In this document: positions 1-64,000 of the stretch, in pieces | Layout of the letters: every line of letters starts with the position of its first letter | How positions within the stretch are numbered: the first letter of the stretch is position 1 | IMG/VR virus record: IMGVR_UViG_3300049988_000124 | Coordinates: 243,822-307,821 of that record | Length of the DNA: 64,000 bases | From: a virus | Taxonomy: Duplodnaviria; Caudoviricetes | Reading direction: 5' to 3' (one strand) | The notes under the pieces: generated by a model | Seen by the model: only the letters and a program-made list of their open reading frames with translations | Database searches by the model: none | What the model was told of the DNA's origin: nothing | Program-made: the position numbers and the translations under genes

Positions 1-1
1 A

Positions 2-391
2 GTGACTGATGGGATTGCGTTTGTCGTTGATGTTGAGGGCGTAGATACACGACACCCCGTGCATCTTTTGCTGCTTCTCCTTGTCATCAGGGAAAAGGTG
101 AGCAAGGCGACTAAAGGCCGCAACCGACAAGACCACATCATACACCCAAGCACGACAGAGGATCTCGGGGATCTTGTCTACTTGACTGAGGTTGGTGAAG
201 AACTTGCGGCAAATCTCCTTACCTGCTACCTTCTCAATCTCTGCGGCAAACGCGATTGGATCGTTGTCTCCAGCGGTCACATCAACCAGGTTAACCTTGA
301 CCTGGTCAGACATGAGATAGCGAAAGAGACATGACGAGAAATCAGAAGGAGCTTTCAGGAGTGATTCGATACTGGGATTGGGGGTTTCCAT
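2..391 (-). CDS. hypothetical protein, runs off the left edge (METPNPSIESLLK...)
   Basis: Translated by hand: open frame from ATG at 391 to the window edge, co-oriented with neighbours; absent from the ORF track because it has no stop in the window. Confidence 0.6.
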   Translation of the reverse strand, partial: METPNPSIESLLKAPSDFSSCLFRYLMSDQVKVNLVDVTAGDNDPIAFAAEIEKVAGKEICRKFFTNLSQVDKIPEILCRAWVYDVVLSVAAFSRLAHLFPDDKEKQQKMHGVSCIYALNINDKRNPISH

Positions 392-408
392 GAGGGTGAC
401 CCTTTTGT

Positions 409-1065
409 TTAAAGCTGTGTGCCTTTGTGAGAAACGAACCGGTCGGTGTGATAGAAGATCTGTCGAAGCTGCTTTTCCAAGAAACCATTCTCATCGTCGA
501 TCAGAACAGCGCCTGTCTGGATCAAGCGGCGCATCACCATGGTGAGGGACTTAACTTCCTCGTGAGCAACGATGTAGTCACTGAAACGAGGATCAGGCTT
601 TACCCGTTCACAAAGGGAGGACAGGTTCAAGATAATCTGATACGCAGGATAGTTAATCGGCGTGTTGATGATCGGCTGACTGTGATAGTCAGTGATCGCT
701 AGGATGAGTTGTCCGACATCCTGGGTGAACTCGTTGTCAACATCGGCCATGACAGTTTCTCTTGACATAACGGGTCCATGTTTTACTGCGAGCATGTGAT
801 CATAGACCACATCGGCGTATTTCGACAACCACAAGGCACGGCGGTTAACCATGAGGGAATCGTCGCAGGTTCGGTGGAGATATTCAAAGAACCCGTTGAC
901 CAGAAGTTTGGTTCGTTCCTCTGGTTGAACTACGTCAAAAAATTCAAGGAGCTTCAAGATGCCCCCAATCCGTTCAGCGAGCTTTACTTTTAGCTCAACT
1001 GAACGAACCGTGGTGAGGATGTGATATCGCTCGGGCAGCTCCTTGATCAGGGGGAAGATAGCCAT
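409..1065 (-). CDS. hypothetical phage protein
   Basis: 218-aa ORF in a tightly packed minus-strand run. Confidence 0.7.
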   Translation of the reverse strand: MAIFPLIKELPERYHILTTVRSVELKVKLAERIGGILKLLEFFDVVQPEERTKLLVNGFFEYLHRTCDDSLMVNRRALWLSKYADVVYDHMLAVKHGPVMSRETVMADVDNEFTQDVGQLILAITDYHSQPIINTPINYPAYQIILNLSSLCERVKPDPRFSDYIVAHEEVKSLTMVMRRLIQTGAVLIDDENGFLEKQLRQIFYHTDRFVSHKGTQL

Positions 1066-1097
1066 CTTCTGATCCTTCTCAAGGGGTTGGTGTGGGT

Positions 1098-1277
1098 CTA
1101 GCGCTGCGGCTTACAGACCATGTTCTTCTTCTGTTTCTCTCGGACACGGTAGGGAGCAGCAGAGGCGGGCAGAGTCATATCCTGCTTCATCTGCTGACAC
1201 TGCGCGTTGGTGAGATCGCGAACGACGTAAGGGTCGGGTCCGAGAAAGTAGAACGTCCACAAGATGACGGTGCGCAT
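1098..1277 (-). CDS. small protein with hydrophobic N-terminus
   Basis: Start moved to MRTVILWTF with an AAGGAAG RBS. Confidence 0.5.
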   Translation of the reverse strand: MRTVILWTFYFLGPDPYVVRDLTNAQCQQMKQDMTLPASAAPYRVREKQKKNMVCKPQR

Positions 1278-1302
1278 AACAAAACTTCCTTTCGTTATGG
1301 GA

Positions 1303-1638
1303 TTACGAGAAGAGGTACGCGATGAGCTGGTGCGTGCTAACGCTGCGCTCAAGCTCGTCGAGTTCCTTCATATATCCGACCTCCATCTTGATCAGTCGGA
1401 CGTAGAGGATAAGCGCCGCAAGGACGCTGAGCTTGACGCGGTTGCGCGCGGCAATCTCGTTCAAGTCGGATCGCAGATTGCGAAACTTCACCATGTCCAT
1501 CTGACTGGAACTATTGTTGAAGAGTTGCTTGGACTGATAGATGCCGATGACCTCCAGGTAGAAGTCGAGTTTGGTCTTGATGCGGGTCTGGATCCAACCA
1601 GCAATCATCAGCACGATCGTGAGAATGATGTTCTTCAT
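1303..1638 (-). CDS. hypothetical protein with N-terminal hydrophobic segment
   Basis: AAAGGA RBS; MKNIILTIVLMIAGW start. Confidence 0.6.
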   Translation of the reverse strand: MKNIILTIVLMIAGWIQTRIKTKLDFYLEVIGIYQSKQLFNNSSSQMDMVKFRNLRSDLNEIAARNRVKLSVLAALILYVRLIKMEVGYMKELDELERSVSTHQLIAYLFS

Positions 1639-1660
1639 GGTGGAAATCCTTTCCTTGAAT

Positions 1661-2242
1661 TTACGTCACGTCGGGAGCAGCAGAGGGCATGGTCAGCGTG
1701 GTCAGGTAACCAACGCAACCGACGTAATGCGCGACCAGAACAGTTTCGAAATAACCAACTGCCCATTCATCGAGATCGCGATCAACGTTCGTGCTACCGG
1801 CAACAAAGACACACTCGTTGCTCACCGGCTTCCTGGAAACAGACAGACCATCGAGAAGGTTCCTGACAGCGAACTGGGAAACGGTAAATGAACCGCTGAT
1901 TACCCACCCACCGAGGATACCATTGACGATGACGCCGTCCTCGCCGAGCTCACCGATCAAATCACCGGTCTTGATTTGATCGTACTTGATCATCGTGGCT
2001 TCCATGTTAACGAGACGCACGATGTCGGACGGAGATGAAACACTTCCCTCGTCCTTGGCAGTACCATCCTCGCGGTAGAGAATGTAGTGACGGGTCTTGT
2101 AGTTCAGAGAGCCCATCTTCTCAGTGACGCCCTCGAACTGAAAACCGGCATCATGACCAGGCTCTCCGGGGACGAGCTTAGACTCGATGGTGATGCGCTT
2201 ACCGTCACGCGTGATGCCGATGGTTCCGATATCGATCTTCAT
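1661..2242 (-). CDS. hypothetical protein, probably early
   Basis: Start MKIDIG; TATATTAC motif about 50 nt upstream. Confidence 0.65.
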   Translation of the reverse strand: MKIDIGTIGITRDGKRITIESKLVPGEPGHDAGFQFEGVTEKMGSLNYKTRHYILYREDGTAKDEGSVSSPSDIVRLVNMEATMIKYDQIKTGDLIGELGEDGVIVNGILGGWVISGSFTVSQFAVRNLLDGLSVSRKPVSNECVFVAGSTNVDRDLDEWAVGYFETVLVAHYVGCVGYLTTLTMPSAAPDVT

Positions 2243-2293
2243 GCGAAATCTCCCTCTTGTGAAAAACAACAACTGCGGGTGGTTGTCAAGTAA

Positions 2294-2301
2294 GTAATAT
2301 A
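2294..2301 (-). promoter_or_regulatory. phiKZ-type early promoter core TATATTAC
   Basis: gtaatata on + strand, intergenic, upstream of a minus-strand gene. Confidence 0.7.
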
Positions 2302-2350
2302 TCGATGAGCTCGTTTGATTGAGGTACGATAGCCTGGCTCATTCATTTAA

Positions 2351-2358
2351 GTAATATA
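2351..2358 (-). promoter_or_regulatory. phiKZ-type early promoter core (ATCGCTATATTAC)
   Basis: gtaatatagcgat on + strand, just downstream of a terminator hairpin. Confidence 0.7.
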
Positions 2359-2409
2359 GCGATATACTTAGCATGAAGAGAGAGGCCGAAGCCCCTCTCC
2401 TCATTGTTC

Positions 2410-3177
2410 TTACTTAACTGATTTCTTCTTGAGCTTGCGTCTGATAAAGGCTACCATCAAGGTAAGGTCGAGGACCGTGATCTGATCATCGAAGTGTAGC
2501 CAGCGTGCCTCGAACGAATTCAAGATGCTGTGGCCATTCTCATTGCGAATGAGCTGATCAACCAATCGCCTCGTAACACCTTGGTTGTTGCGAATGTTCT
2601 TGTTGGGATCGCACAGATCAATGATCTTGGTGGCTGGGTTGTAACGCGTGAGGTTCAGATAGTTCATCACGGTCTGTCGCGCCTCTAGTCGTTCTTCTTC
2701 CTGGTTAAGGAAACGACTGAGCGAGACATTACTGAAGCAGCGAACACCGGTAAGCTCAGCACCTACCCAGATGGGTAAGGGGAGCGGTGTGTTGAAGGAG
2801 GGAAGCTCTACCTCGGCGATCTCTAAGCTAGAAAGCTCAGGGTTGCGGAAGTCGTCGAGTTCCCAAAGTCTGTCTTTAACGATTTTGTGAAAACGTCGCT
2901 TATGGACACCAGTCTTGTGACACCGCTCACGCATGGTCACGAACTCGTCCTGGGTCATGGTGTTGGGAAGCTCTATAATGTCGCGCTTCATGGTCTGGTC
3001 GTAGGTGGATTTGATTCCGACTCCAGGAATGGTGTCAGTCGTGATTCGACACCGAATCGTCCATGATCCAGTATTAGACAGATACCACTGACTGACGAGC
3101 ATACTGTTGTTTGACAACCGGTCAGGGCAGATCAATAGTTTAAAGCGTCGTTCGATCTCAATCCCACGTGTCGCCAT
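2410..3177 (-). CDS. CYTH-domain protein (triphosphate tunnel metalloenzyme family)
   Basis: EIERRF N-terminal motif, WELDDF, IAEVEL, WVGAELTG..FSN. Confidence 0.8.
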   Translation of the reverse strand: MATRGIEIERRFKLLICPDRLSNNSMLVSQWYLSNTGSWTIRCRITTDTIPGVGIKSTYDQTMKRDIIELPNTMTQDEFVTMRERCHKTGVHKRRFHKIVKDRLWELDDFRNPELSSLEIAEVELPSFNTPLPLPIWVGAELTGVRCFSNVSLSRFLNQEEERLEARQTVMNYLNLTRYNPATKIIDLCDPNKNIRNNQGVTRRLVDQLIRNENGHSILNSFEARWLHFDDQITVLDLTLMVAFIRRKLKKKSVK

Positions 3178-3225
3178 GGTTGACATCCTTTCATAAAACA
3201 TAGTGGTTCAAAGTTCATAAATAAG

Positions 3226-3249
3226 TAAGAGGGGCACTCGCCCCTCTTA
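3226..3249. terminator. intrinsic terminator-like hairpin
   Basis: taagaggggc-actc-gcccctctta perfect inverted repeat between genes. Confidence 0.7.
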
Positions 3250-3250
3250 C

Positions 3251-6200
3251 TCACAATCCTATTCTCTCATCTTCTAGTTCGAGGTTAGCGCTTTCCTTTG
3301 ATGCGTCGATAACTTGCTTATACTCACGCTCGTCAGGATCAGGGCCTGCGAAGTCTGCACCAACGATGCTGTTGATGAGTTCGCGCACCTCTGCTAGGAT
3401 CTCGTCGGTACGAGATGACACGTTGGGAACACCGCCAGTATCAAGGGTTACCTCGATAATCGTGACCGGGTGAATCTGTCCCAATCGGTCCGCACGAGCA
3501 ATCACCTGATCATAGGTAGCCTGCCGGTAGGGACGATTGAGTAGCACCACCGTCGAGGCGGCAATCACCGGAACGGCCTCTGAGAGCGACTGCATAGTCG
3601 CACAGATCGGATTTACATTCGGGTCATCAGTGAAGCGGTTGATGTTCTTGGTTAGGTCTGCGTTGGTATCAGCGTAGACCATGAGGGGCTCAAAGCCCTG
3701 ATCGGTCAGATGCTTACTCAAGACCTTAACCGGTAGCACTGAGGAGGCAAAGAAGAGTGTCTTGGAGAGCGACTCTTTCATGATCACGTCGGGCTTACAG
3801 AACACACCCAAGGCTGCTGCACATTCTGATCGACGCTTAGCGAGGATCGTGCCCAATGCCTCGCCTCGCACCTTCAGCTTCAAGTTCTTCACAGCGGACA
3901 GAGCATTTCTGAACTCACTGCGATTGATCGGTGGAATTGACGGATAGAGTTTGGTCCGCTCGTAGGTACGACACGCAGCCATCTGGTCCGTCATCATGAG
4001 GTCAGGTGCTCTCATGATCATCTTGAGATTCTTCTGATAGGTGTAGAAAGCTTGACGGTCTTGACGAGATTCTAACTTATTCTCGTGGTAGTTCATGTAA
4101 AAATCAACGAGCTTACGATAATGCTTGATGTTGTCTTTATACATGGTCAACTGCTTCTGGATGAACTCTTTCATCTCCTCCCTGACTGTTGACATCAGGA
4201 ATTTATGAGCAAGGGCTGGAGGCAATCTGACGGGAAGTTCTTTTACCACAGGCTTGGTGGCAGAGAAAGCAGACTTACCGACCATGAAGGCCATCTGCTG
4301 ACCCAAACGATGTTGGAAGATTTCGCCTGCCTTACCAGGAGACATCGTGAAGATCTGCTTGAAGCGTCGCTCTGCATCAGCATCGAACCGGTGGTCCGAG
4401 CATTTGAGAAACGAGACCATCTCAGCGGCACTCTTCAGGATCGGTGAGCCTGATGTCCACAAGAATAGAACATCGTCTCTTAGAGTCTGGAGCTTTACGA
4501 GCTGCTGAGTACGGTTGGAGCGCCAGTCCGCAAAGTTGTGGGACTCATCGACGATCACGAAATATTTGCGACCTTGAGCGTGGATCTTCTTGCCGAGTTC
4601 GATCGCTTTGTTGATCTGCTCGAAGTTGAAGATGTAATATTCGGTCTTCTTCTCTGGCATCGGTAAACCAGAGTCACAGCACCAGTAAGTCGGAGTCTTC
4701 TTAAAGACGCTGTTGATCGTCTTTTCCCAAACGAGGTGGAGTGCCTTCTTGGGAGAGATGATGATCTTGACATCAGCGACACTGGGAGGAACCACGCATT
4801 CAGCGACGCAGAGATCAAGGAAGGTGTTGTGCGTCACGATGTAATCGTTCGTAATGTACAAACGATCAGGGTGATCAACAGAGATACACTGGGCCTGCTT
4901 CTTACCGACGTAACGAATCTTTTCAATACGCAGGCGCAAGCTGTCCTTGTACTGGTAGTTCTCAGGAGTCAGCTCCTTCTTGCGAGGAAGACGGAAGAGG
5001 TCGGTAGGCTCGCGGTAGCGAATGTTAACCTGATAAGCAGGCTTACCTTCCTTGCGCTCACCCTTGTAGGTGTAGTGCGTCTGTTTAGTCTTGATGCGAG
5101 CAAGACCACCAATGCTGCGAATCAACTCCTGTATGTGCTTAGCGAGCTGTTCGCTAGTTGTGCAGAATGACGTACTTCCATTCTCACTGACGGTTCCGTC
5201 CGAATCCATCAGACCTTGAATAAGCGCAAGCTTCTGAGAGAAGGAGGCATTCAGGTAGACATCCGGAACAAACTTGGTATGACTACGAGTACTGTTGAGT
5301 TTGAGAGCATGAAGCTGATCAACCAACATCGATCTCGACCAACGCTTCTCCCGTGTCTTCTTCACGACTTGATAGTCGTACGAAGACCTGGACTTATCGG
5401 GCCGGTACACCAACTCAGAATCGTCGGGAAGCAGATGTGAGACCTGGTCTACAATGAAGCCATCTGCCGAGGAAATCGACACCGTTCCTTCACGGATGTG
5501 TCCATCACCAAGGATGATGCCGAGAAGGTAGGGATCAATGGATAGCTGAACGTCTTCCTTGATCTCTGGCTCGGGAAGAGGAACGTAGAGACGACTGGGT
5601 TCGAGTTGGTGATTGTCCATATGTAGACGAATGTCAATGAAGGGAACGACCTTCCAACCATCCACACGACCGTCCTTGTTGGAGCGTGCCCAATCCTTGT
5701 GTCGAACTTTCCAGAGGTGGTCATCACAGCATTCCACTGAACGACCGTCCTCAAAGGTTACTTCGTACATGTCGAGCTCACCTTGCGGATAAACTCCAGT
5801 AACGAACGAGGTTCCACCATCGGGTGTAACAATGGGCTGACCAACGGTCATGTCACCATTGCGCATCCATCCTGACGGAGTACGAATGAGATCTTCTAGG
5901 CCTAGCGCTTTACCACCACCAGGGGCAAAGCCGATGATGTAACCACGCAAGTCATAGCGCGGCATCCGGTCACCGAAGAGATGAAGGAACTCAATCTGCT
6001 TGGGCATGGCCTGCCACTTCATCTGATTGAGACGCTTCATGTCGATGATTGACTTAACCTCGCCGGTACTAACCTTGAACCACGTGTCCTCGAGGAGTCC
6101 TTTGACGATCTTGTCGATGGTGCGCTTACCCGACCACGTCGTGCGCTCATCGTGACGCAATTTGGCAAGCATGAAGATTAGGTCGGGGACGAAGAAGCGA

Positions 6201-6385
6201 TTGAGCGTGAAAGCAGTGTCGGTGATGGAGGTAAACATCTTCTTGGCGATCACGTCTGTCTCAAAGAGAATCTTGAAGTGATTGCGTAAGATGAGACCGT
6301 CGACACCGGTAATCTTGACCAGGTTACCTGTCTCTTTAACACTGATCATTCCGAAGGCTCGGGCGAAATATTCCATGAATTTCAT
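3251..6385 (-). CDS. SNF2/SF2-like helicase interrupted by an intein
   Basis: Walker A GFAPGGGK/T split by the intein; motif II VDESH, motif III SGSP, motif VI QVIARADRLGQ. Confidence 0.85.
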   Translation of the reverse strand: MKFMEYFARAFGMISVKETGNLVKITGVDGLILRNHFKILFETDVIAKKMFTSITDTAFTLNRFFVPDLIFMLAKLRHDERTTWSGKRTIDKIVKGLLEDTWFKVSTGEVKSIIDMKRLNQMKWQAMPKQIEFLHLFGDRMPRYDLRGYIIGFAPGGGKALGLEDLIRTPSGWMRNGDMTVGQPIVTPDGGTSFVTGVYPQGELDMYEVTFEDGRSVECCDDHLWKVRHKDWARSNKDGRVDGWKVVPFIDIRLHMDNHQLEPSRLYVPLPEPEIKEDVQLSIDPYLLGIILGDGHIREGTVSISSADGFIVDQVSHLLPDDSELVYRPDKSRSSYDYQVVKKTREKRWSRSMLVDQLHALKLNSTRSHTKFVPDVYLNASFSQKLALIQGLMDSDGTVSENGSTSFCTTSEQLAKHIQELIRSIGGLARIKTKQTHYTYKGERKEGKPAYQVNIRYREPTDLFRLPRKKELTPENYQYKDSLRLRIEKIRYVGKKQAQCISVDHPDRLYITNDYIVTHNTFLDLCVAECVVPPSVADVKIIISPKKALHLVWEKTINSVFKKTPTYWCCDSGLPMPEKKTEYYIFNFEQINKAIELGKKIHAQGRKYFVIVDESHNFADWRSNRTQQLVKLQTLRDDVLFLWTSGSPILKSAAEMVSFLKCSDHRFDADAERRFKQIFTMSPGKAGEIFQHRLGQQMAFMVGKSAFSATKPVVKELPVRLPPALAHKFLMSTVREEMKEFIQKQLTMYKDNIKHYRKLVDFYMNYHENKLESRQDRQAFYTYQKNLKMIMRAPDLMMTDQMAACRTYERTKLYPSIPPINRSEFRNALSAVKNLKLKVRGEALGTILAKRRSECAAALGVFCKPDVIMKESLSKTLFFASSVLPVKVLSKHLTDQGFEPLMVYADTNADLTKNINRFTDDPNVNPICATMQSLSEAVPVIAASTVVLLNRPYRQATYDQVIARADRLGQIHPVTIIEVTLDTGGVPNVSSRTDEILAEVRELINSIVGADFAGPDPDEREYKQVIDASKESANLELEDERIGL
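4826..5908 (-). mobile_element. class 3-type intein (361 aa) with LAGLIDADG homing endonuclease
   Basis: Begins Ala (ALGLEDLIRTPSGW), ends VTHN followed by Thr+1; block B DDHLW, block F QCISVD; LAGLIDADG motifs LGIILGDG and QGLMDSDG. Confidence 0.88.
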
Positions 6386-6432
6386 GACGGTTCCTGTCAT
6401 GGCTAATAACATAGGATTTTTGATGAAAGAAA

Positions 6433-6460
6433 GTAGGAGGGGGCTGATGCCCCCTCCTAC
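6433..6460. terminator. intrinsic terminator-like hairpin
   Basis: gtaggagggggc-tgat-gccccctcctac. Confidence 0.7.
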
Positions 6461-6467
6461 CCCTTAG

Positions 6468-7985
6468 TCAGTACGAACTAGTACAGTGAAAGATCTTCTG
6501 CAAGATCTGGCGAATCTCACCGATCTTGAACGGCTTCTTCAGAACCGTATATCCTTCAAGCTCTGCACTGTCAGAGAAACCAGTCACGAAGACCACTTCC
6601 AAATCAGGGTGAAGGAGCTTGGCTGAGCGGATGACCTGTGCTCCGTTCATAACGGGCATGGCGTAGTCAATGACGACCAGGTCAGGACGGTTGTCCTTCA
6701 GGTAGACCAATGCATCCATACCGTCGACCGCTGTCTTGACGTGGTGACCAAGAAGCGTCAAGATCTCCGAGAGCGTCTCCCGGACACCTGGATCATCGTC
6801 GACCAGGAGGATGTTCTTGGCCTCACACATCTGGATGAGATTACCGGCTACTACCTCTTCCTGGAAGATCGCTGCGTTCTTAACGACGGGCAGACTGATC
6901 GTGATCGTGGTACCCTTCTCCGACGTCTTCTTGATGTAGACATCGCCGCCTGACTGATTAGCCAGACCGTAAACCATGCTGAGACCAAGACCTGTTCCCT
7001 TACCAATATCCTTGGTAGTGAAGAACGGCTCAAAGACGCGCGCCGCAACATCGGCAGGAATACCAATACCGGTATCAGTGACGTTGATCTCAACCTCGTC
7101 ATTCTCGATGATCGTGGAGATCGTGAGACTACCGCCCTCGGGCATTGCGTCGCGAGCGTTGACCGCCAGGTTCAAGATAGCCAGTTCAAGCTGAACCGGA
7201 TCAGTGCGCACCACTACGTCGGTGATGTTGGAGGTGGAGATCTGAATGTCTGGACCGATGGTCCGGGTGATCAACTGCCTGACGTTCATGATGACCGGAG
7301 CCAGTTCCACTTCCTTGATCTGGAGCTTCTGGTTACGCGAGAACGTCAGGAGCTGTGCAGTCAGATGTGATGCTCTCGATATTGCCTCAATACCAACACC
7401 CACCCAGCGCGGTACACGGTCACTGTGGGGATTACTACTGATGAGCTCGAGGCTACCACTGATGGCTTGGACGAGATTGTTAAAGTCGTGCGCAATGCCG
7501 CCTGTTAACTGGCCCACTGCTTCCATCTTCTGTGACTGGAGCAGGTGAGTCTGTGCGCGCTCTTTCTCGTCCTTCTCGATCTTAAGCTCTTGGATCTTCT
7601 GCTCGAGCTGGCGATTAAGGGCATCAATCTTAGCAAAAGAAGGAAGCTTGATCGCTGTTGGAATAAGGAACCACAGACTACCCAAGGCTAGAATGGAGAG
7701 AAGTGAGGAAATGAGTTGCATGGTGGGTGAGGGTGAGTGGTTCTCCACGGTCATCCCAAAAACGGCCCAGGCTCTACCGAGCGCACAAACAGCATTTGAG
7801 ATCAGGAAGAACCAGATAAACTTGTTGTCGCGAAGGTCAGGGCGTTCCTTTAGAACCTTGGTCGACAACGTGGCATTAGTTGTGTGAAAAGCACCAGCGA
7901 AGAGATGGGTAAGAATGGAGGCAAGAACAGGCCAGGGATTCGGCCCGAAATACTGAACGGCTAATAGCCAAAAATCTGCGGACAC
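6468..7985 (-). CDS. membrane-bound hybrid sensor histidine kinase/response regulator
   Basis: H-box [11 protein letters not shown]-box [12 protein letters not shown]1 [14 protein letters not shown]2 GTGLGL; receiver with VDDD, IDYAMP, TG, KPF; N-terminal TM segments. Confidence 0.93.
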
Positions 7986-8000
7986 GGGGATGATATTCCT

Positions 8001-8336
8001 TTAACCAGTATAAAGCGAGGGGCTGTATATATCGAAGGAATCGCCGCGTTGCTTAAAGGCACGACCATTCCAAGTCACTTGTTTTTGCAAGAACTTTTGC
8101 TTGTCAAAGACCACGGTGTCCCCGACCTTCATGATCTGCATGTCGTGGACTTGGGAGAGGTCTGGGTCACTAGCAAGGTGAACCGGCATTCCAGTTTTGT
8201 CGGCAACGTTGATGTAGAATGAATTCTGTTGTCCGGCAGGCAGATCAGTAATGATCTGAATGATCGCGCCGGAGCCCGGAGGCTCACGGTGAGTGTGAGT
8301 AAGTCGTTGGACTTGCGTGATCTTTGCCGTGCGCAT
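8001..8336 (-). CDS. hypothetical protein upstream of the kinase
   Basis: 111-aa ORF, GAGGA RBS, co-oriented with the kinase. Confidence 0.55.
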   Translation of the reverse strand: MRTAKITQVQRLTHTHREPPGSGAIIQIITDLPAGQQNSFYINVADKTGMPVHLASDPDLSQVHDMQIMKVGDTVVFDKQKFLQKQVTWNGRAFKQRGDSFDIYSPSLYTG

Positions 8337-8580
8337 AACGTCCTCGATAAAAGCGATAGGGGTTCATATCAGAGTCGGACTAAATAGTCCCTAGAGGGCT
8401 AAATGAAATTCTTCTTTGTTGCTGTCTCTTGGTATGAGCCTTCTAAACTCCAGTAGAAAGAATCGATTACATGCTCTTCAGGAACATACACCACGAGAGA
8501 GTGTGGATCATATCGCTATTAACATTGTTCTGGGTTGGAGTGTTCGCTAAATACTACGGTTACTAAGGGGAGGGGTCCAG

Positions 8581-9468
8581 GTGACTCAGGAGATTCTACG
8601 CTCAAAGCAAGACAAGTCCATTAACTTTGTAACACACGCCGATGATGGTGGTAAGATCGAAGCTCGCTTTGTTCAACGCGAAGAAGACACGATCATTGTC
8701 TACCTCTCCTCGATGACGGGGTGCAACCTTAGTTGTCGTTTCTGCCATCTGACCCAGATGCACGAGACCACGATGACGGCCGTTGACATCGATGGGTATC
8801 TTACCCAAGCCCGCGATGTTCTGACGCTCGCTGCCAAAGAAGGCAAGCTTGCCAATGTTCAGACGGTGCATTTCAACTTCATGGCGAGGGGAGATGCTCT
8901 ATCGAACATCTACTTTGTCAACAAGACCGAGTTGTTGTTCTACCGGCTAGATAGTCTCTCGGCTGAACATGGTCTTATCTCCAAGTTCAAGATCTCCACG
9001 ATCTTTCCCAACACACTCCTGGATAGCTTCACCCTTCCTATGTTGAAAGAATGGGTGGAGCAGGTCTACGATCTTCCCTACGACGTTGAGTTCTATTACT
9101 CCCTTTATTCACTGGACGAGGCGTTCAGGAAGAGGTGGATTCCCAAAGGAATGGATCCCGAACGTGTCGGTTATCTCTTTGAGGGAACAGAGGGAAAGCT
9201 TCGTCTCCATCACGCCCTGATCGACAAAGAGAATTGCTCACTGGCTAACACCAATCCGATCAAGAGTTGGTTGGTCAGGTATGACATCAAATGTCGTTTA
9301 AACATCGTACGCTATAATCCTTTCAACAACGGATCAGGTGTAGAAGCCTCCGACGGGGACATTCGCACTTATTGTGGTATCATGTCATTGTGCCCCAATA
9401 TCCTGGGTACTTACGTAGTCAGTCGCGTCGGTCTCGACGTCAAAGCTAGTTGCGGAACATTCGTGTGA
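8581..9468 (+). CDS. RlmN/Cfr-like radical SAM enzyme
   Basis: SSMTGCNLSCRFC (CxxxCxxC), FMARGD aligning to MGMGE, YNP, C-terminal ASCG; GTG start with GGAGG. Confidence 0.8.
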   Translation: MTQEILRSKQDKSINFVTHADDGGKIEARFVQREEDTIIVYLSSMTGCNLSCRFCHLTQMHETTMTAVDIDGYLTQARDVLTLAAKEGKLANVQTVHFNFMARGDALSNIYFVNKTELLFYRLDSLSAEHGLISKFKISTIFPNTLLDSFTLPMLKEWVEQVYDLPYDVEFYYSLYSLDEAFRKRWIPKGMDPERVGYLFEGTEGKLRLHHALIDKENCSLANTNPIKSWLVRYDIKCRLNIVRYNPFNNGSGVEASDGDIRTYCGIMSLCPNILGTYVVSRVGLDVKASCGTFV

Positions 9469-9473
9469 ACACA

Positions 9474-9505
9474 CTAAGAGGGAGGGCATTAGCCCTCCCT
9501 CTTAG
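9474..9505. terminator. intrinsic terminator-like hairpin
   Basis: 14-bp perfect stem ctaagagggagggc/gccctccctcttag. Confidence 0.75.
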
Positions 9506-9610
9506 GTCTGTGTGGCTATCTGAATTATGCTCTTTTTTCAACCCAAGTTGGTTTTAATTAATCGTGTTATGGTGTGTAGTTAAGGCACTAAAATAAGGGA
9601 GTTTTTAAGC

Positions 9611-10177
9611 ATGAGATTTGTACTGAGATCTGTAGTTACATTGGCATTGTTGGTGACGGGAAGTCCTGCTGTTAGTCAGGTGCGACCCACGATCCGGGTG
9701 CCAATGTGCCTTCAATATCCCGACAGTAAGACCTACGTTCCGTGTACCGGCATGGTACCGGTTGACAAGACGACGGGTGAACCACTTGATTGGACGGCGG
9801 TGTTCAAGGGTTCGCCTAGTGACCCCATCTATACCCAAGAAACGACGCGCCGCACTCACTGGGCTGAGACTTCCTCGCCCCTGAGTGCCGGTCAGCAGTT
9901 CACTGGCGTAACGCACGACGACGGCGGTGCTTACAATGGTGGCTCGACGAGGTCGACGTCTTTCTCCTGTTTTGCCGTTACTGATCAGTCAGGTACGCTT
10001 AGCATCCAAGGATCAGATAACGCCAGTAATTGGGTAACGTTTCAGTCACGCCCCCTGGTACCAGACACGGGCACCTATTTGGTTCAACCCCTCTTTACGC
10101 GCTATTGGCGTTGCGTGGTCGTTAATGGTGGAGCTGCGCAAGGTAGTCTTGTTGTTAAATCTGCGTTCGGAATGTAA
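9611..10177 (+). CDS. signal-peptide protein with beta-sandwich-like C-terminal domain
   Basis: MRFVLRSVVTLALLVTGSPAVS/Q Sec-type leader; four mature Cys. Confidence 0.65.
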   Translation: MRFVLRSVVTLALLVTGSPAVSQVRPTIRVPMCLQYPDSKTYVPCTGMVPVDKTTGEPLDWTAVFKGSPSDPIYTQETTRRTHWAETSSPLSAGQQFTGVTHDDGGAYNGGSTRSTSFSCFAVTDQSGTLSIQGSDNASNWVTFQSRPLVPDTGTYLVQPLFTRYWRCVVVNGGAAQGSLVVKSAFGM

Positions 10178-10180
10178 GTC

Positions 10181-12193
10181 ATGGTACGAAAACTAAAGCA
10201 TGTAGCGATGCTCCTTGGAGCATGTATTTTTACACCCACTGAATCTCTGGCCCAGTGTTTCCAGAACGGTATTCCTTGCGGACAATCTACCACCGCCCCG
10301 TCAACAGGAACAACCACCCCAATCACGCCGGGTAGTAGTATCTTGATGGAGGGAACCAACGGTAGCAATACGGTTCCAGTGCTGACCGACTCTAATGGTC
10401 GCATCATCACCAACATCAACTCCCTTCCTGCTCTTCCCAACGGAATGAACACGATCGGTAAGATCAGTAACACGGTGTTTGATGTCACCCAGTCGGGTAC
10501 TTGGAATGTGGGAGTAACTGGACCGGTGTCGGTGACTGGTCAGTTCTACCCATCTGTTCAATCTGTCTCCCAATCAGGTAGCTGGTCAACGACACTTACA
10601 GGAACGCTTCCCGCGTTTGCCGCAACACCTACTGTTAACCTCGGCACCATCGGCTCCATCGCTACCGATGACAGTGTAAAGGAAGTGACAACGGCCTTGG
10701 GCACGCCCTTTCAAGTTGGAGGGACGATTGGAAACACTTCCTTCGGCGCGGCGCAGACCGGCTCCTGGACCGTTGGTCTTAGTAGTGGCACGAATACCAT
10801 TGGTTCAATCGCTAACACTGCGTTTGGGATTACTGGTACGCTTCCAGGATTTACAACCCCGCCGACCGTCAACATCGGGAGTACCGCAGGGCTCGCGTTA
10901 GATAGTTCGCTGGGCGGTCTATTCAAAGCGGGTCAGTTGATCGGTAACACCAGTTTTGACATCAGTGGTACGCTCCCTGCCTTTGCGGCTACACCAACCT
11001 TTAATGTTGGTACAACAAATGGTCTAGCACTCGATACTAGCGTGAATGGACTCTTTAAGGCGGGACAAAGTATCGGTAATACCTCCTTTGGTATTAGCGG
11101 CACGCTTCCGGCTTTTGCTAGTACGCCTACGGTAAACATCGGAAGCTCTCCAGTAATCACCACCTACCCCACCGCAATGGTGGCAACCTCTGCTCCTTCT
11201 TTCATCAGTGGTACTTACCGCCAGCTGAGTATGACCTTGGCTGGAGCCTTGCGGGTTGACAATAGCGGAGTTACCCAACCAGTAACTGGTTCGGTGACGG
11301 CTAACATCGGTACCGTCAACGGACTAGCCTTGGATACCACGGTCAATGGTTTGTTCAAAGCTGGACAGAGTATCGGTAACAGCTTCTTTGGCGCACGACT
11401 CCAGGATGCAAGTGGTGCAGCTCTTGGAACAAGTGGGAATCCCGTCTACGTTTCTGGTGGCGGTGGCGGTGGCACACCAACTGGCACTGCTGGTACGCCC
11501 AATAGCGCCGTTGTGTCTGTTCAGGGAATCAGTGGCGGTACACCACTGCCTGTGCAGAACACTGCTGCCCTTCCGGCGGGCACGAACACGATTGGTAACG
11601 TGAACATCAATGGTACGGTTCCAGTCTCTGGGACATTCTACCAGGCAACCCAGCCCGTTAGTGTTGCTAGTCTTCCCCTTCCCTCAGGTGCTGCCACCAG
11701 TGCCCTTCAGGGGACGATGAACACCAACCTGACAACCCTGGTCACCAACACCACTGGTGCCTCTACAGCAGCCCTCCAGACGAGCGGTAATGCTAGTCTG
11801 ACAACGGTGGCGGGAACTGTCTCTGCTGCTGGCACTCCTGCTAGTAATGCCGTTACGGTACAACAGCTGACCATGGCAGTCGCCCCGACTACGGTGGCTG
11901 GTGCATCAAGTGCGGTACTAAAGGGATCAGCCGGAACGCTCTACTCGATTAATCTCGAGAATGCCTCTACTGGTGGATACGTAATTGCCTATGATGGAGC
12001 TGTTCCATCTAGTGGTGCGTCGATCACGGCTAGCCTCATTCGGTATCATTACGCCATCCCGGCTAATGCCCCGTTTGATAAAGTCTTTCAAATGCCCGCT
12101 GCCTTTACGACACAGATCACCATTCTGTGTTCATCCAGCTTTACCACTTACACCCCGATCACATGTTCGCTCATCACTGGTCAGGCTAAGTAA
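10181..12193 (+). CDS. signal-peptide, Thr/Gly/Ser-rich repeat (fibre-like) protein
   Basis: Leader ending SLA/Q; internal ~44-aa repeats; C-terminal globular domain starting VLKGSAGTLYSI. Confidence 0.7.
   Translation: MVRKLKHVAMLLGACIFTPTESLAQCFQNGIPCGQSTTAPSTGTTTPITPGSSILMEGTNGSNTVPVLTDSNGRIITNINSLPALPNGMNTIGKISNTVFDVTQSGTWNVGVTGPVSVTGQFYPSVQSVSQSGSWSTTLTGTLPAFAATPTVNLGTIGSIATDDSVKEVTTALGTPFQVGGTIGNTSFGAAQTGSWTVGLSSGTNTIGSIANTAFGITGTLPGFTTPPTVNIGSTAGLALDSSLGGLFKAGQLIGNTSFDISGTLPAFAATPTFNVGTTNGLALDTSVNGLFKAGQSIGNTSFGISGTLPAFASTPTVNIGSSPVITTYPTAMVATSAPSFISGTYRQLSMTLAGALRVDNSGVTQPVTGSVTANIGTVNGLALDTTVNGLFKAGQSIGNSFFGARLQDASGAALGTSGNPVYVSGGGGGGTPTGTAGTPNSAVVSVQGISGGTPLPVQNTAALPAGTNTIGNVNINGTVPVSGTFYQATQPVSVASLPLPSGAATSALQGTMNTNLTTLVTNTTGASTAALQTSGNASLTTVAGTVSAAGTPASNAVTVQQLTMAVAPTTVAGASSAVLKGSAGTLYSINLENASTGGYVIAYDGAVPSSGASITASLIRYHYAIPANAPFDKVFQMPAAFTTQITILCSSSFTTYTPITCSLITGQAK
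10600..11390 (+). repeat. imperfect in-frame protein repeats (GTLPAFAATPTVNIG and GLALDxxVNGLFKAGQxIGNTSF)
   Basis: GTLPxF unit four times and GLALD..LFKAGQ unit three times in the translation; bounds approximate. Confidence 0.75.
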
Positions 12194-12201
12194 GGGAGGA
12201 T

Positions 12202-13176
12202 ATGACCATGCGCTTTTTACTCACTCTTCTCACCTTTGTTCTTTGTTTCAACATCTCATCACCTGCTATTGCACAAACGTCGACCAATCAGCAAGTCACC
12301 GTTGCTCCTGCAACCTGGGGACCAACGACGCTTACCTTGACAGGGGCTAGTCAGACACAGACCATGACACTACCTGGATCATCCTCCTTGGTGATGCGGG
12401 TGGCTGGGTCATGCACTGATACCAATCCAGCCGCTATCATCTTTGGGAACTCTCCCGATGTCGGTGGACCAGTACTGGGAGCGGCACGCCTCTTTAAGTC
12501 AGGAGTGGGATCGCTTGGTCGAAACTCGCTGATGTGTAATGGTACCATCTCTGGTGGCTATCGTCTAGTTACCGGTGGTAGTCAGATCAGTGTGAGTACG
12601 AGCTCGACCTTCTCAGGTTCGGTAACGCTCACGATCTTTGCCACTCAGTCTAGTGAGCTGGTGTTCATCAATGGTCCAGTGCATACTTCTGAGGAAGAGG
12701 CACTGCGAGCCGGGCGTGCATGGATTGTCTCCACGCAGCTTCAAAGTGTGGCATCGGGTAATTCGATCATGGCCACCTTGTCCAACCCTGCTGGGTCCGG
12801 CGTGAACATGTTCATCGTCATGCGCGTGTTCGCGTGTAATGGTACAACCGGAACGACACCACAAGAATGGACAACCTACGCCAATCCAACCAATACACTG
12901 ACGACGCAGATCAACCTAGCCAACCGTAAACCAAATGACACCACCGTATTTATCGGAACATTCCGTTGGCAGATGGGTACTGGTAGTTTTACCGGTGGTA
13001 CCGCTGGTGACAGTGGTCCGGTGGTAACGGGTGGTGGTTACGACGCTATTCCCTATCTATCGATGCTGACCCCTGGTAACACAGCAGCAGTAACGATTGC
13101 AGGGGCAGGTGGTGGTCTGGCTGCTACTGCGCGGTGTAAGATCACCTATCTCGGTTACGACGAACCAATCAACTAA
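12202..13176 (+). CDS. signal-peptide, two-domain beta-rich protein
   Basis: MRFLLTLLTFVLCFNISSPAIA/Q leader; four mature Cys; LSNPAGSGVNMF segment. Confidence 0.65.
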   Translation: MTMRFLLTLLTFVLCFNISSPAIAQTSTNQQVTVAPATWGPTTLTLTGASQTQTMTLPGSSSLVMRVAGSCTDTNPAAIIFGNSPDVGGPVLGAARLFKSGVGSLGRNSLMCNGTISGGYRLVTGGSQISVSTSSTFSGSVTLTIFATQSSELVFINGPVHTSEEEALRAGRAWIVSTQLQSVASGNSIMATLSNPAGSGVNMFIVMRVFACNGTTGTTPQEWTTYANPTNTLTTQINLANRKPNDTTVFIGTFRWQMGTGSFTGGTAGDSGPVVTGGGYDAIPYLSMLTPGNTAAVTIAGAGGGLAATARCKITYLGYDEPIN

Positions 13177-13267
13177 ACGCATCTTGGTAGGTAGGGGCGT
13201 TAGCCTCTACCTACTGGTTGTAATTTATAAAGTTCCCGATGATATGACCCTATCGTCAGGAGTTTTT

Positions 13268-13972
13268 ATGACAGTCAACACCCATTTCATCGACATGATC
13301 GATGCAGCTTTCCTCAAGATTGTTTGTCCTGAGCGAAAGCTGTCTGAGCTCGAAGTTCTGGTAGAGCCGTTCAAGAAGGCGTGCGTTAAGTACGAGATCG
13401 TCAGCATCCGCCGGGTCGCTGCTTTTATTGCACAGATGTCGACTGAGAGTCTACTCGTCTACGACGTTCAGGAGAATCTCAACTATTCAGCGGACGGTCT
13501 GGCTGCAACCTGGCCTAACCGCTACGCGATCAATCCTAAATCCACTGGCAAGAAGATCCCTAATGATCTGGCTAAGAAGCTTCACCGTAAGCCCGAGGCT
13601 ATTGCCAACAACGTCTACGCTGATCGCATGGGTAATGGCAACGAAGCATCAGGTGACGGCTGGCGATTCCGGGGTACGGGACTCAAGCAGCTAACAGGTC
13701 TGCGGAACTGGTATCTCTTCGGTCTCACCGTCATGATGACGGCGTTGGAAGCTATTGTTTACGGTCGCACCCTTGAGGGTAGTGTAATGTCGGCTGCCTG
13801 GTTCTGGAATACCAATGGCTTGAATGATCTGGCTGAGACACCTGGTGTAGAAGACGAGACCAAGCGGATCAACGGTGGCTACAATGGTCTCGAGGACCGT
13901 CGTACTCGTTTCAACAATGGTGTAAATGAACTCCTGCGTCGTGAGCGTCTGGCTCGCGGGATTATCAAGTAA
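13268..13972 (+). CDS. GH19 chitinase-like endolysin
   Basis: RVAAFIAQ..TES, ENLNYSADGL, IANNVYADRMGNG, GDGWRFRG.GLKQLTG, SAAWFW, RINGGYNGLEDR; start moved to ATG after AGGAG. Confidence 0.88.
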   Translation: MTVNTHFIDMIDAAFLKIVCPERKLSELEVLVEPFKKACVKYEIVSIRRVAAFIAQMSTESLLVYDVQENLNYSADGLAATWPNRYAINPKSTGKKIPNDLAKKLHRKPEAIANNVYADRMGNGNEASGDGWRFRGTGLKQLTGLRNWYLFGLTVMMTALEAIVYGRTLEGSVMSAAWFWNTNGLNDLAETPGVEDETKRINGGYNGLEDRRTRFNNGVNELLRRERLARGIIK

Positions 13973-13989
13973 GAATAAGGTTTTTACAC

Positions 13990-14334
13990 ATGACAGAAGG
14001 TGCCTACCTCGAGCCTACTCGGCTCAGCCGCCAGTGGTTGCGGCGCTTTAATAACGGACTATGTCCTCTCAAGGAGGGCGATCTATCCTACCATGAAGCG
14101 CGTACCGAGATCGGGGTAGGACCTGCTGATCAAATCACAGGTGATGTGTACCCGCACGAGGATTCTAGATGGCCCACCAAGTGTGGCTGCGGTTACCCGT
14201 TCACCGACCGTGATTCAAAGCAATTGTACGCTGAGCGAATCTATCGACGCTCAGATACCGGTGAGGAGCTATTACTCAAGGATGCTCCTGTCGGTATGGT
14301 AAGGAGACACTATCATCAAGGTCAATTCTCATGA
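13990..14334 (+). CDS. hypothetical protein
   Basis: 114-aa ORF with WPTKCGCG; stop overlaps the next start. Confidence 0.6.
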   Translation: MTEGAYLEPTRLSRQWLRRFNNGLCPLKEGDLSYHEARTEIGVGPADQITGDVYPHEDSRWPTKCGCGYPFTDRDSKQLYAERIYRRSDTGEELLLKDAPVGMVRRHYHQGQFS

Positions 14335-14786
14335 TCCCTGTTTATCAAACCCTTACTGTGAAGAACGACGGGGTGGGTAACTGCTTTAATGCGTGCGTTG
14401 CCTCCATTCTCGAACTTCCCCTTCGCAAAGTAGCCAACATCCTACCTGGAGAAGAAGGTTCCTGGATGCACCGCTGGCGGCGCTGGTTGGGGGATCATGG
14501 GTACCGTCTCGTATACAGTGATGAAGCCTGTCCGCCGATGGGGTACAGCATCGCCACGGTACACACCGAGCGTACTTATCCGGACGATCATCCCAGACGT
14601 CCAGGGGTGCTCATTGCTCACTCGTGTGTAGCCTTTGACGGCGTGATCGTTCATGATCCGTATCCCCTGAAAAGTGCGCAGCGAGACATTCGTTACTACA
14701 CCCAGCTTGTTCCATTAACCGATGCCGAGAAGCGAGCACACCGGCTAATGGTGGCCAGAGAAGTCGCCTACAGTGACAAGTTATAA
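14331..14786 (+). CDS. putative papain-like (C39-type) cysteine peptidase, paralog 1
   Basis: GNCFNACVASILELP ... HSCV ... VHDP gives a Cys-His-Asp order. Confidence 0.5.
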   Translation: MIPVYQTLTVKNDGVGNCFNACVASILELPLRKVANILPGEEGSWMHRWRRWLGDHGYRLVYSDEACPPMGYSIATVHTERTYPDDHPRRPGVLIAHSCVAFDGVIVHDPYPLKSAQRDIRYYTQLVPLTDAEKRAHRLMVAREVAYSDKL

Positions 14787-15016
14787 TTTATTTTAACATT
14801 CTATGGTCTTTAATCAAAAAAAGACAATACGGTTCTTTCGGTTTGAGTCAGCATGTCTGTAGTTACCAAAAACAGGTGCTGTTGTTTAGACTAGATTTGC
14901 GGCTCATAACCGCCCAATAATGCACGGTGAGACCGATTGGCAAAGATCAGTCGGACTCGGTTTTTACAAGAGTAACAGTCACATGCAGCGTTTATCAAGA
15001 ACGGTGGGGCTTAAGC

Positions 15017-15649
15017 ATGCCTGACATCCCCCACACTACCCCTGCTACTACCCCTCCGCCTGTAGAGCATCAGCCCACGAGCTCTGCCACGACGCAAGTC
15101 GTGATTCCTTCCAACCCAGCCCAGCAGCGTAACCCGTATCTGGAATGGGACGGTGTCGTCTTCGTCATCGGCGGCATCTTTGCTGCCATGCTAGTTCTCA
15201 AACAGCTCCTAGAGTTCGGCAAGTCTATTGGCGAGTTCTTGGATCGTAAGAAGAAGAGTGCCCTGGAACAAGATGCACCCTTGGCTGCTCGTATTGCAGC
15301 AGTCGAGGATGTGGTCAAGTCGTTCCGAACAAGGGATGATCTAGAGAGAGACTTTGGTATCTTGAAAGGAGACATCCGGCACATCAAAGCAAACTCCGAG
15401 CAGTCTAACCAATCATCCGCTGATCGCTTTCGCAAGATTGAGGGTCAGTTGACGGAAGACCGATTGGAGCGTGCTCGTCTTGAGGCAAAGGTCGATGGCA
15501 TGTCTGTCAACTTTGCTCGAGTCGAGGGTGCAGTGGAGCGACTAGGAGAGCGAGTGGAGGATCGTCTTGATAAGATGCAAGAGTTGATCACCTTAGCTGT
15601 TACTGCTCGCTCTGGTGCTAGTAAACGAACCACCAGTAGTAATGACTGA
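15017..15649 (+). CDS. single-TM coiled-coil membrane protein (possible holin-like or lysis accessory)
   Basis: Pro/Thr-rich N-terminus, TM VVFVIGGIFAAMLVL, long heptad-rich C-terminus; ends the endolysin-containing + strand run. Confidence 0.4.
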   Translation: MPDIPHTTPATTPPPVEHQPTSSATTQVVIPSNPAQQRNPYLEWDGVVFVIGGIFAAMLVLKQLLEFGKSIGEFLDRKKKSALEQDAPLAARIAAVEDVVKSFRTRDDLERDFGILKGDIRHIKANSEQSNQSSADRFRKIEGQLTEDRLERARLEAKVDGMSVNFARVEGAVERLGERVEDRLDKMQELITLAVTARSGASKRTTSSND

Positions 15650-15655
15650 TTCTAT

Positions 15656-15687
15656 CTAAGAGAGAGCCCTGATAGGCTCTCTCTTAG
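15656..15687. terminator. terminator-like hairpin after the + strand late cluster
   Basis: 13-bp perfect stem. Confidence 0.7.
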
Positions 15688-15938
15688 AGGTTATGGTCTT
15701 GACACAAACATGATAGTGGATGAATACCTCTTTATTTTTTGAGAGGTTTGTATCTGTTATGAAATGATACAAACACTTCTCTTAACTCTTAAGGGGATGT
15801 TTGTATTGGGGGATGGTGGGAAAAATAACTCATAGATAAAGAGAGATAGAGATATCCCTTAAGGGATATCTACTAAGACTCTATGGTATTTTGAAAAACT
15901 TTGAAATTTCGACAAAAAATTTAACCTGACCAGATGGG

Positions 15939-15973
15939 TCTAATGAGAGAGCCTTTTGGGCTCTCTCATTAGA
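15939..15973. terminator. terminator-like hairpin after the convergent minus-strand gene
   Basis: 15-bp perfect stem tctaatgagagagcc/ggctctctcattaga. Confidence 0.7.
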
Positions 15974-15982
15974 GTTATGGGT

Positions 15983-17059
15983 TTATGCTAGCTTCTCGAG
16001 GTAGAAGTCAACGAACCTGGAAAGGTGATGAGCTTCTCTTGCTTTAGAAGTGTCGGTCATGGCATTCATCACGAGGGTGACAAACTCCTTGTTGATGTTG
16101 TAGTACCGCTCTACCTCATCTGGAATGTTGGTTAGGAAACCGACATACTGGTTCCATTCTTCCTTCCAGCGAGCATCGATGATTTGTTTGATGCTCTTCA
16201 TGAGGATTTTCAGGGGATCACTGTGGATCGTTGCCCTTACCTGTCCATCGTGGGATTCGAAATAGAAGAACGACTCACCAATAGTCTTAGTGATGAATCC
16301 GTTAACTTCATACGTTCCTGCAACTCCCTTATAAAGGAGTCCATCGTAGGTGACCTCATTGAAGAGATCTACGTCCAATGGGTAGCCGTTATTGCCGCGC
16401 AGGTGAACGTTGAATTGTTCAGTGATACTGAGCGGTTCTTTGAAGGTTGCAAGGTAGAAGGAGAAGTATTTGTCAGGCAATTCCTGTCCCGCAACAAGTC
16501 CTGTTTCCGACCCCGTCAGAGGCTCCATCTTGGTGAGGCTTGGTACCTTGATCAAGACGGTCTGGTTATCGAACCAAGCGGGGAACCTGAGCTCTCGAGG
16601 ATCGTAATTATCGAGACTTCCTCCTCCCTGGAAAAAAGCCTCGTTCTTGAAGATGATTCCCTTACTCAGCGTATTCTGCCTAGTCCGGTGGACGTCGGTC
16701 ATCATCACCATCCGCACCAGCTCACCTTCACCGTTGGTGATACGCAGGACGTGGTTGTTGGCACCGAACATGGAAGTGATCGTGTAGTTCTCGAACCTTC
16801 CTGATCCCTTGATGGACTTACGTAGACCGGGTGACGCCTTAATCATCATCTCGGTAACATCCATCCAATTCTTCTCATCGACCACGTAGTCCGACGGGGT
16901 CGTGGTAGTGAGACGCATGATGGTCTCACCACTGGGCTCGATCAGATAGATGTTGGTGCGATAAGCATTCTCTCGCCGGAACTCTAGATGAAGTTCCTGG
17001 ACGTCCCCATCAATGTGAGTCTTTGAAACTCGGGCTCCGTAGATGCCTTGCGTTTGCAT
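15983..17059 (-). CDS. hypothetical protein, probably early
   Basis: 358-aa ORF, TAAGGA RBS, TATATTAC upstream. Confidence 0.75.
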   Translation of the reverse strand: MQTQGIYGARVSKTHIDGDVQELHLEFRRENAYRTNIYLIEPSGETIMRLTTTTPSDYVVDEKNWMDVTEMMIKASPGLRKSIKGSGRFENYTITSMFGANNHVLRITNGEGELVRMVMMTDVHRTRQNTLSKGIIFKNEAFFQGGGSLDNYDPRELRFPAWFDNQTVLIKVPSLTKMEPLTGSETGLVAGQELPDKYFSFYLATFKEPLSITEQFNVHLRGNNGYPLDVDLFNEVTYDGLLYKGVAGTYEVNGFITKTIGESFFYFESHDGQVRATIHSDPLKILMKSIKQIIDARWKEEWNQYVGFLTNIPDEVERYYNINKEFVTLVMNAMTDTSKAREAHHLSRFVDFYLEKLA

Positions 17060-17124
17060 GGTATTTCCTTATGGGTTTTTAGGTTAAGGTCGATCAGCGT
17101 AGACGTATCGTACTGATCAATAGG

Positions 17125-17132
17125 GTAATATA
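17125..17132 (-). promoter_or_regulatory. phiKZ-type early promoter core TATATTAC
   Basis: gtaatatagcgat on + strand. Confidence 0.7.
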
Positions 17133-17220
17133 GCGATGAGGAAGATTTGATAAATACTTTTGAAATTTGAGGGGGGCTAGTATGATCTATTTATCTTTTC
17201 ACCCCTATGGACCGACTACC

Positions 17221-17622
17221 ATGATTCCTGTGTATCAGTCTAAGTTTATCCACATCGATGGTATGGGAGATTGTTTCAATGCTTGTGTCGCTTCTATTCT
17301 TGAGCTACCTATCAGAGACGTCAGCGAGGTTCTACCAGACTCTCCTGGGGTCTGGTATCGTAATTGGCAGAAGTTTCTAAAGACTAAAGGATATGAGCTA
17401 GAGGTCTGCAGTTTGGATGATCCGCCCTCTGGGTACAGTATCTTGTCTGTTGAGACCGAGAAGCAGTTTCCAGAAGGTCACGCGCTTGCCGGACAATATG
17501 TCATTCACGCTTGTGTAGCGTTTGGTGGATCGATTGTTCATGATCCTTATCCCATTAACGTCAGTATCAGACGACTCCTTTATTACCACACCCTAACCCC
17601 TATTTCTCTTTCCACAACCTAA
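17221..17622 (+). CDS. putative papain-like (C39-type) cysteine peptidase, paralog 2
   Basis: Same MIPVYQ start, GDCFNACVASILELP, HACV and VHDP as 14331..14786. Confidence 0.5.
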   Translation: MIPVYQSKFIHIDGMGDCFNACVASILELPIRDVSEVLPDSPGVWYRNWQKFLKTKGYELEVCSLDDPPSGYSILSVETEKQFPEGHALAGQYVIHACVAFGGSIVHDPYPINVSIRRLLYYHTLTPISLSTT

Positions 17623-17640
17623 CGTAAAGACCATGCCGTC

Positions 17641-17925
17641 ATGTGTTTAAACATTTCATTGGTAACCCAGGACTTGAGTGCAGACCATCCTCGCTGGAAT
17701 GATGCCAGCATGCACGGGGATAAGCTCATTGGTAAGTTACTGGCTCTTCCGTGCATCACCCACCGAATCGATGATACCACCAGTGTGTGGCGACCTGAGG
17801 ACTTCTCGCAGTGGCGCGCACTAGTGAATAGTTGGCCCCAGGACCGGGGTAATAGTGATCGCTTTCCACACATGCTCAATATCCTGGAAGAAGATCAGGA
17901 TTATTGGATCTATCTTTCTACGTGA
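17641..17925 (+). CDS. hypothetical protein
   Basis: 94-aa ORF followed by a terminator-like hairpin. Confidence 0.5.
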   Translation: MCLNISLVTQDLSADHPRWNDASMHGDKLIGKLLALPCITHRIDDTTSVWRPEDFSQWRALVNSWPQDRGNSDRFPHMLNILEEDQDYWIYLST

Positions 17926-17992
17926 TCTTTTCTACATACATCTGTTAGCTATACTCCTCTCCCGTGTGGGAGAGGAGTATAGGGTTTATGGG

Positions 17993-19000
17993 TTACTTAC
18001 TGTCAGCTAGTTCTTCGCGGCGGCGCGAGATTCTCTCCAGCATCTGGATACTATCACTAACGATAGCTTTCTCTCGCTCTTTACCTTCGTAATTGGTGGT
18101 GCACCTAGCTAACCACTCTGAGTAAGTGAGTTCGATAGGTCTACGCTCGTCAGTGGGTAGATCTTTTAAACTATCAAAAACAGCTTGCATGGCTGACATC
18201 ACCACGTCTTTGATAACGGTGATAATTAGCTCGCTACTCGGTGTTCTCAGATACCAGAAACCTGATGGATGTTCTACCTTGATTAAACGATTGGGATCGT
18301 ATCGTCCTGGATGTCCAGCAAAATTACTAGGGTAGCTGTAATAGGATTTGGTTAGGAGGAGTTGCCTGGCGCTGATTTCTTTTGGGGTTGGTGTATGAAC
18401 AAAAGGAATCGAGTAAACGTTGTTCTCATCTTCTCTCCGTTTGAAAGAAATCTCCAATCCAGTTTCATCAATACCCGCTACCCAAGGGGTATGTTGGAAG
18501 CCTGAGGGACTTCTGACAATTAGGAGTTCTGGTACACTGTGCCGAATGGGCTCACCAATCCAACTCTCACCATGCGAGGTGAAATGGAAGGGAGGACTGT
18601 TATGTTTTTGGATAACAAAGTACCTACAGCCTACCGCTCGCTTCGTGGTAAGAGAGAACGAGAGGTATGAATTTTCGAGATTGTCTACCACAACGGTACG
18701 GTCGTATGGACTATGCCCCTCGAGTACTCCGGTTTTACCAAAGTTACTGACAATATATTCCATCAGATCAATCACATTGCTCTCATCAACAGTCATGTTG
18801 AATGGAGCAGGAAGATAAATCTGAGCAGCAATTTTATCTGCTTTGTCAGATTCTGGATTTGAGAACACAACGTTGTGTTTGGGCCAATCTTTCTGAACTG
18901 CCTCCATTCCGTCGACTGACTTGTACACACTAACTGATACCGGAAAAAGCGCCTGCTTATCCTTAGGGCCGTCCTTGATAACTCCGTACAGATGTGACAC
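17993..19000 (-). CDS. hypothetical protein
   Basis: 335-aa ORF with AAGGA RBS. Confidence 0.7.
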   Translation of the reverse strand: MSHLYGVIKDGPKDKQALFPVSVSVYKSVDGMEAVQKDWPKHNVVFSNPESDKADKIAAQIYLPAPFNMTVDESNVIDLMEYIVSNFGKTGVLEGHSPYDRTVVVDNLENSYLSFSLTTKRAVGCRYFVIQKHNSPPFHFTSHGESWIGEPIRHSVPELLIVRSPSGFQHTPWVAGIDETGLEISFKRREDENNVYSIPFVHTPTPKEISARQLLLTKSYYSYPSNFAGHPGRYDPNRLIKVEHPSGFWYLRTPSSELIITVIKDVVMSAMQAVFDSLKDLPTDERRPIELTYSEWLARCTTNYEGKEREKAIVSDSIQMLERISRRREELADSK

Positions 19001-19096
19001 GGTAATTTCCTTTACTCATAATGGACCATTCGTCCACATCATCGAAGAACACTGGTTAGAAAATAAATCCACGATTAGTCTGTTATACTGTGCAGC

Positions 19097-19186
19097 GGAA
19101 GTGTGGCTGAGCGGTCGAAGGCTCCCGACTTGAAATCGGGCGTACCTTTGCGGGTATCCAGGGTTCGAATCCCTGCGCTTCCGCCA
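19097..19186 (+). tRNA. tRNA-Ser(TGA)
   Basis: Acceptor GGAAGTG/CGCTTCC, G73, encoded CCA, loop CT-TGA-AA, long variable arm, GTTCGAATC T-loop. Confidence 0.93.
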
Positions 19187-19210
19187 ACAAATTTACCTAG
19201 GGTCTTTTAT

Positions 19211-19399
19211 ATGCAAGTCACCGAAGATCAGCTCCAGACACTAGCAGAGCGTTTCTGCGCTGCGCCTCTTCCCAAGAGCGTGTGCAGTGATGGATGCGTT
19301 ACTGATCCCAATTATCCCCATCCCCGCTTCGGTACCAATCTACTGACCGTGGCTGAGGCTAAGGAAGTACTCAGGGAGACCTTGAAGGATCCTCTCTGA
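19211..19399 (+). CDS. small hypothetical protein between tRNAs
   Basis: Start moved to MQVTEDQ because the upstream part of the track ORF is the tRNA. Confidence 0.55.
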   Translation: MQVTEDQLQTLAERFCAAPLPKSVCSDGCVTDPNYPHPRFGTNLLTVAEAKEVLRETLKDPL

Positions 19400-19408
19400 G
19401 ATCAACCC

Positions 19409-19496
19409 GGACAGGTGGGTGAGTGGTTTAAACCAACGCTTTGCTAAAGCGTCGTACCTCCGGGTACCCCGAGTTCGAATCTCGGTCTGTCCGCCA
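19409..19496 (+). tRNA. tRNA-Ser(GCT)
   Basis: Acceptor GGACAGG/TCTGTCC, G73, CCA, loop TT-GCT-AA, long variable arm. Confidence 0.93.
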
Positions 19497-19522
19497 TACT
19501 TCTCAAACAAGGAGCATGACCC

Positions 19523-19720
19523 ATGGAAGTCGTCGTCATGGTGTTCTGGGTCATAGCGGTATTTTGTTGGTTGTTCAACGCTTCAGGTTTTGCGCTGGGT
19601 CATACCTACGATTACCAAACCAGGCGTCGAACTCACCACGGTACCAAAACGATGTTCTGGACAACAGTGCTCGTGGTCATGTATTACATACCCTGGCAAT
19701 CCTGGGGTATCTTTGCGTAA
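19523..19720 (+). CDS. small membrane protein
   Basis: AAGGAG RBS; two hydrophobic segments. Confidence 0.55.
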   Translation: MEVVVMVFWVIAVFCWLFNASGFALGHTYDYQTRRRTHHGTKTMFWTTVLVVMYYIPWQSWGIFA

Positions 19721-19787
19721 CGTCTTTTTCACAAAAAAGAAACAGGTTATAGAGAGGGAGGCATCAGCCTCCCTCTCTATAGTGCCT

Positions 19788-20774
19788 TTATTGTATCTTG
19801 GTCATCACGTCATCAGATTCGATCAGCTCGATTACTTTCAAAAGAGTTTTCCGGTCATTACTGGCCAGTATTCCACCCAAGATGTAATCAACTAGAATTC
19901 TCGAATACTGAATCTCCACTCTCTGCGCTCTCTCAGACTGACCAATCTTAACCAGATCTTCAGTAAACCACCGCAGTGCCTTGTACGCTATAGACACCGG
20001 ATTTTTTTGAAGGGTAAGGATGACCTTCCCATCACCTGACTTGAAATATTCGAAATTACCAAACTGGTAAGGAATGAGTGCTCTATCCAGGGAGAGTGAG
20101 CGATGCTCATATTCTTCCTTATTCAAGAAGTAATGCCCGCCAAGTAGGGAACTTTCAACTCCATCCAGAATGAATCGCACTTCTTCCTTGGGTGTAAAAC
20201 GTTCACGTCGGTGGGCAAAGTAAGCACCATCATCCACGACGGCATCGTTCATGTTGGTCACCAATATTCCTCGATTGTTGTAAACAATCATTTGGTTCTT
20301 GGTTGTCGAGTACTCACTGGGATGAGACACGACAAGTCCGTTGGGGTGATTGCGATACTTCGTTCGAGCTTTTGCTGGTCGATCTATGATCAGCGCGATC
20401 GATTCAGAGCCAGTATTAATCTCGAAGTAGAATCGACCAATTGTGGGGTGTGATTTAATCGAGACTACGTTGTGTCGGTAGGCGTTCTTGAAATGCTTCT
20501 TCATTCCACCTTCTTGGACGTAGAGATTCAAGTACAAGTAAGACGCCCAATTGGACTCGTCAATCTCTACACCAAAAGGGTGATAAACAGGAATCTCACA
20601 AAGAAACTTGTGGTTACTAGAGGCATCATGTTCCTTTGCTCGACTCAACTGCACATAAGTAACATCATTATTCTTGACCTGGTGGAGGACATCCACTATC
20701 ACATCAAACAAACCATTAATGTGAGTACCGTTTTGGTCTTCAACGATGTAGCTAGCTTGAGTAACGATCGTCAT
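19788..20774 (-). CDS. hypothetical protein, probably early
   Basis: 328-aa ORF, CAGGAG RBS, TATATTAC upstream. Confidence 0.7.
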   Translation of the reverse strand: MTIVTQASYIVEDQNGTHINGLFDVIVDVLHQVKNNDVTYVQLSRAKEHDASSNHKFLCEIPVYHPFGVEIDESNWASYLYLNLYVQEGGMKKHFKNAYRHNVVSIKSHPTIGRFYFEINTGSESIALIIDRPAKARTKYRNHPNGLVVSHPSEYSTTKNQMIVYNNRGILVTNMNDAVVDDGAYFAHRRERFTPKEEVRFILDGVESSLLGGHYFLNKEEYEHRSLSLDRALIPYQFGNFEYFKSGDGKVILTLQKNPVSIAYKALRWFTEDLVKIGQSERAQRVEIQYSRILVDYILGGILASNDRKTLLKVIELIESDDVMTKIQ

Positions 20775-20827
20775 TTGTTCGCTCCTGATTTAGCGAGTTT
20801 ATACCAAGCTTCATTCTTGGCATAAGA

Positions 20828-20835
20828 GTAATATA
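20828..20835 (-). promoter_or_regulatory. phiKZ-type early promoter core TATATTAC
   Basis: gtaatatagcgat on + strand. Confidence 0.7.
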
Positions 20836-20937
20836 GCGATAGGTGAGACTTGATAAATACCATTTTGAAAAAGGCCCATCAGGGCTTCATTGGCGACTCT
20901 CTTATGATCCCTTGCAGCAACACCCAAAAGGCCTCCT

Positions 20938-21285
20938 ATGACCCTTTCCACTCGTCACATCAAGGCAATCATTGTCGGGGTAATCGCTATCGTTCTAGGA
21001 TCAGTAGGTGGATCTATCTGGTACTTCAAGGATAACATCCGCACCGCTATCTATCGACCTTTCCGACAAGCCGCAACACTGAGTCAAGCCAAGTCATCGC
21101 CTCCCACTCAGATTACCGTGAAGCAGACGCTTCTGAATGCACCAGTTACTAAGTCTACCCCTGAGATAGTCAGGGTAACCAAGGTGCGCGAAGTTCACGT
21201 CGTCCAGCCAGTGATGACCAAGCGTAAGCTCAGTTCTTTTTGTAAGTATGACGCCTACAAGGATACACCCAGATGTCGAAAGTAA
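20938..21285 (+). CDS. putative i-spanin (Rz-like)
   Basis: Single N-terminal TM helix, periplasmic C-terminus with a Cys pair, overlaps a downstream lipoprotein gene. Confidence 0.5.
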   Translation: MTLSTRHIKAIIVGVIAIVLGSVGGSIWYFKDNIRTAIYRPFRQAATLSQAKSSPPTQITVKQTLLNAPVTKSTPEIVRVTKVREVHVVQPVMTKRKLSSFCKYDAYKDTPRCRK

Positions 21286-21602
21286 CACTCGCTGCTCTCC
21301 TGGTCGCCTCCCTTAGTCTCAGTGCGTGCGTCACTAGTCGCTATGAGATCCACTACACCAAGCCGTGTAGCACAGTGGTGCCCGATGACAACAAGAAGGC
21401 TGTACCCGGTGCTCCCCTCCCCACGATTGGTGATGGTGAGAACCTCCTGAAGTTCGGGGCTGATCAGACGGGTCAACTCGACAAGGCTAACAAGCTCAAC
21501 CGGGACAATCTACAGATTGTCACCAAGTGTGAGGAACATGATCGCTCAGCAGTGATCGTTCCCAAGCAGAAGGTGATCGGCATCGCCATCAAGAAAAAAT
21601 AA
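21273..21602 (+). CDS. putative o-spanin (Rz1-like lipoprotein)
   Basis: Lipobox LSAC after hydrophobic leader; QTGQLDKAN segment. Confidence 0.6.
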   Translation: MSKVTLAALLVASLSLSACVTSRYEIHYTKPCSTVVPDDNKKAVPGAPLPTIGDGENLLKFGADQTGQLDKANKLNRDNLQIVTKCEEHDRSAVIVPKQKVIGIAIKKK

Positions 21603-21650
21603 AGCAGGTAACAGTAGGGAGAGGCGAGTACCTCTCCCTACTACGTAGTG

Positions 21651-22514
21651 TTATCGTCCCTTGGACGGAGGAGGACTTCCAGGTATAGAAGCATGTTCGT
21701 ATCCAGCTGCTATGGCAGCAAGAATGACCATCTTGACCTCTTCACCTGTTCCGTAAGGTACGTAGAACTTGATGTCTTGTCCCACGAAGTGAATCGTATC
21801 ATCGATCGCAGCGGCGGGTGTGTTCTTGGTGACGATGTCGATACCGTTCAAGACTCTGGTACGGGTACCCTTCCTGATCCACAGACCACCTGTGTATTCG
21901 TCGTCAACGTTACTAAAGACTCTGGGACCTATACAGTCTTGCTCCATTGAGCTGGCATAAACTTCGTACCGACTTCCCTCTGGTGGAGGAATGATCTCGA
22001 AACCTCCTTTTCGGTACTTGCTGTACTCACTAACGTCGAAGACTAGGTTCATCGTACCATCATCGCGAACAATATTTAGTGAGTAATAAGTCTCACCTCG
22101 AAGAGCAACGGGACGACCCGGAATGACATTGAAGGCACCGTTCAGAGCAAGACTAATTGCGGTACTGAACCGAGTCTTGTACTTCTGACCATCTGCTCGA
22201 TAGTAGGTAGCGTTGTATTCACGGATAATCATCACCGACAACCAGTCGCCTAGCCGCTGCGCGATGAACTGAAAACCTTCTACCTGACCTTTATGGTCGT
22301 TGTGAAGCTCTTGGAGAAGGGTGTCTCTCCGCTTGAGTACTTCATGTTCTTTCTCGAGAACAAGGTTACGAAGGTGAGTGGTGTAGTAATCTTCAGGAGG
22401 AGTGGGTTCCGGTTTCACCTCAGTGGTTGAGTCGGTAGATGAGGTGGGTTCTTGATTACGCGCTATCGAATCAATCTCTTTACCAGCACCGCGTAGACGA
22501 TCAATCCAATTCAT
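21651..22514 (-). CDS. hypothetical protein
   Basis: 287-aa ORF with AAAGGA RBS. Confidence 0.7.
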   Translation of the reverse strand: MNWIDRLRGAGKEIDSIARNQEPTSSTDSTTEVKPEPTPPEDYYTTHLRNLVLEKEHEVLKRRDTLLQELHNDHKGQVEGFQFIAQRLGDWLSVMIIREYNATYYRADGQKYKTRFSTAISLALNGAFNVIPGRPVALRGETYYSLNIVRDDGTMNLVFDVSEYSKYRKGGFEIIPPPEGSRYEVYASSMEQDCIGPRVFSNVDDEYTGGLWIRKGTRTRVLNGIDIVTKNTPAAAIDDTIHFVGQDIKFYVPYGTGEEVKMVILAAIAAGYEHASIPGSPPPSKGR

Positions 22515-22536
22515 GGTTTTATCCTTTCCTTATTTC

Positions 22537-23199
22537 TCAAGTGAAGAGAGGGTATTCTTGCTTGGCACTCTCGCCACCCATCTTCTCGCGAATGACGTTG
22601 TCCACCACTGCCATCACCGCGCCCTTCACGACCATCATGTCTTTGGTAAGCTTAGGTGGTTTTGGTTTCTGGGGATATTGGGAGTTGAGCTTGACCACGA
22701 TCTCTAGAAGACTAAACCAGAGTAAGTCCTCACCCTTGTTCTGTTTGGACCAGTAAGCATTGATCTCTGCTCGAGAAGGTTCAGTGTAAAGGAAGCCGAG
22801 AAGTATGTCGCGGTCGGCGTTGGGTTCATCGCCAGATCCCCCATCGGTCATCCACCAACCAGATTGAAGACATACCGGAGTATATCCGATCGTGAGTTCA
22901 TTGTTCTGATCAGGCTGAATGATTACCTTCCACACTCTTCCTTGGTGATCCACCAGGACGTAGCGCCTTAGTGGATGATTAGCCCTTAGAACATCTGAGT
23001 GAACTGGAAACTCATCATCGGCTAATACGTGAAAAGGAACAGTGTTAGGGGTGAGAGGGTAGGCAAATCCGTAATGGGAGAAGAATATCTCCAGTGATGG
23101 TTTGGTGTAGTTGGTGGCAACACTCAGGGGACTGAGTTTTGGAGCGGGCTTAACGATAGCGAGAGACTCACAATCCCCGAAAATACGAAAGCCGGTCAT
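22537..23199 (-). CDS. hypothetical protein
   Basis: 220-aa ORF; start overlaps the upstream stop. Confidence 0.65.
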   Translation of the reverse strand: MTGFRIFGDCESLAIVKPAPKLSPLSVATNYTKPSLEIFFSHYGFAYPLTPNTVPFHVLADDEFPVHSDVLRANHPLRRYVLVDHQGRVWKVIIQPDQNNELTIGYTPVCLQSGWWMTDGGSGDEPNADRDILLGFLYTEPSRAEINAYWSKQNKGEDLLWFSLLEIVVKLNSQYPQKPKPPKLTKDMMVVKGAVMAVVDNVIREKMGGESAKQEYPLFT

Positions 23200-23816
23200 T
23201 CCTCTGTCTCCTCGGACTTGTGTGCCTTTGCTCGCCCTACTTTCATCTTCTCGTAGAGACCCTTATTCAGTAAGAGTGATGAGATGGGAACAATCGTGTG
23301 TTCCTTAGAACTGTAATGATCGAGTTCGTGTAGGACTCTGAAGACGTCCTTGAGCTTCGGCGTACGCATAGCGAGACCGGCAGCGATCATTCCTCCAGTA
23401 CCGATGCCAGCGTAATCACCGGCGATCCTGACTTGGAGTTGCTTATACTGACCAACGTACTTAACGACGAATCGATAGTAACGGTCAACGATGAACAATC
23501 GTCCATCGCGGTCGAAGACCTTCAGATAGTGATCGAGTATCTTCTTGTCGTCTAGTGGAATACCTCCGTTAGAGAAACCACTATTCACGTGGTGAGCTAA
23601 AGCTAATGAGAAGATCGTGGCGACGAGATCCCAAGTCTCTTTCTCATTAACTCGCTCGGGGAGAAACTCACCACACAGACCGATCATGAAGAATCGGTGA
23701 GGGGCCACGAAGATCTTCGGGTGATCAATGTCGACGACATACTTGTGTGGAAAATCTAGGTGAGTGACAGCATGGTCTGAGGCCATGTGCGTGGGGGTCA
23801 GGACCACGGTTGACAT
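23196..23816 (-). CDS. HslV/proteasome-beta-like Ntn hydrolase
   Basis: Start moved to MSTVVLTPTHMASD after GGAG; GIGTGG..A.G and LDHYS resemble Ntn-peptidase motifs. Confidence 0.55.
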   Translation of the reverse strand: MSTVVLTPTHMASDHAVTHLDFPHKYVVDIDHPKIFVAPHRFFMIGLCGEFLPERVNEKETWDLVATIFSLALAHHVNSGFSNGGIPLDDKKILDHYLKVFDRDGRLFIVDRYYRFVVKYVGQYKQLQVRIAGDYAGIGTGGMIAAGLAMRTPKLKDVFRVLHELDHYSSKEHTIVPISSLLLNKGLYEKMKVGRAKAHKSEETEE

Positions 23817-23901
23817 CGATGGTCTCCATATAGCTTGAGATAGGCTAAAGCCCTCTAGACGGCCTTGGAGGCCGTCTAGGAGGTACTCTAAGAAACAGGG
23901 A

Positions 23902-24225
23902 TCAGAAGTTGTTGGAAATCTCGAGCGGACGAGCGCAGCCGTTGCCAGCAGAACGCAGCGGTGCTGCCTTCTTGGGCGCTGCCTTCTCACCGACCTCCAG
24001 GGTGAAGGTACCATCGGTGGCACCGTCGATCGGCTTGATGGTGACCTGCGTATCCTTCTCGATACCCAGCGACTTGGCCGACTGCTCACCCAGCGAGATC
24101 TTGATGTTGGGCAGCGCGTCCAGTACGATGGACGACTTCTCATCGGGGTTCACCACCTTGGTGACGACGGTCTTGAACGATGTGTCAAACGTGATGCCAG
24201 CGGCGCTGAGCGTGATCGACTTCAT
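23902..24225 (-). CDS. small beta-rich hypothetical protein
   Basis: GAGGGA RBS, high GC3 codon use, TATATTAC upstream. Confidence 0.65.
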   Translation of the reverse strand: MKSITLSAAGITFDTSFKTVVTKVVNPDEKSSIVLDALPNIKISLGEQSAKSLGIEKDTQVTIKPIDGATDGTFTLEVGEKAAPKKAAPLRSAGNGCARPLEISNNF

Positions 24226-24314
24226 GGTTAATGTCCCTCGGTTTGTTCTATATCAGACTAGCTGACAGAGTAACAATTTATATACGACCAGATCGTGATT
24301 GCCTGATCATTCTG

Positions 24315-24322
24315 GTAATATA
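24315..24322 (-). promoter_or_regulatory. phiKZ-type early promoter core TATATTAC
   Basis: gtaatatagcgat on + strand. Confidence 0.7.
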
Positions 24323-24392
24323 GCGATAGAAGCTTTATGAGATGGAGGAGGGTTTCCCCTCCTCCATCATCGTAAGGAAAGAGCAGTGACGC

Positions 24393-24968
24393 TCAGGCTG
24401 GCATGACGACCTTGTCCATCGGCTTCAGGCTCTGGTCCACCTGGTCCAGGGGGATCTCAGCACCGCCCATTGCCGACTCGCCCTGGGTGCGAATGACGTA
24501 GGGTTCGGTTGGTTTGCCGCTGGTGAACTCGTGCGTGTTGGCGCTGGCGTTGTCGCCGCTGTTCTGCTTGACTGTGTCGAACACCATCAAGAGATGCGGG
24601 TCGGTTGCACCGCGCTCCATTCCTTCCTCCAGCGTGATGCTGGCCGAGATCTTGGCGCGCAGGAGCGTGTCATCATCGCTCTCGTGGCGTGAGCGGTAGA
24701 AGCAGACGGTCTTGCCGTCGATGTTGCTCATACCGATCAGGACGAGGGGAATAAGGAATGAGTTGGGAGTAGTGCTCGGGTCGAAGTCAGATCCCTCGAT
24801 CACACTCAGCTTGATCTGCTGATTGTTGGCGTTGCTGTTCTCGAAGGCGGTCGGCAGGTTATTCGTCGTGAAGTTCACGTCCCAATGCGCGCCCGCATCC
24901 TTGTCCAGCTGGTTCAGCCGCAGCGTCTTGCTGTTGCGAGGATCGTTGTTCCTGGTAAGCTCGATCAT
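24393..24968 (-). CDS. hypothetical protein
   Basis: 191-aa ORF, AAAGGAG RBS, high GC3. Confidence 0.7.
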   Translation of the reverse strand: MIELTRNNDPRNSKTLRLNQLDKDAGAHWDVNFTTNNLPTAFENSNANNQQIKLSVIEGSDFDPSTTPNSFLIPLVLIGMSNIDGKTVCFYRSRHESDDDTLLRAKISASITLEEGMERGATDPHLLMVFDTVKQNSGDNASANTHEFTSGKPTEPYVIRTQGESAMGGAEIPLDQVDQSLKPMDKVVMPA

Positions 24969-25121
24969 GAGATGCTCCTTTACCCGATGTTTGGTTTGTG
25001 GTACGAATGTTCCACAGACTATAGTCTATAGCAGGGTTGTTAAAAAGAATCTAACTGGTAGTATTTGTTTTCTACTATCATGTGACTACGCATCTATTTT
25101 TATACATCAAGGATTATCGGT

Positions 25122-25391
25122 ATGTTTCTCGACATTCAGGACTATGGTGGTTTCTCGTTCGGCGCAGGAACCGGCGATGCCAAGAAGGCATTGGTGGTAG
25201 GGTTAGATGGTGAACCCACTAATCCATCCCACAGACGCCATCAGCAACGACTAGCGTTCGCTGAATTCTACCGAAAGCAGAATGCGCGTCTTCGTAAACC
25301 TTGTCCTAAATGCGGAACACTGGTGCAGCCTAAGCTCTTAGGTCAGCACTATGATGCTTACCATCCCGGTACCGCCCACCCTTCTAACTAA
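25122..25391 (+). CDS. small protein with C2H2-like zinc finger
   Basis: CPKC..x9..HYDAYH; AAGGA RBS. Confidence 0.55.
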   Translation: MFLDIQDYGGFSFGAGTGDAKKALVVGLDGEPTNPSHRRHQQRLAFAEFYRKQNARLRKPCPKCGTLVQPKLLGQHYDAYHPGTAHPSN

Positions 25392-25405
25392 GGAGTTACC
25401 CGGCG

Positions 25406-25816
25406 ATGGGTGAGAAGATTCAAGTCGGACCAGAGAAGCTTAAAGTCTTCGCGGTCATGATCCACGAGGCCAACAAGGTCCTCTGTGAGTCGCAAGGCGA
25501 CAACAGCCAGGAGCATTGGAACGAAGCTCCCGGATACAACCACCAATCAGCCACGCTGACCGTGCGGGCTCTTTTCAAGAATCCCGACCTTACCCCGTCT
25601 GATCTCCACGATATCTGGATGGATGGTAAGAAGGCCGACGGTTGGTCCTACGGTGAGACCAAGGACCGCGACAAGAAGACGCATCCCTCAATGATCCCGT
25701 ACGCTGACTTGAGTGCACTCGAGAAGTATAAGGATCGCCTCGTCCTCAACATCGTCTTGAGCTACATCGATGAGATCGGGAGGGAGAGCTATGTCTTGGT
25801 TGATAAGGATAGCTAG
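25406..25816 (+). CDS. RyR (ryanodine receptor repeat) domain protein
   Basis: HDIWM..K.ADGWSYG..KDRDKKTHPSMIPY.DL...EKYKD. Confidence 0.85.
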   Translation: MGEKIQVGPEKLKVFAVMIHEANKVLCESQGDNSQEHWNEAPGYNHQSATLTVRALFKNPDLTPSDLHDIWMDGKKADGWSYGETKDRDKKTHPSMIPYADLSALEKYKDRLVLNIVLSYIDEIGRESYVLVDKDS

Positions 25817-26084
25817 AACAATAGGCACAGCCTTCCTGTTCGTCCTGATTCTACTGTGCGTGAATGTTGCTGCTAGTGCCTTGATTGTTCTATCAGCAAT
25901 CACGCTTCTGTGCGACATCGATCTCCTGGTTCGTTTCGTGTTCCTACCAGGAGTAGCACCTATCCAAGGGCTCCCTCTTCTTGGACTGAATGCGCTATTG
26001 ATTACCACTGCTCTATCTGGTTGGTTAGTTTACACACTTTCTACATTTTCCGACGCACTTGATTTCTCGTTTGATACATTGTGA
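25791..26084 (+). CDS. multi-TM membrane protein
   Basis: Almost wholly hydrophobic; GGAG RBS before MSWLIR. Confidence 0.55.
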   Translation: MSWLIRIARTIGTAFLFVLILLCVNVAASALIVLSAITLLCDIDLLVRFVFLPGVAPIQGLPLLGLNALLITTALSGWLVYTLSTFSDALDFSFDTL

Positions 26085-26114
26085 GTAGTAGAGGAGGCGT
26101 AATGCCTCCTCTAC

Positions 26115-26462
26115 TCACTTACCCATATGTACTTCTGTGGCGCGAAGCATCTCGTCGGTGACTTGTTTTACCGGCAAGACCGTGATACCTTTTCGGTGGT
26201 ACCGAGTGAGACGGTGGAGACCATCCACGACGGCCCACTTACCCCGGTAGCGAGCAACCAGGAGAGGGTAGCGGAGTTTGGCCATGCGTACGCGCTCCTC
26301 ATCGGCAACGTCGTGCTTTAAGACCCAGATGAGTTCACTGGTGTGAAGAAGGAAAGCTTTCTTGGGTCTAACCAGAAGCCTTACCTTGGATAGATCGTAG
26401 ACCTTACCGTTATGTGTAAAAGTGTCGTGGGGTGCGTCCATGATGATAATCCTGCTGGTCAC
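26115..26462 (-). CDS. ParB/Srx-like N-terminal domain protein
   Basis: YPLLV....WAVVDGLHRL motif. Confidence 0.65.
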   Translation of the reverse strand: MTSRIIIMDAPHDTFTHNGKVYDLSKVRLLVRPKKAFLLHTSELIWVLKHDVADEERVRMAKLRYPLLVARYRGKWAVVDGLHRLTRYHRKGITVLPVKQVTDEMLRATEVHMGK

Positions 26463-26519
26463 AGGATAGTGGACAAAAAATAACCTAAAGCTAGAGAGGA
26501 GGGTATTACCCTCCTCTCT

Positions 26520-26804
26520 TCACTGATTGACTAAGCTTCGGTACAAGTGATCAAGGACCTCGGTAGGGAGAGTTTTAAGCTTCTCTCGTTCCCATTCCCA
26601 TTTCTCATTGTGTTGATTACCAGTGAACTTCATCAACCCTCGGCGCACCAGCGCATCTGATTGAGTCATTCCCGGTTGCTTGTGACATCCACAGATGGCG
26701 TCAATGGTTTTATTGCGCTCGAAGGTGGACGGATCATTAACGGACAAGTTCGTATTCTTTTCTTTTGAGCCAAATAAGCTTCTTGACTTCAAAGATAAGT
26801 TCAC
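26520..26804 (-). CDS. hypothetical protein
   Basis: ORF in the minus-strand run; start uncertain. Confidence 0.45.
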   Translation of the reverse strand: MNLSLKSRSLFGSKEKNTNLSVNDPSTFERNKTIDAICGCHKQPGMTQSDALVRRGLMKFTGNQHNEKWEWEREKLKTLPTEVLDHLYRSLVNQ

Positions 26805-27021
26805 CGATGACCGAGTCTTTCTGATCGAGTAATCGAGTGACCACGTTCACCGGAAACTGTATACCAAATCTCTGTTCGAGATCATTGCGTATACCAGAAG
26901 TGCTACCCCCCAGTTGCATTAGTTGAGCAACTTCACGAGCAACAACACGGTGTAACGTTTTCATACTCATCGGGCGAGGAGTGAACCCTAGATTATAAAT
27001 CGCACTCATGGCGTAATCCAT
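26737..27021 (-). CDS. hypothetical protein
   Basis: Start moved downstream of the ACP stop (MDYAMS). Confidence 0.5.
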   Translation of the reverse strand: MDYAMSAIYNLGFTPRPMSMKTLHRVVAREVAQLMQLGGSTSGIRNDLEQRFGIQFPVNVVTRLLDQKDSVIGELIFEVKKLIWLKRKEYELVR

Positions 27022-27034
27022 TCTTGATGTTGTA

Positions 27035-27283
27035 TTATACCCCACCGGCCTTGGTCTTGTCGGCCACATACTCGACGACATCCTTGACGGTGCTCATCTG
27101 ATCAGCATCCTTGTCAGGAATCTCGATCTCGAACTCTTCCTCGATCGCCATCACGAGTTCAACGATGTCGAGACTGTCGGCTCCCAGATCATCGATCAGG
27201 TGTGAGTTGTCGTTGACGACCTTCTCTTCATGAACGACGTGCTTACTAATAAGCTCACGAACTTTGTCTGCAACATCTGCCAT
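27035..27283 (-). CDS. acpP: acyl carrier protein
   Basis: DDLGADSLDIVELVMAIEEEFEIEIPD with the phosphopantetheine Ser; acidic, 82 aa. Confidence 0.93.
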   Translation of the reverse strand: MADVADKVRELISKHVVHEEKVVNDNSHLIDDLGADSLDIVELVMAIEEEFEIEIPDKDADQMSTVKDVVEYVADKTKAGGV

Positions 27284-27301
27284 AGTCTTAGCCCTTTTCT
27301 A

Positions 27302-27718
27302 CTAAGCAGTAGCGAACTGCTCTGTGGTCTGTTCTTGAATACCGTGAAGATTGAACGAGTAGCTCAGCTTGCCCGAGTGCGACCCGTACATTCCAACAAC
27401 AACAGTGCTCAGTCGGTCACGTTCTGCTTGCGTGAGCTCTCGAACCTGGGGAACGGTGGTCATCACGTGCATGAGACCAAGACCCTCTACGAACTGTCCC
27501 CATACCAGATCACCTTTGCGCAACTGAGCGATGAAGAGTTCCCATGACTGATCATCGACACGCTCGAGGTGAGTGGTGTGGATTGCCGTACCATCCTTGA
27601 TCGTCTTGTGCGTCCAGTCTCCCCTGATCGCGACATAGTGTCCGCCCTTGGGAATCTTCTCGACTCCTTCGACCAAAGTGGGGTCGGGGTACCCCAGTGT
27701 TGGATCAACCCATTCCAT
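27302..27718 (-). CDS. hypothetical protein
   Basis: AAGGA RBS; packed in the operon. Confidence 0.6.
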   Translation of the reverse strand: MEWVDPTLGYPDPTLVEGVEKIPKGGHYVAIRGDWTHKTIKDGTAIHTTHLERVDDQSWELFIAQLRKGDLVWGQFVEGLGLMHVMTTVPQVRELTQAERDRLSTVVVGMYGSHSGKLSYSFNLHGIQEQTTEQFATA

Positions 27719-28328
27719 GATCTAATCCTTTCCTTGAGATAGTAACCGTGTGATTGATAAAGCGCGGCGGAAAAGGAGGTGTCCATTCTAAGCTAATGGT
27801 TCTGGGAGCGTGCTTACGCTTCCAATCACGTCTCGTTCCTTTGCGTCCCGCTCGTTTGCTAGGAATTCGTCCGTAGTTCACCTTCATCGAACAATGACGG
27901 TAGTTGCTCTCCGTTCTCACGATGGCCTCACATAGACCAAGAGTTTGCGCCATTATCTTTTTGAGTTGGTCTCTGTCGAGAAGCTTCGACCATTCCACGA
28001 ATATTCGTGGAGTAGACAGAAACTTATCTTCCAGAGTTCCCGGTAACATCCCTACTGGATCGTTGGTCACGGTGTGGAGTTGACTTCCATCCGGAAAGAC
28101 AGTGGTTAAACAGGTGACGTCTGGCGATGATGAGTAATCGACACTGTACTCGTGATCATCGTAGTAAACCAATGGGGCTGTGTGACCGCGCATTGGTTTA
28201 GGCAATTCGGCGACCGCCTTCTGAATAAAGGAGACGGCGGTTGCATTGGGATCACCTCCTTGATACAGCGAGGGATGACCATCGAGAAGTCCATCTTCAT
28301 TGAGTTCAGGTGGTTTCGACACGATCAT
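27705..28328 (-). CDS. hypothetical protein
   Basis: AGGAG RBS; packed in the operon. Confidence 0.6.
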   Translation of the reverse strand: MIVSKPPELNEDGLLDGHPSLYQGGDPNATAVSFIQKAVAELPKPMRGHTAPLVYYDDHEYSVDYSSSPDVTCLTTVFPDGSQLHTVTNDPVGMLPGTLEDKFLSTPRIFVEWSKLLDRDQLKKIMAQTLGLCEAIVRTESNYRHCSMKVNYGRIPSKRAGRKGTRRDWKRKHAPRTISLEWTPPFPPRFINHTVTISRKGLDHGMG

Positions 28329-28331
28329 CTC

Positions 28332-28646
28332 CTAATGAAGTTCGTGGGACATATTGGGATATTGTAGGTTATCCAGCCATTGACGATTCAATCGACGAAG
28401 TGTCGGACTATCGCGCGGATCCATTGCCCACCGGAAGTCAGCACCTTCTGTGTTAGCGTTATTGGCGAGCTTGCCTTTGAACTTACCTCGCTCAACGCTG
28501 AATCCTCCCCAAGCAATCAATTGCCCGTAGAGATTACGCACAACAACAGCGTCCACAGTGTTACCGAGAACAGTAACAGTACCGTAGCCTACAACTTTGG
28601 AGGAAGAATGAAGTCCCTTGACGAACTCATTGATAAGATCGTTCAT
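28332..28646 (-). CDS. hypothetical protein
   Basis: ATGA-type overlap with the neighbour. Confidence 0.6.
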   Translation of the reverse strand: MNDLINEFVKGLHSSSKVVGYGTVTVLGNTVDAVVVRNLYGQLIAWGGFSVERGKFKGKLANNANTEGADFRWAMDPRDSPTLRRLNRQWLDNLQYPNMSHELH

Positions 28647-28921
28647 GTTACTGGCTCGCTAACCTTCTTGTCTCTCTCCACTACTTGAGGAGGAATCCGC
28701 TTGAAGTTACATTGAGGCCATGCCGCCGATCGTTGCATACCCTTGGTGATGAAGGATAATACGCGGTTGTTCTTCTCGTCGTAGTAGAAGCCGACCTCCC
28801 AGACTTCATAGACGTCACCTACAGTCGGGTTATAAGGTACAGGTATCTTTCGACCACAACAAGTACAACGATCACTGATGCAGACGACCTTCTCACCCGG
28901 ATTGAATGGGTCTTCCATCAC
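28643..28921 (-). CDS. small SH3/KOW-like hypothetical protein
   Basis: FNPGEKVVC..., VGDVYEV; overlaps neighbours. Confidence 0.5.
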   Translation of the reverse strand: MMEDPFNPGEKVVCISDRCTCCGRKIPVPYNPTVGDVYEVWEVGFYYDEKNNRVLSFITKGMQRSAAWPQCNFKRIPPQVVERDKKVSEPVT

Positions 28922-29298
28922 TAACCTCCGTAGCCTGGGATGCGTTCGCGCGCAATCCGATAAACTTCCTCAGCCTGACAGGCGTGACCTGATTTCCCAA
29001 AGATATCAGAGAAACCACCGTACCCGGCGATAACGGATAAGAGCTGTGGATTTTCATTAAAGTAATCATCCCAGAGCATCGAGTAGAAACGACGGCAGTC
29101 TTCGATGTTGATGGGTTTCTTGCCTTTGGCCTCCTGGATGGAGAGACCAGAGACATTACCCTCGAACAGCTTGCGTGCCTGGTATAGCTCTTCTATTGAC
29201 TTGTTCTGACGAAACCTAATTCGGGCAAAGAAGGCACTGAACCTTTTGTCGCCCTTAGAAGAGCACTCGAGGATAGGAGCTTGGCCGAATGTGACCAT
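28921..29298 (-). CDS. NADAR-like protein (putative ADP-ribosylglycohydrolase)
   Basis: LECSSKGDKRFSAF and SIEELYQARKLF resemble the EISSKS..LSAF and VESAFQ.SKVF motifs of DarT1-associated NADAR proteins. Confidence 0.45.
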   Translation of the reverse strand: MVTFGQAPILECSSKGDKRFSAFFARIRFRQNKSIEELYQARKLFEGNVSGLSIQEAKGKKPINIEDCRRFYSMLWDDYFNENPQLLSVIAGYGGFSDIFGKSGHACQAEEVYRIARERIPGYGG

Positions 29299-29507
29299 GA
29301 CTTTTCTCCCTCTATCTGAATAGGAGGTTTCCGCTTCTCGACCTGCTTAACAATTTTAGGATCGAAGATGTCAACCATCTGACCGAAATTGTCTCTGTGA
29401 AAGAAGCTATTTATTTTACCGAACATTCCATCCTGCCTGAGCTTATCAATGAGCTCATTGATGGCTTGGTACTGCCACTCGGCGAATTGTGGTGGATGTG
29501 CTAGCAT
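29193..29507 (-). CDS. hypothetical protein
   Basis: GAGG RBS; long overlap with the next gene makes the 3' end doubtful. Confidence 0.45.
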   Translation of the reverse strand: MLAHPPQFAEWQYQAINELIDKLRQDGMFGKINSFFHRDNFGQMVDIFDPKIVKQVEKRKPPIQIEGEKSWSHSAKLLSSSALLRATKGSVPSLPELGFVRTSQ

Positions 29508-29509
29508 GA

Positions 29510-30148
29510 CTACCTCGGTGTTAGAACGTCGTTCTTGAGCTCACCTGCTGCCCAGCTGAGCGCTTCTGCGATCGTGCCTTCTCCGGTCAGATCAAAGCTG
29601 ATGTCAAACTCGCTGTCATCCACGCGCTTACCACGGATGGAACAGTCAGCGGAACTATCACAAGAGCCGATGTAGATCTCCTCGATCTGGTGACCTCGCG
29701 CCTCGACGCTTTTCACATCTGCCAAGAAGTTCTCATAGATCCGCTTGAGGATAGTCAGATCAGCCTCTGACTGCTTGCGATAGGCAAGCGGTAAGGTCTC
29801 AATGATCCGACCTCCGTTGGCCCGTATCTCTTCCAGACGATCAACGCTATTGAACGAGATCGTGAACGTGTCGATATTCTCAATGAGATCTGCCTCATCA
29901 ACAACACCAGGCTTCACGTCGTGAGAGTAACTGGAACCAGTATCTCCTTCCCTGGTCATCGCCCATGCGACATCTGCCTTTAAGGGACAGTTGCGACCAG
30001 GACCCATGTTCACGAAGATGAGATCACGCCGTTGGGAAAGGCTCCACCACCAACCAGGATATCCCTTCTCGATCATGGTCACACAATCGATCAGTGCCTG
30101 CGGGGAAAGAAGACAGAAACCGCTCTTGGTTACCAAAGGAAGTGTCAT
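29510..30148 (-). CDS. hypothetical protein
   Basis: 212-aa ORF with GAGGA RBS. Confidence 0.65.
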   Translation of the reverse strand: MTLPLVTKSGFCLLSPQALIDCVTMIEKGYPGWWWSLSQRRDLIFVNMGPGRNCPLKADVAWAMTREGDTGSSYSHDVKPGVVDEADLIENIDTFTISFNSVDRLEEIRANGGRIIETLPLAYRKQSEADLTILKRIYENFLADVKSVEARGHQIEEIYIGSCDSSADCSIRGKRVDDSEFDISFDLTGEGTIAEALSWAAGELKNDVLTPR

Positions 30149-30167
30149 TGATCAATCCTCTTCTGTG

Positions 30168-30803
30168 TTACGGTGTTTTCCCAATCTTACCATGCCACTT
30201 AAGGCAGCTGGCTTTGTTCCAGGTGTCAGCAGTGCCACCATCCTTTAGTCCCCCAGCCTCTGCCTTCACACTTCCCTGTGAGGGCCTAAGACTCCACTCT
30301 CGTTGATCAGAGTTAGGGTTACCGAAGGTAAAGGCTAGGAGTAGCCCATCGGGTGACACTGCTTTTGCAACGGAACTGTTACGCTGAAAGAAATTACCAG
30401 TACCTGGATCCAGAAGAGCTCCCATGCTCCCAACCTCTAGGATCTGATCCACCGTATTGGCCGACAATTGGTCGGAGAAATACTGGTGGTAGTAGTTGCA
30501 AGTACTGGCCGTCTTACTTGACTTATCGTCTTGTCCAAAGAAACCATTCTCTCCCACCTCAGTGGGAAGGAACAAGGTAACATTCTCCGCCTTCACGTAC
30601 CGAAGAAGGATTAATGTCACGACCACGTGATCAGCCCAAGCCGCACCTCCTGAGTAGAGTTTCAGCTCACCTAGGTCCACGTTCAAATGGTCAAGGAGTC
30701 GCATGGTGGCTTGGACCATGCGGTTGTAGTGCTTTAGCGTGAGATACTGTTTGTCCTCCTTTCGTCCAGCCGTTCCAATCACCGCGAGCGAAGGGTAGGA
30801 CAT
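30168..30803 (-). CDS. SLOG (Smf/DprA/LOG superfamily) protein
   Basis: AVIGTAGR, SGGAAWAD, FFQRNS.VA, LLAF, GGTADT. Confidence 0.7.
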   Translation of the reverse strand: MSYPSLAVIGTAGRKEDKQYLTLKHYNRMVQATMRLLDHLNVDLGELKLYSGGAAWADHVVVTLILLRYVKAENVTLFLPTEVGENGFFGQDDKSSKTASTCNYYHQYFSDQLSANTVDQILEVGSMGALLDPGTGNFFQRNSSVAKAVSPDGLLLAFTFGNPNSDQREWSLRPSQGSVKAEAGGLKDGGTADTWNKASCLKWHGKIGKTP

Positions 30804-30807
30804 GATC

Positions 30808-31329
30808 TTACCCCTTCACACCACGAACCATCAACCACATCTTCTCCATCATTCGGTGAAGTACTTGACGGAAAGACGAGGGACGTGGTGGATTGTAGAA
30901 TACGCGAATGAAATTGTCGGAACTGACGATGATGGTATTCAGATTGGTGAGGTCAACTGGTACTGCTCGCTTATCATTCCAAGCACAGGCATTGTCTAGA
31001 TACATACCAAGCCGATCAACGTAGCTAACCAGGTCGGGACGCATTTCGCTGACCAACTGGTCATGTTGGACGTAATTGGTCATGAACAGATTGTTAATGA
31101 AGTACAAGTAGGTCCTTGTAATCTTCAAATTGGTATGATCGACCTCACTAAGACCAACCGCGTACTTGAGCACATAGTCAATTTGACGAACGGCGTTGGA
31201 CAAACTCTTCAGGAACTTCTTCTGATGATCTTCCGCGATGCTGTGGCCCATGTCGTCCATGTTAGCCATTGTCCGGTCGCAAATTTCCTTCATCACTTCC
31301 TTGGTTTTGGATCCATCATTCTTGACCAT
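30808..31329 (-). CDS. hypothetical protein, probably early
   Basis: Start MVKND after GGAG; TATATTAC upstream. Confidence 0.65.
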   Translation of the reverse strand: MVKNDGSKTKEVMKEICDRTMANMDDMGHSIAEDHQKKFLKSLSNAVRQIDYVLKYAVGLSEVDHTNLKITRTYLYFINNLFMTNYVQHDQLVSEMRPDLVSYVDRLGMYLDNACAWNDKRAVPVDLTNLNTIIVSSDNFIRVFYNPPRPSSFRQVLHRMMEKMWLMVRGVKG

Positions 31330-31366
31330 GGTAAAATCTCCAAATGAGTAGGGTTTACTCAACTGA

Positions 31367-31374
31367 GTAATATA
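31367..31374 (-). promoter_or_regulatory. phiKZ-type early promoter core TATATTAC
   Basis: gtaatata on + strand, intergenic. Confidence 0.6.
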
Positions 31375-31386
31375 GGGTTTGTAGCG

Positions 31387-32319
31387 TCATGAGAACTGAA
31401 GGCAGAAGCACGCAAACTTAATTGCCGCCTCTTCTGAATCTGCCAACACCAAGAACCCATTGTGATGAACGTAGGAGACACCCTCGATCCGAGTGAGATC
31501 CTCGATCATCTCTCGTCTAGCGCCTAAGAGAGATAAAGGTACCGGTGTCTTGGCACTACGCTGACCCTCCCGAGGAATCGGCCTGATGATGTAGTTATGC
31601 TCCAGCCCTTCTGCCCTGAGAGAGGGATGAATAGCAAAGTGAGCATCAGTGGATGAGTAATGGCGATAGCTCGGAATGATGTGATCGGACACCACGATCT
31701 TGCCGTCATTAAGGAGGCGCTTCTCTGTGACCATGTGCTTGGTCTGCGCGATGGTGTGGTCAGCTGCGTGAAAGCAAGAGCGCTCGAAGAGCAGGGACAC
31801 CATGGATACTGTTTCTAAGAACGCAGCATCGTAGGTCGCTCTAGATTTCACAGGGTCGGTCGGACGCATGGCTTGTACTACCACGCTGATCGGGGTGAGT
31901 TCATGGCTGACCCCGTTGTCGCTGCGATCAATGGGCTCTATCCACTGGCTGCGGATATGCCGCTCTACCGCAGAGAAGAGATCAATCGTCGTACCCCCGA
32001 ACTCGTAGCGCCTGGGTAGTCCAATCTTGTCTAGGTAGACTTGCGCGTAATGCCGCCACACTAGACCAGCACTGGAATAGATGTGATTGTCTCGTCCTCT
32101 GGGAGGATGGGCCATGTGGTGATCATAGCGCTTATGGCCGTGGTCGTAGATACCACCCACATCAACAACGATGTCCATCCAACTTAGTGTGTCCGGGTCT
32201 CTAGTGCGAACAACATGATGGTTGGGGTGAATGGTAGAGAGAATAGCGATCGCCAATACTTCATCGGCGTGAAAGGAACCATCGTGAGTCCCGATTCTGA
32301 TGGGGTGGTCACTGGTCAT
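31387..32319 (-). CDS. MYG1/UPF0160 family exonuclease
   Basis: IGTHDGSFHADEVLA, RTRDP, DIVVDVGG.YD, YDHH, SSAGLVWRHY, F.HHNGF. Confidence 0.88.
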   Translation of the reverse strand: MTSDHPIRIGTHDGSFHADEVLAIAILSTIHPNHHVVRTRDPDTLSWMDIVVDVGGIYDHGHKRYDHHMAHPPRGRDNHIYSSAGLVWRHYAQVYLDKIGLPRRYEFGGTTIDLFSAVERHIRSQWIEPIDRSDNGVSHELTPISVVVQAMRPTDPVKSRATYDAAFLETVSMVSLLFERSCFHAADHTIAQTKHMVTEKRLLNDGKIVVSDHIIPSYRHYSSTDAHFAIHPSLRAEGLEHNYIIRPIPREGQRSAKTPVPLSLLGARREMIEDLTRIEGVSYVHHNGFLVLADSEEAAIKFACFCLQFS

Positions 32320-32416
32320 GGTGAGTCTCCAATAGTCATACATAATGGCGCCCAGGGTTATATTGTTAACCTTGATGATATGACCACCCTTTAACCAGCA
32401 AGGAGCTGTGTTGATT

Positions 32417-32710
32417 ATGAAGGACATTCTAGCGAACGCGACATTCGTGGTAGATATCGTCAATCATCTACTACCGGTGATTATCTCAGCCGTCGTGATC
32501 TTTGGTACCTGGGTTGTTCGTACGTATTTTCCACAATTGAAGTATATTGCTCTTCTCACCGAAGCAACCAATGATGCAGGCATTATCAAGCTGGCCAAGT
32601 ACATGGCAACCAAGAATGGTGGCAAGCACATCAAGACAGACCACCTCTGGGAATCATTCGTTCCAGCAGCGCGTGCTGTTAGTGAGCGATACCGTATGAA
32701 GATCGATTGA
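32417..32710 (+). CDS. small membrane protein
   Basis: One TM segment; followed by a terminator-like hairpin. Confidence 0.45.
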   Translation: MKDILANATFVVDIVNHLLPVIISAVVIFGTWVVRTYFPQLKYIALLTEATNDAGIIKLAKYMATKNGGKHIKTDHLWESFVPAARAVSERYRMKID

Positions 32711-32755
32711 TTACTAATAGGGAGAGCCAGATGGCTCTCCCTATTAGACTTGATC

Positions 32756-33262
32756 CTAGACGCGTCGTGGTTCAACAGGCTCAGTGCTTTGATCTTGATA
32801 CTTGCCTTCGTACTGGGCGGGTTCGGTGACCTCGTGAAAGACGGCCTGAGCAATGCCGCATCCGGCCGGAAGGTGGAGTTCACCCTCACCATGAAAGACG
32901 AGCTCGAGGGTCAGACCACCTCGCCAACCAGGCTCGAGTACTGTGTTGAAAACAGACAAACCATACCGTGCCCACGTGCTCTTGTCGTGAACGATCCCCA
33001 TCAGATTAATAGGGATCTGAAACACATCCACTGCTGAGGCAAGCGTGAAACGACCGGGCTTCTCGACCCCGTCGACGACCACGACGCGCTTGGTGAGAAG
33101 ACCAAAGAACCAGCGTTTGGTGGTGAACCTGACGTCTTGGCGCAAGCGAAGATCATAACCCACTTCTGCTAGACCATGAGATACGCCGTGACGGCGAACC
33201 TTTTCTGCTAGCATGTCCTTGATGGGAGCAAGTTCCAGTAGCTTTTTCCCATTGATAACCAT
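32756..33262 (-). CDS. dcd: dCTP deaminase/dUTPase family protein
   Basis: SHGL..VGYDLRL, DKSTWARYG, LEPGWRG.LTLE, IAQ.VF. Confidence 0.85.
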   Translation of the reverse strand: MVINGKKLLELAPIKDMLAEKVRRHGVSHGLAEVGYDLRLRQDVRFTTKRWFFGLLTKRVVVVDGVEKPGRFTLASAVDVFQIPINLMGIVHDKSTWARYGLSVFNTVLEPGWRGGLTLELVFHGEGELHLPAGCGIAQAVFHEVTEPAQYEGKYQDQSTEPVEPRRV

Positions 33263-33374
33263 GTGCTGCCTCCCTTTATAGGCGATCGATCTCATATACT
33301 AGCACGAAAGAGTGGCGATATTATTGACCCCATAGGCAATAGCCGAACTTATCTTAGAAAAGGATTATCCTGTC

Positions 33375-34796
33375 ATGGCCAGTGGTGCAACCAACGCGAC
33401 CATTGAGGGCTTTGTTACAGATCTGGCATTCACGGATCAGACCAAGAATGTTAGCGACCTGTTTCCAGGTGGTACGGCCAATGTCGCCGAGCTCTCCTCC
33501 AATGCACTCTCCTATTTCGGCGCACCTGCCGCTGTGGTTGATAAGCGCCCAGCCTCTGAGCGCTTGGTCAACTGGGCTGCCCAGACGAGCTCACGCATCG
33601 TCGTCGATGAGGAAGTCTTCTCCTCGTTCATGGGTACGATGGCAACCCTTCCGGTCGCCACGATCAGCAAGCTCTTTGCAATCACCGACAAGCTCCTCTT
33701 TAACTACCTTCCCAGCGAGTCGCACGCAACCGTCGAGACGTTCCTGACGACCAACGCTGCCACCAAGGACATCTACGTCCCTGGTACCTTCAGCGTGTCC
33801 TCGCGGATCGTGTCTGACTCGGTCTACGTGGACGGCGCTCCTGTAAAGTCTGTGTCGGTTCCCTCCTACGCAGCCTTTGACATCACTGTTCCCTCAGGGG
33901 CCACCACCAAGACCTATCAGCTGAAGCTCTACGCTGGTATTGAGGCATTCCTCACAAGCTACAGCCAGTCGATTATCGCCGAGGTCATTCCGCCGCTTCC
34001 CTACGACAAGCTCTTTGGTGAGTCACTGCGGACGGCAACGGACAACATCTTCACAACGGCATCCCTCACAGCGCAGCTCAGCTACAACAACATCCAGGCC
34101 CGACTGAAGAACACTTCTGTCTCTGGTATGTTCGAGTTCCGTGCTGTTCTCGCTGACACCAACAACACACTGGGCGTTCCCTTTAACATTCTCTACAAGG
34201 GTCGTGTTCCTACCCTCTTTGAGATTCGTACCGCCATCAAGCAACGACTCCTCGATAGTGGGGTAAGTGATGAGGCAGGGTGGAAGAAGCGTATCCCAGG
34301 CGTGTTCGTCTCTGGTCGTTTCTACGTGGTACCACTCTGGGACAAGACGTTCTCGAAGCCTGATCAGCAGATCTTCCCCAACGTGCTTCGCTTCGATGAC
34401 GTTGCCAAGACTGCCGATAAGATCCTCTCCACGGTAGGCTACGCTGACATCACCGAGTTCATGGACGTGATCACGGCCTATTACAACCGGATGTCGGCTG
34501 CAGTGGTGCCTGATCTCTCGGGCGTGGTGGACATCAAGCGCTTGAGTGAGATCATTCCTGACTACCAGAGCTACTCGGTCAGTGATGCTGAGTTTGCCTA
34601 CATGCAGGACAACACCAAGGCTTTCGTGCGCGAGCTCAATCAGGTTCTGGCGATCGCCACAGAGGGGTCAACGTCGTCCGTCTATGGTCCCAACACCGAG
34701 GGGCTCTTGAGCTTCTACAGCTTCACGGCTGGCACCTACGAGGTGTGCGTGATTACCAGGTCGTCTTACGAGACCATCTTGGAGAGTGAGCAATGA
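33375..34796 (+). CDS. putative virion structural protein
   Basis: 473 aa, first of a + strand late-type cluster inside the phiKZ-like core. Confidence 0.5.
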   Translation: MASGATNATIEGFVTDLAFTDQTKNVSDLFPGGTANVAELSSNALSYFGAPAAVVDKRPASERLVNWAAQTSSRIVVDEEVFSSFMGTMATLPVATISKLFAITDKLLFNYLPSESHATVETFLTTNAATKDIYVPGTFSVSSRIVSDSVYVDGAPVKSVSVPSYAAFDITVPSGATTKTYQLKLYAGIEAFLTSYSQSIIAEVIPPLPYDKLFGESLRTATDNIFTTASLTAQLSYNNIQARLKNTSVSGMFEFRAVLADTNNTLGVPFNILYKGRVPTLFEIRTAIKQRLLDSGVSDEAGWKKRIPGVFVSGRFYVVPLWDKTFSKPDQQIFPNVLRFDDVAKTADKILSTVGYADITEFMDVITAYYNRMSAAVVPDLSGVVDIKRLSEIIPDYQSYSVSDAEFAYMQDNTKAFVRELNQVLAIATEGSTSSVYGPNTEGLLSFYSFTAGTYEVCVITRSSYETILESEQ

Positions 34797-35407
34797 TCCC
34801 AGACGTCGGTAGTACGGCTCTTTTCACATTCAAGGCAAAGTTCGATACACTAAACGGTGTTTACCGTATTCGAGCCGAGACGACGTTCCGGGACGCGGTT
34901 GCGGCTGGGGTAGACTTTGTTGCTAATCTGTACAACCCAGCCGGGTTGAACACCAATGATTTCAACGCAGACTTCCCCAGCTACACGAGCGACAAGGTGG
35001 TGATGCTGGAGTCAGTAAAAGATTCCAGCGTTGTCTATCAGGTTCCTGAGTCGGCGTTTCTGAATGTTCCTGATCCCACCATTCAGGAATACTTCCCGCT
35101 CATCGCGGTGATTAACTTGGGCGTTCACCAGAATACCCAGGCAATCTTTCCGCTCCTTGACCAGATCAAGGATATCGTTCAGGCGTCCTTGGGTGTCACA
35201 GACCCGCTCAACATCGTAACCAATCCGGACAACAAGGTCTATCTGACCGATGCCGACTATGAGCAGCTAAAGCTGGTCAGGGAAGCGAACATCCGCAAGC
35301 TCAAGCCGCTGAGTGTTCAGCTCGCTGAGGCAAACCGGGACATCGTGCTCCTGCAAACCAAACTGGCCCTCTACGAGAAGCGCATTATCACCCAGGCAGG
35401 CGGTTAA
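34793..35407 (+). CDS. putative virion-associated protein
   Basis: ATGA overlap with the previous gene. Confidence 0.5.
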   Translation: MIPDVGSTALFTFKAKFDTLNGVYRIRAETTFRDAVAAGVDFVANLYNPAGLNTNDFNADFPSYTSDKVVMLESVKDSSVVYQVPESAFLNVPDPTIQEYFPLIAVINLGVHQNTQAIFPLLDQIKDIVQASLGVTDPLNIVTNPDNKVYLTDADYEQLKLVREANIRKLKPLSVQLAEANRDIVLLQTKLALYEKRIITQAGG

Positions 35408-35438
35408 GGCGCGGCGCGGATAACACAAGGATTACTTC

Positions 35439-37382
35439 ATGTCGACAACCTATAGTCTACCCGACTTGACGGGCAAGAATCCCCAATACGCTCAAGTCAA
35501 TCTTCCTTTCTACATCTACGAGAACAACATCAAGCTTCGGTTTGAGAACTCCCCTGTTTTCGTCTCCTCGATCCGCATCGTTCTGACCGATGGTTCCTAC
35601 GCTGTTCTTCAGAAGGACGTTCACTGGCGCATCGAGCCCAGCGACATCGACCAGACCGCCATGTCCAAGGCGTTCCTCGAGAACAATGATTTCAAGGAAG
35701 TGCTCGCGCGCTCGGTAACCTTTATCTCACCCACCATCGTGGGTAAGCAGGTTGCCGTCAACGTGCAGCAGTTCTACGACACGGTTCCAGGGCGCTTCTT
35801 CGATGATGGTGCACCGCTTGAGGTAACCCCTGGTCTCATTCGTAGCCTGATCTCAGGTTTGGCTGATGTGCGCCAGCAGGTCGCCAAGGTTCGCTCACCC
35901 GTCACCCCGACCGATACTGCGCCTGCGCTTCTTGCTTTTGATATCAACAAGGAGTTCAGCGACAACGAGATCACTGGTGAGAAGATCACCATTAACACCG
36001 TTGCCGGTGGTAAGATCGTCCGCCTGACCCAGGGTGCATTCTTCGCTAGTGGTTTGGTCGTCAAGAAGGCAGACGGGACGCTTCTTAGTAAGACCACCGA
36101 CTATCTGCCGGTCATGGTATCCCCGCTCACCAAGCAGACCACGAGCAAGGATGGTATCTACCAGTACCTCCTGATTCGCACTCCCATCACTGGTGATCTC
36201 TTCTTCGATTACCACGCCGTGGGTGGTGAGGTTCAGCAGGATGATATCAGCTCTCTTTACGAGCTCGCGATCAGCCTGAAGACGTTCCTCAACGAGCAGA
36301 TCTTCGTTACCGCCGACACCATTTCCGAGACCGCTGCATTCCGCGCGTTGCACGCTCGCACACAGATTCTGGAGACCGAAATGCGCAATCTACTCTCAGG
36401 TCCGCCGAGCTACGGTGATGCCACCGCGCATCAGGTCGTACGGCGTCCTATTGCTGCCCCCGATGCCAAGTTCCACTGGTATTCCATTGCCAGCCTGTTC
36501 AAGGTTCAGGGCTCAACCGACGTTGTTCTCACCGACCAGTTCAAGGGCCGCGTGTTCTTCCCCGGTGCCAAGGTCGCGCTGTCGTTCACGGTTGATGTGA
36601 ACTTCAACCAGACCCGCAACCCGGTGACGATCACCAGCTCTAACCTGGTCTTCAATCCGCTCTACTCACTCTTTGCTGACATCGATGTCTCAGCGCCGGT
36701 GTACCCGATGCTGCGCGTTGTCAACAACAAGATCTCCGATGGTCTGTCAGGGGCAGTACTCCAGGTCGGTATCCCGCTTCTTGCCAATAGCGATCAGATG
36801 ATCGTTGAGGATATGTCCACCGTTGAGTCATGCTGGCTCCTCGATAAGACAGGTGCTGTTCCGGCTAACCCAACCCCTGCGGTCAATACGCCCAAGGACA
36901 GCGGCTTCGTTCTTCCCGATGGCCTGGCGGTCTGGTCGGACGTCTCATCGTCCTCGCAGCGCTTCGTGCATATCCCGAACTACCGTCAGGGCTACCTGAT
37001 GTACTCAGGCTCCACGGTTCAGCTCTCGCAGCTTAATTACGGTGCCAATGCAGAGAAGCCAACGACGGCGGGTAACTCCACCAAGAACCTGTTCAACATC
37101 GTTCTGCCGACCTACGTTCCCCAGACGCTCCTGAGCTCGATCCTGGTGACGATGGCATCACCTGATGCTACTTCGATCTACGACATCGACATTCCCCTGG
37201 CGCTCTTGAACAACGGTACTCGTTTTGGTAAGGTTAGCTTTACTGACACGAACGGTAAGCGCATGACGATGAGTGCAACCGTGGCCCAGGACTCCAGCGG
37301 TGCCATCACCGTGTCGCTCAACACGACGGATACCCCCGGCACGATCATCGACATCGTACGCTACATTCGAGCAAAGGTGTAA
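35439..37382 (+). CDS. putative virion structural protein (phiKZ-like)
   Basis: 647 aa, beta-rich; LPDLTGKNP N-terminus of the kind seen in phiKZ-like virion proteins. Confidence 0.5.
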   Translation: MSTTYSLPDLTGKNPQYAQVNLPFYIYENNIKLRFENSPVFVSSIRIVLTDGSYAVLQKDVHWRIEPSDIDQTAMSKAFLENNDFKEVLARSVTFISPTIVGKQVAVNVQQFYDTVPGRFFDDGAPLEVTPGLIRSLISGLADVRQQVAKVRSPVTPTDTAPALLAFDINKEFSDNEITGEKITINTVAGGKIVRLTQGAFFASGLVVKKADGTLLSKTTDYLPVMVSPLTKQTTSKDGIYQYLLIRTPITGDLFFDYHAVGGEVQQDDISSLYELAISLKTFLNEQIFVTADTISETAAFRALHARTQILETEMRNLLSGPPSYGDATAHQVVRRPIAAPDAKFHWYSIASLFKVQGSTDVVLTDQFKGRVFFPGAKVALSFTVDVNFNQTRNPVTITSSNLVFNPLYSLFADIDVSAPVYPMLRVVNNKISDGLSGAVLQVGIPLLANSDQMIVEDMSTVESCWLLDKTGAVPANPTPAVNTPKDSGFVLPDGLAVWSDVSSSSQRFVHIPNYRQGYLMYSGSTVQLSQLNYGANAEKPTTAGNSTKNLFNIVLPTYVPQTLLSSILVTMASPDATSIYDIDIPLALLNNGTRFGKVSFTDTNGKRMTMSATVAQDSSGAITVSLNTTDTPGTIIDIVRYIRAKV

Positions 37383-37389
37383 ACGCACC

Positions 37390-37614
37390 ATGTTCTTTGT
37401 CCGCATCGATGCTGTTGACACCAGAAACGTTACCGGCTTTGAGTGTGGGACCAGGGCCGAGTTCGATAAGCGCTGGGGCGGTAACCCACTATGGGCTTTC
37501 GTAGACTCAGACGTCGTGCGAGCTGGTATCAAGGTCAAGGAGTTTCTCCTAACCCCGACCAACTACACGGTAAATACCCGAGGGATCTTGAAGAAGAAAC
37601 CAAAGGTCGTTTAG
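37390..37614 (+). CDS. small hypothetical protein
   Basis: Start moved to MFFVRID just after the previous stop. Confidence 0.55.
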   Translation: MFFVRIDAVDTRNVTGFECGTRAEFDKRWGGNPLWAFVDSDVVRAGIKVKEFLLTPTNYTVNTRGILKKKPKVV

Positions 37615-37661
37615 CGACAAAAAAGAAACAGTAGTGTAAGAGGGAGGCAATCGCCTCCCTC

Positions 37662-38687
37662 TTACATCAGTTGTGAAAAAGATCGTGTGACGTCTGCTTT
37701 GTTCAAAGCGTAGTGATAGAAGATGTCGTGAATCTCGTACCGCCGATGGTGAACTTCACGAACAATGGCAGCGGCCTCTACTGGATGGAAGTCCAAACCA
37801 ATAAGGGTGCGCTGATTGGTTAGTATAGCAGCGAACGATACCGCCGGATCGTTAAGTGCCATGTCCATCTCTGCGGCCATCAATCGGTCAAAGAAGATCG
37901 GCTTGAGTGCTTCAATACCAATCGACCAAAGGAAGGCCTGAATAAGTCTGTTCTGCGAGATCGAGTAATAGTCCCGCCGATTAATGGTCTCTGTCATCCA
38001 CGCGTAGAAACGCTGTGCCCCTGCGATCCCCATTTGGACCATGTAGTTGTTGGAAGGGAGACTATCCAAGAACTGAGCAAAGAGCGGCTCCACTAGGAAG
38101 GTCGCAATATTGGGTAGGTCCATGCCGCGCCGCAAGAGAAGCTCTTCTACCGAGCCACCTGGTACACCCCAGAACAAGCCCTGAGTCACGCACATGAAAG
38201 GTTGGGCATAACTGGTTTGCTCGTCGGGACCAAAGCCGATCTCAATCAACTCACCACTACTGGTGACTGATTCGAAGTCGAAGAACTCTGTGTTACCCAA
38301 CCGGTCCAGTCGTGCAGCCAGTGTCATGGGGCAGTTTAGATTCGGGCAGTGGATATCGAACCCGTCCGACACCAACGGTGTTCCGCAGCGACAAACAGCG
38401 TCACGGTTATGTGTGTCGGACAGGTTCTGATCGAAGTCGCCGTCGAAGACAACAAAACCACCATTATGGAGTAAATTTTCTGCCAATATCCCTCGGTGGA
38501 CAACAACCTTGTCCATGGGTGATACCGTAGCGAGTGCTAGTTTGGTCTCCGGAGGCATCCACGCCGGACTGATCCTGTAAAGAGAGTTGATGGTCTCATC
38601 ACTGGCTCTGGTGGTGACGTAGAAGGATTTCTTGCTGGCGCAGTCGTTTCGCTCTATGACATCGAGTACTTCAATAACGTCAGCCAT
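37662..38687 (-). CDS. protein resembling the OB/zinc-finger/HhH half of NAD-dependent DNA ligase
   Basis: CRCGTPL..DGFDIHCPNLNCP...ARL C4 finger; FLWSIGIEAL resembles the LigA HhH; no KxDG motif. Confidence 0.5.
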   Translation of the reverse strand: MADVIEVLDVIERNDCASKKSFYVTTRASDETINSLYRISPAWMPPETKLALATVSPMDKVVVHRGILAENLLHNGGFVVFDGDFDQNLSDTHNRDAVCRCGTPLVSDGFDIHCPNLNCPMTLAARLDRLGNTEFFDFESVTSSGELIEIGFGPDEQTSYAQPFMCVTQGLFWGVPGGSVEELLLRRGMDLPNIATFLVEPLFAQFLDSLPSNNYMVQMGIAGAQRFYAWMTETINRRDYYSISQNRLIQAFLWSIGIEALKPIFFDRLMAAEMDMALNDPAVSFAAILTNQRTLIGLDFHPVEAAAIVREVHHRRYEIHDIFYHYALNKADVTRSFSQLM

Positions 38688-39366
38688 TCCTACCTCCTCG
38701 GTAGTGGATTTCATCGACGAGTTTAGACAGATCGTAGAAATTGTCAGCAGCACGAGCAAGTGACTTGCTCATCCCCTTCCAATTCTCACCACTAATCCCC
38801 AGTACCGATACCCGTCGAATAGGATCCTCCTGAAGCTCGTGAACGAGCGGCACGAAGTCCCCGTCGCAGGTACCGATAATCACGTGCGTGAATCCATGTG
38901 AGAGTTTCATGGCCGAGATTGCGATCTCGATATCCATGTTACCCTTCATGACCTGTCGACCGTCATCACCGGTGTAGTTGATCAGGTCACGGTTGATGAT
39001 GTCGTACCCTACATCGTTCATGTACTTGAGCCAGTCGAGTGCTTCTGGATCATCACGGTCCACTGCACTGAAGGCGGCAGCGTAGCGAAGATCACACCTG
39101 GCTCTTAGGATGTTGATGAGGCGAAGATAGTCGATACGAAAGTTGTTGTCGCGCGACCGACGGTATAGATTGTTGATGTCGAGTAAGAGGGCCGTCGGCT
39201 CGTGGAGCTTCAGGCCCGGAAGGGCTTCATTGATTGCTAGTTCGGAGTGCACGGTGCGCACGACGGCCTGGCTAACATGAGCGGGTGGGGTGATTTCTAC
39301 GATCTCGCGACCTGGTGCCTCGAACGATGCATCGGGTGGCTCGTGAAGAGCGTGATCCGTATTCAT
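38680..39366 (-). CDS. NYN/LabA/DUF88 (PIN-like) domain protein
   Basis: LLDINNLY, KGNMDIEIA, GTCDGDFVPLV, V.VLG, S..LARAADNFYDL. Confidence 0.88.
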   Translation of the reverse strand: MNTDHALHEPPDASFEAPGREIVEITPPAHVSQAVVRTVHSELAINEALPGLKLHEPTALLLDINNLYRRSRDNNFRIDYLRLINILRARCDLRYAAAFSAVDRDDPEALDWLKYMNDVGYDIINRDLINYTGDDGRQVMKGNMDIEIAISAMKLSHGFTHVIIGTCDGDFVPLVHELQEDPIRRVSVLGISGENWKGMSKSLARAADNFYDLSKLVDEIHYRGGRNG

Positions 39367-39423
39367 AAGCTGCTCCTAAGTGTAGCTACGCTGAATCTTT
39401 CTCCTCTCGTATGAGTTAAGATG

Positions 39424-40917
39424 TCAGATGGTGCGATGCTTGAATGTCTTTGCACGAGACCCCAGCAAAAGCGCGCGCTTCTGATGCACGCGGGCGTGCG
39501 CTGGGATGGACATGAACGACACGTAGCAATACTCCGGTGTGTTGAGCATTTGGGGAGGACCGCGAAGACGCCCAATGAACTGAAGGTTGCGTGTCTCAGA
39601 GTCAACACTCTCGAACACGAAACACGTCCTTAGGCCCTTGATGTCACGACCTGTTCCACTACTACCTGGAGTGGACAAGATCATGTCATATTCCTTTAGC
39701 ACCGACTCAGGAACACCTGAGTAGAATGCAATCACCTTCTTATCGGGAAACTGTCTGGCAAAGATGTTCACCAGATGGTCACACAATTTGGTGGAGGAAC
39801 ACAAGAACAAGAACTTCTCGCCTGGTTGGGCGATGTTGATGTAATGTTCGCGGATGATGGGGATGAAGGCGTCTTGTACTAGATTATCCAGTATCTTACG
39901 ACCACGGTTCAGTAGCCACTTCTCGAAGATCTGTTGGCTATAGCCTCTAGGACTCTGATAAGCGAAGGTCTGGATAAATGGACTACGATATTGATACGCG
40001 GTCACAGCCACGTACTTCTCGTAGTCTCCCCCATAGAACTGAACCTCTCGGGGTACAAATTTATCAAATACAGACTTGACGAAAGGATCACTCGCCAAGA
40101 AGGTGGCGGTGATAGGAATGAAGAGAGCGGGATTGAGCATGATCCCGATCAGGAAGTTCGTGTAGAAATGCTCGTGGTACTCATCGGTACCAACGATACC
40201 GATCCCCAGCTGCTCACACATCAACGACGGATGCGGGAGATGTTGATAGGTGGGACCATATTCGATGTAATTGCGAATGGTCTTAGCCGAGGCTAGGATG
40301 ACCTTGGGAAAGATCGTCTTGTCAATCTGCGTGAACAACTTCGTGAGCGAGGCAACGCCTGCCACGATATAGATGTCGTCGGGATCAACAGTGGTATAGG
40401 CACCGAACTCGCGCACCCACTGATCAAGCCGTGAGGTCATGGTCGTGAGTGAGCGAACACCTAGCTTTTGTAGAGACCAGATATAGGCAACGGTTTTACC
40501 CTTACCTGTCTGGAGCGCCACTGCTCGCTGTGACCCGCCTTCCTCCTTCGTCAAGAACTCCACGCAACCACGCTGTGCATCGTTCTTATAGTCGATGTGG
40601 GGAAGCATCAAGAACTCGACGTCCTTGCCTTTCTCCGCAGGCCTGACCTTGTTGGTCCACGTGACGTGATTGGCCTTCAGGAAGTCCTGGAAACCCTCCA
40701 AGTCATAGCGCGGGAAGTAGCAGGTCTCGTGATCGATGTCGAAGTAGAAATACTCTCCTACCACGACCCGGTACCCGAGCTGCTGGTCGTATTGAATGTT
40801 CTTGAAACGCTGAACGTAGTTACTGATGTAGATGTGGGGAGCATCTAAGAGCTCCCCACGCTTATTCACCTTAACGCTGAACCCTAAGGTCGTCAGCGTA
40901 ATTGCCACTGTTGCCAT
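39424..40917 (-). CDS. SF2 helicase (phiKZ gp75-like)
   Basis: LQTGKGKT, DEYH, TAT, GTGRDI, QFIGRLR; position after the beta' gene. Confidence 0.85.
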   Translation of the reverse strand: MATVAITLTTLGFSVKVNKRGELLDAPHIYISNYVQRFKNIQYDQQLGYRVVVGEYFYFDIDHETCYFPRYDLEGFQDFLKANHVTWTNKVRPAEKGKDVEFLMLPHIDYKNDAQRGCVEFLTKEEGGSQRAVALQTGKGKTVAYIWSLQKLGVRSLTTMTSRLDQWVREFGAYTTVDPDDIYIVAGVASLTKLFTQIDKTIFPKVILASAKTIRNYIEYGPTYQHLPHPSLMCEQLGIGIVGTDEYHEHFYTNFLIGIMLNPALFIPITATFLASDPFVKSVFDKFVPREVQFYGGDYEKYVAVTAYQYRSPFIQTFAYQSPRGYSQQIFEKWLLNRGRKILDNLVQDAFIPIIREHYINIAQPGEKFLFLCSSTKLCDHLVNIFARQFPDKKVIAFYSGVPESVLKEYDMILSTPGSSGTGRDIKGLRTCFVFESVDSETRNLQFIGRLRGPPQMLNTPEYCYVSFMSIPAHARVHQKRALLLGSRAKTFKHRTI

Positions 40918-40979
40918 GATCCTCATCACCTTTCTGGTTAGTCAGTGGTAAGAAAAACAGCAGGTGCTAGTTTAACCAC

Positions 40980-42977
40980 TTAATCGATGGGTTCCATCTG
41001 GACCGGTGAACCTGTCACCACGGGCCACACATCGTCACGACTGATGATATCGTGATACCCCATAAATTCGTCCATGATTCCGTGCAACTTTGGAATCATA
41101 TACGTTGCTGGGTTGTTCGTCGCCTGATCGATATTCTGATAAGCGAGAAGCGCACCAATGGAGCGCATCGGAATGATGCGGTTAAGGGAGCCGAACATGA
41201 CATTGTCAGGATCGGTCACGACGGGAACGTGGAAGTCATTGCGACTGGTGATCAAGCATGAGCGCACCAGGCATGACATGTGGGTGACGTGGGTTGGAAC
41301 CTTGCCCTCTTCCCAGACCAGGCGGCTGAGCTGCGCCATGAAGTGGTTGAGGGACTTGTAAGTCTCCACCTTCTTGGTGATGAGATCCGTGAAGTTCTTC
41401 ACGAACCGGCGAATGCTGTTGTTCACCACCGTGCACTGCATGACCGGCAGATTGGGGTCGATGTTGCGCAAGACCAACCAGTCGAGACCATCCTGCTTGA
41501 TGATGTCTTTGCGACTGTTCTTCAGAAGATTCAAGATCTCCGAGGAGAGATGGGGATAGTTGTTGGAATCCCCCTTCATCGCGGTCCTGGCCGTTACCCT
41601 GGTGATCGTCCCATCGGGTTTCAAGTGACCCACCGACATGTACTTGATCTCGGAGAAATATGCTCCGTGGAGCTCACCCTCGTCGACGATATACTTGAGG
41701 TCGTTGATCCTCGAGATATCACCTGGCTGGAAGCCGAAGGCGAGTGTCCCGATCGTCTTTCTAACCGCAGGCACCAGGTAGATGTCATTGGTCACCGAGT
41801 GCAGGAGGTTCTGCAGCTCGTCAGGGATATTGTACTCGGCTGCATTGGTCGTCGTCAGATGCTTGGTCGAGAGCACCTGCTGTGCAACAGGAGCACCAGT
41901 GTTGACGTTTGCCAGGAAGCCGACGTTGCCGTTCTTGGAGAACGACTTGGTAATCGTACCACCACAAGTCTCGCAATACCCATCGGTCCACAGACACATG
42001 GGAACATCGCGCATCTTCAAGGTCTTGCCGATTACCTCAGCGAAACGCTCACGCGTCAGCTCGATGAGTTCACCGTTTAGACCAAAGTAGAACTTACCCA
42101 GGTACCGCTCCACCGTACGGTGGTTAGGTGTGTAGGTCATGTAACCAGTGGAGCCACAATCACCCGGATACAGGCGCCAGCTGGCACTGCTCTGGATGTG
42201 GATCTTGCGGTTGTTATACTGGGTCAGCGCCATCTGCGACTTATTGTAGTGCGTCGCCTTCGAGGCCGAGCGGCTCTCCAGTGCCATGTCGACGATGTCG
42301 GTCATGCCCGACAAGAAGCCACCACGGACGGGTCGGCGGAAGAGATGGTCATCGGTATCCGTGCGCGGCCCCGCCGACATCACGAACTGAACGAACTGGC
42401 CCTCCTTTAGTGCACCGCACAACAGAGGTGCCCGGAAGACATTGACCGGAAGACGCGTGCTCTTCAGGGTCTCGATGACCTTGGCTGCCTGCGTCTTGAA
42501 GATGTCCTCCATCCGGTTGATGTTACCATCATCGATGTCGCCGTAGTCGATCGTACAGACCGCCCTGGCTTCAGGATGACTCAAGGTCTCCGCGATGCCG
42601 AAGATGTCCATGGTCTGGACGTGGTCACCCAGATGCGTGTAGCACATATTGTGTGCATTCATCACCGTCTGGATCATGTCATGACCCAGTTCCTCTCGGG
42701 TGTAGCCCATATCCTCCAGCGTCTGACTGATGACGGTCAAGACACGAGCATGCGAGGCGGCACCGTAGATCTCATCGACGTGTAGGTGTTTACGACTGAT
42801 GGGACGCATACGGTTGGTAAGCGGCATGGTGAGAAGAATGTTCAGCAGCATGTCGGAGCCGTAGAGTTCTACGTTACCATCGACACATTCGAGAGTGAAA
42901 AGATCGTTTGCTCGTTCTATGAAATACGTACGCCAATCTTCGGTGCGAGCTCTTTGTGGATCGTACAGTTCTGACAT
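40980..42977 (-). CDS. non-virion RNA polymerase beta'-like subunit, C-terminal part (phiKZ gp74-like)
   Basis: GDCGS, C..TDGYCETCG Zn site, trigger-loop QQVLSTKH; synteny. Confidence 0.85.
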   Translation of the reverse strand: MSELYDPQRARTEDWRTYFIERANDLFTLECVDGNVELYGSDMLLNILLTMPLTNRMRPISRKHLHVDEIYGAASHARVLTVISQTLEDMGYTREELGHDMIQTVMNAHNMCYTHLGDHVQTMDIFGIAETLSHPEARAVCTIDYGDIDDGNINRMEDIFKTQAAKVIETLKSTRLPVNVFRAPLLCGALKEGQFVQFVMSAGPRTDTDDHLFRRPVRGGFLSGMTDIVDMALESRSASKATHYNKSQMALTQYNNRKIHIQSSASWRLYPGDCGSTGYMTYTPNHRTVERYLGKFYFGLNGELIELTRERFAEVIGKTLKMRDVPMCLWTDGYCETCGGTITKSFSKNGNVGFLANVNTGAPVAQQVLSTKHLTTTNAAEYNIPDELQNLLHSVTNDIYLVPAVRKTIGTLAFGFQPGDISRINDLKYIVDEGELHGAYFSEIKYMSVGHLKPDGTITRVTARTAMKGDSNNYPHLSSEILNLLKNSRKDIIKQDGLDWLVLRNIDPNLPVMQCTVVNNSIRRFVKNFTDLITKKVETYKSLNHFMAQLSRLVWEEGKVPTHVTHMSCLVRSCLITSRNDFHVPVVTDPDNVMFGSLNRIIPMRSIGALLAYQNIDQATNNPATYMIPKLHGIMDEFMGYHDIISRDDVWPVVTGSPVQMEPID

Positions 42978-43059
42978 GGGTAGGATCCTCCTTTATGTAT
43001 TCTTACACAATGAGGGGGAAAGCCTATTCTCTCCCCCTCGTGAACGTACTAGCACCGTG

Positions 43060-45432
43060 TTAGTCGACCTGACTCTCGATCTCATCCAAGGTCTCAAGCT
43101 CGAGATCCAAGGCTTCATCGTCAGTGTCGTTCTCCATCTCCTCGAGCATGCGCTGGATCTTCTCCTTCTTCTGGGTCGAGCGCTTGGTAACGCCACCCTT
43201 CAAGTCAGGAGCATCGGGATCCTTGATCGAGACGATGTCGGTCTTCCAGATTGCATCGGTCAGCTCTTTCGACTCAGCCAGCAACTGGAAGAGGTTGTTC
43301 GTGAGCGTGTCATCGCGCGTGCCCCTGGTCTCCACACCCAGCGTTGCTGAGGTATTGTGGAAGAGGTTCAGAATCGCACTAGTCTCCGCCAGCTTACCGT
43401 TACTGATCGGAATGCGCTTCACGCGAGTGGGCTGCTCGGTCAGGAGGATAGTCCTGATCGTTGTCTCCACACCCAGAGGGGAATTGGCCAGAAGGTTCTG
43501 GAACCGAGTAACCTCGCGAATGTCCGAGTCCATGCTCATGACGCGCAGCTCGTCCTCACCGTAGCGATAAGGATTGACCGACACCGGATAGTCCTTGCCC
43601 GAGAAGGTAGCCTTGGTCGGCACACCGATGTGGTTAACCGATGCTGGTCCAGGTGCGAACTGTTCCGGGATCTTGTGCAACTGGAAGATGTACTTGGAAC
43701 CAATCGAGAACAAGGCCTGGGTCTTGAACTGCTTATAGGTTCCATCTGCCTGCAGCGAACTGTAGGTCACAGGCGAGGGACGCACCCCCCACTTCTCTGC
43801 CCACAAGCGCATGTTGGTGAGCGCATTCCAGAAGTCATCGTCACTGGGCGTGAGCTTATCGAGGAAGGGAGGGACGTGGACCTTGGGTCCAGTCTTGATT
43901 GCATCATCGACTAGGCCCTGCTTGTCCAGCTGGGTGGTGAACTTGCCGCGCACCAGGCGAGCGTAATTGGGGTTCACGTCATTGAACCAGTCCGTCAGTG
44001 TGGTGAATGCTGCATCCACCCCGACTTCTTCCCGCTTGGCCTGGACTGCACGCCGGACGAACTCACCGATCCGGTTGAAGCCCGTCTCATAGAGCTGACC
44101 TGGATTGTTACGACCAACAGGCGAGTTCATGTCGATCATCATGTCGGCACGAATACCGAACTCGTCGACGGGCATGCACTCATCTGGATAGACGACGCCG
44201 ACGACGCCCTTTGCACCAGACTGATCGGTGAGCTTACTTCCCTTACTCACCAGACGCGGCACCGTGTAGGTCACGATTGCCTGCATGAAGTCGATCGGCT
44301 GACCACTACCACCCTCGACCTCGAAGTTGCGTGCCGCCTTCTTGAAGTACTGAGAGATGACCGGGTGATCACTGCCTTGTGCAATCATGCGGTAAAGAGA
44401 CGTGCGCACCAGCGTTGACATCTTAGGCGTGAGCTTATACTTGTCACGCACCGACATGTACGTGTTGTAGATGTCTTCCCAACACTTCAGATTGTTTCCG
44501 ATGTAGCGCTTGGCCTGATCGTAGCAACCATTGGTCTTGGTGTAGTTACGATTAAAGGTCAGGTCCAAGATCTTGGCTCCGGCCTCTACGTAAATGATCT
44601 CGTCCTGTAGGGGCAGGGGCTCACGAATGGCCCTGGGGTCAGTGTCCGCCAACACTGTGGTATAGTGAACCGGACGGAACGCACAGAGCGCACCGTCTTC
44701 CCGAACTGTTCCACCAATATCAGGCAAGAACAAGTCAGCGTGCTCGTTGCCGTTAAGGTTGAGCGGCCTGCGATCCATCCGGCAGTTGATGACCTTCTGG
44801 GTCACCTGCTGGGTCTGGAGCTTGCGAGCAAAGCTCTCGGAGATCACGAAGGCGTCCTCGATAGTCTCGGGGAACGATCCGTAGATCACATTGCCGTTCA
44901 CACCCAAGCAATATTGGTTACCGCGCACTGCCGGTGAGTGCGTGATCACGGTATCCTTGCTGAGGAATTCCTCAGGAACGATCTGCTTGATGCTCGGCTC
45001 AATCGTGGGGATCCAGCCAAAGTCGTTGCTACCCATGAAGTAACGATCGATGGTGAAATAGTCTAGACGGCGAACGCCGTTTGGTTCGTGTGTCAAAACC
45101 AGAACAAAGAATTGCGGGCACAGGTTGCTGGCGATCAGGGGAATCCGATACTTCGGAATCACAGCCAAGATCTCGCAGTCATGCTCACGACGCGATGGAT
45201 TGAATGTATAATCGATGAACTTCTGCTCAACCCCCGAGAACGCTTTATTGAATTCGGGTTCTGCCACAATCATAGTTTGGGGCAAGTGATGATTGAACAT
45301 CGACACACGAGGTGCTGAGTTAAACTGTACGAACGGCGACAAGATGTTGGGGAAACCCAACAGCTCCATGCGCGCCTTCATGTTATCCAAATAAGGGAAT
45401 TCGTTGGATCCTAGGTAAGGGGAGTCCGCCAT
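43060..45432 (-). CDS. non-virion RNA polymerase beta-like subunit (phiKZ gp71-73-like)
   Basis: R.SMF.HHL.Q, ETIEDA..IS, GSKLTDQSGAKGV, RYGEDE. Confidence 0.88.
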   Translation of the reverse strand: MADSPYLGSNEFPYLDNMKARMELLGFPNILSPFVQFNSAPRVSMFNHHLPQTMIVAEPEFNKAFSGVEQKFIDYTFNPSRREHDCEILAVIPKYRIPLIASNLCPQFFVLVLTHEPNGVRRLDYFTIDRYFMGSNDFGWIPTIEPSIKQIVPEEFLSKDTVITHSPAVRGNQYCLGVNGNVIYGSFPETIEDAFVISESFARKLQTQQVTQKVINCRMDRRPLNLNGNEHADLFLPDIGGTVREDGALCAFRPVHYTTVLADTDPRAIREPLPLQDEIIYVEAGAKILDLTFNRNYTKTNGCYDQAKRYIGNNLKCWEDIYNTYMSVRDKYKLTPKMSTLVRTSLYRMIAQGSDHPVISQYFKKAARNFEVEGGSGQPIDFMQAIVTYTVPRLVSKGSKLTDQSGAKGVVGVVYPDECMPVDEFGIRADMMIDMNSPVGRNNPGQLYETGFNRIGEFVRRAVQAKREEVGVDAAFTTLTDWFNDVNPNYARLVRGKFTTQLDKQGLVDDAIKTGPKVHVPPFLDKLTPSDDDFWNALTNMRLWAEKWGVRPSPVTYSSLQADGTYKQFKTQALFSIGSKYIFQLHKIPEQFAPGPASVNHIGVPTKATFSGKDYPVSVNPYRYGEDELRVMSMDSDIREVTRFQNLLANSPLGVETTIRTILLTEQPTRVKRIPISNGKLAETSAILNLFHNTSATLGVETRGTRDDTLTNNLFQLLAESKELTDAIWKTDIVSIKDPDAPDLKGGVTKRSTQKKEKIQRMLEEMENDTDDEALDLELETLDEIESQVD

Positions 45433-45481
45433 GTATAAAAACCCTTTCCTCTGTGTGTAAAACAGCGCACTGTTCACGTTA

Positions 45482-45489
45482 GTAATATA
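45482..45489 (-). promoter_or_regulatory. phiKZ-type early promoter core TATATTAC
   Basis: gtaatatatcggt on + strand, 50 nt upstream of the RNAP beta-like start. Confidence 0.7.
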
Positions 45490-45575
45490 TCGGTACAAAC
45501 TTCGTGAACAATCACAGCATGACCACCTCAAGTATATTTATTTCGACCCTTTTCTGTTTCAACAAGGAAAACACC

Positions 45576-45911
45576 GTGAGTCTGTCACAACTTCTCGCCA
45601 ATGAGCTGAAGAACTCTACCATGTCCGATGACCAGGGACCCTGGCGTCAGTTCATTCTTGATCACCTGGACTATATCGCTAGGCGAACAGCGGTCTACGA
45701 GATCACCAGTCTCCTGATGAACCAGTACCGCTATGACCTAGCCAGGTTCTTGCGCGAGCACATGAGTCTTCGCTCCGACCTCGCCTGGATCGTTATTCTT
45801 CTGAACAACATGTCCACTGACTTGGAATTCGATACGCCCGGTGAGTTCATTATCCCAACAGATGAACTTATCGACCAGCTCTACCATTCCTATACCACCA
45901 AGGCCAGCTGA
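45576..45911 (+). CDS. conserved phiKZ-like small protein (LysM-like/baseplate-associated candidate)
   Basis: GTG start after AAGGA; YRYDL..FL...AWI..LLN pattern. Confidence 0.45.
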   Translation: MSLSQLLANELKNSTMSDDQGPWRQFILDHLDYIARRTAVYEITSLLMNQYRYDLARFLREHMSLRSDLAWIVILLNNMSTDLEFDTPGEFIIPTDELIDQLYHSYTTKAS

Positions 45912-45947
45912 AGATGAGAGGAGGGCATCAGCCCTCCTCTCATCCTG

Positions 45948-46487
45948 TTACTTAACCGGTTTAACGCTGGAGCGAAGAACTGCCTGGATAAAAATCACCA
46001 ACCACACGAAAGGAGTTGCCTTGTGGATGTCTTCCCACGAGATCCTCACCTTATCCTCAGGTACCGGATAAGGTACCATACCGACACTAGTCATCGTGCG
46101 ATTAACTAGGGTGTTGAGGAAACGGCTATCGAAGAGCATTCCAAGTCTGGTGTGAAAATCGATAATGGCGTTAACGGGTAGACCACTGTTACTCTGGAGC
46201 ACTTCCAGGAGGATCAGGTAATTGTCGTTGTTGACCAACCCTCGAAAGTTAGTCCAGGTAATTGCCCAAATCCACGAGGAGGTCTTGTTCTCAGGTACCG
46301 AGGTGAGCTCACCTTCCTGGTTGACAACAATCTCATTGTCGATCGCGAAATTGAGAACGAGATTGAAGATCTTCTCCTGATCAAGACGGTCAGTCTCGGA
46401 GAAATAGTCTAGGAGATAATCATCTTTCGTTGAGGGATTAGCGCGTTCAATGAAAGGCTCGACGTATAGAAAAAGAGGATTAGCCAT
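45948..46487 (-). CDS. hypothetical protein
   Basis: Start overlaps the upstream stop. Confidence 0.6.
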   Translation of the reverse strand: MANPLFLYVEPFIERANPSTKDDYLLDYFSETDRLDQEKIFNLVLNFAIDNEIVVNQEGELTSVPENKTSSWIWAITWTNFRGLVNNDNYLILLEVLQSNSGLPVNAIIDFHTRLGMLFDSRFLNTLVNRTMTSVGMVPYPVPEDKVRISWEDIHKATPFVWLVIFIQAVLRSSVKPVK

Positions 46488-47524
46488 TAGGGGTTCCTGT
46501 AGGGTGGGAACGACATGGTGGTATCAGCAGTGTTGCTAGCATCCTTGACTTGTGACTTCAGCGGGTCACTGATACTTGCAGCCTTATAGTCAGCCCCTGC
46601 TGGTCCCTTTACCGCATTGGCGATACGCGCGGCAGCCGCAACCAGCACACCACCGATCTTGGTGGCGACGCTATTGAGACCAATCACGCCACCGGCTGTG
46701 AGAATGATGTCCTTACCGCTATTCAGAACAATCGACATCGCATTAACGATGATCGTGCCTTTCTTGGCGGTGTTGATAACGGTCAAGGGACTGTTGATCA
46801 CGGCACGTTCACCGATGTCGACGAAGAAGCCTCCTGGAACTTTCAGGAATACATCCTTATCATCGAACTTGAGCGTAGTGCCTGTTGTGAGGTTAACCTG
46901 GAAGGCAGGCTTACCACTAACTGTACCGGTGTCTAGGAAGATACGATTACCAACACCTTCTGAATCGTCTGAGATGTAAAAAGTACCAGCTGCTAGGTCT
47001 GCCTCCAGGGTAAAGGCTGCCGCCTCACCATTTGCTTTGGAGGTTCTCATCCCGACTTTCTTGTTAACGGAGTCGAGGTAGGCAGAGTAGGTATTGTCGT
47101 CGCTCTTCTCGACCCCTTGCTTCTTAGGGTCAATCGCACCGACCTCTATCTGAACGCGGTCCGTGGAGCGGAAGTCACGAGCACTACCGGTCGCGCGCCA
47201 GCGGTACTTATCCTGACCCTCAGTACGCCATACCTCGACGGGCTCACCTTTGCGAACAGAAGGCGGCACGCGGCTATTGCTGATACCATCCCAGGTAGCA
47301 ACGATGTGGTTAGCACTTGTTACACTAGAGGAGATAGCCTTGCCGTCTCTGGTTTGGAGCTTGATAGATTCATCGGTGATACCTGCACCAATGACCCCGG
47401 AGGTAGCATTGGGCATGAGCTCGGGGACGATAACGAGGAGAATGGTCGAATTCTCTTCCTTGTCTTCGGCAGCAATCCCTCGGTATACCCCGTAAGGATT
47501 CGTGTTGATCGGTGATTTTTGCAT
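46487..47524 (-). CDS. putative baseplate central spike (gp5/VgrG OB-fold plus beta-helix-like)
   Basis: N-terminal NHIVATW..SNSRVPP.VRKGE.V; C-terminal short beta-strand repeats. Confidence 0.5.
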   Translation of the reverse strand: MQKSPINTNPYGVYRGIAAEDKEENSTILLVIVPELMPNATSGVIGAGITDESIKLQTRDGKAISSSVTSANHIVATWDGISNSRVPPSVRKGEPVEVWRTEGQDKYRWRATGSARDFRSTDRVQIEVGAIDPKKQGVEKSDDNTYSAYLDSVNKKVGMRTSKANGEAAAFTLEADLAAGTFYISDDSEGVGNRIFLDTGTVSGKPAFQVNLTTGTTLKFDDKDVFLKVPGGFFVDIGERAVINSPLTVINTAKKGTIIVNAMSIVLNSGKDIILTAGGVIGLNSVATKIGGVLVAAAARIANAVKGPAGADYKAASISDPLKSQVKDASNTADTTMSFPPYRNP

Positions 47525-47625
47525 CGTTGATCTCAATACTAACGTGATTCGTCAATAGCATTTCGTCAACAATTGTTGTACTAAACTGTGCCAAAAAATA
47601 AAGGGGGATGACCAGTCCCCCTTAC

Positions 47626-48783
47626 CTATCCGTGCCAACCTACCGACAATGTCGACAAGGCGAGCGTCGGAAAGGATGAGTAATAGCACACGTAGCGATC
47701 GTGCACTTGGTCGTGGAAGGTGATCTCCACCTCGTCGTAGATGTTCTTACTGATGTTGATCGAGGACCTGTCCTTACTCGACATGTTGTACATGAACTCA
47801 CTGTAATCAATTAAGTGCAAGCGGCAGTAGTTAACCAGGCACTCATCCATGATCACTTTGATTGCCTGCTTCATGCGCTCCCAGCTAAAACCACCCATTA
47901 CCGAGTAACTGTCCTCGTAGTAACTAGCCAGCCAGCAATCGGTGTGGCCTTCCAGTACATCGAAGAGGGACGCGGTGATCTGAAACTTGGTCGGGGTCAA
48001 GGACATGATGTTCATCACTTGCCCACTGAAGGCGGGGTGATTGAGCTCTACCCGCATCCCTCTTGCCTCAACGGCGAATTGAACATTCTCCCACCGAAAC
48101 CATTTGTCACGAGGTATCTGAATGTTGGGATGTTCAACTGGAATCTCGCTAAAGGGTGAGCGGTGGAAGCGTCCATTGAGGAGTGCTTGCATGACCCCTG
48201 GCGTATATGCATATATTGGGTAGTAAGCGTGCGCTAGACGCTTGTTAAGAACATCTGGCCCCAACTCCAAGGCTTGCGTGAAAGCCACCTGTAAGAGGTT
48301 TAAATCAAGAATAGGAGGCACTAGGTTCTCAACCGGGTTATAGACGGTGAGGGAACTGATTCCTCCTGATCCTAGCGAGGGTAGACGATTACCTAGCAAG
48401 AAGTGACTGATCGGAAGCAGGCGGTGTGGTCCAACATGGTAATAGCGAACCGCATCGAGTGATACAGCCATCCTGACCGCTGAGGAACTAATCACCTTGG
48501 TGTAGAGGCATACCGCATCTGTTTCTTCTAGGTTATGCTCCATGGAGAACACGGTCTCGAAGACGTGGGTGGAATCATCGGACACGTGAATGGCTTTGAA
48601 CAGATTACTGGGCGTCTTGTTGATCTTCGCGCCAACATTCAACCGGTCACCGTAGATCGGTAATCCCTGCCACACGACGGTGCGTGGATTGTGATAATCG
48701 TTCGTTTCCCCGTTGGTGATGGTGTGTTGACGGTCGATAGGAATGCCAAATGCAGGTGGCATCCTGAGAATATCAATCAGCAT
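47626..48783 (-). CDS. conserved phiKZ-like core protein (gp70 position)
   Basis: 385 aa; synteny within the nvRNAP block. Confidence 0.5.
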   Translation of the reverse strand: MLIDILRMPPAFGIPIDRQHTITNGETNDYHNPRTVVWQGLPIYGDRLNVGAKINKTPSNLFKAIHVSDDSTHVFETVFSMEHNLEETDAVCLYTKVISSSAVRMAVSLDAVRYYHVGPHRLLPISHFLLGNRLPSLGSGGISSLTVYNPVENLVPPILDLNLLQVAFTQALELGPDVLNKRLAHAYYPIYAYTPGVMQALLNGRFHRSPFSEIPVEHPNIQIPRDKWFRWENVQFAVEARGMRVELNHPAFSGQVMNIMSLTPTKFQITASLFDVLEGHTDCWLASYYEDSYSVMGGFSWERMKQAIKVIMDECLVNYCRLHLIDYSEFMYNMSSKDRSSINISKNIYDEVEITFHDQVHDRYVCYYSSFPTLALSTLSVGWHG

Positions 48784-48862
48784 GATAGCCTGCCTTTGTG
48801 TGTAAAAATAAACAGAGAAGTAGAGAGGAGGGTCTGACCCTCCTCTCTAGCCACGCACGTTA

Positions 48863-50305
48863 TCAGCTCGGGAAGAACCGGCGAGTGCCGGGTTCACCGA
48901 AGTTCGACGGGGCACTCATGTTAAAGCCCATCGAGGGTGAACCGAACATGTTCTGCTGTGCCTGCACAGGAGCACCGAAGGCAGCACCTGCGGGGGACGC
49001 AGGATTACCCATCATCGGCGACATCATTCCCATGCCTCCACCCATACCACCGCCCATGCCTGGTCCCATCATGGGAGCCATCATCGTCGGCGCTACACCG
49101 AACGCATTACCCGACATGGACGGCGCACTATTGTGACCAATCCCAGGGGTACCCGACGGCGAGAACGGATCGGCCGGAGTGTTGTCCACGATGTGTGGAC
49201 GGAAGCGACCGTTCTGCTGAGGCTGGGGTTGACCCATCATGAAGCCTGGCTGCGGTTGAACACCAAAGCCACCAACAACTGGCGGACCCTTGAAGCGGCT
49301 GGGTTTGCCATCGGGAGTCATGGTACCAGTACCATGGGGCTGGAACCGCATACCACGCGTATCGCTCGAGGCAGTATCTGCAGCCTTTACCGATGGGGCG
49401 GTATTGGTCTGCATCATGTGCTTGGCGATGTTGTAGGCAGCGGGGAACCGCTCAATGACATCGTTGAGCGCACCCAGGTCCACCACGAACGTATCGGGCG
49501 GAGTGCCATCAGTCGTATAGGCATCCACGGCGACTTCGTTGAAGACTTCGTAGAGCTTCAGGTAGACCGACATGGTGGTGTGGAAACGAGGAGCACTTCT
49601 GACGTTCAGCTCGGAATATTTCACCGAGAACTTGGACAGCTGATCGGGAGCTGTGATCCCGAAGACGCCCATGATGAGTGCCTTGAATGCGGCCACGGAA
49701 CGCTTGCGCACATCCTTGCCTGCATACTTGGCATCCCACTCAGCATCGGTCAGGACCGAGCAGGTAACGCGTGCCGTCATGTCCCTGGTGTCGTAAGGGA
49801 CGAAGAAGAACGTATCATCGATACGGTCACACAGCGTCTTGAACTCCTTGATCATTTCATCATCGATGACGTCGTAGAGCGTCTGACGCTTGGCCATCTG
49901 CACCCCTGCCATCTTGACAACAGCCGGAGAGATCGTGAACTCTTCACCGGCTGCTGCTGCTTTCTTGGCCGTCAAGATAGTGCGAGCGACGTGGAAGAAG
50001 ATCACCATCATGGTCGCGTTGGTCGCGACACGGATAGCCTGGTAGTAATAGTTGTTGGCGGGATTGCCGACCCTGCCCAATCCTTCGGAGAAGGGATTGA
50101 ACGTCAGATACTCGCCCTTGGGCATGGTGCCCTGAACCAGCACGATCTCGCTACCGCTGTCAGCCCCGTCGAGCTTGGGCTTGGCCCGCTCACTGGTATT
50201 GGCGACGGTGAGATATCCCTCATTGTCGACTTCGAAGACGTTGGTCAGAGAGACCAGATACTTCAGGTCCTCTGTTACGTCCTTAATGGTGTACCCATCC
50301 GTCAT
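48863..50305 (-). CDS. putative phage-nucleus protein-import factor (PicA/Imp1, phiKZ gp69 position) with low-complexity tail
   Basis: Immediately follows the gp68-like gene; FNPFSE motif; ~180-aa G/M/P/Q/F-rich C-terminus. Identity rests mainly on synteny. Confidence 0.55.
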   Translation of the reverse strand: MTDGYTIKDVTEDLKYLVSLTNVFEVDNEGYLTVANTSERAKPKLDGADSGSEIVLVQGTMPKGEYLTFNPFSEGLGRVGNPANNYYYQAIRVATNATMMVIFFHVARTILTAKKAAAAGEEFTISPAVVKMAGVQMAKRQTLYDVIDDEMIKEFKTLCDRIDDTFFFVPYDTRDMTARVTCSVLTDAEWDAKYAGKDVRKRSVAAFKALIMGVFGITAPDQLSKFSVKYSELNVRSAPRFHTTMSVYLKLYEVFNEVAVDAYTTDGTPPDTFVVDLGALNDVIERFPAAYNIAKHMMQTNTAPSVKAADTASSDTRGMRFQPHGTGTMTPDGKPSRFKGPPVVGGFGVQPQPGFMMGQPQPQQNGRFRPHIVDNTPADPFSPSGTPGIGHNSAPSMSGNAFGVAPTMMAPMMGPGMGGGMGGGMGMMSPMMGNPASPAGAAFGAPVQAQQNMFGSPSMGFNMSAPSNFGEPGTRRFFPS

Positions 50306-50402
50306 GACCGGATAATCCTTCTCTGGAGGAAAACGATGTGAAGGAGGGGTTAGCCTCCTCCACATGTTGCACATGATGATACCGCAAAAGGGTAATTATT
50401 GT

Positions 50403-52115
50403 TTAGTCCGACAAGATGTCCGGGTAACCAGCCGAACTATTGAACTGCTCACCGCTGCCGGAATTGAACGTCGAGAACTGCTGCAGAGCCATTGCCTGGA
50501 ACTGCTTGTCATCGTCGTTGAACCCAGCCTCACCGGTCTTGGTACCAGTGATCATGCCGTAGAGTCCAGTCATCTGCTCAGAATTGTGGTTGTTCACCCG
50601 CGATCCGCCGATCAAGGGAGAAACAAGACCACCCAAACACGAGGGCCATTCAAAGTCACACTGACTCATCATCCCCATGTCAATGAGGTTCAGTCGCACC
50701 ACGGTCATGCCGGTTGTATTGGCCGTCACCTCAACGCTGAAGCTGCCAAGACTGTGAAGCATGGACGCGAAGATACCCTTCTTCAAGTCAACCTCAACCC
50801 GCCTCGCAACAGCGATCGCGTCGTTGTTGGGTAGTGGCCAGTGAGACTCAGCACCGTAAGTGATGAACTGGTCCATAGGCTGACCCATTGTCCGCTTCGC
50901 CTCGTAGACGAACTGCATGGCGTTCAGACCAACCGTGTTCAGGATCGGCGGCACCACAGTCGCAATCAAGTGTGACCACTGATTGATAATGTCGGCCACG
51001 GCCTGGTCAGCGGTGTCGTAGTAGAGAGGACGCGGCTGATTGTAGTCCTGAATGTCCAAGTCACCTCCGACCATGTCATTGATCGTTTGTGCCGAGTACG
51101 GCGTGTCGAGTGCCAAGTCAAAGCTGCTGGTATGCTTCCAGCGCGGGATGTCCATGTGGCGACCAAGCGTCATGCGCATGGCATCATCCTGCATGAACTC
51201 ATTGTCGTAATAGCCAGCAGCCCTACCCGTCATCGAGTAGCTACGCGTGGTAACGTCATCCTGGTAGGACATGATCCCACGAAGAATGGTCTTGACGTTC
51301 TGGTCCGGTTGTTCCAGGACGTCCGACAGAACATGGCTACCCCTGTCCACCTTCAGGTTACTCTCAGCACCAGGCACTGCGAAGGAATACCCCTCACTCG
51401 TGGTGTCGATGGTGTTGACGACGTTACGCGGCGTCATCAGATACATGTCATCATCGGCATTGGCGTGTAGCGTGTACGCCGCTGCGACGGGTGAGTTGAT
51501 GACTTCCTCGGAAGCACGGGCGTTGACGTGCATGGTGCTCCCGTACATCCCGTGCGTCGTTGCTGCATCGATCACCGTCTTGTGGGTGATGACCATGAAC
51601 GCGTTGGGGTTGAGGGTGCGACCATTGCCGTGGGACACGGGATTGTACGGCTCGTCCTGGAAGTAGCCGGAGTAGATCCGCCGCATCTGCTTGCTACCGA
51701 CATTAGCAGCCAGGGTGTTACCCGTTACCAGGCCCTGACCACTCTCTGTCAGAATCAGAATAAAGCGGTACTTCTCCGACAGGCGAGATGATTGAAACAT
51801 CATCGATGCATTGAAGGACGGCATCATCTGATCGTTGAGGTTGTATCGATCCTCGAACTCAGCCAGGAGTGCTGCGTTAGGAGCAGAACCCTTCTTGGTG
51901 ACGTCGGTCAGCTCCTGCACGTCAGCCACGAAGTTGCCGTCGAAGGAATATTGAAAGGGACGAAGACCAACGTCTCCGCCGAACTGATTCGGGTAAGGCC
52001 TGAACAGAATCAGAATGCCTTTCTGACGCGTGTTCCCCGGACCAGCTGCATTCTGCCCGTTGTAACCGACCGACACGTTACCGAATGACGACGATCCAAA
52101 AAAGCTACCAGACAT
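50403..52115 (-). CDS. nvRNAP promoter-specificity subunit (phiKZ gp68-like)
   Basis: RPFQYSF N-terminal motif, size and position upstream of the gp69-74-like genes. Confidence 0.7.
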   Translation of the reverse strand: MSGSFFGSSSFGNVSVGYNGQNAAGPGNTRQKGILILFRPYPNQFGGDVGLRPFQYSFDGNFVADVQELTDVTKKGSAPNAALLAEFEDRYNLNDQMMPSFNASMMFQSSRLSEKYRFILILTESGQGLVTGNTLAANVGSKQMRRIYSGYFQDEPYNPVSHGNGRTLNPNAFMVITHKTVIDAATTHGMYGSTMHVNARASEEVINSPVAAAYTLHANADDDMYLMTPRNVVNTIDTTSEGYSFAVPGAESNLKVDRGSHVLSDVLEQPDQNVKTILRGIMSYQDDVTTRSYSMTGRAAGYYDNEFMQDDAMRMTLGRHMDIPRWKHTSSFDLALDTPYSAQTINDMVGGDLDIQDYNQPRPLYYDTADQAVADIINQWSHLIATVVPPILNTVGLNAMQFVYEAKRTMGQPMDQFITYGAESHWPLPNNDAIAVARRVEVDLKKGIFASMLHSLGSFSVEVTANTTGMTVVRLNLIDMGMMSQCDFEWPSCLGGLVSPLIGGSRVNNHNSEQMTGLYGMITGTKTGEAGFNDDDKQFQAMALQQFSTFNSGSGEQFNSSAGYPDILSD

Positions 52116-52185
52116 GAAACATGCTCCTTTGTGTGTAAATGAAAATGGGTAATCAGTAGTCAACCAACCTGATCACTACACTTTG

Positions 52186-52193
52186 GTAATATA
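52186..52193 (-). promoter_or_regulatory. phiKZ-type early promoter core TATATTAC
   Basis: gtaatatagcgat on + strand. Confidence 0.7.
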
Positions 52194-52211
52194 GCGATCA
52201 AGGCTGGTTGA

Positions 52212-53480
52212 TCAATTGGGTACCGGCAGAGGAATCACTGACATGGGAGCCAATGATTGAAGAGCTATGTCGAAATAAACACCGCACAATGGCGGATCAT
52301 CGGGGGCACTATCGTGCTCATACAGAAGAATCGCTGCCTCGTCCGAGAAGGTCTTGATCAGCTTAATCTTCACAGGGGACATGGTGATGAGGTCACGGAT
52401 CTCATTGTCAATTCCTTGGTGGAATTTCACGAAGCGATCCAGGATCTCATTCAACTCTTCACCGCCAACACATTCGCGAAACACCGACTCGGCCATGAAG
52501 GCACCGATGTCCACGTCGTGGATAGCACCGTAGCGGTTGATGGCTAGGTGTTCTGCGTAGAACGAGATCTGCGAGTCCAGGTCGACGATGACGTCGATGT
52601 TGAAGTCGGTGAGCTCGATACAGTCCAGTAGGTCACAGACGTCCTGGAACTTGTGAGGGTTGTACTCGATGCGCTCGAGCTTTCGAATAGGGATGTTCCC
52701 CAGTGATCGAAAGTCGAAGCTATTGGGTACCAGAAGTGGTTTCACACCCGAGAGCGGACGGATGATCGGTTCTGACAGGTGGTAGCTACCAGGGATCATC
52801 CGCTCATCGGTGAGCTGGAAAGGGGCGATGGTGTCAGCAATCGCTTTCAAGTCGCGCTGCGTGAACTCAGTGGGTGTATCCCGCACCTGATTGATGTAGC
52901 GAGGGATCATGCGGTTGATGTCATCCACGTCGAACGACAGTGGTGTAAAAGGACGATGGTCGAGTGCCGGGGCTAGATCATAGGCCAACCAGTCACGCAA
53001 GGGTTGATTCCGGCGCTTCTGAAAGATCGTGTCACGTAGCGCCACGTCGTGAATGATCTCTGCTCTGGGATCACACACCAACTGAGGGATGACGGGACTG
53101 ATCTGTTGCCGGGCAAAGTTCAGACTCGGCAGATGGTTAAACCGCATTCCAGTACCTAGTCCCGATCGCAGCTTACACCGGAAAGGGACGAGGCTCTGAT
53201 TCTTGTGGAGGTAGTGGGTAGTCTCCAGGTAGATGTTACCCTCATCCCTGGTGAAGTCAGGCATGTACTCAACGGTTTTCACCAATGGTACATGCGCTGC
53301 GTGACTTCCATCATCCATGGCACAAAGGGGTGCACCCAGACTCATGTGCGACGTAATGTCGCCGATGTTCTCATCGTCGTGGGTGAGGGTCTCACCGTAG
53401 AACATGTGGTCGGTATGACCAACGTGTAAGGGAGCAGGAGACTGCCTCGTGATGGGTTCAATGTGGAGAACCTGTTCCAT
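52212..53480 (-). CDS. hypothetical core-region protein
   Basis: 422-aa ORF with GAAGGAG RBS. Confidence 0.7.
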   Translation of the reverse strand: MEQVLHIEPITRQSPAPLHVGHTDHMFYGETLTHDDENIGDITSHMSLGAPLCAMDDGSHAAHVPLVKTVEYMPDFTRDEGNIYLETTHYLHKNQSLVPFRCKLRSGLGTGMRFNHLPSLNFARQQISPVIPQLVCDPRAEIIHDVALRDTIFQKRRNQPLRDWLAYDLAPALDHRPFTPLSFDVDDINRMIPRYINQVRDTPTEFTQRDLKAIADTIAPFQLTDERMIPGSYHLSEPIIRPLSGVKPLLVPNSFDFRSLGNIPIRKLERIEYNPHKFQDVCDLLDCIELTDFNIDVIVDLDSQISFYAEHLAINRYGAIHDVDIGAFMAESVFRECVGGEELNEILDRFVKFHQGIDNEIRDLITMSPVKIKLIKTFSDEAAILLYEHDSAPDDPPLCGVYFDIALQSLAPMSVIPLPVPN

Positions 53481-53718
53481 TCTTAGTTCTCCTTCGTAAC
53501 TCGGCGCGTCTAGCTAGGACTTCTTCAGAACTAATTTCCAGGGGTACAAACACAACCCCCTTACCGAGGTCAAGAGCGATTGGAGCATTACAACCTCGAT
53601 CGTAACTACTCATGACCCCTGCGTCTGGAAGAGAAAGCAGTCCTCCTTCACCGCAACGTATCTTACCAAATACCTCGTTGGGAGGACGTCCCGTGAAGAA
53701 CCCTGGTTTATCAGCCAT
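53458..53718 (-). CDS. small hypothetical protein
   Basis: AAGGAG RBS. Confidence 0.55.
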   Translation of the reverse strand: MADKPGFFTGRPPNEVFGKIRCGEGGLLSLPDAGVMSSYDRGCNAPIALDLGKGVVFVPLEISSEEVLARRAELRRRTKNGTGSPH

Positions 53719-53728
53719 GACTTACTCC

Positions 53729-55426
53729 TTAGAAGGGACGCTGGTTACCGTGACACAGCAGGTAGAAGCGACAAAGGTTGGCGATCACGTTCTCGTCGAA
53801 CTGCACTTCACTTCCGGTGATTGGATAATTCCCATCACCACTGAACTCCCAGAGTGCAGGAGCCATGTTCTCGGCATGGGTGTAGTGAACGAGCCAGTCC
53901 TTCATCTTGTGGATGTGGGTGATGAAGTCGAGCTTCTCCATCTCAGGCTTACCACGATTGCCACGCTTACCAGGAGTTGGTACAGGCTTAGCAATCCAGC
54001 CCTTGAAGAGCTGCAGGCACTGCGAGTAATAGTCCGTCGTCTTCAGCTTCACGTCAATACGTGCTGGCATGGAGCCGTGGGCACCATCGACCGGCGTGGG
54101 TGAAGTCCGCGACGTTACCAGCGCTGCCAGGTCACGGAAGTTATTGCGGATCAGGAAGATCTGCAAGATCACCACGAGTTCCTGGTACTGAGTAGGCGAC
54201 AGATACCCCAGGCACTTCGATCCACCAAAGCGCGTTCCAATGAACGAGGCAACCATGGCCTGACACAGTGGCGAGATGTCAAAGCTATTGCCCCGGTAGT
54301 AAGCTGCCGCCGACCGGTAGACATCCAAGGGCGTATCGGTGATCTCGAGGAGCTTGGGTAGCTCCCACTCCTGCACTGCCGTAGCCACGAAGATCGGCAC
54401 GTCGATGGGTTTGTTCGAGGTCTTCGAAGCATGGTCGAGAATCGAGCTATTGTCCTCCGTGTCGTGCTGAGGGAGCTCCTTTCTCGGCATCGTCTTCATG
54501 GGCGAGCGCATCCCCTGGATCCGGGTCTCCGTGGTACGCTTGATCCCATCATCGATGTAGACCATGGCATTAGGGGGCAATTGGTTGCTCCCCTTGTGGC
54601 GCATGAAGCACTCGTAGGTCGCCATCCGCTTCACGATGATCGTGGACATGACGATGGCGTTGAACATCTCATCGTCGATACCGTTGTGGGTCAGGATGTA
54701 GGAACTGACGACACCCGACATCATCGCCTTCTTGTCGCTACTCAGGCGCTTCTCACGCACCAGCGTCGACAAGGAGAAGTAGAGCTTCTGATAGATACGC
54801 TCGAACGCACCTTCCTCGAGCGATGGCTCGATCAAGTCAAAAGCAATCTTCTCGATCTTATTCTGATCCACCTCAAGGGCGCGCAGCTTGTAGATGAACT
54901 CACCCCAGATCGGCACCATCATCTTGCTCAAGAGACTGCTCGCGGTGATTTCCACGTAGTCCTGGGGCAGGAAGGTCTTGGCTGGCGTGTGGTGAGCCTC
55001 GGTACCAGCATTCTGCAGATCGGGGTAGATGAAGTGCGATGTCTGACAAAAGGCAATGAGCTTGGGTACGAGGTTCAGGTGCTTGATCGTGTTGTAAACC
55101 TTCTCCTGGAGATCGTCCTGGAGTTCACGCCGATTGTCCTTGTTCATCGCGGTGATGACGTTCTTGGCGTGCCTGTACATGTCGTACAGGGTGTTCTGCT
55201 CCATCAAGTCGAGCTGCTCTCGGAAGAACAGGTTGATGGGCAGGAGAATCTGATCGCCCGTATTGTCTTCAGATGTCTCGGCGATCTTCTGGTAGGTCTT
55301 GATGTAGAAAGGAATATCCGGCTTACCGGGTACGTCATTGTTGTTCACATCACGCAGTACGACGGATGCGTCCAGGTACTTCTCCGAGGGAGATTCAGGA
55401 GGTAGTGTACGAAGAATTGCTAGCAT
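53729..55426 (-). CDS. conserved phiKZ-like core protein (gp67-like)
   Basis: 565 aa; DY.E....LL.K.M.PIWGEFI motif; position upstream of the gp68-like gene. Confidence 0.55.
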   Translation of the reverse strand: MLAILRTLPPESPSEKYLDASVVLRDVNNNDVPGKPDIPFYIKTYQKIAETSEDNTGDQILLPINLFFREQLDLMEQNTLYDMYRHAKNVITAMNKDNRRELQDDLQEKVYNTIKHLNLVPKLIAFCQTSHFIYPDLQNAGTEAHHTPAKTFLPQDYVEITASSLLSKMMVPIWGEFIYKLRALEVDQNKIEKIAFDLIEPSLEEGAFERIYQKLYFSLSTLVREKRLSSDKKAMMSGVVSSYILTHNGIDDEMFNAIVMSTIIVKRMATYECFMRHKGSNQLPPNAMVYIDDGIKRTTETRIQGMRSPMKTMPRKELPQHDTEDNSSILDHASKTSNKPIDVPIFVATAVQEWELPKLLEITDTPLDVYRSAAAYYRGNSFDISPLCQAMVASFIGTRFGGSKCLGYLSPTQYQELVVILQIFLIRNNFRDLAALVTSRTSPTPVDGAHGSMPARIDVKLKTTDYYSQCLQLFKGWIAKPVPTPGKRGNRGKPEMEKLDFITHIHKMKDWLVHYTHAENMAPALWEFSGDGNYPITGSEVQFDENVIANLCRFYLLCHGNQRPF

Positions 55427-55516
55427 GGGTTAGTCTCCTGTTACCTACATCATGTTGGGTGTGTGGGTAATAATAAAGTCTAGTCACAGACCTTAATTTC
55501 TCCCTCACTCACTTGA

Positions 55517-55524
55517 GTAATATA
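55517..55524 (-). promoter_or_regulatory. phiKZ-type early promoter core TATATTAC
   Basis: gtaatatatcggt on + strand. Confidence 0.7.
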
Positions 55525-55541
55525 TCGGTACATAGACGATG

Positions 55542-55570
55542 AGAGGAGAGGGCCCTGGGCCCTCTCCTCT
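55542..55570. terminator. terminator-like hairpin
   Basis: 13-bp perfect stem agaggagagggcc/ggccctctcctct. Confidence 0.7.
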
Positions 55571-55575
55571 ATCTC

Positions 55576-55869
55576 TTAGGAACGACGTACTGGTTGTACC
55601 ATCCGGCTATGTTTGACCGCGTAGAGCCACTCGTGCCAGACTTTCTGGTTAACGAGATCGTTGTGATTGCACGGATCACTTGACTTATACTGACCATTGA
55701 TCATGAAGCACCAGGTGAGCTTCTTGGTCCGGTCATTGGGGTGTTCTACCTCGGCTCGGATGGGGTAGGAATATTCTTGCGGGGTAATTGACGAGATGTG
55801 ACCAATTGACAAGATCTTAGCAGGGCGACCATCCCTGGTACAAATTGGCTTGGAGGTATCGAGTGTCAC
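55576..55869 (-). CDS. hypothetical protein
   Basis: AGGAGGAG RBS; TRDGRPA.I motif common in small phage proteins. Confidence 0.6.
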   Translation of the reverse strand: MTLDTSKPICTRDGRPAKILSIGHISSITPQEYSYPIRAEVEHPNDRTKKLTWCFMINGQYKSSDPCNHNDLVNQKVWHEWLYAVKHSRMVQPVRRS

Positions 55870-55887
55870 GATCGTTCTCCTCCTGCC

Positions 55888-56157
55888 TTATGAGGGAAGG
55901 TTAATGTTCCAAATACTCGGGGTAGTGTTGTGAAAATCAGACAGTATTTCAGGATCAAGCTTCAGGGTGTCGAATACTTCGGGGCCTCCGCCGCGCTTCA
56001 CTACTTCATTGGTGGTGAGCTCAATAATGCGTCCCGACGGATCATGGCACCGCCACTTATAGCCGTACCAGAATGCGCCGGGATAGGAACATCGCTTCTG
56101 GATAAACGCGAATAGATTAACCGCGTCTTTCCAATAGTGCCTTGAGATAGTCATCGA
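55888..56157 (-). CDS. hypothetical protein
   Basis: ORF in the minus-strand run. Confidence 0.45.
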   Translation of the reverse strand, partial: SMTISRHYWKDAVNLFAFIQKRCSYPGAFWYGYKWRCHDPSGRIIELTTNEVVKRGGGPEVFDTLKLDPEILSDFHNTTPSIWNINLPS

Positions 56158-56353
56158 AAATACCTTTGGGTTTAGTCTTTGATTCAATGTAGACTTTTAG
56201 CGCGAAAGTGAAGTGCGCTTCTGTGGTCCAGGCGAGCATTAGAACAAGCCCTGCGATCACGAAGCCGTCGGGAGCAAGAGGACTAAGCTTTATCGCCGCA
56301 TAGATCTCTAAGCTCAAATAAACCAGCATAGGAATGAACCGAATAAAGGTCAT
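56117..56353 (-). CDS. small membrane protein
   Basis: GGAGG RBS before MTFIRF; two TM segments. Confidence 0.5.
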   Translation of the reverse strand: MTFIRFIPMLVYLSLEIYAAIKLSPLAPDGFVIAGLVLMLAWTTEAHFTFALKVYIESKTKPKGIFDDYLKALLERRG

Positions 56354-56438
56354 GGGAATACCTCCATAAAAACAAAAGACATAAAAGGAAGACAAGAGTG
56401 AGGCGTTTGCCCCACTCTTATATCCAAAAAGAAAATGT

Positions 56439-56514
56439 TGGTGAGTCCTCCGGGATTCGAACCCGGGACACGCGAATTAAAAGTCCGCTGCTCTACCTAC
56501 TGAGCTAAGGACCC
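56439..56514 (-). tRNA. tRNA-Lys(TTT)
   Basis: 76-nt cloverleaf, loop CT-TTT-AA, encoded CCA. Confidence 0.93.
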
Positions 56515-56651
56515 TCACACCATTAACCATATCGACATTGTAGAAACCATACGGTCGGCGTAACAATCGTTGGTAGGACTATTGTCCTTTTGCTTAAAGG
56601 GTCGGTCCAATTACCCTGTTCAAACAACCACTACAATATCGATAAAGGTAA

Positions 56652-56726
56652 TGGTGCCCCTTGTACGATTTGAACGCACGACCTTCGCTTTACAAAAGCG
56701 CTGCTCTACCGCTGAGCTAAAAGGGC
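56652..56726 (-). tRNA. tRNA-Thr(TGT)
   Basis: Cloverleaf, loop TT-TGT-AA, encoded CCA. Confidence 0.9.
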
Positions 56727-56739
56727 TAACCATTTTTGA

Positions 56740-56964
56740 CTACACACCGTTCTTGGGGTCTTGGGGTAGTGTGTCTAAACCATTGTAGAAAGGGACGGGT
56801 TCATGCTCATCGCCAACAGCAAAGATGGCGATGTCACCATCGACGATTTCGATCTGTGCCCGTCTATCCCACTTCATATGAATAAAGTCAGGCTTACCCC
56901 AGATACGAACAGCGGAGTGATATTCGTCTCCTCGAAAGCCGATAAAATGAACGATGGCTTTCAT
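56740..56964 (-). CDS. small hypothetical protein
   Basis: HFIGFRGDEY..A.RIWG.PDFIH..WD.RA pattern typical of small phage proteins. Confidence 0.6.
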   Translation of the reverse strand: MKAIVHFIGFRGDEYHSAVRIWGKPDFIHMKWDRRAQIEIVDGDIAIFAVGDEHEPVPFYNGLDTLPQDPKNGV

Positions 56965-56987
56965 GGTGGATTCCATGTTAGATAAAA

Positions 56988-57107
56988 CACCGTAGGTAGG
57001 ACTCGACAGCCTACTAACCCACTTCTTTCGGACAGTAGAGCATCTTTCATCTCATTTGCAGGCGGGTCTCCTGTTGTCCTAGCGTGTCCATCCACGCTGC
57101 TACGGTG
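56988..57107 (-). ncRNA. tRNA-like RNA with expanded anticodon domain (candidate)
   Basis: 8-bp closing stem CACCGTAG/CTACGGTG, D-like arm GCGT-GGATGGAC-ACGC, T-like arm GTAGG-CTGTCGAGT-CCTAC; no anticodon loop or CCA. Confidence 0.5.
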
Positions 57108-57217
57108 CTACTTCCTCGGGGGAGGAACTATGTATTCACTGTCAAGATTGCCAAAGCGCTCATAAGAGTCATTTAACCTCTATACCCCAAGCCATGAGGA
57201 AGAGAGATGGTTAAACG

Positions 57218-57444
57218 AAAGCGGACCTGCCGGGTGTGGTTACCCGGTCACGACTTTTCAGGCCCCATCAGAAGATCATTTCTGATATCCAATCGGCTAG
57301 GTTTGAGCCACGCCTGTCACCCGCTTTGACAATCTTGCTAGTGGATCTAAATCCCTACTGTGGCCGATGACGCACAAGCTGTGTCGGCATTTCACGTCTG
57401 TGTGCCCAACGGGACCGGGTTAGAGCCCAGCACACTCACAGTAG
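57218..57444 (-). ncRNA. structured two-domain ncRNA with H-type pseudoknot (candidate)
   Basis: Stems CTACTGTG/CACAGTAG and AAAGCGG/CCGCTTT enclose several hairpins; crossed GACG/CGTC and GCCGA/TCGGC helices; ORF-free. Confidence 0.55.
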
Positions 57445-57456
57445 AGAAGGACGTAT

Positions 57457-57684
57457 TCACATTCGTGTAAAGAAACTGCATCTAGGTCCAGCGGGTACGT
57501 GGTAGAACCGATCCCGCCACTGGTCATCGCCTTGTGCGAACTCACCTTTGTGACCATCGACTATGTACATGGGTACACCGTGATAGTCGACGATGTCGGT
57601 AATCTTACTCACGGATTTCTCATGGTCCGCGAAAGGCTTATGAATGCTGAGCTTGACAGGATCGCCAATCTTTAGCTTTGCCAC
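57457..57684 (-). CDS. small SH3/KOW-like hypothetical protein
   Basis: LKIGDPV start; GAGGA RBS. Confidence 0.55.
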   Translation of the reverse strand: MAKLKIGDPVKLSIHKPFADHEKSVSKITDIVDYHGVPMYIVDGHKGEFAQGDDQWRDRFYHVPAGPRCSFFTRM

Positions 57685-57685
57685 G

Positions 57686-57883
57686 TCAGTTCCTCACGAT
57701 TCGATTTTCATCGATCTCACTGAAGTCACTGTCGTCACGATCGAACTCGGTGTTACCGATAACAGCGATCCATCCCTTAGGAAAAGATGAACGACGCCAG
57801 AGAGCAATTGTCCACTGCTCCCCATCTCTCACCCAATAGAAACCAGGCTTTCTGGAGTTGGTTGCTTCCTCAAAAGTGGTCAT
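57686..57883 (-). CDS. small hypothetical protein (GFYWVR family, paralog 1)
   Basis: Start moved to MTTFEE; similar to 58362..58559. Confidence 0.6.
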   Translation of the reverse strand: MTTFEEATNSRKPGFYWVRDGEQWTIALWRRSSFPKGWIAVIGNTEFDRDDSDFSEIDENRIVRN

Positions 57884-57992
57884 GTGATTCTTTCGCAATA
57901 ACGACACCGTAGGGCCGTAGTGTGTTTGCAAGGGGACTACTATCTTCCTAAAAGGAAACGTATCCTTACGGTGCCGATAATGTAAAAGAGAA

Positions 57993-58069
57993 TGGAGCGA
58001 CGAGTCGGGATCGAACCGACGACCTAAAGATTTGCAATCTTCCGCAACTACCAACTGTGCTACCGCCGC
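57993..58069 (-). tRNA. tRNA-Cys(GCA)
   Basis: Cloverleaf, loop TT-GCA-AA, U73 discriminator, encoded CCA. Confidence 0.9.
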
Positions 58070-58088
58070 TCAAGTATAATGAAGCAAG

Positions 58089-58160
58089 CTCGAGTGACAG
58101 GATTCGAACCTGTGACCAAGGCATTAACAGTGCCCTACTCTACCGCTGAGCTACACTCGA
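58089..58160 (-). tRNA. tRNA-Asn(GTT), CCA not encoded
   Basis: Loop CT-GTT-AA, G73, canonical D and T arms. Confidence 0.85.
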
Positions 58161-58170
58161 GCTTGCTCCA

Positions 58171-58365
58171 CTACGGATTGATCCACTGGTTCAACGAATC
58201 AGCTGACCACAGAGGACGACGTCCCATCCAAATAGTCGGCTTTGGAAAAGGAGATAGCTCCCCGTTGATGTAAGCGAGAAGTGTTCCCATTCTCAGGCGT
58301 TCAAAAGAACTACGAGAAATAAGTAGCTTCTCACAAATGGCTTTGATTCCAAGGAGAGTAATCAT
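58171..58365 (-). CDS. AlpA/excisionase-like HTH protein
   Basis: LLGIKAICEKLLISRSSFERL...FPKP...GRRPLW....L.QWI. Confidence 0.7.
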   Translation of the reverse strand: MITLLGIKAICEKLLISRSSFERLRMGTLLAYINGELSPFPKPTIWMGRRPLWSADSLNQWINP

Positions 58366-58559
58366 GATGAATTCCTCACAATACGGAGTTCATCGATCTC
58401 TTGGAATTCATCGTCGTAGAAACGTTCATCGGTACTTGTTAGCATCCATCTCGATAGGCACGGAATACTATCACCGTGCCACTCAGCGATGACCCATTCG
58501 ACGGTATCCCTTACCCAGTAGAACCCGTTTTCTCTAACTGGCTTATCTGCTTGTTCCAT
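58362..58559 (-). CDS. small hypothetical protein (GFYWVR family, paralog 2)
   Basis: TAATG coupling with the upstream gene; GFYWVRD..W..A.W...EIDE.RIVRN shared with paralog 1. Confidence 0.6.
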   Translation of the reverse strand: MEQADKPVRENGFYWVRDTVEWVIAEWHGDSIPCLSRWMLTSTDERFYDDEFQEIDELRIVRNSS

Positions 58560-58849
58560 TATAGAACCTGCCAATCTTCAGCGAGAATATCAGATGTGCT
58601 AGGCACCCAAACAGCAACATCTTCATCCACAGTCTTTAGTGCAAAGTAAGCACGGTAAGGAATCATCTCACCCTCACCGAAATACTCTTTGGCTGCACCG
58701 GTCTGCACTGGGTAGGATGCTGCGGGAACCATGTAGGCGAACATGCCCTTACCGTTCCAGCCAGCACGTGTGATACGCTTGCCTTCTTTCAAAGCTCTAA
58801 GCGCTATTCCGAAGTCGAGCTGACTACTTAAAGAGATTTGCCTCCCCAT
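58559..58849 (-). CDS. DUF2829 / Tad2-family anti-defence nucleotide sponge
   Basis: FG.AL..LKEGKRITRAGWNGKGMF...W.PS.SDILAEDW. Confidence 0.85.
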   Translation of the reverse strand: MGRQISLSSQLDFGIALRALKEGKRITRAGWNGKGMFAYMVPAASYPVQTGAAKEYFGEGEMIPYRAYFALKTVDEDVAVWVPSTSDILAEDWQVL

Positions 58850-58878
58850 TACGACTCAACTCCTTTCATGAAAGAGAT

Positions 58879-58966
58879 TGGTGGGAAGAGCTGGATTCGA
58901 ACCAACGTTCACCATTACGTGAGCAGATTTACAGTCTGCCGCCTTCAGCCACTCGGCCACCTTCCC
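58879..58966 (-). tRNA. tRNA-Tyr(GTA)
   Basis: Loop CT-GTA-AA, long variable arm, A73, encoded CCA. Confidence 0.93.
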
Positions 58967-59039
58967 ACAATAAGGACCCCGTTTCTGTTGCTACGTACGG
59001 GCCTTTATTGCCCACGCCACCATAGGGAGTCGAACGCCC

Positions 59040-59450
59040 TAGGAATTTACTACGCCGTCATTGAGGTGAGTCGCTGACTAAGCGTAGCTGCCGTTAGGCA
59101 ACGAGACGGATGTCCATCTCATTGTCGTTGGCTGCGACTGCGGGGTTATTCGCATTCACTGTGGATGGCTTTTTGTCGACTAGGTTCCCCTGGTCCGTGG
59201 GCAGCCATGCCCGGTCGCGTATTCTCGCCACAACACACGTCGATCCTGGTTCAGACCCATCATAGCCACTGACTAGGGAAGATTAGATGTAAAGGCGATA
59301 ACCCTTCATCCTCTTATCGAGCCCAGGTGCTCTATCCTTTGCAAGAGCCAGTGACTATGGTGGATCTGGCCGGTACTGCCCCGGCGTCCGCTGCGCGCTT
59401 TGATATCCCGATTAATTTACGACCATTACCCTCTTGCGAGGATCTGTTTG
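59040..59450 (-). ncRNA. ssrA: circularly permuted two-piece tmRNA (alphaproteobacterial type); outer ends approximate
   Basis: Acceptor piece ends CCGGGGCAGTACCGG-CCAGATCC-A-CCA at 59358; coding piece starts GGGTCTGAACCAGGATCGAC at 59258; acceptor stem has the G3.U70 pair. Confidence 0.9.
59094..59132 (-). other. tmRNA tag reading frame (A)ANDNEMDIRLVA*
   Basis: GCC AAC GAC AAT resume context matches the ANDN start of alphaproteobacterial tags; TAA sits in a hairpin. Confidence 0.88.
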
Positions 59451-59459
59451 CCATCACTG

Positions 59460-59610
59460 GCGAGATGGATGCTGCACTCGCGGTATGGAGAAATTATCTC
59501 CTACTCTACCTTGAACGGTTCAACCGGGAAGGGTCGCTCAACGTCTAGGCGTGATCTATTAGTCATAAGCGTAATGCCTAATAAACCGACGATTACAGCA
59601 TCCATCTCGC
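59460..59610 (-). ncRNA. rod-closed structured ncRNA, module B (candidate)
   Basis: 15-bp perfect inverted repeat gcgagatggatgctg/cagcatccatctcgc, extended by further helices. Confidence 0.6.
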
Positions 59611-59636
59611 GATTGACGGATACGTCTTAATAGATA

Positions 59637-59806
59637 CTCACTGGCGATGAGGATGCTGTACTCAGCATGAGGCCGGAATCTCATTAACCTGCGCGGAGGG
59701 CGGCGGTCTCGACGCTAACAGGCTACTAACTCAAATGAACGGTTTTGGGTAACAGGGAGACCATCATTTAAGCTAAACTGAATACAACACCCACAACGCC
59801 AGTGAG
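59637..59806 (-). ncRNA. rod-closed structured ncRNA, module A (candidate)
   Basis: About 35-bp closing helix with G.U pairs only on the minus strand; internal GGTCTC/GAGACC stem; ORF-free. Confidence 0.6.
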
Positions 59807-59886
59807 CGAGGAACTAGCACAAGTGAGAGGTAACACACCGGTTGTGCTATAACACATTGGGATCAGGGGTTATTTTTTCTGTTTAT

Positions 59887-60114
59887 TCACCAAGGCCGAC
59901 CCAGGATCATACCACCAGGATTAAAGGCAATGATCATTGGTTGTCCTTGTCCCTCGATGAATTGACGCTGTGCTTCATGTCGTTCGTTTAACAGCTGAAC
60001 GGTGAGCGTAGCAGCACTGTCGTCGTTTGCGGTGAGGATCGGAGAACTCTGGGTCTTACCGTAGATCCGGTTCCCCAAAGAGGTCAAGGGAAAGTCTTGA
60101 GATGTCAGTGCCAT
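59887..60114 (-). CDS. small hypothetical protein
   Basis: AAGGA RBS. Confidence 0.55.
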   Translation of the reverse strand: MALTSQDFPLTSLGNRIYGKTQSSPILTANDDSAATLTVQLLNERHEAQRQFIEGQGQPMIIAFNPGGMILGRPW

Positions 60115-60646
60115 GGGAATGATCCTTGCTTTCTGACTGTAACCAGCCGCTTACGGTGAAGAGCTGGAGAAGGTAGATCACGTTGTTGACGACGTTACAG
60201 AGACTGACCTGTTCGCCATAAACGGTAACCACACCCAGATATCCGTACCAGGTGGAGACTGTTGTGAAAAAAGCAGCGGCGTAGAGGATGGTTAACTTAC
60301 CCATCCACCGGTAGTGGTGGGTTCCCCACATGATCCCACTCAAGGCAAAGAAGAACAGGTCAGAGAGATAGAGCCACTTCATTGCTCCTACCACAATACC
60401 CATAGATCCCATCACCCAAGTGGTGGCATTAATGCACCAGAAGACAATCATGACTCCGGCTGCAATCATGCGCCACCAATTACTATCTTCCGCGTCCTCG
60501 TCGCTGTTTAGACATCGAATAAGTGTATAGAGGAAAACCAACGAGGTCAAGACACCCCAGAACAACAGCTGACCCATTGGTGAGATGATGAACTCGCCAA
60601 GGTAGGTGAGAATGCCTACCCACAGATTGAATGTGGGACTAGACAT
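60056..60646 (-). CDS. multi-pass membrane protein
   Basis: About five hydrophobic segments. Confidence 0.6.
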   Translation of the reverse strand: MSSPTFNLWVGILTYLGEFIISPMGQLLFWGVLTSLVFLYTLIRCLNSDEDAEDSNWWRMIAAGVMIVFWCINATTWVMGSMGIVVGAMKWLYLSDLFFFALSGIMWGTHHYRWMGKLTILYAAAFFTTVSTWYGYLGVVTVYGEQVSLCNVVNNVIYLLQLFTVSGWLQSESKDHSHGTDISRLSLDLFGEPDLR

Positions 60647-60736
60647 TAGTTGCTAGGAGGAGGAGGGGTTGAGGTGTCTACACCGGGTTGTACGGGGACA
60701 CCACCGCCGTAGAGGACGACGGGTTCTTGGTTGTGA

Positions 60737-60994
60737 TCAACTGGCTCCGGGGCGGGCGGGGTACCGCCCATCAACCACAAGAGATAGAGGAGAAAATAGT
60801 CCATCTGATTGTTTCCTTGTCAGATCAAGTTGACCAGATCTATGGTCATAGCTTGAACAAAGGAAATGTTCGCAATAAATGTCAGTTATTAACCAAAGTC
60901 GCTCGGTCCAATGTCCTGGGTTGCCAGCGTACCCGACCAAGAGCTTGCGTTCTGATGTCTTCGTTACCGGGGTAGTTAGCACTAAATAGGACAT
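60737..60994 (-). CDS. hypothetical protein
   Basis: ORF in the minus-strand run; overlaps the upstream gene, start uncertain. Confidence 0.35.
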   Translation of the reverse strand: MSYLVLTTPVTKTSERKLLVGYAGNPGHWTERLWLITDIYCEHFLCSSYDHRSGQLDLTRKQSDGLFSPLSLVVDGRYPARPGAS

Positions 60995-61190
60995 TGGTGG
61001 GGTGGTGAGTAGCCCAACCCATTACGAATGAATTACCAACGATAACGGCGATAGCATTCTCGTCTTGGTCTAGGTGATTAAGGATACCACCCACCGCTTT
61101 ACTACTTGAAAGAACAGTGAAAATTTCGCCACCCAATAGCTTCTGAATGGGTTCGGCTTCTTCTTTCGTTGAGAAGATAAGAGTACGCAT
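60882..61190 (-). CDS. stand-alone helicase C-terminal (RecA2)-like domain protein
   Basis: GW at motif V position and QALGRV resembling SF2 motif VI; GAAAGG RBS. Confidence 0.4.
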   Translation of the reverse strand: MRTLIFSTKEEAEPIQKLLGGEIFTVLSSSKAVGGILNHLDQDENAIAVIVGNSFVMGWATHHPTNVLFSANYPGNEDIRTQALGRVRWQPRTLDRATLVNN

Positions 61191-61250
61191 GTCGTAACCT
61201 TTCTGAAGAAGAAGGATGCCCCGGTAGTAATACCGGGACACCTTAGGGGT

Positions 61251-62759
61251 TTATGCTGTTGCTGTGTACTTGTTGTGTCCACGCCAATAGTGAGCGTTTT
61301 GACGAACTTCCTCGAAGACCGGAGGGTTAACCAACACCCCGTGCTCGAAGATAACCTGGAGGTAGTCCTGCTCACCTTCCAGTAGCTCGTGCTCTTGGAT
61401 GGTAACGAAGTCGACGTACGGATCGGGGAAGTGGTTAATCTCACGACGCACAACGGCGAAGCGACCACCCTTTGATGCCTTAGTCGGATCGGTCTTGACT
61501 TCCTTCCTGATCGACCTTGCACTACCGTTGATGACGACCTCAGATGCCTTCATGGCAAAGCGGTGAGTGTCCCGCTCCACATCGTGTTGCATGAGGCCCC
61601 CACCTGAGCCAAAGGCGATGTTGTCGACCGACCACTTGTGGTAGACAACACGCTGAAGGATACGACGGAGACTCTCCTCGTTGATCCCATCGCCTTGAAT
61701 AAGACCCACGAACTCGGGGAGCACTCGGAAACCCTTCTCATTCACCGTACTACCGACCAGACTCTCGATGAGGTCAAGAAGGTGGACGACGTTGATAACC
61801 GGGTCACCAGAGTCCGGACGCAGGATGATCTTGATGTTGGAGGCAATGAGCTTTTCCAACAGACCACAACCACCCTTATCCGCCGGTGTCATCCACATGT
61901 GAACAGCTTCATCCTGATCGTAAGTGTCGATCACGACCGAGACAGGGTAGCGACCCCCCAGAGGATTGATCTCGTCCTTGAACTGCTCAATCACATGCTC
62001 GTAGAACGCTTGTTCATTCTCACGGCCCCAGGATGTGGTGACCGAATGCTCAGACGCTGGAATCGAGAAGCCGAGCATGGCTTCGGTTCGGTAGGTGTGC
62101 TGACCAAAGGTAATGCCAAGGAGATTGTCGGTCACCTGGAAGTTCACCAAGTGCGCCATACCGGACACTCCTGCATCCTCGGTGACCCGGCAACCACGTG
62201 CGGAGAAGTCAACGACCTTGAACTCAGCAGTGCCCTCAGTCCCGGAGATCTGAAGATACTCCTCAAGCAGCGACCACCAGCGCATCCCACGGGTTGCAAT
62301 CGTAGTCGGCATCCAGACGCGCATGAGCATGGTCTCGATCGTGATGCACAGACCTGCCACATCCTCGTCGAGTGACTCGATGACACAGGCAACACAACCC
62401 TGTGGGATTACTGTTCCCTCAGCAATCTGCTTGATGCGAATCGGTAGCCTTCCGTCGTAACGATCGCGCACGATCTCAGCACCCACTCGGTCGAAGGGAA
62501 TACCGTGTAGCGGAAAGAACTTGGCAGCATGCTCAATGAACGCCGTCGTCCAGCGCTGGGTCAGGAAGTAACGCAGCGTGTAGACGTTACCGAACCACAT
62601 GATCTCACTAAAGCCGCCGCCCTTGCGAGCCTCGATATACCCGTACTCGGAGGTGAGCATGGGGTGTTCGAATTTCCAATGTGATCCCTTGTAGGTGTCC
62701 TTGTTCAAGATAGGCTGGGTGAGGAGCTCACCGATGGTATCAAAGAATTCCATGGTCAT
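61251..62759 (-). CDS. nadV: nicotinamide phosphoribosyltransferase (NAMPT/NadV)
   Basis: DTYKGSH, DFSARG, IPASEHS..TSWG, SVVIDTYD, RPDSGDP, IQGDGIN, FGSGGGL, K..KTDP.K.SK.GR. Confidence 0.93.
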   Translation of the reverse strand: MTMEFFDTIGELLTQPILNKDTYKGSHWKFEHPMLTSEYGYIEARKGGGFSEIMWFGNVYTLRYFLTQRWTTAFIEHAAKFFPLHGIPFDRVGAEIVRDRYDGRLPIRIKQIAEGTVIPQGCVACVIESLDEDVAGLCITIETMLMRVWMPTTIATRGMRWWSLLEEYLQISGTEGTAEFKVVDFSARGCRVTEDAGVSGMAHLVNFQVTDNLLGITFGQHTYRTEAMLGFSIPASEHSVTTSWGRENEQAFYEHVIEQFKDEINPLGGRYPVSVVIDTYDQDEAVHMWMTPADKGGCGLLEKLIASNIKIILRPDSGDPVINVVHLLDLIESLVGSTVNEKGFRVLPEFVGLIQGDGINEESLRRILQRVVYHKWSVDNIAFGSGGGLMQHDVERDTHRFAMKASEVVINGSARSIRKEVKTDPTKASKGGRFAVVRREINHFPDPYVDFVTIQEHELLEGEQDYLQVIFEHGVLVNPPVFEEVRQNAHYWRGHNKYTATA

Positions 62760-62768
62760 GTCTCCCCC

Positions 62769-63878
62769 TTAAATCGACAAGTCGTCGAACTGGTGTAGGA
62801 AATACTCAAAGGGATTGTAGAGATCCTCGAACATCATGGACCTCACGACCTCGTCGGTATTCCACCAGCGAGCCTGCCTGGCATCATCAGCACCCTTGAT
62901 AGCGGGACGTGGATAGTGAGCTGGGATCACCAGACCATAAGCCATCGAGAAAGTAACTTCCCGATTTGACCGCCAGGGATTGTCGAGCATCTTCTCGCCG
63001 CGAATGAATGAGGCTAACATGTCACGGGTCAGCCAATCGTTGAGATCAAGAATCTGTGTTTCTTGATTGACCTCATCGAGCATTGCTTCTTCGAAGGTCT
63101 GATAAGCCCTCTTGTGACCACCCGGAGAAGCCCACAGTCCAAGACCTGGCATCTGTCCACGCTGAACCAGACAGACCGAACCGGCATGGTACATGAAACC
63201 ATCAGCACACGGGAATTGCTGCGGATCATCAGTAAACGGATTCTTCGGGAACAGGGGCAAGTATTCCTTGACCATGAACTTATACTCAGCGCGCATCAAC
63301 TCGAACTGCGCGGTGTGTACCCACTGACGAAGGAACACGTATGTCCCTTGGGGGATTACCTGAGGCTCCGAGCGATATAGAAGCTCGACCTGCGCTGCTG
63401 GATCTTCAGCGTCGTAGATTGAGTGTCTGATGTCCGTTGCCGAGACCGGTAGTTCCTGCTCGCCGAGCACGGCCTGTGTGGCAACCGCTCCCCATTCAGG
63501 AAACATCTTCAGATAGTACGATGTACCATCTTTGGCGTAACCGACGAGTGCAATACGGGGCTCATGACCAAGCTTCAGGTTAGCTGCTTCTCGTGTCGTG
63601 ATGCGCTGAACATCGCGCACCCACTGGAGATTACTCTCGCGGTCTTCCACTGGGAAGATGTAGACCCGGTCATTCTCAGCTGGCGTCAGTGAGCCACGAA
63701 TCATTCCCACTACCTCATCAAAGGTGTGAGGGTTCTTGAAGTGAGGCGCTTCAAAGGCAGAGCCAACGAAGATAAACGCGTACTGACCTGAGAGCAAGCA
63801 GGCTCGGATGTTCTTTAGATGAGGTTCCGTCGGCGGACGCATCCGGCCAGCGAACGCACAAATGTCATACATACCCAT
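62769..63878 (-). CDS. NMN adenylyltransferase-Nudix fusion (NadM-Nudix type)
   Basis: GR..P.T..H, VGSA, NP..F.E, SATDIR; GLWA.PGG, GADDA..A.W. Confidence 0.88.
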   Translation of the reverse strand: MGMYDICAFAGRMRPPTEPHLKNIRACLLSGQYAFIFVGSAFEAPHFKNPHTFDEVVGMIRGSLTPAENDRVYIFPVEDRESNLQWVRDVQRITTREAANLKLGHEPRIALVGYAKDGTSYYLKMFPEWGAVATQAVLGEQELPVSATDIRHSIYDAEDPAAQVELLYRSEPQVIPQGTYVFLRQWVHTAQFELMRAEYKFMVKEYLPLFPKNPFTDDPQQFPCADGFMYHAGSVCLVQRGQMPGLGLWASPGGHKRAYQTFEEAMLDEVNQETQILDLNDWLTRDMLASFIRGEKMLDNPWRSNREVTFSMAYGLVIPAHYPRPAIKGADDARQARWWNTDEVVRSMMFEDLYNPFEYFLHQFDDLSI

Positions 63879-63911
63879 TCTCCCTTTAACAGATAAGATG
63901 TGAAAAGAGAA

Positions 63912-63945
63912 TAATAAGGAGTAGCCATCAGGCTACTCCTTATTA
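63912..63945. terminator. terminator-like hairpin
   Basis: 15-bp perfect stem taataaggagtagcc/ggctactccttatta. Confidence 0.7.
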
Positions 63946-64000
63946 CGTCAGCCGTACTTAGAGGTTGAGGTCGTTCTCGACGTCGGGGCCACCACTGAAG

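Follow-up and report, generated by a model that had tools for sequence, protein, structure and literature searches.

Histidine kinases with an ethylene-binding domain are known from plants, cyanobacteria, and a few proteobacteria, and to our knowledge only two bacterial examples have been shown to work. SynEtr1 of Synechocystis and AzoEtr1 of Azospirillum brasilense carry the same three-helix ethylene-binding domain on a histidine kinase and signal by phosphotransfer (PMC11819568). Both keep the seven binding residues, bind 14C-ethylene, include PAS or phytochrome-type domains, and are encoded next to a response regulator. In Arabidopsis ETR1, Cu(I) is coordinated as cofactor by Cys65 and His69, binding of both copper and ethylene depends critically on Asp25 with the D25A substitution abolishing ethylene binding, and Lys91 is implicated in ethylene binding and couples binding to output (PMC10266040). 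When position 91 is no longer basic, ethylene binding falls while copper binding is unaffected, and a role in copper binding was assigned to Cys65, His69, and Asp25 by means of Cys65Ser/His69Ala and Asp25 mutants (PMC10266040). Ethylene acts as an inhibitor of the ETR1 kinase, and probably of SynEtr1 as well (PMC11819568).

Viral two-component kinases of cellular origin include an AgrC-type kinase of a Clostridium difficile phage and the hybrid kinases of the Ectocarpus virus EsV-1 (cited in PMC6324907), whose sensor types differ from that of the phage kinase described here. No report of an ethylene-binding-domain kinase in a phage or other virus was found in the literature. A first-pass annotation of the locus regarded full signaling kinases as very rare in lytic phages, which calls for qualification, since PHROGs holds hybrid-kinase families (phrog_5982, E 1.2e-97) and IMG/VR contains 76 loci with kinase-receiver relatives. 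An ethylene-binding-domain sensor was found in none of these 76 loci.

Phage genome and linkage of the kinase gene

The window analyzed (64,000 nt) forms the end of an IMG/VR virus record of 307,821 bp, rated 100% complete by CheckV, which represents a 308-kb jumbo phage from leaf surfaces. The window carries split phiKZ-type RNA polymerase beta subunits, virion proteins, seven tRNAs, and a permuted tmRNA, and the nearest isolated phages share about 25-27% identity in a polymerase subunit. The kinase gene was present in leaf metagenome runs, with phyllosphere metagenomes (run X6 among them) holding smaller shares, and no RNA runs were among the sequencing runs listed as holding it. Against deposited phages, blastn with the kinase gene gave no match and tblastn returned kinase-core matches only, at 32% identity or less and many on bacterial or prophage records, while a viral-contig scan with the single kinase protein as query likewise gave no match.

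The gene is flanked downstream by an SNF2-type helicase gene (3251..6412, minus strand; Pfam, PHROGs) and on the other side, beyond a gene for a 111-aa protein, by a radical-SAM-like gene of 295 aa (8581..9468, plus strand; Pfam 24.4 bits, phrog_27142 E 1.1e-68) that is divergent from the kinase block. In run X2, a leaf metagenome whose sample and study differ from those of the likely source, zero-difference contigs bridged the kinase-helicase junction and also spanned from position 7564, at the sensor-coding end, through the 111-aa and radical-SAM genes, with positions 7514-7563 inside the kinase gene unbridged among the pieces listed. In an independent leaf metagenome the gene and the phage sequences flanking it are hence linked at 100% identity, which supports the phage linkage for which the first-pass annotation had proposed a read-level check, and host contamination can be considered effectively excluded.

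Domain architecture of the kinase

The kinase (P0001; 505 aa) is encoded at 6468..7985 on the minus strand, from a GTG start with an AAGGA Shine-Dalgarno sequence approximately 10 nt 5' of it. Three Pfam domains scored above cut-off and were also delineated by a motif script and by invariance in related phage proteins: a HisKA dimerization/phospho-acceptor domain (residues 158-219; 7329..7514, minus strand) with His166 in an HDFNN motif, a HATPase_c catalytic domain (residues 262-367; 6885..7202, minus strand), and a Response_reg receiver domain (residues 392-495; 6501..6812, minus strand). The script placed the H box at residues 162-171, the N box at 268-281, G1 at 302-310, F at 317-325, and G2 at 328-338, and in the receiver the acidic pair D396/D397, the phospho-acceptor D440, T468, and K483. 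All of these motifs were invariant across eight phage homologues. The initial description as a complete hybrid histidine kinase is therefore upheld, all catalytic boxes and receiver residues being preserved, and the kinase and receiver are by their motifs catalytically complete and strongly constrained.

Residues 117-157 (7515..7637, minus strand) form a continuous helical linker from the third transmembrane helix (TM3) to the phospho-acceptor helix, as judged from an AlphaFold2 helix at 117-149 and alignment A3, in which a 7-residue gap makes it one heptad shorter than in most relatives. Because the difference is exactly one heptad, the sensor-to-kinase helix would stay in register. The dimerization helix was near-identical in alignment to that of cellular homologues.

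The core belongs to the same kinase subfamily as CckA, sharing the HDFNN H box and the hybrid arrangement with a receiver, and among the named NCBIfam matches to the core CckA ranked second. Assignment as a CckA orthologue was nevertheless rejected, since the NCBIfam scores of 264 and 228.5 bits fall far under the cut-offs of 1000, Pfam detected no PAS domains, and the sensor is different.

Sensor homology and the ligand site

Residues 1-116 (7638..7985, minus strand) comprise a diverged ETR1_N sensor with a short N-terminal helix and three long helices, supported by phmmer, hhalign, the site table, and AlphaFold2. The ETR1_N model (PF25487) scored below its curated cut-off of 27 bits, the whole protein reaching 16.9 bits and residues 1-140 reaching 21.4 bits, and a word-indexed search with residues 1-140 found nothing beyond the protein itself. 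The same residues gave eight phmmer matches (E 2e-5 to 1e-3) among 1.84 billion proteins, all of them ETR1_N proteins with domain scores of 115-141 bits, and an hhalign comparison of profiles built from seven phage sensors and eight canonical bacterial domains gave 99.8% with an E-value of 1.7e-28 over 122 ungapped columns. AlphaFold2 modeled residues 1-150 (pLDDT 92.9) as helices 3-13, 17-47, 55-80, 87-113, and 117-149, so that three transmembrane helices (17-47, 55-80, and 87-113) precede an output helix as in ETR1_N, although helix 1 is the least hydrophobic and a Kyte-Doolittle cut of 1.2 was passed by TM2 and TM3 only. A Foldseek search with this model gave weak E-values, several of the top 30 matches being plant ethylene receptors including ETR1 over residues 1-137. 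The model is consistent rather than independent evidence because its alignment contained family members.

The suggestion of an ethylene-receptor-like sensor, made in the first-pass annotation from a string at the end of TM3 (residues 104-128 by script) and with a proposal to align the region with the ethylene-binding domain, was borne out by phmmer and by the hhalign homology to ETR1_N. The sensor is, on these alignments, a true but strongly diverged ETR1_N homologue that keeps the ETR1_N fold and the TM3-to-kinase helix; compared with Arabidopsis ETR1, the sensor fold is homologous and the end of TM3 and the following helix are conserved.

The ligand site has changed far more than the fold. 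Mapping through the ungapped hhalign register and a 51-sequence alignment placed ETR1 Asp25 at His27, Tyr32 at His34, Ile62 at Asn64, Cys65 at Cys67, His69 at Arg71, and Lys91 at Gln90 of the phage kinase, so that five of the six positions checked are replaced and Cys67 alone is retained. Tyr32 and Ile62 are presumably ligand-site positions of ETR1, in line with their conservation in 42 of 43 bacterial homologues; D, C, and H are each conserved equally often (42/43) and K in 39 of 43. The phage sensor thus lacks both the CxxxH pair of Cu(I) ligands (Cys65 and His69) and the Asp25/Lys91 polar bridge, Tyr32, and Ile62 of ETR1_N. The earlier reading of the C-A-L-G-R string (residues 67-71 by script) as a kept Cys with His replaced by Arg was correct for C67 and R71, yet it understated the change. 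Given the roles of Cys65, His69, Asp25, and Lys91 in ETR1 (PMC10266040) and these replacements, canonical binding of Cu(I) and ethylene by the phage sensor is unlikely, and in this respect the protein resembles a natural multi-site binding mutant of ETR1. Compared with SynEtr1 and AzoEtr1, it has lost most site residues and has neither a PAS domain nor a partner gene.

Across the phage clade the six positions displayed the combinations HHNCRQ (this phage and P0013), QHNCRY, NYNHRK, NYNYKR, DHIRHK, and DYLRHK. One further member, P0010, is canonical at all six (DYICHK) and scored 117 bits with ETR1_N, the cut-off of which was passed by P0010, P0011, P0014, P0015, and P0016 at 38-117 bits. Since P0010 keeps all canonical residues, the lineage had, and partly keeps, a canonical receptor. 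Derived residues were common to diverged phage copies, with Asn64 and Arg/Lys71 in five and His34 and Cys67 in three. The clade, spanning fully canonical to heavily remodeled sensors, represents a natural mutational series of the copper/ethylene site that could be useful for receptor biochemistry.

Phage clade, cellular origin, and selection

A kinase-core search recovered seven proteins with 52-63% identity on contigs of 12-283 kb, one of which bears two paralogues, P0010 among them. Their neighborhoods were phage-like and syntenic with the window, comprising the radical-SAM-like gene of approximately 295 aa, a gene of approximately 110 aa, the kinase, and the SNF2 helicase; 295-300-aa radical-SAM-like genes occupied the same position in loci L010, L011, and L005. 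The eight phage kinases formed one clade (SH-aLRT 99), and in a clade profile search its members scored 794-839 bits before a drop to 552 bits for the best cellular protein. They constitute a whole clade of leaf-surface jumbo phages carrying ethylene-receptor-type kinases.

The nearest cellular relatives had an ETR1_N-HisKA-HATPase-REC architecture and 520-540 aa, the named ones being from Sphingomonas, Allosphingosinicella, and Sphingomicrobium, and the phage core was 43-48% identical to the bacterial kinases. The closest cellular group by profile score, the Sphingomonadales orphan kinases (e.g., P0104 of Sphingomonas glaciei and P0054 of Sphingomonas sp.), falls in this length class and shares the same four-domain architecture, in which sensor and kinase are not separated by a PAS or GAF domain. 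Unlike the phage kinase, these proteins retain every residue of the ligand site as well as a PHGxC motif at the N terminus, their sensor is more conserved than the core, and none has the 111-aa neighbor. Phylogeny and profile scores indicate that a jumbo-phage lineage took the kinase from such Sphingomonadales orphan kinases and kept it in a fixed genome block.

The distribution of constraint within the protein was reversed between the two groups. In bacteria, mean pairwise identity was 0.74 for the sensor versus 0.55 for the kinase core, whereas in the phage clade it was 0.25 versus 0.57, and at matched core divergence bacterial pairs never fell below 0.58 sensor identity while the phage maximum was 0.52. 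Such a reversal, with the sensor freed and the kinase kept, offers a quantifiable signature of a virus-owned signaling gene. A comparison with a relative of approximately 93% identity in phyllosphere run X6 gave approximately 25 synonymous and approximately 7 conservative changes over codons 29-143 among the differences listed, none of which hit the six site positions. The sensor is consequently under purifying selection rather than decaying. Together with the shared derived residues, this selection would fit a new ligand as well as a ligand-blind membrane anchor.

Host and candidate signaling pathway

The tmRNA is of the alphaproteobacterial permuted type, and genes for MucR and for a winged-helix protein lacking a receiver are present in the phage genome. 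The species-genome collection yielded eight relatives of this MucR, all from Sphingomonas and one of them from a leaf isolate, and an alphaproteobacterium of the genus Sphingomonas is the most likely host on these gene comparisons. ETR1_N proteins were identified in 25 of 151 sampled genomes of this genus, while a search of the five Sphingomonas genomes whose MucR is most similar gave no PF25487 match. The control genomes were negative in that search too, and its sensitivity was checked by the separate genus-wide search, which was positive. With 25 of 151 genomes overall and none of the five closest-MucR genomes carrying the domain, the pathway of the phage kinase may differ from the cellular ethylene-receptor pathway.

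The first-pass annotation had reported no cognate response regulator or HPt gene nearby, and the statement extends to the entire phage, as the whole 307,821-bp record yielded no further receiver or kinase ATPase domain and no HPt or ChpT-like domain. The bacterial homologues are orphans without an adjacent regulator, so that synteny yields no clue to the pathway. CckA-ChpT-CtrA and the general stress response had been put forward as possible targets; the general stress response is made less likely, because the general stress response kinases of Sphingomonas are of the HWE/HisKA2 types and the phage kinase is of the HisKA type.

Proposed function and alternative explanations

We consider it reasonably probable that the phage encodes a host-derived, ligand-site-remodeled kinase acting on a host phosphorelay. 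After infection, the kinase would insert into the host inner membrane, autophosphorylate on His166, and pass the phosphoryl group to its own Asp440, without binding Cu(I) and ethylene in the canonical manner. Since the phage encodes neither partner, phosphoryl groups would be exchanged with a host HPt protein and response regulator. The view that the phage injects the sensor kinase found no support, the gene lying among replication genes and being expected to be expressed post-infection. Ethylene receptors with binding-site mutations that leave them unable to bind ethylene stay in the signaling state, so a ligand-blind phage copy would by analogy hold the host pathway in one state whatever the plant signal. 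With five of the six site residues replaced, the kinase probably rewires host signaling without sensing ethylene. The locus would thereby be a concrete case of a phage that brings a complete sensor kinase while the host supplies the rest of the phosphorelay, and it provides a testable link between plant hormone signaling, leaf bacteria, and their phages.

The altered ligand specificity suggested in the first-pass annotation survives as one of two live readings; with five site positions replaced rather than the His alone, it is no less likely that the kinase has escaped ligand control. A true non-ethylene sensor, in which the derived polar residues (His27/His34, Asn64, Cys67, Arg71, and Gln90) form a pocket for another ligand or metal, is possible although doubtful. 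The derived residues lie exactly on ligand-facing positions and recur in diverged copies, the differences listed against the X6 relative are mostly synonymous, and the linker is shorter by exactly the heptad that keeps the helix register, but a structural membrane anchor would also be expected to show purifying selection, and a mean sensor identity of 25% with six different site patterns in the phage clade is more in keeping with relaxed or shifting constraint than with a single new ligand. Ethylene sensing or copper binding through a relocated site, built from Cys67 and either His27 or His34 of helix 1, is improbable. Cys67 is retained together with His34 in this phage, P0013, and P0012, the new His residues at the Asp25 and Tyr32 positions lie on the facing helix, P0010 keeps every canonical residue and its 117-bit ETR1_N score, and the habitat is leaves, where ethylene is emitted; against this, all of His69, Asp25, Tyr32, Ile62, and Lys91 are replaced, residues that 39-42 of 43 bacterial homologues retain, and the D25A mutant of ETR1 no longer binds ethylene (PMC10266040).

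Alternatively, the main activity of the protein might be that of a phosphatase or phosphate sink, or it might pair with a host kinase as the dominant partner of a mixed dimer, so that a host phosphorelay would be drained or blocked rather than fed. CckA and other bifunctional kinase/phosphatases have an HDFNN motif of the type seen at His166, host HPt proteins can donate phosphoryl groups to a receiver for which the phage has no HPt, and the near-identity of the dimerization helix to cellular homologues would suit mixed dimers. Such a role is nonetheless rather unlikely, as the invariance of all ATP-binding boxes in the clade implies that kinase activity matters, and many candidate hosts lack a cellular homologue with which to pair. 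Very improbable is an origin of the gene in host contamination or chimeric assembly, or its persistence as a functionless decaying passenger. The 43-48% core identity to bacterial kinases and the short bacterial contigs that pile up on the conserved ATPase region (7010-7343) would suit contamination, but the zero-difference contigs from an independent sample reach from the kinase into the helicase gene and from the sensor end into the 111-aa and radical-SAM genes, the record is complete by CheckV, and the phage block is shared by eight clade members; decay, for its part, is at odds with the invariant catalytic residues and the purifying selection on the sensor. The preferred account stays that of a remodeled, host-derived kinase that acts on a host phosphorelay.

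Genes adjoining the kinase

A beta-rich protein of 111 aa is encoded directly upstream of the kinase (8001..8336, minus strand; alignment A7, gene tables), its stop codon lying 15 nt before the kinase start. A homologue with 38-54% identity (alignment A7) adjoins the clade kinase in five of six related phage loci and is often translationally coupled, and it was confined to clade loci, with no copy detected at the bacterial loci or at any of the 76 other viral kinase loci. No Pfam (E 0.01 or better) or PHROG match was obtained, and PF11183 was not matched. The AlphaFold2 model was all-beta (pLDDT 82), and a VIA-align exhaustive structure search with it gave PmrD at Z 6.2 (rmsd 3.0, 76 aligned), PmrD at Z 5.3, and RssB-bound IraM at Z 4.7, ranks 1, 2, and 4 of 48,161 chains, with Z below 8 throughout, a range that a common small beta-barrel could explain. 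An Atlas structure search listed the PmrD family (TM 0.48), Foldseek against the PDB returned nothing at E 0.001 or better (E 1.7), and complex prediction of the protein with the kinase receiver domain scored 0.00, which counts neither way. PmrD and IraM are small connector proteins that bind receiver domains. Given Z values within the range of common small barrels, a PmrD/IraM-like receiver-binding connector is a lead only, suggested by the modeled fold.

In a wider and speculative scenario, to which we attach little probability, jumbo phages of leaf Sphingomonas would own a family of kinases derived from a plant-hormone receptor, the phage with P0010 could read plant ethylene to time or tune infection, and the copy in the window would combine a new ligand pocket with a phage-specific PmrD-like connector in taking over a host phosphorelay.

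The helicase gene that serves as the syntenic anchor downstream of the kinase is itself interrupted by a LAGLIDADG intein. Intein-less helicase homologues of 683-684 aa were identified in loci L009-L011, and a contig from run X6 skips positions 4825-5910 within the gene.

Paired kinases and other phage genes

Comparison of the related phage contigs showed two paralogous ethylene-receptor-type kinases in contig L006, separated by a gene for a ~110-aa product (L006:8023-11548). The second of these, P0010, retained all canonical copper/ethylene residues and the PHGxC motif of cellular homologues, and paired in the kinase core tree with P0011, a remodeled copy. This pairing hints at recombination having replaced the sensor, or at repeated loss.

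The kinase of the phage studied here neighbors a 111-aa all-beta protein (window 8001-8336, minus strand) found only in the phage kinase module. Its top structural matches, of modest Z, were PmrD and IraM, connector proteins that bind receivers. A cREC_REC gene (PF20274; L010:18368-18712) was identified 7 kb from the kinase of the related contig L010, representing a divergent receiver type linked to NAD/ADP-ribose systems of jumbo phages (PMC7824862).

Outside the window, the phage genome (C1) codes on the minus strand for a MucR homologue (C1:74113-74493; 112 bits), for which every closest relative found was from Sphingomonas, and a receiver-less winged-helix protein (C1:72736-72954). This 165-aa phage protein has an N-terminal coiled coil and an OmpR/CtrA-type winged-helix DNA-binding domain, with the receiver absent.

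Kinase locus and adjoining mobile element

The adjoining SNF2 helicase gene (window 3251-6412, minus strand) contains a LAGLIDADG intein (about 4826-5909). A phyllosphere contig (run X6) of a ~93% relative omits 4825-5910, and three related phage contigs carry helicase homologues of 683-684 aa without the insert; the intein is therefore a mobile element among these related phages. A GC-rich hairpin without a clear T tract lies between the kinase stop and helicase start (6437-6454, minus strand), and could be an attenuator or RNA-processing site. Contig depth rose about five-fold at the conserved ATPase region of the kinase (7010-7343) in leaf metagenome runs X1-X3, reflecting short kinase pieces of 33-40 nt from other organisms and not copy number.

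Translation RNAs

Transfer RNAs were identified at window 19097-19496 (plus strand) and 56439-58966 (minus strand), the cluster being adjoined by a permuted, alphaproteobacterial-type tmRNA (59094-59424, minus strand; RF04321, 73.5 bits; RF01849, 59.3 bits).

Follow-up and report, generated by a model that had tools for sequence, protein, structure and literature searches.

The stretch of DNA analysed here (64 kb, referred to as the window) forms the 3' end of a 307,821-bp IMG/VR virus record. The record encodes a phiKZ-type multisubunit RNA polymerase in split genes, and its source is a phiKZ-like jumbo phage with a genome of ~308 kb. At 56.4-59.8 kb of the window, the minus strand carries an RNA island composed of a tmRNA, five tRNAs and other folded RNAs. 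The order of the island along the minus strand and the features next to the RNA described here are as follows.

Minus strand, first part: two stem-closed cassettes, then a permuted two-piece tmRNA and tRNA-Tyr
Minus strand, second part: a Tad2-like gene, small ORFs, tRNA-Asn, tRNA-Cys and two small ORFs
Minus strand, third part: an ORF-free gap (~480-501 nt), ORF78, tRNA-Thr, tRNA-Lys and a strong terminator
57352-57448, minus strand: M1, a stem-closed module of the gap
57136-57346, minus strand: M2, the folded-RNA neighbour of the candidate RNA, with a 16-bp closing helix of GCAAGATTGTCAAAGCG with CGCTTTGGCAATCTTG (z -5.7)
57112-57127, minus strand: small hairpin TTCCTC-CCCC-GAGGAA, 4 nt upstream of the candidate RNA (z -3.9)
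56740-56976, minus strand: ORF78, the downstream gene, coding by codon usage

The ORF-free gap is strongly structured (z -4.8) and consists of a row of stem-closed modules. Its final 120 nt, which lie on the same strand as the tRNAs and ~2 kb from the phage tmRNA, form the candidate RNA. The ATG of ORF78 is located 12 nt past the candidate RNA and has no Shine-Dalgarno sequence, tRNA-Thr starts 13 nt beyond the ORF78 stop, and each ORF of the island is bracketed by tRNA genes or by the candidate module. A sigma-70 promoter considered at 57127-57154 was rejected, as the supposed hexamers belong to the closing helix of M2 (16 bp), of which they form the 3' strand. The phage also displays a promoter-like motif (TCA, ~14 nt, then CGM-TATATTAC-YNANGTGA), which resembles the core of phiKZ early promoters. 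Exact TATATTAC sites occur 24 times genome-wide, all on the minus strand and mostly intergenic; those in the window are found at 2294, 2351, 17125, 20828, 24315, 31367, 45482, 52186 and 55517, with the other 15 elsewhere in the genome. No promoter of this class is present within the RNA island (56000-61000).

Homologues of ORF78 were found in Sphingomonas, Sphingobium and a viral contig, and the tmRNA is of the alphaproteobacterial type. Because of these two similarities we take the host to be probably a sphingomonad, and the enzymes presumed to act on the island are those expected of such a host. The Tad2-like (Thoeris anti-defence 2) gene of the island (58559-58849, minus) is flanked by tRNA-Tyr and tRNA-Asn, and just upstream of the island there is a gene for nicotinamide phosphoribosyltransferase (61251-62759, minus); the region has the appearance of a block with counter-defence and accessory functions. 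Two paralogous small ORFs (GFYWVRD...W.IA.W...EIDE.RIVRN; 57686-57880 and 58362-58574, minus) are interleaved with the tRNAs. The tRNA-Asn gene (58088-58160, minus) has GCTT in place of CCA, seven other tRNAs that were checked encode CCA, and no CCA-adding enzyme was found among the phage genes. At least one phage tRNA therefore relies on host 3' processing and CCA addition.

A preliminary description, made from the letters of the sequence, had pointed out a tRNA-shaped RNA at 56988-57107 on the minus strand, with its anticodon loop replaced by a structured insert. All helices listed in that description are present and the region is non-coding. The only ORF on the same strand, of 44 codons, was rejected as protein-coding by the codon usage of the phage itself, with a score of -0.35 per codon compared to +0.53 +/- 0.25 for real genes and +0.33 to +0.47 for neighbouring small genes. 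The parts of the candidate RNA are the following.

56988-57107, minus strand: whole tRNA-shaped RNA of 120 nt, with +1 at 57106, -1 at 57107 and the discriminator G73 at 56988
57100-57106, minus strand: 5' strand of the acceptor stem, ACCGTAG, 7/7 Watson-Crick with 56989-56995, pairing probability ~1
57082-57097, minus strand: D arm with a 4-bp stem GCGT/ACGC (G10:C25, C11:G24) and an 8-nt loop GGATGGAC, G18G19 at 57089-57088
57015-57080, minus strand: bottom-half domain of 66 nt that replaces anticodon arm and variable region, with three folds within ~6 kcal/mol
56996-57014, minus strand: T arm GTAGG-CTGTCGAGT-CCTAC, abutting the terminal helix (acceptor)
56989-56995, minus strand: 3' strand of the acceptor stem, CTACGGT, abutting the T stem directly so that 7+5 pairs give a 12-bp coaxial stack
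56982-56987, minus strand: U-rich 3' trailer TTTTAT at the position of CCA

The C at 57107 can form an eighth acceptor pair with G73. The terminal helix CACCGTAG/CTACGGTG comprises 8 bp, or 10 bp counting an outer G.U and an A-U pair. C8 and A9 (57099-57098) make up the connector to the D arm, the stem of which can be extended to 6 bp (D-like hairpin AGCGTG-GATGGA-CACGCT). The geometry of the D arm (19 nt) is identical to that of the D arm of the phage tRNA-Lys. The T arm is in register with the 3' strand and shows G53:C61, U55, C56, G57, A58 and U60; it departs from a canonical T loop by a G at T54 and by two extra nucleotides (CT) on the 5' side, which give a 9-nt loop. Besides T54, the invariants U8, A14 and A21 are replaced by C8, G14 and C21, respectively. 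The bottom-half domain contains GGACA/TGTCC (57075-57079 / 57030-57034), a robust hairpin CAGG-AGACCCG-CCTG, GAGATGAAAGATGCTC and GAAAGAAGTGGGTTA, and a GAGAT/ATGCTC pairing that is present but imperfect. A variable stretch of 15 nt separates the inner stem from the T arm. The sole 7-nt loop is AGACCCG and an anticodon loop is absent; since the 66-nt domain stands in place of the anticodon arm, the RNA cannot decode. The 3' end carries no CCA, as had been noted, and the run of U that follows in the trailer has only 4 U.

To compare the T arm with chance, we scored hairpins with a weight matrix made from the T arms of 89 tRNAs encoded at other viral loci, with those of the phage itself left out. 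Under a scoring rule that skips position 54 and the 2-nt insertion, and that was fixed after the candidate had been seen, the candidate T arm reached 18.4 bits. This places it second among 3,006 genomic hairpins with stems of 5 bp and loops of 7-9 nt, which have a mean score of -18.9 bits (sd 10.1), or third if one G.U stem pair is permitted. All other hairpins with at least 16 bits are T arms of annotated or split tRNAs, and the best non-tRNA hairpin reached 14.8 bits. The test uses sequence positions that are ignored by a second measure, a cloverleaf descriptor of perfect Watson-Crick helices. It requires an acceptor of 7 bp or more, a D stem of 4 bp or more, an inner stem of 5 bp or more around 7-60 nt, 3-21 nt of variable region and, directly adjoining the acceptor, a T stem of 5 bp closed by a loop of 7-9 nt. 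The descriptor revealed two matches in the 308-kb genome, the candidate and one inside a coding ORF, compared to a mean of 0.045 matches in 22 random genomes of equal size, a figure that is generous because the ranges were set post hoc with the candidate in view. Evidence from the D arm is weaker: its matrix score of -2.6 bits exceeds that of 94% of 3,430 matched hairpins but stays below real tRNAs, whose first percentile is 3.9 bits. The geometry of acceptor, T arm and D arm together with the T-loop invariants is tRNA-like well beyond chance.

The closest tRNA in hand is 61% identical to the candidate (48/79 scaffold positions). All 21-24 stem pairs are nevertheless Watson-Crick, despite five changed invariant single positions. 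Intact helices at such low identity to the tRNAs compared suggest selection on the helices and the shape of the RNA and not free decay. From its sequence, the candidate is apparently a tRNA-derived RNA that has kept the top half (acceptor stem, T arm and D arm) and lost the decoding half.

Standard detectors did not report this RNA, as the preliminary description had expected. ARAGORN made no call on it, also when introns were permitted and its thresholds reduced to 80%, and a search of 151 nt against Rfam 15 revealed no tRNA, tRNA-Sec, tmRNA, YrlA, riboswitch or other match even at E<=10. With the tRNA model RF00005 the candidate scored below ~10 bits, the threshold being 29. The part of the earlier interpretation that sees a tRNA mimic stands insofar as the RNA is tRNA-shaped and apparently tRNA-derived; the specific roles offered with it do not. 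A decoy for anticodon nucleases is unsupported because the part that these enzymes recognise, the anticodon loop, is missing: no 5-bp stem with a 7-nt anticodon loop exists, U33 and R37 are absent from every candidate loop, and a decoding tRNA is rejected on the same grounds. A Y RNA or YrlA-like module finds no partner either, as TROVE and DUF2828 (Ro60-type) domains are absent from the phage and TROVE was above cut-off in only 1 of 61 sampled Sphingomonadaceae. The missing CCA is not disqualifying in itself, because the tRNA-Asn of the same island likewise has no encoded CCA.

A decoding tRNA with a spliced 40-nt insert, or a tRNA-Sec or suppressor tRNA, is close to refuted. Such a tRNA could account for an insert in the anticodon region, for the long variable region and for a possible 8-bp acceptor with a 6-bp D stem. 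However, the RNA has no loop with U33 and R37 and no UCA anywhere, the intron mode of ARAGORN and the tRNA and tRNA-Sec models of Rfam were negative, and the insert falls far short of the size of a group I intron and matches no Rfam intron. The phage genome furthermore contains no tRNA splicing endonuclease (tRNA_int_endo), RtcB or RNA ligase (RNA_ligase).

Folding calculations gave a mixed picture for the individual helices. Base-pair probabilities are ~1.0 for the terminal helix and the D hairpin and 0.8 for CAGG/CCTG; the GGACA/TGTCC stem and the T hairpin of the preliminary description, both present in the sequence, have probabilities of ~0 and 0.05. In the minimum-energy fold (-40.9 kcal/mol) AGGAC pairs with GTCCT and a long hairpin replaces the T arm. 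The cloverleaf drawn originally has -34.6 kcal/mol; forcing acceptor and T arm gives -35.5 kcal/mol at best, with the middle in a third arrangement. The genuine tRNA-Asn of the island is also misfolded by RNAfold. The z-score of 56986-57109 is -3.26 (1/150 shuffles), compared to ~-2.1 for the real tRNAs of the island; the folding energy lies only in the 12-13th percentile among 9,151 random genomic 120-nt windows.

A rival explanation is that the candidate is not related to tRNAs and forms one more stem-closed cassette, comparable to 57136-57346 and the two cassettes before the tmRNA, that adopts its minimum-energy fold and resembles a T arm by accident. In favour of this, the minimum-energy fold surpasses every fold with a T arm by 5-6 kcal/mol, and the surrounding gap itself consists of such modules in a row. 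A 13-nt word, GTTAGTAGSCTGT, is common to the candidate and the first cassette before the tmRNA, cassette A (57006-57018 and 59718-59730, minus); these are its only two occurrences in the window and both are followed by TCGAG-N-CC. We nevertheless consider this explanation rather improbable. A T arm of 18.4 bits is equalled by 0 of ~3,000 non-tRNA hairpins, the sharing of GTTAGTAGSCTGT does not reach significance when the whole island is the background (p 0.28), and its structural contexts differ between the two RNAs. RNase III, which may act on the longer cassettes of the island, needs a longer helix than the 9-bp closing helix available here. Paralogy of the candidate with the tmRNA-leader cassettes was likewise rejected, as the words they have in common are not significant.

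Searches for homologues revealed no second copy of the candidate RNA. In a blastn search of 56977-57450 against 50,697 GenBank phage records only chance matches were obtained, and tblastn of the neighbouring 565-aa protein against GenBank phages led to no homologue of the candidate. Scans of IMG/VR with ORF78, the 565-aa protein, RNAP beta and ORF75 gave no homologous RNA: two contigs from the scan with the 565-aa protein share only the downstream core with the phage, and the viral contig with an ORF78 homologue has no such RNA upstream of it. A metagenome scan found a 243-kb contig with 61% identity, which contains no island within 6 kb. The nearest phage relatives share neighbouring core genes at 36-61% protein identity (57-61% for the 565-aa protein) and the whole island is missing from them.

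Pattern searches gave the same result. The exact 17-mer of the T arm has one chance match, inside a gene; the tmRNA pattern found 119 loci, with no nhmmer, blastn or covariance-model match to the candidate, and the closing-helix pattern of the cassettes found 66 chance loci. Model R1 detected only 12-bit matches with broken stems in 17 whole viral records, and three matches of 22-25 bits, a number that chance predicts, with mismatched stems or a deleted D arm in 151 Sphingomonadaceae genomes. No paralogue is present in the phage's own genome. The candidate RNA rests on one sequence, with no homologue in any searched collection. The covarying homologues that the preliminary description had proposed to look for in related phages were thus not found in these searches.

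A single sequence with several lost invariants is also compatible with a decaying tRNA pseudogene, the anticodon arm of which was destroyed by an insertion or rearrangement and which, no longer in use, is merely carried in a spacer. This is the degenerate tRNA of the preliminary description and it is still a live rival, though we regard it as unlikely. U8, A14, A21 and T54 are lost, the T loop is expanded, anticodon loop and CCA are missing and no homologues were found; tRNA genes do get disrupted in this phage, because another one is broken by an inserted cassette of an HNH ORF and a tRNA-Leu. Against decay, the four helices contain no mismatches or G.U pairs although the closest tRNA is only 61% identical, and the insert is itself folded (z -3.26). 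In addition, phage genomes seldom keep 120 nt of dead sequence.

The position of the candidate in front of ORF78 could be explained by a cis-regulatory leader of this gene, either a riboswitch or an attenuator. Only 12 nt separate the RNA from the start codon, a short U run comes after the RNA, and a downstream hairpin is able to sequester both ATGs. We consider a leader very unlikely: no such element precedes the ORF78 homologues of the viral contig and of four bacterial genomes, Rfam revealed no riboswitch, and the U run consists of only 4 U.

Tentatively, we favour the view that the candidate is a tRNA-derived, t-element-like module that would be cut by tRNA-processing enzymes to release a stable RNA together with the downstream mRNA, and we put its chance of being correct a little short of even. 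Only 12 nt lie between the module and ORF78, a gene with no Shine-Dalgarno sequence, another 13 nt separate the end of ORF78 from tRNA-Thr, and the island contains no TATATTAC promoter; it is because of this arrangement that we prefer a role in processing, and the missing promoter fits the processing of a precursor. The parts that the candidate has kept, the 12-bp stack of acceptor and T stem and the elbow of D loop and T loop, are those recognised by RNase P, by the enzymes of 3' processing and by the CCA-adding enzyme; the anticodon half, which it has lost, is ignored by these enzymes. A perfect 7-bp acceptor abutting the T stem and a D arm of canonical length with G18G19 speak for a processing module, as do a T-arm score found among true tRNAs only and a z-score of -3.26, beyond that of the island tRNAs. 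On the other side, the thermodynamic model disfavours the T arm by ~5 kcal/mol and predicts an energy that is ordinary among genome windows, and with no homologue there is no sign of conservation. The changed U8, A14, A21 and T54 and the 9-nt T loop could weaken the elbow and its recognition by RNase P.

In the proposed sequence of events, the island would be transcribed as long precursors. RNase P would cut at the 5' end of the module (57106/57107), and a 3' endonuclease would cut the U-rich trailer just after G73. At a guess this is most likely RNase E, which we propose because a search for a canonical RNase Z in the likely host family came out negative (no RNase Z equivalog above cut-off in 31 sampled Sphingomonadaceae). 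A stable RNA of ~120 nt would be released, which a host enzyme may extend with CCA. The same cuts would split the upstream folded RNAs from the ORF78 message and leave the latter with a leader of ~12 nt and no Shine-Dalgarno sequence. The mode of action would be that of plant mitochondrial t-elements or tRNA punctuation, and the released RNA would correspond to the small stable RNAs encoded in the tRNA cluster of T4.

The released RNA might instead be what matters, acting in trans as a mimic of the tRNA top half that titrates a host or defence protein reading tRNA elbows or acceptor ends, with the 66-nt domain as a handle. The top half is intact, the island carries the Tad2-like anti-defence gene with the nicotinamide phosphoribosyltransferase gene just upstream, and its tRNAs (Lys-UUU, Thr, Asn, Tyr) are of kinds that tRNA-cutting defences attack. 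We consider such a mimic improbable. Its partner protein is purely putative and no conservation was seen; without an anticodon loop the RNA is no decoy for anticodon nucleases, and the phage has no Ro60-like gene. Equally improbable is the more general idea that giant phages make a class of anticodon-less top-half RNAs, matured by host tRNA enzymes and acting in trans, of which the candidate would be a lone and highly diverged member.

Other tRNA-like features were observed in the course of this analysis. In the same phage record, outside the window, a tRNA gene is split in its anticodon region (7290-7969 of the record, minus): the 5' half starts with GCCCCCG at 7969, and the 3' half (7290-7325) has a perfect T arm, CGGGGGC and ACCA. 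A tRNA-Leu(UAA) and an HNH-like ORF lie between the halves, a ~22-nt repeat is found at both junctions, and Rfam revealed no group I intron there. Within the window, a second T-arm-like hairpin, TAGGG-CGTTCGACT-CCCTA (59023-59041, minus), with a 9-nt loop and 10.9 bits, is located just 3' of the tmRNA tag stop and is followed by TGGTGGC, which has a 6/7 partner ~117 nt upstream. Two unrelated viral contigs contain homologous tRNA-shaped RNAs of 74 nt (L133:6378-6452 and L154:4017-4091, both minus) with CACC...GGTG acceptor ends, a canonical T arm and an 'anticodon arm' formed by a 6-bp stem with a GCU triloop. They show compensatory changes in three helices and are missed by ARAGORN and Rfam; the L133 copy adjoins an odd tRNA-like gene. 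The candidate was rejected as a member of this family, as the covariance model R2, built from its two members, misses it and scores the real tRNAs of the island at 13-16 bits.

If the module is real, tRNA clusters of giant phages would also carry tRNA-derived modules that are invisible to standard finders, and such modules would punctuate long transcripts or yield stable tRNA look-alikes. The candidate offers a testable example for the processing of mixed RNA and protein islands in jumbo phages and for the purpose of small RNAs in phage tRNA clusters such as T4 RNAC and RNAD. The T-arm weight matrix combined with an abutting 7-bp acceptor helix, with any content in between, would be a simple detector for other genomes.

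Compared to a canonical tRNA (RF00005), the candidate shares a 7-bp acceptor, the discriminator, a 2-nt connector, a 4-bp D stem with G18G19, and a 5-bp T stem stacked on the acceptor with G53:C61 and U55-C56-R57-A58. It differs by the absence of an anticodon loop, by the changes at U8, A14, A21 and T54, by the 9-nt T loop and the 15-nt variable stretch, and by the absence of CCA. The tRNA-like domain of tmRNA similarly combines a tRNA top half with a larger domain in place of the anticodon arm. However, the candidate has C3:G70 instead of G3:U70, lacks CCA, carries no reading frame for a tag and is matched by no tmRNA model, and a tmRNA-like RNA was rejected for these reasons. YrlA and the bacterial Y RNAs, which act with Ro60 or Rsr, are also tRNA-mimicking non-coding RNAs, and their type is found in phages as well. 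In YrlA the two ends of the RNA are part of the Ro-binding stem and a loop closes the acceptor mimic, whereas in the candidate the RNA ends form the acceptor; a Ro60-like gene is absent from the phage and hardly present in the sampled sphingomonads.

The small RNAs RNAC and RNAD come from the tRNA region of T4 and their roles are unexplained (PMC3014915, PMC9697503). Like the candidate, they are small non-coding RNAs inside a phage tRNA gene cluster; compared by sequence only, they show no similarity to it by blastn (50,697 phage records, assumed to include T4). Plant mitochondrial t-elements have a conserved T arm within a non-canonical cloverleaf and direct cuts by RNase Z and RNase P at mRNA ends (Forner et al. 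2007, PMC1920247). The candidate differs from them in that it belongs to a bacterial phage and not to an organelle, has 120 nt with a 66-nt domain for the anticodon arm and a 9-nt T loop, and is found with a likely host family that shows no canonical RNase Z. Both are non-canonical cloverleafs with a well-kept T arm that do not decode and that adjoin an mRNA end, the candidate having a T arm of 18.4 bits and ending 12 nt before the ORF78 start, and cutting by the enzymes that process tRNA 5' and 3' ends, the mode described for t-elements, is what we propose for the candidate.

Follow-up and report, generated by a model that had tools for sequence, protein, structure and literature searches.

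A conserved non-coding RNA and a probable second one beside it in the tRNA/tmRNA island of a phiKZ-like phage

The window considered here, i.e., the whole 64,000-nt stretch of DNA that was analysed, makes up the last part of a virus record of 307,821 nt whose sources are leaf and phyllosphere samples. The record represents a 308-kb, phiKZ-like phage. On the minus strand, from about position 59800 down to a terminator-like site at 56392-56421, the window holds an island of five tRNA genes, a permuted tmRNA gene and several stem-closed cassettes. The region of interest lies between tRNA-Cys and tRNA-Thr, and the original prediction placed it correctly inside the tRNA island. The tmRNA carries the tag ANDN, and one open reading frame (ORF) near the island has relatives from Sphingobium/Sphingomonas; taken together, these features suggest that the host is probably alphaproteobacterial. 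A Tad2-like (DUF2829, PF11195) anti-defence gene is found directly after the tmRNA gene, both in the window (58559-58849, minus strand) and in a distant relative (10001-10264 of contig L129). Upstream of the island resides an NAD salvage pair composed of a nicotinamide phosphoribosyltransferase gene and a cytidyltransferase-family gene (61251-63878, minus strand).

Two relatives serve as the main references: contig L127, retrieved from a close strain, and L129, a 270-kb contig of a distant syntenic phage, of which L130 is an identical copy. The distance to L129 is illustrated by a neighbouring core gene, which differs by 38% between the two phages. L129 encodes a phiKZ-type RNA polymerase subunit that is 28% identical to its counterpart in Xanthomonas phage RTH11 and has a 62% homologue in the window's genome. 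The gene that precedes this subunit gives a faint match to chimallin, and its homologue is also present in the window's genome. The two genes make it likely that the phage is nucleus-forming; the chimallin Pfam model, run without a positive control, gave no match in the window's genome. Small ORFs of the island (at about 57450-57883, 56727-56976 and 58171-58574) are absent or replaced in related strains, which, as judged from sequence comparison, would make the island a hotspot of gene exchange between conserved RNA genes.

The original prediction described a single folded unit of 227 nt at 57218-57444. Every sequence word that it named is found at the indicated place on the minus strand, and its view that the region is non-coding also holds, because only ORFs of 26-45 aa overlap with it and alignment to the distant homologue requires indels that disrupt the reading frame. 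Folded as drawn, however, the stretch is no more stable than shuffled sequences (z -1.36, i.e., about -1.4, on the minus strand and -1.68 on the plus strand, where 21/200 and 13/200 shuffles, respectively, were as good). The stretch is composed of two neighbouring folded non-coding RNAs on the minus strand, not one; these are referred to below as unit 1 and unit 2 (Table 1).

Table 1. Units, helices and arms of the two minus-strand RNAs (window positions).
Feature	Position	Strand	Remarks
Unit 1	57355-57444	-	90-nt element; 8-bp closing helix 57437-57444/57355-57362
Candidate pseudoknot	57363-57398	-	57395-57398/57369-57372 and 57384-57388/57363-57367, with a small hairpin between
Linker hairpin between the units	57343-57354	-	4 bp; single L127 change sits in the loop
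Unit 2	57134-57346	-	213-nt multibranch ncRNA; z -6.4; homologues in L127 and L129
Closing helix, 5' arm	57322-57337	-	16 bp; imperfect extension to 57346
Closing helix, 3' arm	57143-57158	-	imperfect extension to 57134; outside the originally predicted stretch
Conserved core	57159-57321	-	163 nt; z -2.3 alone
Most conserved 5' segment	57294-57322	-	invariant words 57317-57322 and 57296-57311
P2, small hairpin	57294-57310	-	5-bp local hairpin; alternative long-range pairing 57304-57308/57158-57162
P3, sequence-variable hairpin	57267-57286	-	7 bp in the window; in L129, 6 bp with a different sequence
P4	57224-57264	-	two helices separated by an 11-nt bulge on one side; ends of the bulge invariant
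P5, length-variable hairpin	57169-57218	-	shorter in L129

Unit 2 extends 84 nt beyond the 3' end that had been assigned to the RNA. A repeat finder identified an inverted repeat (57322-57346/57134-57158) that reaches past the flagged stretch and forms the long closing helix of the unit. The predicted folding energy is -88.4 kcal/mol on the minus strand compared to -73.3 kcal/mol on the plus strand. In the original prediction the second domain was instead closed by a 7-bp helix (57321-57327/57218-57224), which competes with the longer closing helix for the same 5' strand. The pairing probability of this short closure is approximately 0 and forcing it costs 10 kcal/mol, whereas pairing with 57153-57158 in the long helix has a probability of 0.92-1.0; moreover, it is in the long helix that the L127 variant compensates. 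These results refute the 7-bp closure. The three inner stems proposed for the domain were recovered as arms of unit 2.

In addition to the two words of the 5' segment, the invariant letters of unit 2 are found at 57255-57262, 57242-57251 and 57155-57163, mostly in unpaired positions or short helices. These letters permit two mutually exclusive arrangements, i.e., either the 5-bp local hairpin P2 or a long-range helix of five perfect pairs with the 3' tail, beside the closing helix, the latter accompanied by a contact of 57294-57298 with the P5 loop. Because the letters are invariant and come from only two lineages, both arrangements are candidates.

The homologues of unit 2 span 1216-1428 in L127 and 10748-10939 in L129. 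The latter was found with an E-value of 6e-14 in a search with the single window sequence and displays about 70% identity over 141 aligned nt of the core; by itself it folds with z -6.3. Its closing helix comprises at least 23 bp of mostly different sequence and its P3 is a different hairpin, and the P4 bulge is 11 nt long in both phages. A comparison of L127 with the window over 57134-57449 revealed 14 substitutions. Ten of these affect the two arms that form the closing helix, three are located in unit 1 and one in the linker loop; the core has none. In other words, 0/163 core positions changed compared to 10/50 in the helix arms (Fisher p 2e-7), and three pairs of the closing helix (57334/57146, 57327/57153 and 57341/57139) changed on both sides in a compensatory manner. 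Among the three sequences, two-sided changes are seen in 6/16 pairs of the closing helix and 2/6 outer pairs of P4, i.e., eight pairs, a number reached in 0/500 shuffles. Pairing is retained at 97% in the alignment, as compared to 29-41% in slid controls. The alignment consists of only three sequences, of which two are close, with a structure drawn from one of them. The unit is known from two independent lineages, both uncultured, and covariation within the invariant core is for this reason not detectable. The differences between L127 and the window amount to 0-1% in the tRNAs, 9.5% in the tmRNA part and 21% in the Tad2-like ORF, and the core of unit 2 is as invariant as the tRNAs. Unit 2 is composed of a conserved core within a helix whose pairing, but not sequence, is kept. 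It is almost certainly a real conserved RNA, and sequence comparison gives good support for an uncatalogued RNA family with two known lineages.

Ahead of the unit 2 homologue in L129 are two stem-closed cassettes (10462-10585 and 10609-10721) without Rfam match; the island of this phage includes a permuted tmRNA but no tRNA call. At the same genomic position a related 243-kb phage (L155, 9100-9610) has a run of long perfect hairpins, with no tRNA, tmRNA or unit 2.

The evidence for unit 1 is of a different kind. The segment 57354-57444, folded alone and without the pseudoknot, has z -1.6, i.e., the fold by itself is not significant. The pseudoknot put forward in the original prediction is sterically feasible and intact in the one available variant, L127, where its pairs are invariant; no two-sided change is found in it. 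As a modelled structure it is plausible. The bare pseudoknot pattern occurs 1578 times in the genome, and once when combined with a stacked 8-bp closing helix, the latter being a post hoc descriptor. In viral contigs the pattern gave 119 matches, none with the flanking sequence of unit 1, which were read as chance. Three of the 90 positions of unit 1 differ in L127, one in a loop and two changing Watson-Crick pairs into wobble pairs; all are compatible with the fold and none is compensatory, an outcome that could be due to chance (about 1 in 4 by the authors' estimate). The conservation of the unit exceeds that of the adjacent ORF (p 2e-5), and its advantage over the tmRNA part is not significant (p 0.08). 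In two strains the boundary of an ORF deletion is located 5 nt upstream of its closing helix.

Outside the window and L127 unit 1 was not found, and there is no distant homologue. In L129 unit 1 is absent and unit 2 is preceded by unrelated cassettes, which indicates that the two units are separable. Three helices within 1 kb on the minus strand, those closing the cassettes at 57911-57973, 57355-57444 and 56994-57107, have a 7-8-bp word in common, which is reversed in unit 1. Elsewhere in the genome this pairing is seen only as one trivial palindrome, at 42122, and the word may be a processing or protein-binding tag. Unit 1 is reasonably likely to be real as a separate small RNA or cassette. 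As modelled, it is probably a lineage-restricted second cassette with a compact, tRNA-sized fold that includes the pseudoknot.

Perfect helices of at least 16 bp (with at most three G-U pairs) that close 90-260 nt occur only four times in the 308-kb genome, where they enclose tRNA-Leu, tRNA-Asn, the cassette at 59451-59619 and unit 2. In the cases of tRNA-Asn (58077-58173 of the window) and tRNA-Leu (7801-7940 of the genome), inverted repeats extend or enclose the acceptor stem. The island also harbors other elements on the minus strand. The tRNA-Cys gene is followed by a cassette of about 96 nt (57890-57985) that is likewise stem-closed and is kept in L127 with five changes, although tRNA-Cys is absent there. 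A 139-nt multibranch cassette in the gap between tRNA-Thr and tRNA-Lys (56518-56656) has a 26-nt closing repeat and z -5.5, and is without Rfam match. A tRNA-shaped element with an enlarged anticodon arm (56988-57110, z -2.7) is kept in strain X3 with two changes. Two rod-like cassettes upstream of the tmRNA, at 59451-59619 and 59637-59806, fold with z -8.6 and -9.8, respectively. In the tRNA array of another phage, a tRNA-shaped sequence with an atypical D arm and no ARAGORN call is found (L004, 6722-6792, minus strand; also L005).

Searches of Rfam with gathering and E-value thresholds gave no match over either unit, and blastn against 50,697 phage records and plasmids returned nothing significant for either. 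Scans of viral, metagenome and genome collections with the conserved words revealed no additional homologue, and a pattern scan for P4 gave two matches, both of which are tRNA T arms. A scan for related phage tmRNAs identified two records, both without unit 1 and unit 2. No unit was found in the fetched, fragmentary flanks of relatives identified via a 565-aa flanking gene (L002, L003, L155-L161), most of which have no island at this site. With the model R1, none of the 151 alphaproteobacterial genomes searched gave a match, and a paralogue is likewise lacking in the phage's own genome. A literature search with the conserved words returned no paper; the approximately 10,000 candidates of PMC10690425 were outside the comparison.

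The original prediction had recognised no known motif, and this view is upheld: neither unit matches Rfam, and tests for RNase P RNA, ribozymes and rRNA mimics were negative. For RNase P RNA, inspection of the alignment showed no agreement of the words conserved in unit 2 with CR-I, CR-V or the P4 helix and its bulged U. Twister, twister sister, pistol and hatchet models gave no match at E up to 10, and the twister and pistol words are absent from this region of the window. No core word of the hammerhead, in which CUGANGA and GAAA are joined by stems I-III, is present in either unit of the window, a look-alike in L129 has no stem II partner, and Rfam gave no match. A loose descriptor of HDV-like ribozymes gave one match per strand, neither of which fits the fold of either unit. 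Neither Rfam nor the L129 homologue supports a likeness to hatchet or twister, to the 16S decoding site, or to a k-turn or CUA anticodon loop. GOLLD and ROOL models gave no match at E up to 10 to units of 213 and 90 nt, so that of the suggested resemblance to these RNAs the similar setting stands, but size and models differ.

A 154-nt contig identical to 57158-57311 is found in a phyllosphere metatranscriptome (run X7) at a depth of 3.8. The contigs of this run give neither strand nor ends and could originate from DNA carry-over or from an operon transcript; the match is a weak hint that the core of unit 2 is transcribed. Contigs of X7 also cover tRNAs and the tmRNA, with some cover on one ORF. 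Several protein-coding stretches have no contig, and neither does unit 1, an observation that is uninformative about this unit.

The data may be accommodated in a model where units 1 and 2 are separate small RNAs of a same-strand tRNA/tmRNA operon, cut from one precursor transcript. Because such helices also enclose tRNA genes in this genome, the closing helix of unit 2 most likely serves its release or protection, for which the operon transcript would be cut by an enzyme of the RNase III type and trimmed. No RNase III gene was found in the phage, i.e., the host enzyme would be needed. A long, sequence-variable helix around a conserved RNA resembles the RNase III processing stems of stable-RNA precursors, except that the RNA enclosed here is uncatalogued and the cleavage putative. 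The core would then act in trans, where the invariant unpaired words on variable hairpins would form a putative surface to which a protein of the host or the phage binds. Unit 2 may be a decoy or scaffold that sustains translation against host defences, a role suggested by its neighbours alone, i.e., the tRNAs, the tmRNA and the Tad2-like gene found in both phages. The whole chain of stable, trans-acting RNAs cut from an operon transcript, with unit 2 binding a protein, is given about an even chance.

An alternative is that the units are mimics of tRNA or of another ribosome ligand, with a direct action on the ribosome or a decoy role towards anticodon nucleases. The neighbouring tRNAs, tmRNA and tRNA-shaped RNA are consistent with such a role, as are the size of unit 1, which is that of a tRNA (a stack of 8+5 bp plus another arm of roughly 12 bp), and the multi-arm junction of unit 2. 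Neither unit, however, has an ARAGORN or Rfam call as tRNA or tmRNA, a CCA end or a T-loop consensus. The longest one-mismatch matches to 16S rRNA, 23S rRNA and tmRNA, in identity or complementarity, are 9-13 nt, which is about the level of shuffles. A YrlA-type Y RNA is not indicated either, as the phage has no TROVE/Ro60 gene (the control was positive). Mimicry is considered unlikely.

Even less likely is a catalytic role, with unit 1 or unit 2 as a new ribozyme for self-cleavage or for the processing of its neighbours from the operon transcript. Catalytic cores typically display invariant unpaired words next to variable hairpins, as is seen in unit 2, where several invariant long-range pairings are possible. 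In addition, tRNA-linked theta ribozymes are known from phages (PMC10879173), and the strand order of unit 1 is that of HDV P1-P2-P3. On the other hand, no Rfam ribozyme model reaches E 10, and in unit 1 a single A (57368) between the P1-like and P2-like 3' strands takes the place of P1.1, P4 and the catalytic C of J4/2. The nearest upstream tRNA ends at 57993, about 550 nt away and not within 5 nt of a cleavage site as for tRNA-associated theta ribozymes. The hammerhead core differs between the two phages, and a nuclease-dependent helix would be redundant with self-cleavage. For the ribozyme or aptamer originally suggested, no positive evidence was obtained, and the known self-cleaving classes do not withstand their tests.

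The same low weight is assigned to a reading where the structures are mere processing or stability signals, i.e., spacers of the operon transcript that are subsequently discarded. An island full of stem-closed cassettes, three of them with a common helix word, would fit such a scenario, and it describes unit 1 better than unit 2. In unit 2, however, it is the core rather than the helix that is conserved (see the Fisher test above), and this core persists in L129, where the island has no tRNA call. A slightly more remote prospect is that the core of unit 2 represents a new catalytic or switching class of RNA with two exclusive folds, the local hairpin and a compact knotted form built on the long-range pairing and the P5 loop contact, which would process or control the translation-support RNAs of a nucleus-forming phage.

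A cis-acting riboswitch or leader of the next gene is very improbable for unit 2. Its invariant letters permit mutually exclusive pairings and the homologue in L129 is followed by an ORF that begins some 45 nt further on; yet each of the three genomes has a different downstream neighbour (a tRNA-like RNA, an unrelated sequence and an unrelated ORF), no terminator is found at the 3' end on the minus strand and the closing helix isolates the core from downstream sequence. Two related strains, one of them the source of L127, keep the RNA region where the ORFs at about 57450-57883 and 56727-56976 are absent, and this loss of flanking ORFs, together with the non-conserved downstream gene, argues against a role in cis. 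The least probable reading is the single two-domain RNA of 230-310 nt first proposed: the units are adjacent and kept together in close strains, but only unit 2 occurs in L129, this unit is closed by a helix of its own in place of the proposed closure, and the X7 contig is confined to unit 2.

The idea of a novel phage non-coding RNA beside tRNAs is thus retained for unit 2, on the basis of its homologue, its covariation and the lack of an Rfam match, and is likely for unit 1. Known phage RNAs offer partial parallels to the trans-acting RNAs favored here. The theta (minimal HDV-like) ribozymes of gut phages form a nested double pseudoknot with P1.1 and P4, where the catalytic C starts J4/2 (PMC10879173). 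Unit 1 is similar to these ribozymes in its small size, putative pseudoknot, strand order and location in a phage tRNA region, and differs from them in the missing elements discussed above and in its distance from a tRNA 3' end. Grad-seq of phiKZ, a jumbo phage of a related kind, revealed abundant, structured ncRNAs of about 100 and 180 nt (PMC8545117), which originate from UTRs or intergenic regions of protein genes and have no sequence match to the units described here. The units are about a third to a quarter of the size of GOLLD and ROOL.

GOLLD and ROOL, in general, are structured RNAs that are often phage-borne and adjacent to tRNAs. These large, ornate RNAs are without assigned function (bioRxiv 10.1101/2024.12.08.627333). 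The RNAC and RNAD species of T4 (genes rnaC and rnaD) are small stable non-tRNA RNAs of the tRNA region, also without assigned function (PMC3014915, PMC9697503). Like these, unit 2 is encoded within the tRNA cluster of a phage as a structured RNA that is not translated. There is no homology at blastn sensitivity, although a remote homology is possible, and the phage described here is phiKZ-like with a probably alphaproteobacterial host. Stable accumulation was shown in T4, compared to a single 154-nt contig of low depth in X7 for unit 2. RNAC and RNAD, at 120-140 nt, are shorter than unit 2.

Since the description of T4 RNAC and RNAD, no function has been assigned to the small stable RNAs of phage tRNA clusters. 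Unit 2 adds an uncatalogued family in which an invariant core is clearly set apart from a disposable closing helix. It is small enough for transcription, probing and use as bait, and a binding partner would address what the RNAs of phage tRNA clusters do.

Follow-up and report, generated by a model that had tools for sequence, protein, structure and literature searches.

The rRNA intervening sequences of alphaproteobacteria, which are excised by RNase III, combine a long closing stem with a variable interior. RNase P cleavage and 3′ trimming mature the precursors of tRNA and tmRNA, and RNase P also has non-tRNA substrates, including the 4.5S RNA precursor and the M3 RNA of phage phi80. The tRNA cluster of phage T4 encodes two further stable RNAs, species 1 and 2 (rnaC and rnaD). 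Phage-encoded tmRNAs are routinely annotated; what precedes them seems to have been overlooked until now.

Here we describe a strand-specific, covarying RNA family that occupies the leaders of sphingomonad phage tmRNAs, had not been described and is absent from Rfam. Two members, modules A and B, lie in the stretch of DNA analysed here (the window), 64 kb at the end of an IMG/VR phage genome that measures 307.8 kb and derives from leaf metagenomes. Six further cassettes in three other phages bring the family to eight cassettes in four phages. The paper on one of these phages, Lacusarx, mentions the tmRNA and nothing else of this region (PMC5648845), and our literature searches found no description of the cassettes.

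Two stem-closed modules lead into a permuted tmRNA

The minus strand carries, in this order, an NAD-salvage gene pair, small ORFs, the two modules, a tmRNA, tRNA-Tyr, a Tad2-like gene and more tRNAs:

62769–63878, minus strand: NadM/Nudix gene of the NAD-salvage pair
61251–62759, minus strand: NAMPT gene of the NAD-salvage pair
59806–59886, minus strand: intergenic stretch between a 75-aa ORF (59887–60114) and module A, with a weak fold (z −1.2)
59638–59805, minus strand: module A, a stem-closed cassette of 168 nt, from 5′ UCAC to 3′ GUGA
59777–59805, minus strand: 5′ strand of the module A closing helix (UCACUGGCGUUGUGG...), partner of 59638–59666
59667–59776, minus strand: module A interior ('cargo'), with three predicted hairpins, the first with a 16-nt C/U-rich loop, CUCCCUGUUACCCAAA
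59638–59666, minus strand: 3′ strand of the module A closing helix, with the 3′ end ...CAUCGCCA-GUGA
59617–59637, minus strand: spacer of 21 nt between modules A and B, with a small hairpin
59454–59616, minus strand: module B, a stem-closed cassette of 163 nt
59451–59457, minus strand: GUGAUGG junction, in which GUGA (59454–59457) is the final four bases of module B
59003–59453, minus strand: permuted two-piece tmRNA gene of the alpha type (ARAGORN), with the tag ...ANDNEMDIRLVA
59266–59354, minus strand: tmRNA intervening segment, closed by UCACUGGC/GUCAGUGG, with the same helix base as the modules
58879–58966, minus strand: tRNA-Tyr, directly after the tmRNA, with a leader UUGU that pairs with ACCA

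A first-pass annotation of the sequence had proposed two tandem, ORF-poor modules, each closed by a long helix, directly upstream of the tmRNA. That arrangement holds: the helices form at the coordinates given here, only short ORFs (≤76 aa) overlap the region, and the ARAGORN tmRNA starts exactly at the end of module B. Rfam model RF04321 (tmRNA_permuted) matches the tmRNA at 59094–59424 with 73.5 bits.

The closing helix of module A has 29 positions, made up of 27 pairs (4 of them G·U) and two U·U mismatches. It had been put at about 35 bp and called G·U-rich; a long helix with G·U pairs is there, and the length was somewhat overstated because the 5′ strand then enters an internal hairpin. 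In module B the 5′ box has decayed to UCAAUCGCG and the 3′ box is ...CAUCUCGCCA-GUGA. The perfect 15-bp helix reported for this module is present (GCGAGAUGGAUGCUG and its complement) as the core of 17 contiguous pairs, beyond which a 3 × 3 internal loop and three further basal pairs form the helix base; 19 of 21 basal positions are paired, and the MFE of the module is −69.0 kcal/mol.

As the annotation had it, the 3′ strands of the two modules are homologous, with 22 of 26 positions identical (59454–59479 versus 59638–59663). The 5′ strands were said to differ yet still to pair. They do pair, with internal covariation, but they are likewise homologous (about 14 of 20 identical). Between the modules, two pairs are changed on both sides (U-A to G-C and G-C to A-U) and two more change to or from G·U. 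Stem changes in two related leaf-metagenome strains are solely of the kind G·U to A-U or A-U to G·U: 59661 C>T in the module A stem turns G·U into A-U, and 59601 T>C in module B turns A-U into G·U.

Folding of 59454–59830 gives −156.3 kcal/mol on the minus strand (z −9.6 versus shuffles) and −130.6 kcal/mol on the plus strand (z −4.8). For module A alone the MFE is −76.2 kcal/mol in sense and −55.3 in antisense, and its interior is significantly structured in sense only (z −3.0 on the minus strand, z −0.1 on the plus strand). MFE and centroid predictions agree on a multi-branched shape for both modules, in which the closing stem carries three hairpins. Sequence comparison detected no similarity between the two interiors; between either module and the tmRNA or its intervening segment it gave nothing beyond the 8-nt base (z about 0).

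The heptamer GUGAUGG at the border of module B and the tmRNA agrees with the presumed 5′ start of ssrA transcripts in alphaproteobacteria. In the ssrA genes that we retrieved from this class, GTGATG directly follows a −10-like box, and the Rfam alpha_tmRNA consensus has aGUaGUG at the corresponding position. The same junction occurs in the three other cassette-bearing phages (L089, L237 and Lacusarx), where, as in the window phage, the last cassette of the array ends in ...CCA-GUGAUGG and the tmRNA body follows; phage tmRNAs that have no cassettes also have no GUGAUG.

Helices of similar make-up recur nearby. The UCACUGGC/GUCAGUGG helix of the intervening segment continues the tmRNA acceptor stem through CCA, and the pairing of the tRNA-Tyr leader UUGU with ACCA mirrors that of the module leader, U-N-G-Y, with R-CCA. 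The tRNA-Asn of the window, which has no encoded CCA, is enclosed by a 21-bp leader-trailer helix. Upstream of module A (59806–59886) we recognized no sigma70-like promoter, and there is no copy of TATATTAC, the early-promoter motif of this phage. RNA contigs from two phyllosphere metatranscriptomes fall only on the tmRNA part, and none on the cassettes; at 90–95% identity they come from a relative and are uninformative about the cassettes, either way.

Relatives in the tmRNA leaders of other phages

Because sequence searches with the region itself found nothing, we collected phage loci with alpha-type permuted tmRNAs and read the regions upstream of them. Three loci have cassettes:

L089 (IMGVR_UViG_3300045450_000055, 163 kb): three cassettes, M1 at 1366–1487, M2 at 1246–1362 and M3 at 1138–1255
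L237 (IMGVR_UViG_3300048904_000202, 164 kb): two cassettes, N2 at 1635–1737 and N3 at 1741–1855
L235 (Sphingobium phage Lacusarx): one cassette, at 1696–1832

All eight cassettes precede an alpha-type permuted tmRNA, in its 5′ leader, and share its orientation; their copy number is 2 in the window phage, 3 in L089, 2 in L237 and 1 in Lacusarx. These six additional members, with abundant covariation, bear out the first-pass proposal that the modules are a phage RNA family which has been duplicated and whose structure is conserved. The arrays of L089, L237 and Lacusarx each have a sigma70-like promoter upstream, which would make the cassettes part of the leader of the tmRNA transcript. Cassettes M2 and M3 of L089 overlap in a 10-nt palindrome, UCACCAGUGA, and M2 is the sole cassette with a T-arm-like hairpin. 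The tRNA-Pro(cgg) genes of L089 and L237 are flanked by a leader-trailer helix that likewise ends in UCAC/GUGA and shows compensatory changes in its middle; in L089 the leader of this tRNA places U-N-G-Y opposite R-CCA, as the cassettes do.

Other tmRNA-bearing relatives have no cassettes (Erythrobacter phage L02 and loci L240–L244, L142 and L238). In Erythrobacter phage L02 and several IMG/VR contigs the promoter lies right at the tmRNA.

A covarying helix with a fixed base

We aligned the eight cassettes from both ends in one register over 24 positions (192 cells). Pairing occurs in 170 of the 192 cells, against 132.8 ± 6.6 when 3′ strands are swapped among cassettes; at the distal positions, 14–24, 81 of 88 cells pair, against 54.4 with swapped strands. 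The eight cassettes are kin by descent and duplication, so these shuffle statistics overstate their independence. Positions 16–21 each show three to five pair types, and RNAalifold on an independent MAFFT alignment recovered the 14 basal pairs, of which 7 show compensatory changes. The conserved closing helix is about 21 bp long (21–29 bp across cassettes).

The structure also has a strand. G·U pairs outnumber A·C mismatches 15 to 3 (p = 0.004), and the sense MFE is below the antisense MFE in all nine elements, which together indicate that the structure is selected on the tmRNA-sense strand; with the z-scores of the region on its two strands, they agree with the minus-strand assignment made earlier from the G·U pattern of the modules. 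R1, a covariance model built from the eight cassettes, scores these same training sequences at 70–88 bits in sense (module A 74 bits, module B 84 bits) and at 16–35 bits in antisense.

The consensus reads UCAC-N5-(A)UG-N-GG... on the 5′ strand and ...CC-N-CA(U)-N-R-CCA-GUGA-UG on the 3′ strand. Its UCAC/GUGA base is invariant except for one decayed base in module B, and R-CCA, within 3′ R-CCA-GUGA-U(G), is kept in seven of eight cassettes. The exception is M1 of L089, in which loss of CCA is accompanied by compensating 5′ changes. C6′, the middle C of CCA, is mismatched in five of eight cassettes; position 8, where the discriminator would be, is occupied by covarying C-G and U-A pairs; and a G-C pair at position 9 adjoins R-CCA in six of eight. 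Position 13 is a mismatch in six of eight, mostly U·U, and positions 14–15 are GG/CC. The sequence of the helix base is thus itself fixed in parts, beyond mere complementarity.

Searches for further members

Rfam searches of the window, L089 and Lacusarx, whether at gathering score or at E ≤ 10, yielded only tmRNA and tRNA; the scan of the window at gathering score and of 58700–60200 at E ≤ 10 included the 6S model that had been suggested for the modules, without a match. No Rfam Y RNA or YrlA match was found, and the phage genome encodes no Ro/TROVE domain. Searching with blastn found tRNA-Tyr as the only match of the region among GenBank phages and placed the region once in its own genome. 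A protein search gave no relatives for the neighbouring 196-aa protein; relatives of the Tad2-like gene are not syntenic and have no tmRNA.

Motif scans of IMG/VR returned chance matches. The exact motif of the shared 3′ strand had eight matches, all by chance and with no similarity beyond the motif, and a two-box pattern found L089 and five chance matches only. The two-box scan of bacterial-genome and metagenome collections gave 35 matches, none with a helix except the metagenome contig L277, which has nested TCACCGGTGATGAGGGGG DNA palindromes and no tmRNA nearby. Among 119 viral loci with an alpha-type tmRNA T-arm, cassettes occur in L089 only; in the remaining large phage contigs a promoter immediately precedes the tmRNA. 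We also scanned four complete phage genomes for UCAC...GUGA helices and found cassettes solely in tmRNA leaders, with 0.2 chance matches expected; one further match, at genome position 27408–27604, is inside an open reading frame and was taken as chance.

R1 found no additional members in five phage genomes and none in 156 Sphingomonadales genomes (five plus 151 sampled from the order), where its single match, at 23.9 bits, is coding sequence. Scanning bacterial genomes for GTGATG plus a T-arm retrieved host ssrA genes, none with a cassette. Genes for RNase III and for a CCA-adding enzyme are absent from the five phages examined. RtcB is encoded in four Lacusarx-like genomes, one of them without cassettes, and is absent from the window phage; it therefore does not track the cassettes.

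Interiors differ between cassettes

Only one type of interior recurs, in M1 of L089, N3 of L237 and the Lacusarx cassette (z 13–16); all others are unrelated. The recurring type keeps about 80% identity over 50 nt while the stems have diverged. In this type the hairpin loop AGUAGUG can pair with an upstream CACUA to give a pseudoknot. It stands first in the array of L089 and last in that of L237, which indicates shuffling. Modules A and B and cassette N2 of L237 (three of eight) have unpaired C/U-rich loops; we count 3 unpaired C/U runs with CCC, where shuffled interiors lead one to expect 0.74 (p about 0.01, calculated on MFE predictions). That the loops of A and B would fit pairing to Shine-Dalgarno regions is a weak hint, drawn from these predicted folds. 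As the interiors are structured, differ from each other and can be exchanged, each probably serves a purpose of its own; the cargo may act as a sponge or scaffold.

A proposed processing signal

We consider it moderately probable, from the sequence comparisons, that the modules are processed cassettes of the tmRNA leader whose conserved helix defines RNA ends. Cassettes A and B would most likely be transcribed on the minus strand together with the tmRNA, and the closing helix would serve host nucleases as an end-defining signal for cuts at or near the border between CCA and GUGAUG. Such a cut would release the tmRNA with a 5′ end of GUGAUG..., which host ssrA transcripts appear to get by initiation, and each cassette as a stem-closed RNA of roughly 90–155 nt, in most cases ending in CCA. 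Given that GTGATG follows a −10-like box in ssrA, the phage tmRNA would thereby gain a host-like 5′ end. Two routes fit the anatomy. RNase III could make a staggered cut within the long helix, or RNase P could cleave on the 5′ side of the G in the G-C pair that adjoins R-CCA, with 3′ trimming to follow. The phages examined have no RNase III or CCA-adding enzyme of their own, and host enzymes must therefore be assumed.

What is observed here is the helix, its covariation and strand specificity, its exclusive position in the leader, and its renewed use at the intervening segment and at a tRNA. That reuse is part of the case for processing. The tmRNA intervening segment, which is obligatorily excised, shares the UCAC/GUGA base; a UCAC/GUGA helix also flanks tRNA-Pro(cgg) in L089 and L237, the tRNA-Asn of the window likewise sits in a leader-trailer helix, and the cassette leader faces R-CCA with U-N-G-Y as tRNA-Tyr does with UUGU. 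We infer transcription, the cuts, the enzymes that make them and the stability of the products. In the overlap of M2 and M3, the palindrome and a 2-nt 3′ overhang leave a cut between CCA and GUGA as the only self-consistent one, and it would serve both cassettes. Details of the helix point two ways as to the signal itself: covariation at position 8 and the loss of CCA in M1 with its compensating 5′ changes favour selection on the duplex and not on a free R-CCA, whereas conservation of the often unpaired C of CCA favours an acceptor-like end. Further points against a processing signal are that a simple one needs neither a structured interior of 100 nt nor two or three copies, that no promoter was found for the array of the window phage, and that the family is known from just four phages.

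Alternative explanations

The cassettes could be selfish or neutral inserts, that is, palindromic elements that multiply and are shuffled by recombination between their conserved end boxes, last in the tmRNA leader since their removal does no harm, and carry a functionless cargo. Their copy number and order vary among phages (2, 3, 2 and 1), the shared interior type is first in L089 and last in L237, the interiors are otherwise unrelated, and tmRNA-bearing kin (L02, L240–L244, L142 and L238) do without them; a long stem around a variable interior also recalls the RNase III-excised intervening sequences of alphaproteobacterial rRNA. However, there are no copies elsewhere in four complete phage genomes or in the 156 sampled Sphingomonadales genomes, the module A interior is significantly structured on the sense strand only, one interior type is about 80% conserved in three phages despite the divergence of their stems, and the helix base is invariant and not merely complementary. 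We regard inserts of this kind as unlikely. Selection at the level of DNA, with inverted repeats for protein binding, replication or recombination, would suit the TCACCAGTGA-type junctions, which are local palindromes in L089, and the nested TCACCGGTGATGAGGGGG palindromes of the L277 contig, which has no tmRNA near. It is highly improbable in view of the 15-to-3 ratio of G·U to A·C, the better sense fold of nine elements out of nine, arms that lie 60–140 nt apart, and an orientation and position that are always those of the tmRNA and its leader.

Other possibilities concern what the RNAs would do. As trans-acting sRNAs they would base-pair with the Shine-Dalgarno regions of host or phage mRNAs through unpaired C/U-rich loops, CUCCCU... 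in module A and CUUCCC in module B, by a mechanism resembling that of AbcR1/2, the tandem sRNAs of alphaproteobacteria. This reading concerns the role of the cargo and is compatible with processing. It draws on the excess of unpaired CCC-containing C/U runs, on interiors structured on the sense strand and on the tandem arrangement, but such loops are predicted in only three of eight cassettes, no Rfam sRNA family matches, the statistic comes from MFE predictions, and GGAG-like targets are too common for a test of complementarity; we think it quite unlikely. Released helices with a G-C first pair and a 3′ R-CCA might instead mimic acceptor ends and thereby act as decoy or sponge for host factors whose target is the tRNA 3′ end, with defence nucleases, nucleotidyltransferase toxins and RNase P as candidates, and so complement the tRNA, tmRNA and anti-defence island of the phage. 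The argument is one of sequence resemblance: R-CCA is kept in seven of eight cassettes despite the C6′ mismatch, with the preceding G-C in six; the pairing of U-N-G-Y with R-CCA is exactly that of tRNA-Tyr in the window and tRNA-Pro in L089; and a Tad2-like protein and the NAMPT and NadM/Nudix pair are encoded nearby. Yet there is no T-arm or cloverleaf and no G3·U70 pair, the base at the discriminator position is paired and changes along with its partner, and M1 of L089 has no CCA, all of which make mimicry improbable. The first-pass annotation had suggested a 6S-like decoy of host sigma70 RNA polymerase, with a sponge or scaffold as an equal alternative; the size (about 165 nt) and the long closing stem gave the decoy some ground. 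The Rfam 6S model has no match at E ≤ 10, the interiors are predicted to be multi-branched four-way junctions with no central bubble, and they are conserved neither between A and B nor across phages; what is conserved is the helix base and the tmRNA junction. Members also occur in Lacusarx-like phages, whose arrays stand behind sigma70-like promoters, so that these phages seem to depend on the host polymerase. The chance of a 6S-like decoy is accordingly very slight.

Processing of the leader could also be part of something larger, in which the tmRNA leader is a platform for the expression and processing of exchangeable RNA cargos held between UCAC... and ...R-CCA-GUGA boxes. The tRNA and tmRNA maturation machinery of the host would excise stable, CCA-ended, stem-closed RNAs; the cargos (A, B, the pseudoknotted type and others) would form a set of phage effector RNAs, for example anti-Shine-Dalgarno regulators or acceptor-end decoys against tRNA-targeting defences; and recombination at the boxes would carry them from phage to unrelated phage within one host group. 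Taken jointly, these statements are speculative and we hold them to be doubtful.

The element is common to two very different types of phage, a 308-kb jumbo phage and Lacusarx-like phages of 130–165 kb. A covarying helix with an invariant base in both points to a sequence-specific RNA maturation step in sphingomonads or their phages, and to a set of structured phage RNAs; it also suggests that an RNA cassette and the tmRNA were exchanged horizontally as one. Lacusarx is cultured on its host, Sphingobium sp. IP1, which makes the element directly testable.

Comparison with known RNAs and repeats

In length and in their long terminal stem the cassettes are like 6S RNA (RF00013), from which they differ in having no match to the model and neither a predicted central bubble nor a conserved interior. 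With REP, ERIC and Correia-type elements, some of which are cut by RNase III when transcribed, they share terminal inverted repeats, a variable core and a variable copy number. Unlike such miniature inverted-repeat elements, they have no dispersed copies, their pairing is strand-specific as judged by G·U, and their location and orientation are fixed.

As phage structured RNAs of about 100–150 nt beside tRNA-type genes, with which they are presumably co-transcribed, the cassettes resemble T4 species 1 and 2, a likeness of context alone. The T4 RNAs, 4.5S RNA and phi80 M3 RNA get their ends from tRNA-processing enzymes and have a helix followed by a CCA-like 3′ end; the cassette helix is likewise followed by R-CCA in seven of eight, and the cassettes would be cut similarly. 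In contrast to the T4 RNAs, they are tied to the tmRNA leader and share a common closing helix across phages of a different host group. Neither ARAGORN nor the Rfam tRNA and tmRNA models detect a tRNA-like cloverleaf or T-arm in 59454–59806; the feature of a tRNA-like RNase P substrate that is present is a helix opened by G-C (six of eight) with a 3′ R-CCA (seven of eight).

The cassettes are also like RNase III-excised intervening sequences and processing stems, such as those in the 23S rRNA of alphaproteobacteria and the stems of rRNA operons, which have a closing helix of at least 20 bp around a variable, structured interior. The cassettes too have a covarying closing helix, of 21–29 bp, and like the processing stems they would lie in the precursor of a stable RNA, as the promoters upstream of the arrays in L089, L237 and Lacusarx suggest; for the window phage no such promoter was found. 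They depart from intervening sequences in lying in a leader and not inside a mature RNA, in forming tandem arrays of one to three, in the invariant base of their helix, with 3′ R-CCA-GUGA, and in having one interior type that is conserved across phages. A further likeness is to the intervening segment of permuted tmRNA: the window phage's own segment is built on the same UCACUGGC helix base.

A cassette interior shared by three phages

One interior type recurs in a stem-closed cassette of the tmRNA leader in each of three phages:

L089 (locus of IMGVR_UViG_3300045450_000055) 1366-1487, cassette with the conserved interior
L237 (locus of IMGVR_UViG_3300048904_000202) 1741-1855, cassette with the conserved interior
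L235 (locus of Sphingobium phage Lacusarx) 1696-1832, cassette with the conserved interior

This interior, which has no Rfam match, contains ..CAACACUAGGCCGGCGAGGCAGGGAGUAGUG..CGAGCUU, and probably folds into a hairpin with a loop that pairs with an upstream CACUA to form a pseudoknot. A two-box pattern scan returned L277 (Ga0105252_10000201), a GC-rich metagenome contig. In an intergenic region at about 5740-5890 on its minus strand, away from any tmRNA, it has nested palindromes of TCACCGGTGATGAGGGGG-like repeats, which are probably repeats at the level of DNA and not related to the cassettes.

The leader–tmRNA junction

In Lacusarx, two further features follow the cassette:

L235 1838-1965 (Lacusarx NC_041927, about 74173-74300), unannotated tRNA-like RNA directly 3′ of the cassette
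L235 1989-2534, HNH endonuclease gene between the cassette and the tmRNA (2484-2877)

The HNH gene overlaps the annotated 5′ end of the tmRNA. GUGAUG is present both at the cassette end (1829) and at the tmRNA start (2506), a pattern that would fit insertion of the HNH gene at a once-contiguous leader–tmRNA junction. The tRNA-like RNA, which neither ARAGORN nor Rfam calls, combines an acceptor-type stem of 12 bp with a D-arm (GCCCGAGUGGUUUAAGGG) and a T-arm (GAGGGUUCGACUCCCUC); a long insert takes the place of the anticodon arm. According to its genome paper (PMC5648845), Lacusarx is missing tRNA-Tyr and tRNA-Met.

Separately, a contig of a strain related to the window phage (sequencing run X3) carries about 50 extra nt exactly at the GUGAUGG junction (window 59450), where module B meets the tmRNA start.

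tRNA genes within leader–trailer helices

Helices also enclose tRNA genes of the window phage and other phages:

window 58088-58160, minus strand, tRNA-Asn, inside a 21-bp helix (window 58070-58185)
G001 56682-56778 and G002 48980-49076 (two cassette phage genomes), tRNA-Pro(cgg), enclosed in one leader–trailer helix whose ends are UCAC/GUGA
L089 2589-2664, L239 1536-1611 and L244 1510-1585 (Lacusarx-like phages), tRNA-His

For tRNA-Asn, leader–trailer pairing lengthens the acceptor stem by about 14 bp, giving the 21-bp total; the tRNA-His genes lie within leader–trailer helices of 10-13 bp. Neither the tRNA-Asn gene nor the tRNA-His genes encode CCA. The two phages with tRNA-Pro(cgg) show covariation in the central part of its helix (UGCUU/AAGCA versus GGUUU/AAACC).

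Genomic surroundings and host tmRNA ends

The RNA island of the window is flanked by anti-defence-type genes:

window 58559-58849, minus strand, Tad2-like protein (Pfam PF11195, 86 bits)
window 61251-63878, minus strand, NAMPT and NadM-type cytidyltransferase/Nudix proteins, an NAD salvage pair

In many host ssrA genes (alphaproteobacterial loci L175-L234), the 3′ end, ...CUCACU(U), is complementary to the 5′ start, aGUGAUG, and this complementarity suggests that a terminal helix joins the two tmRNA pieces.
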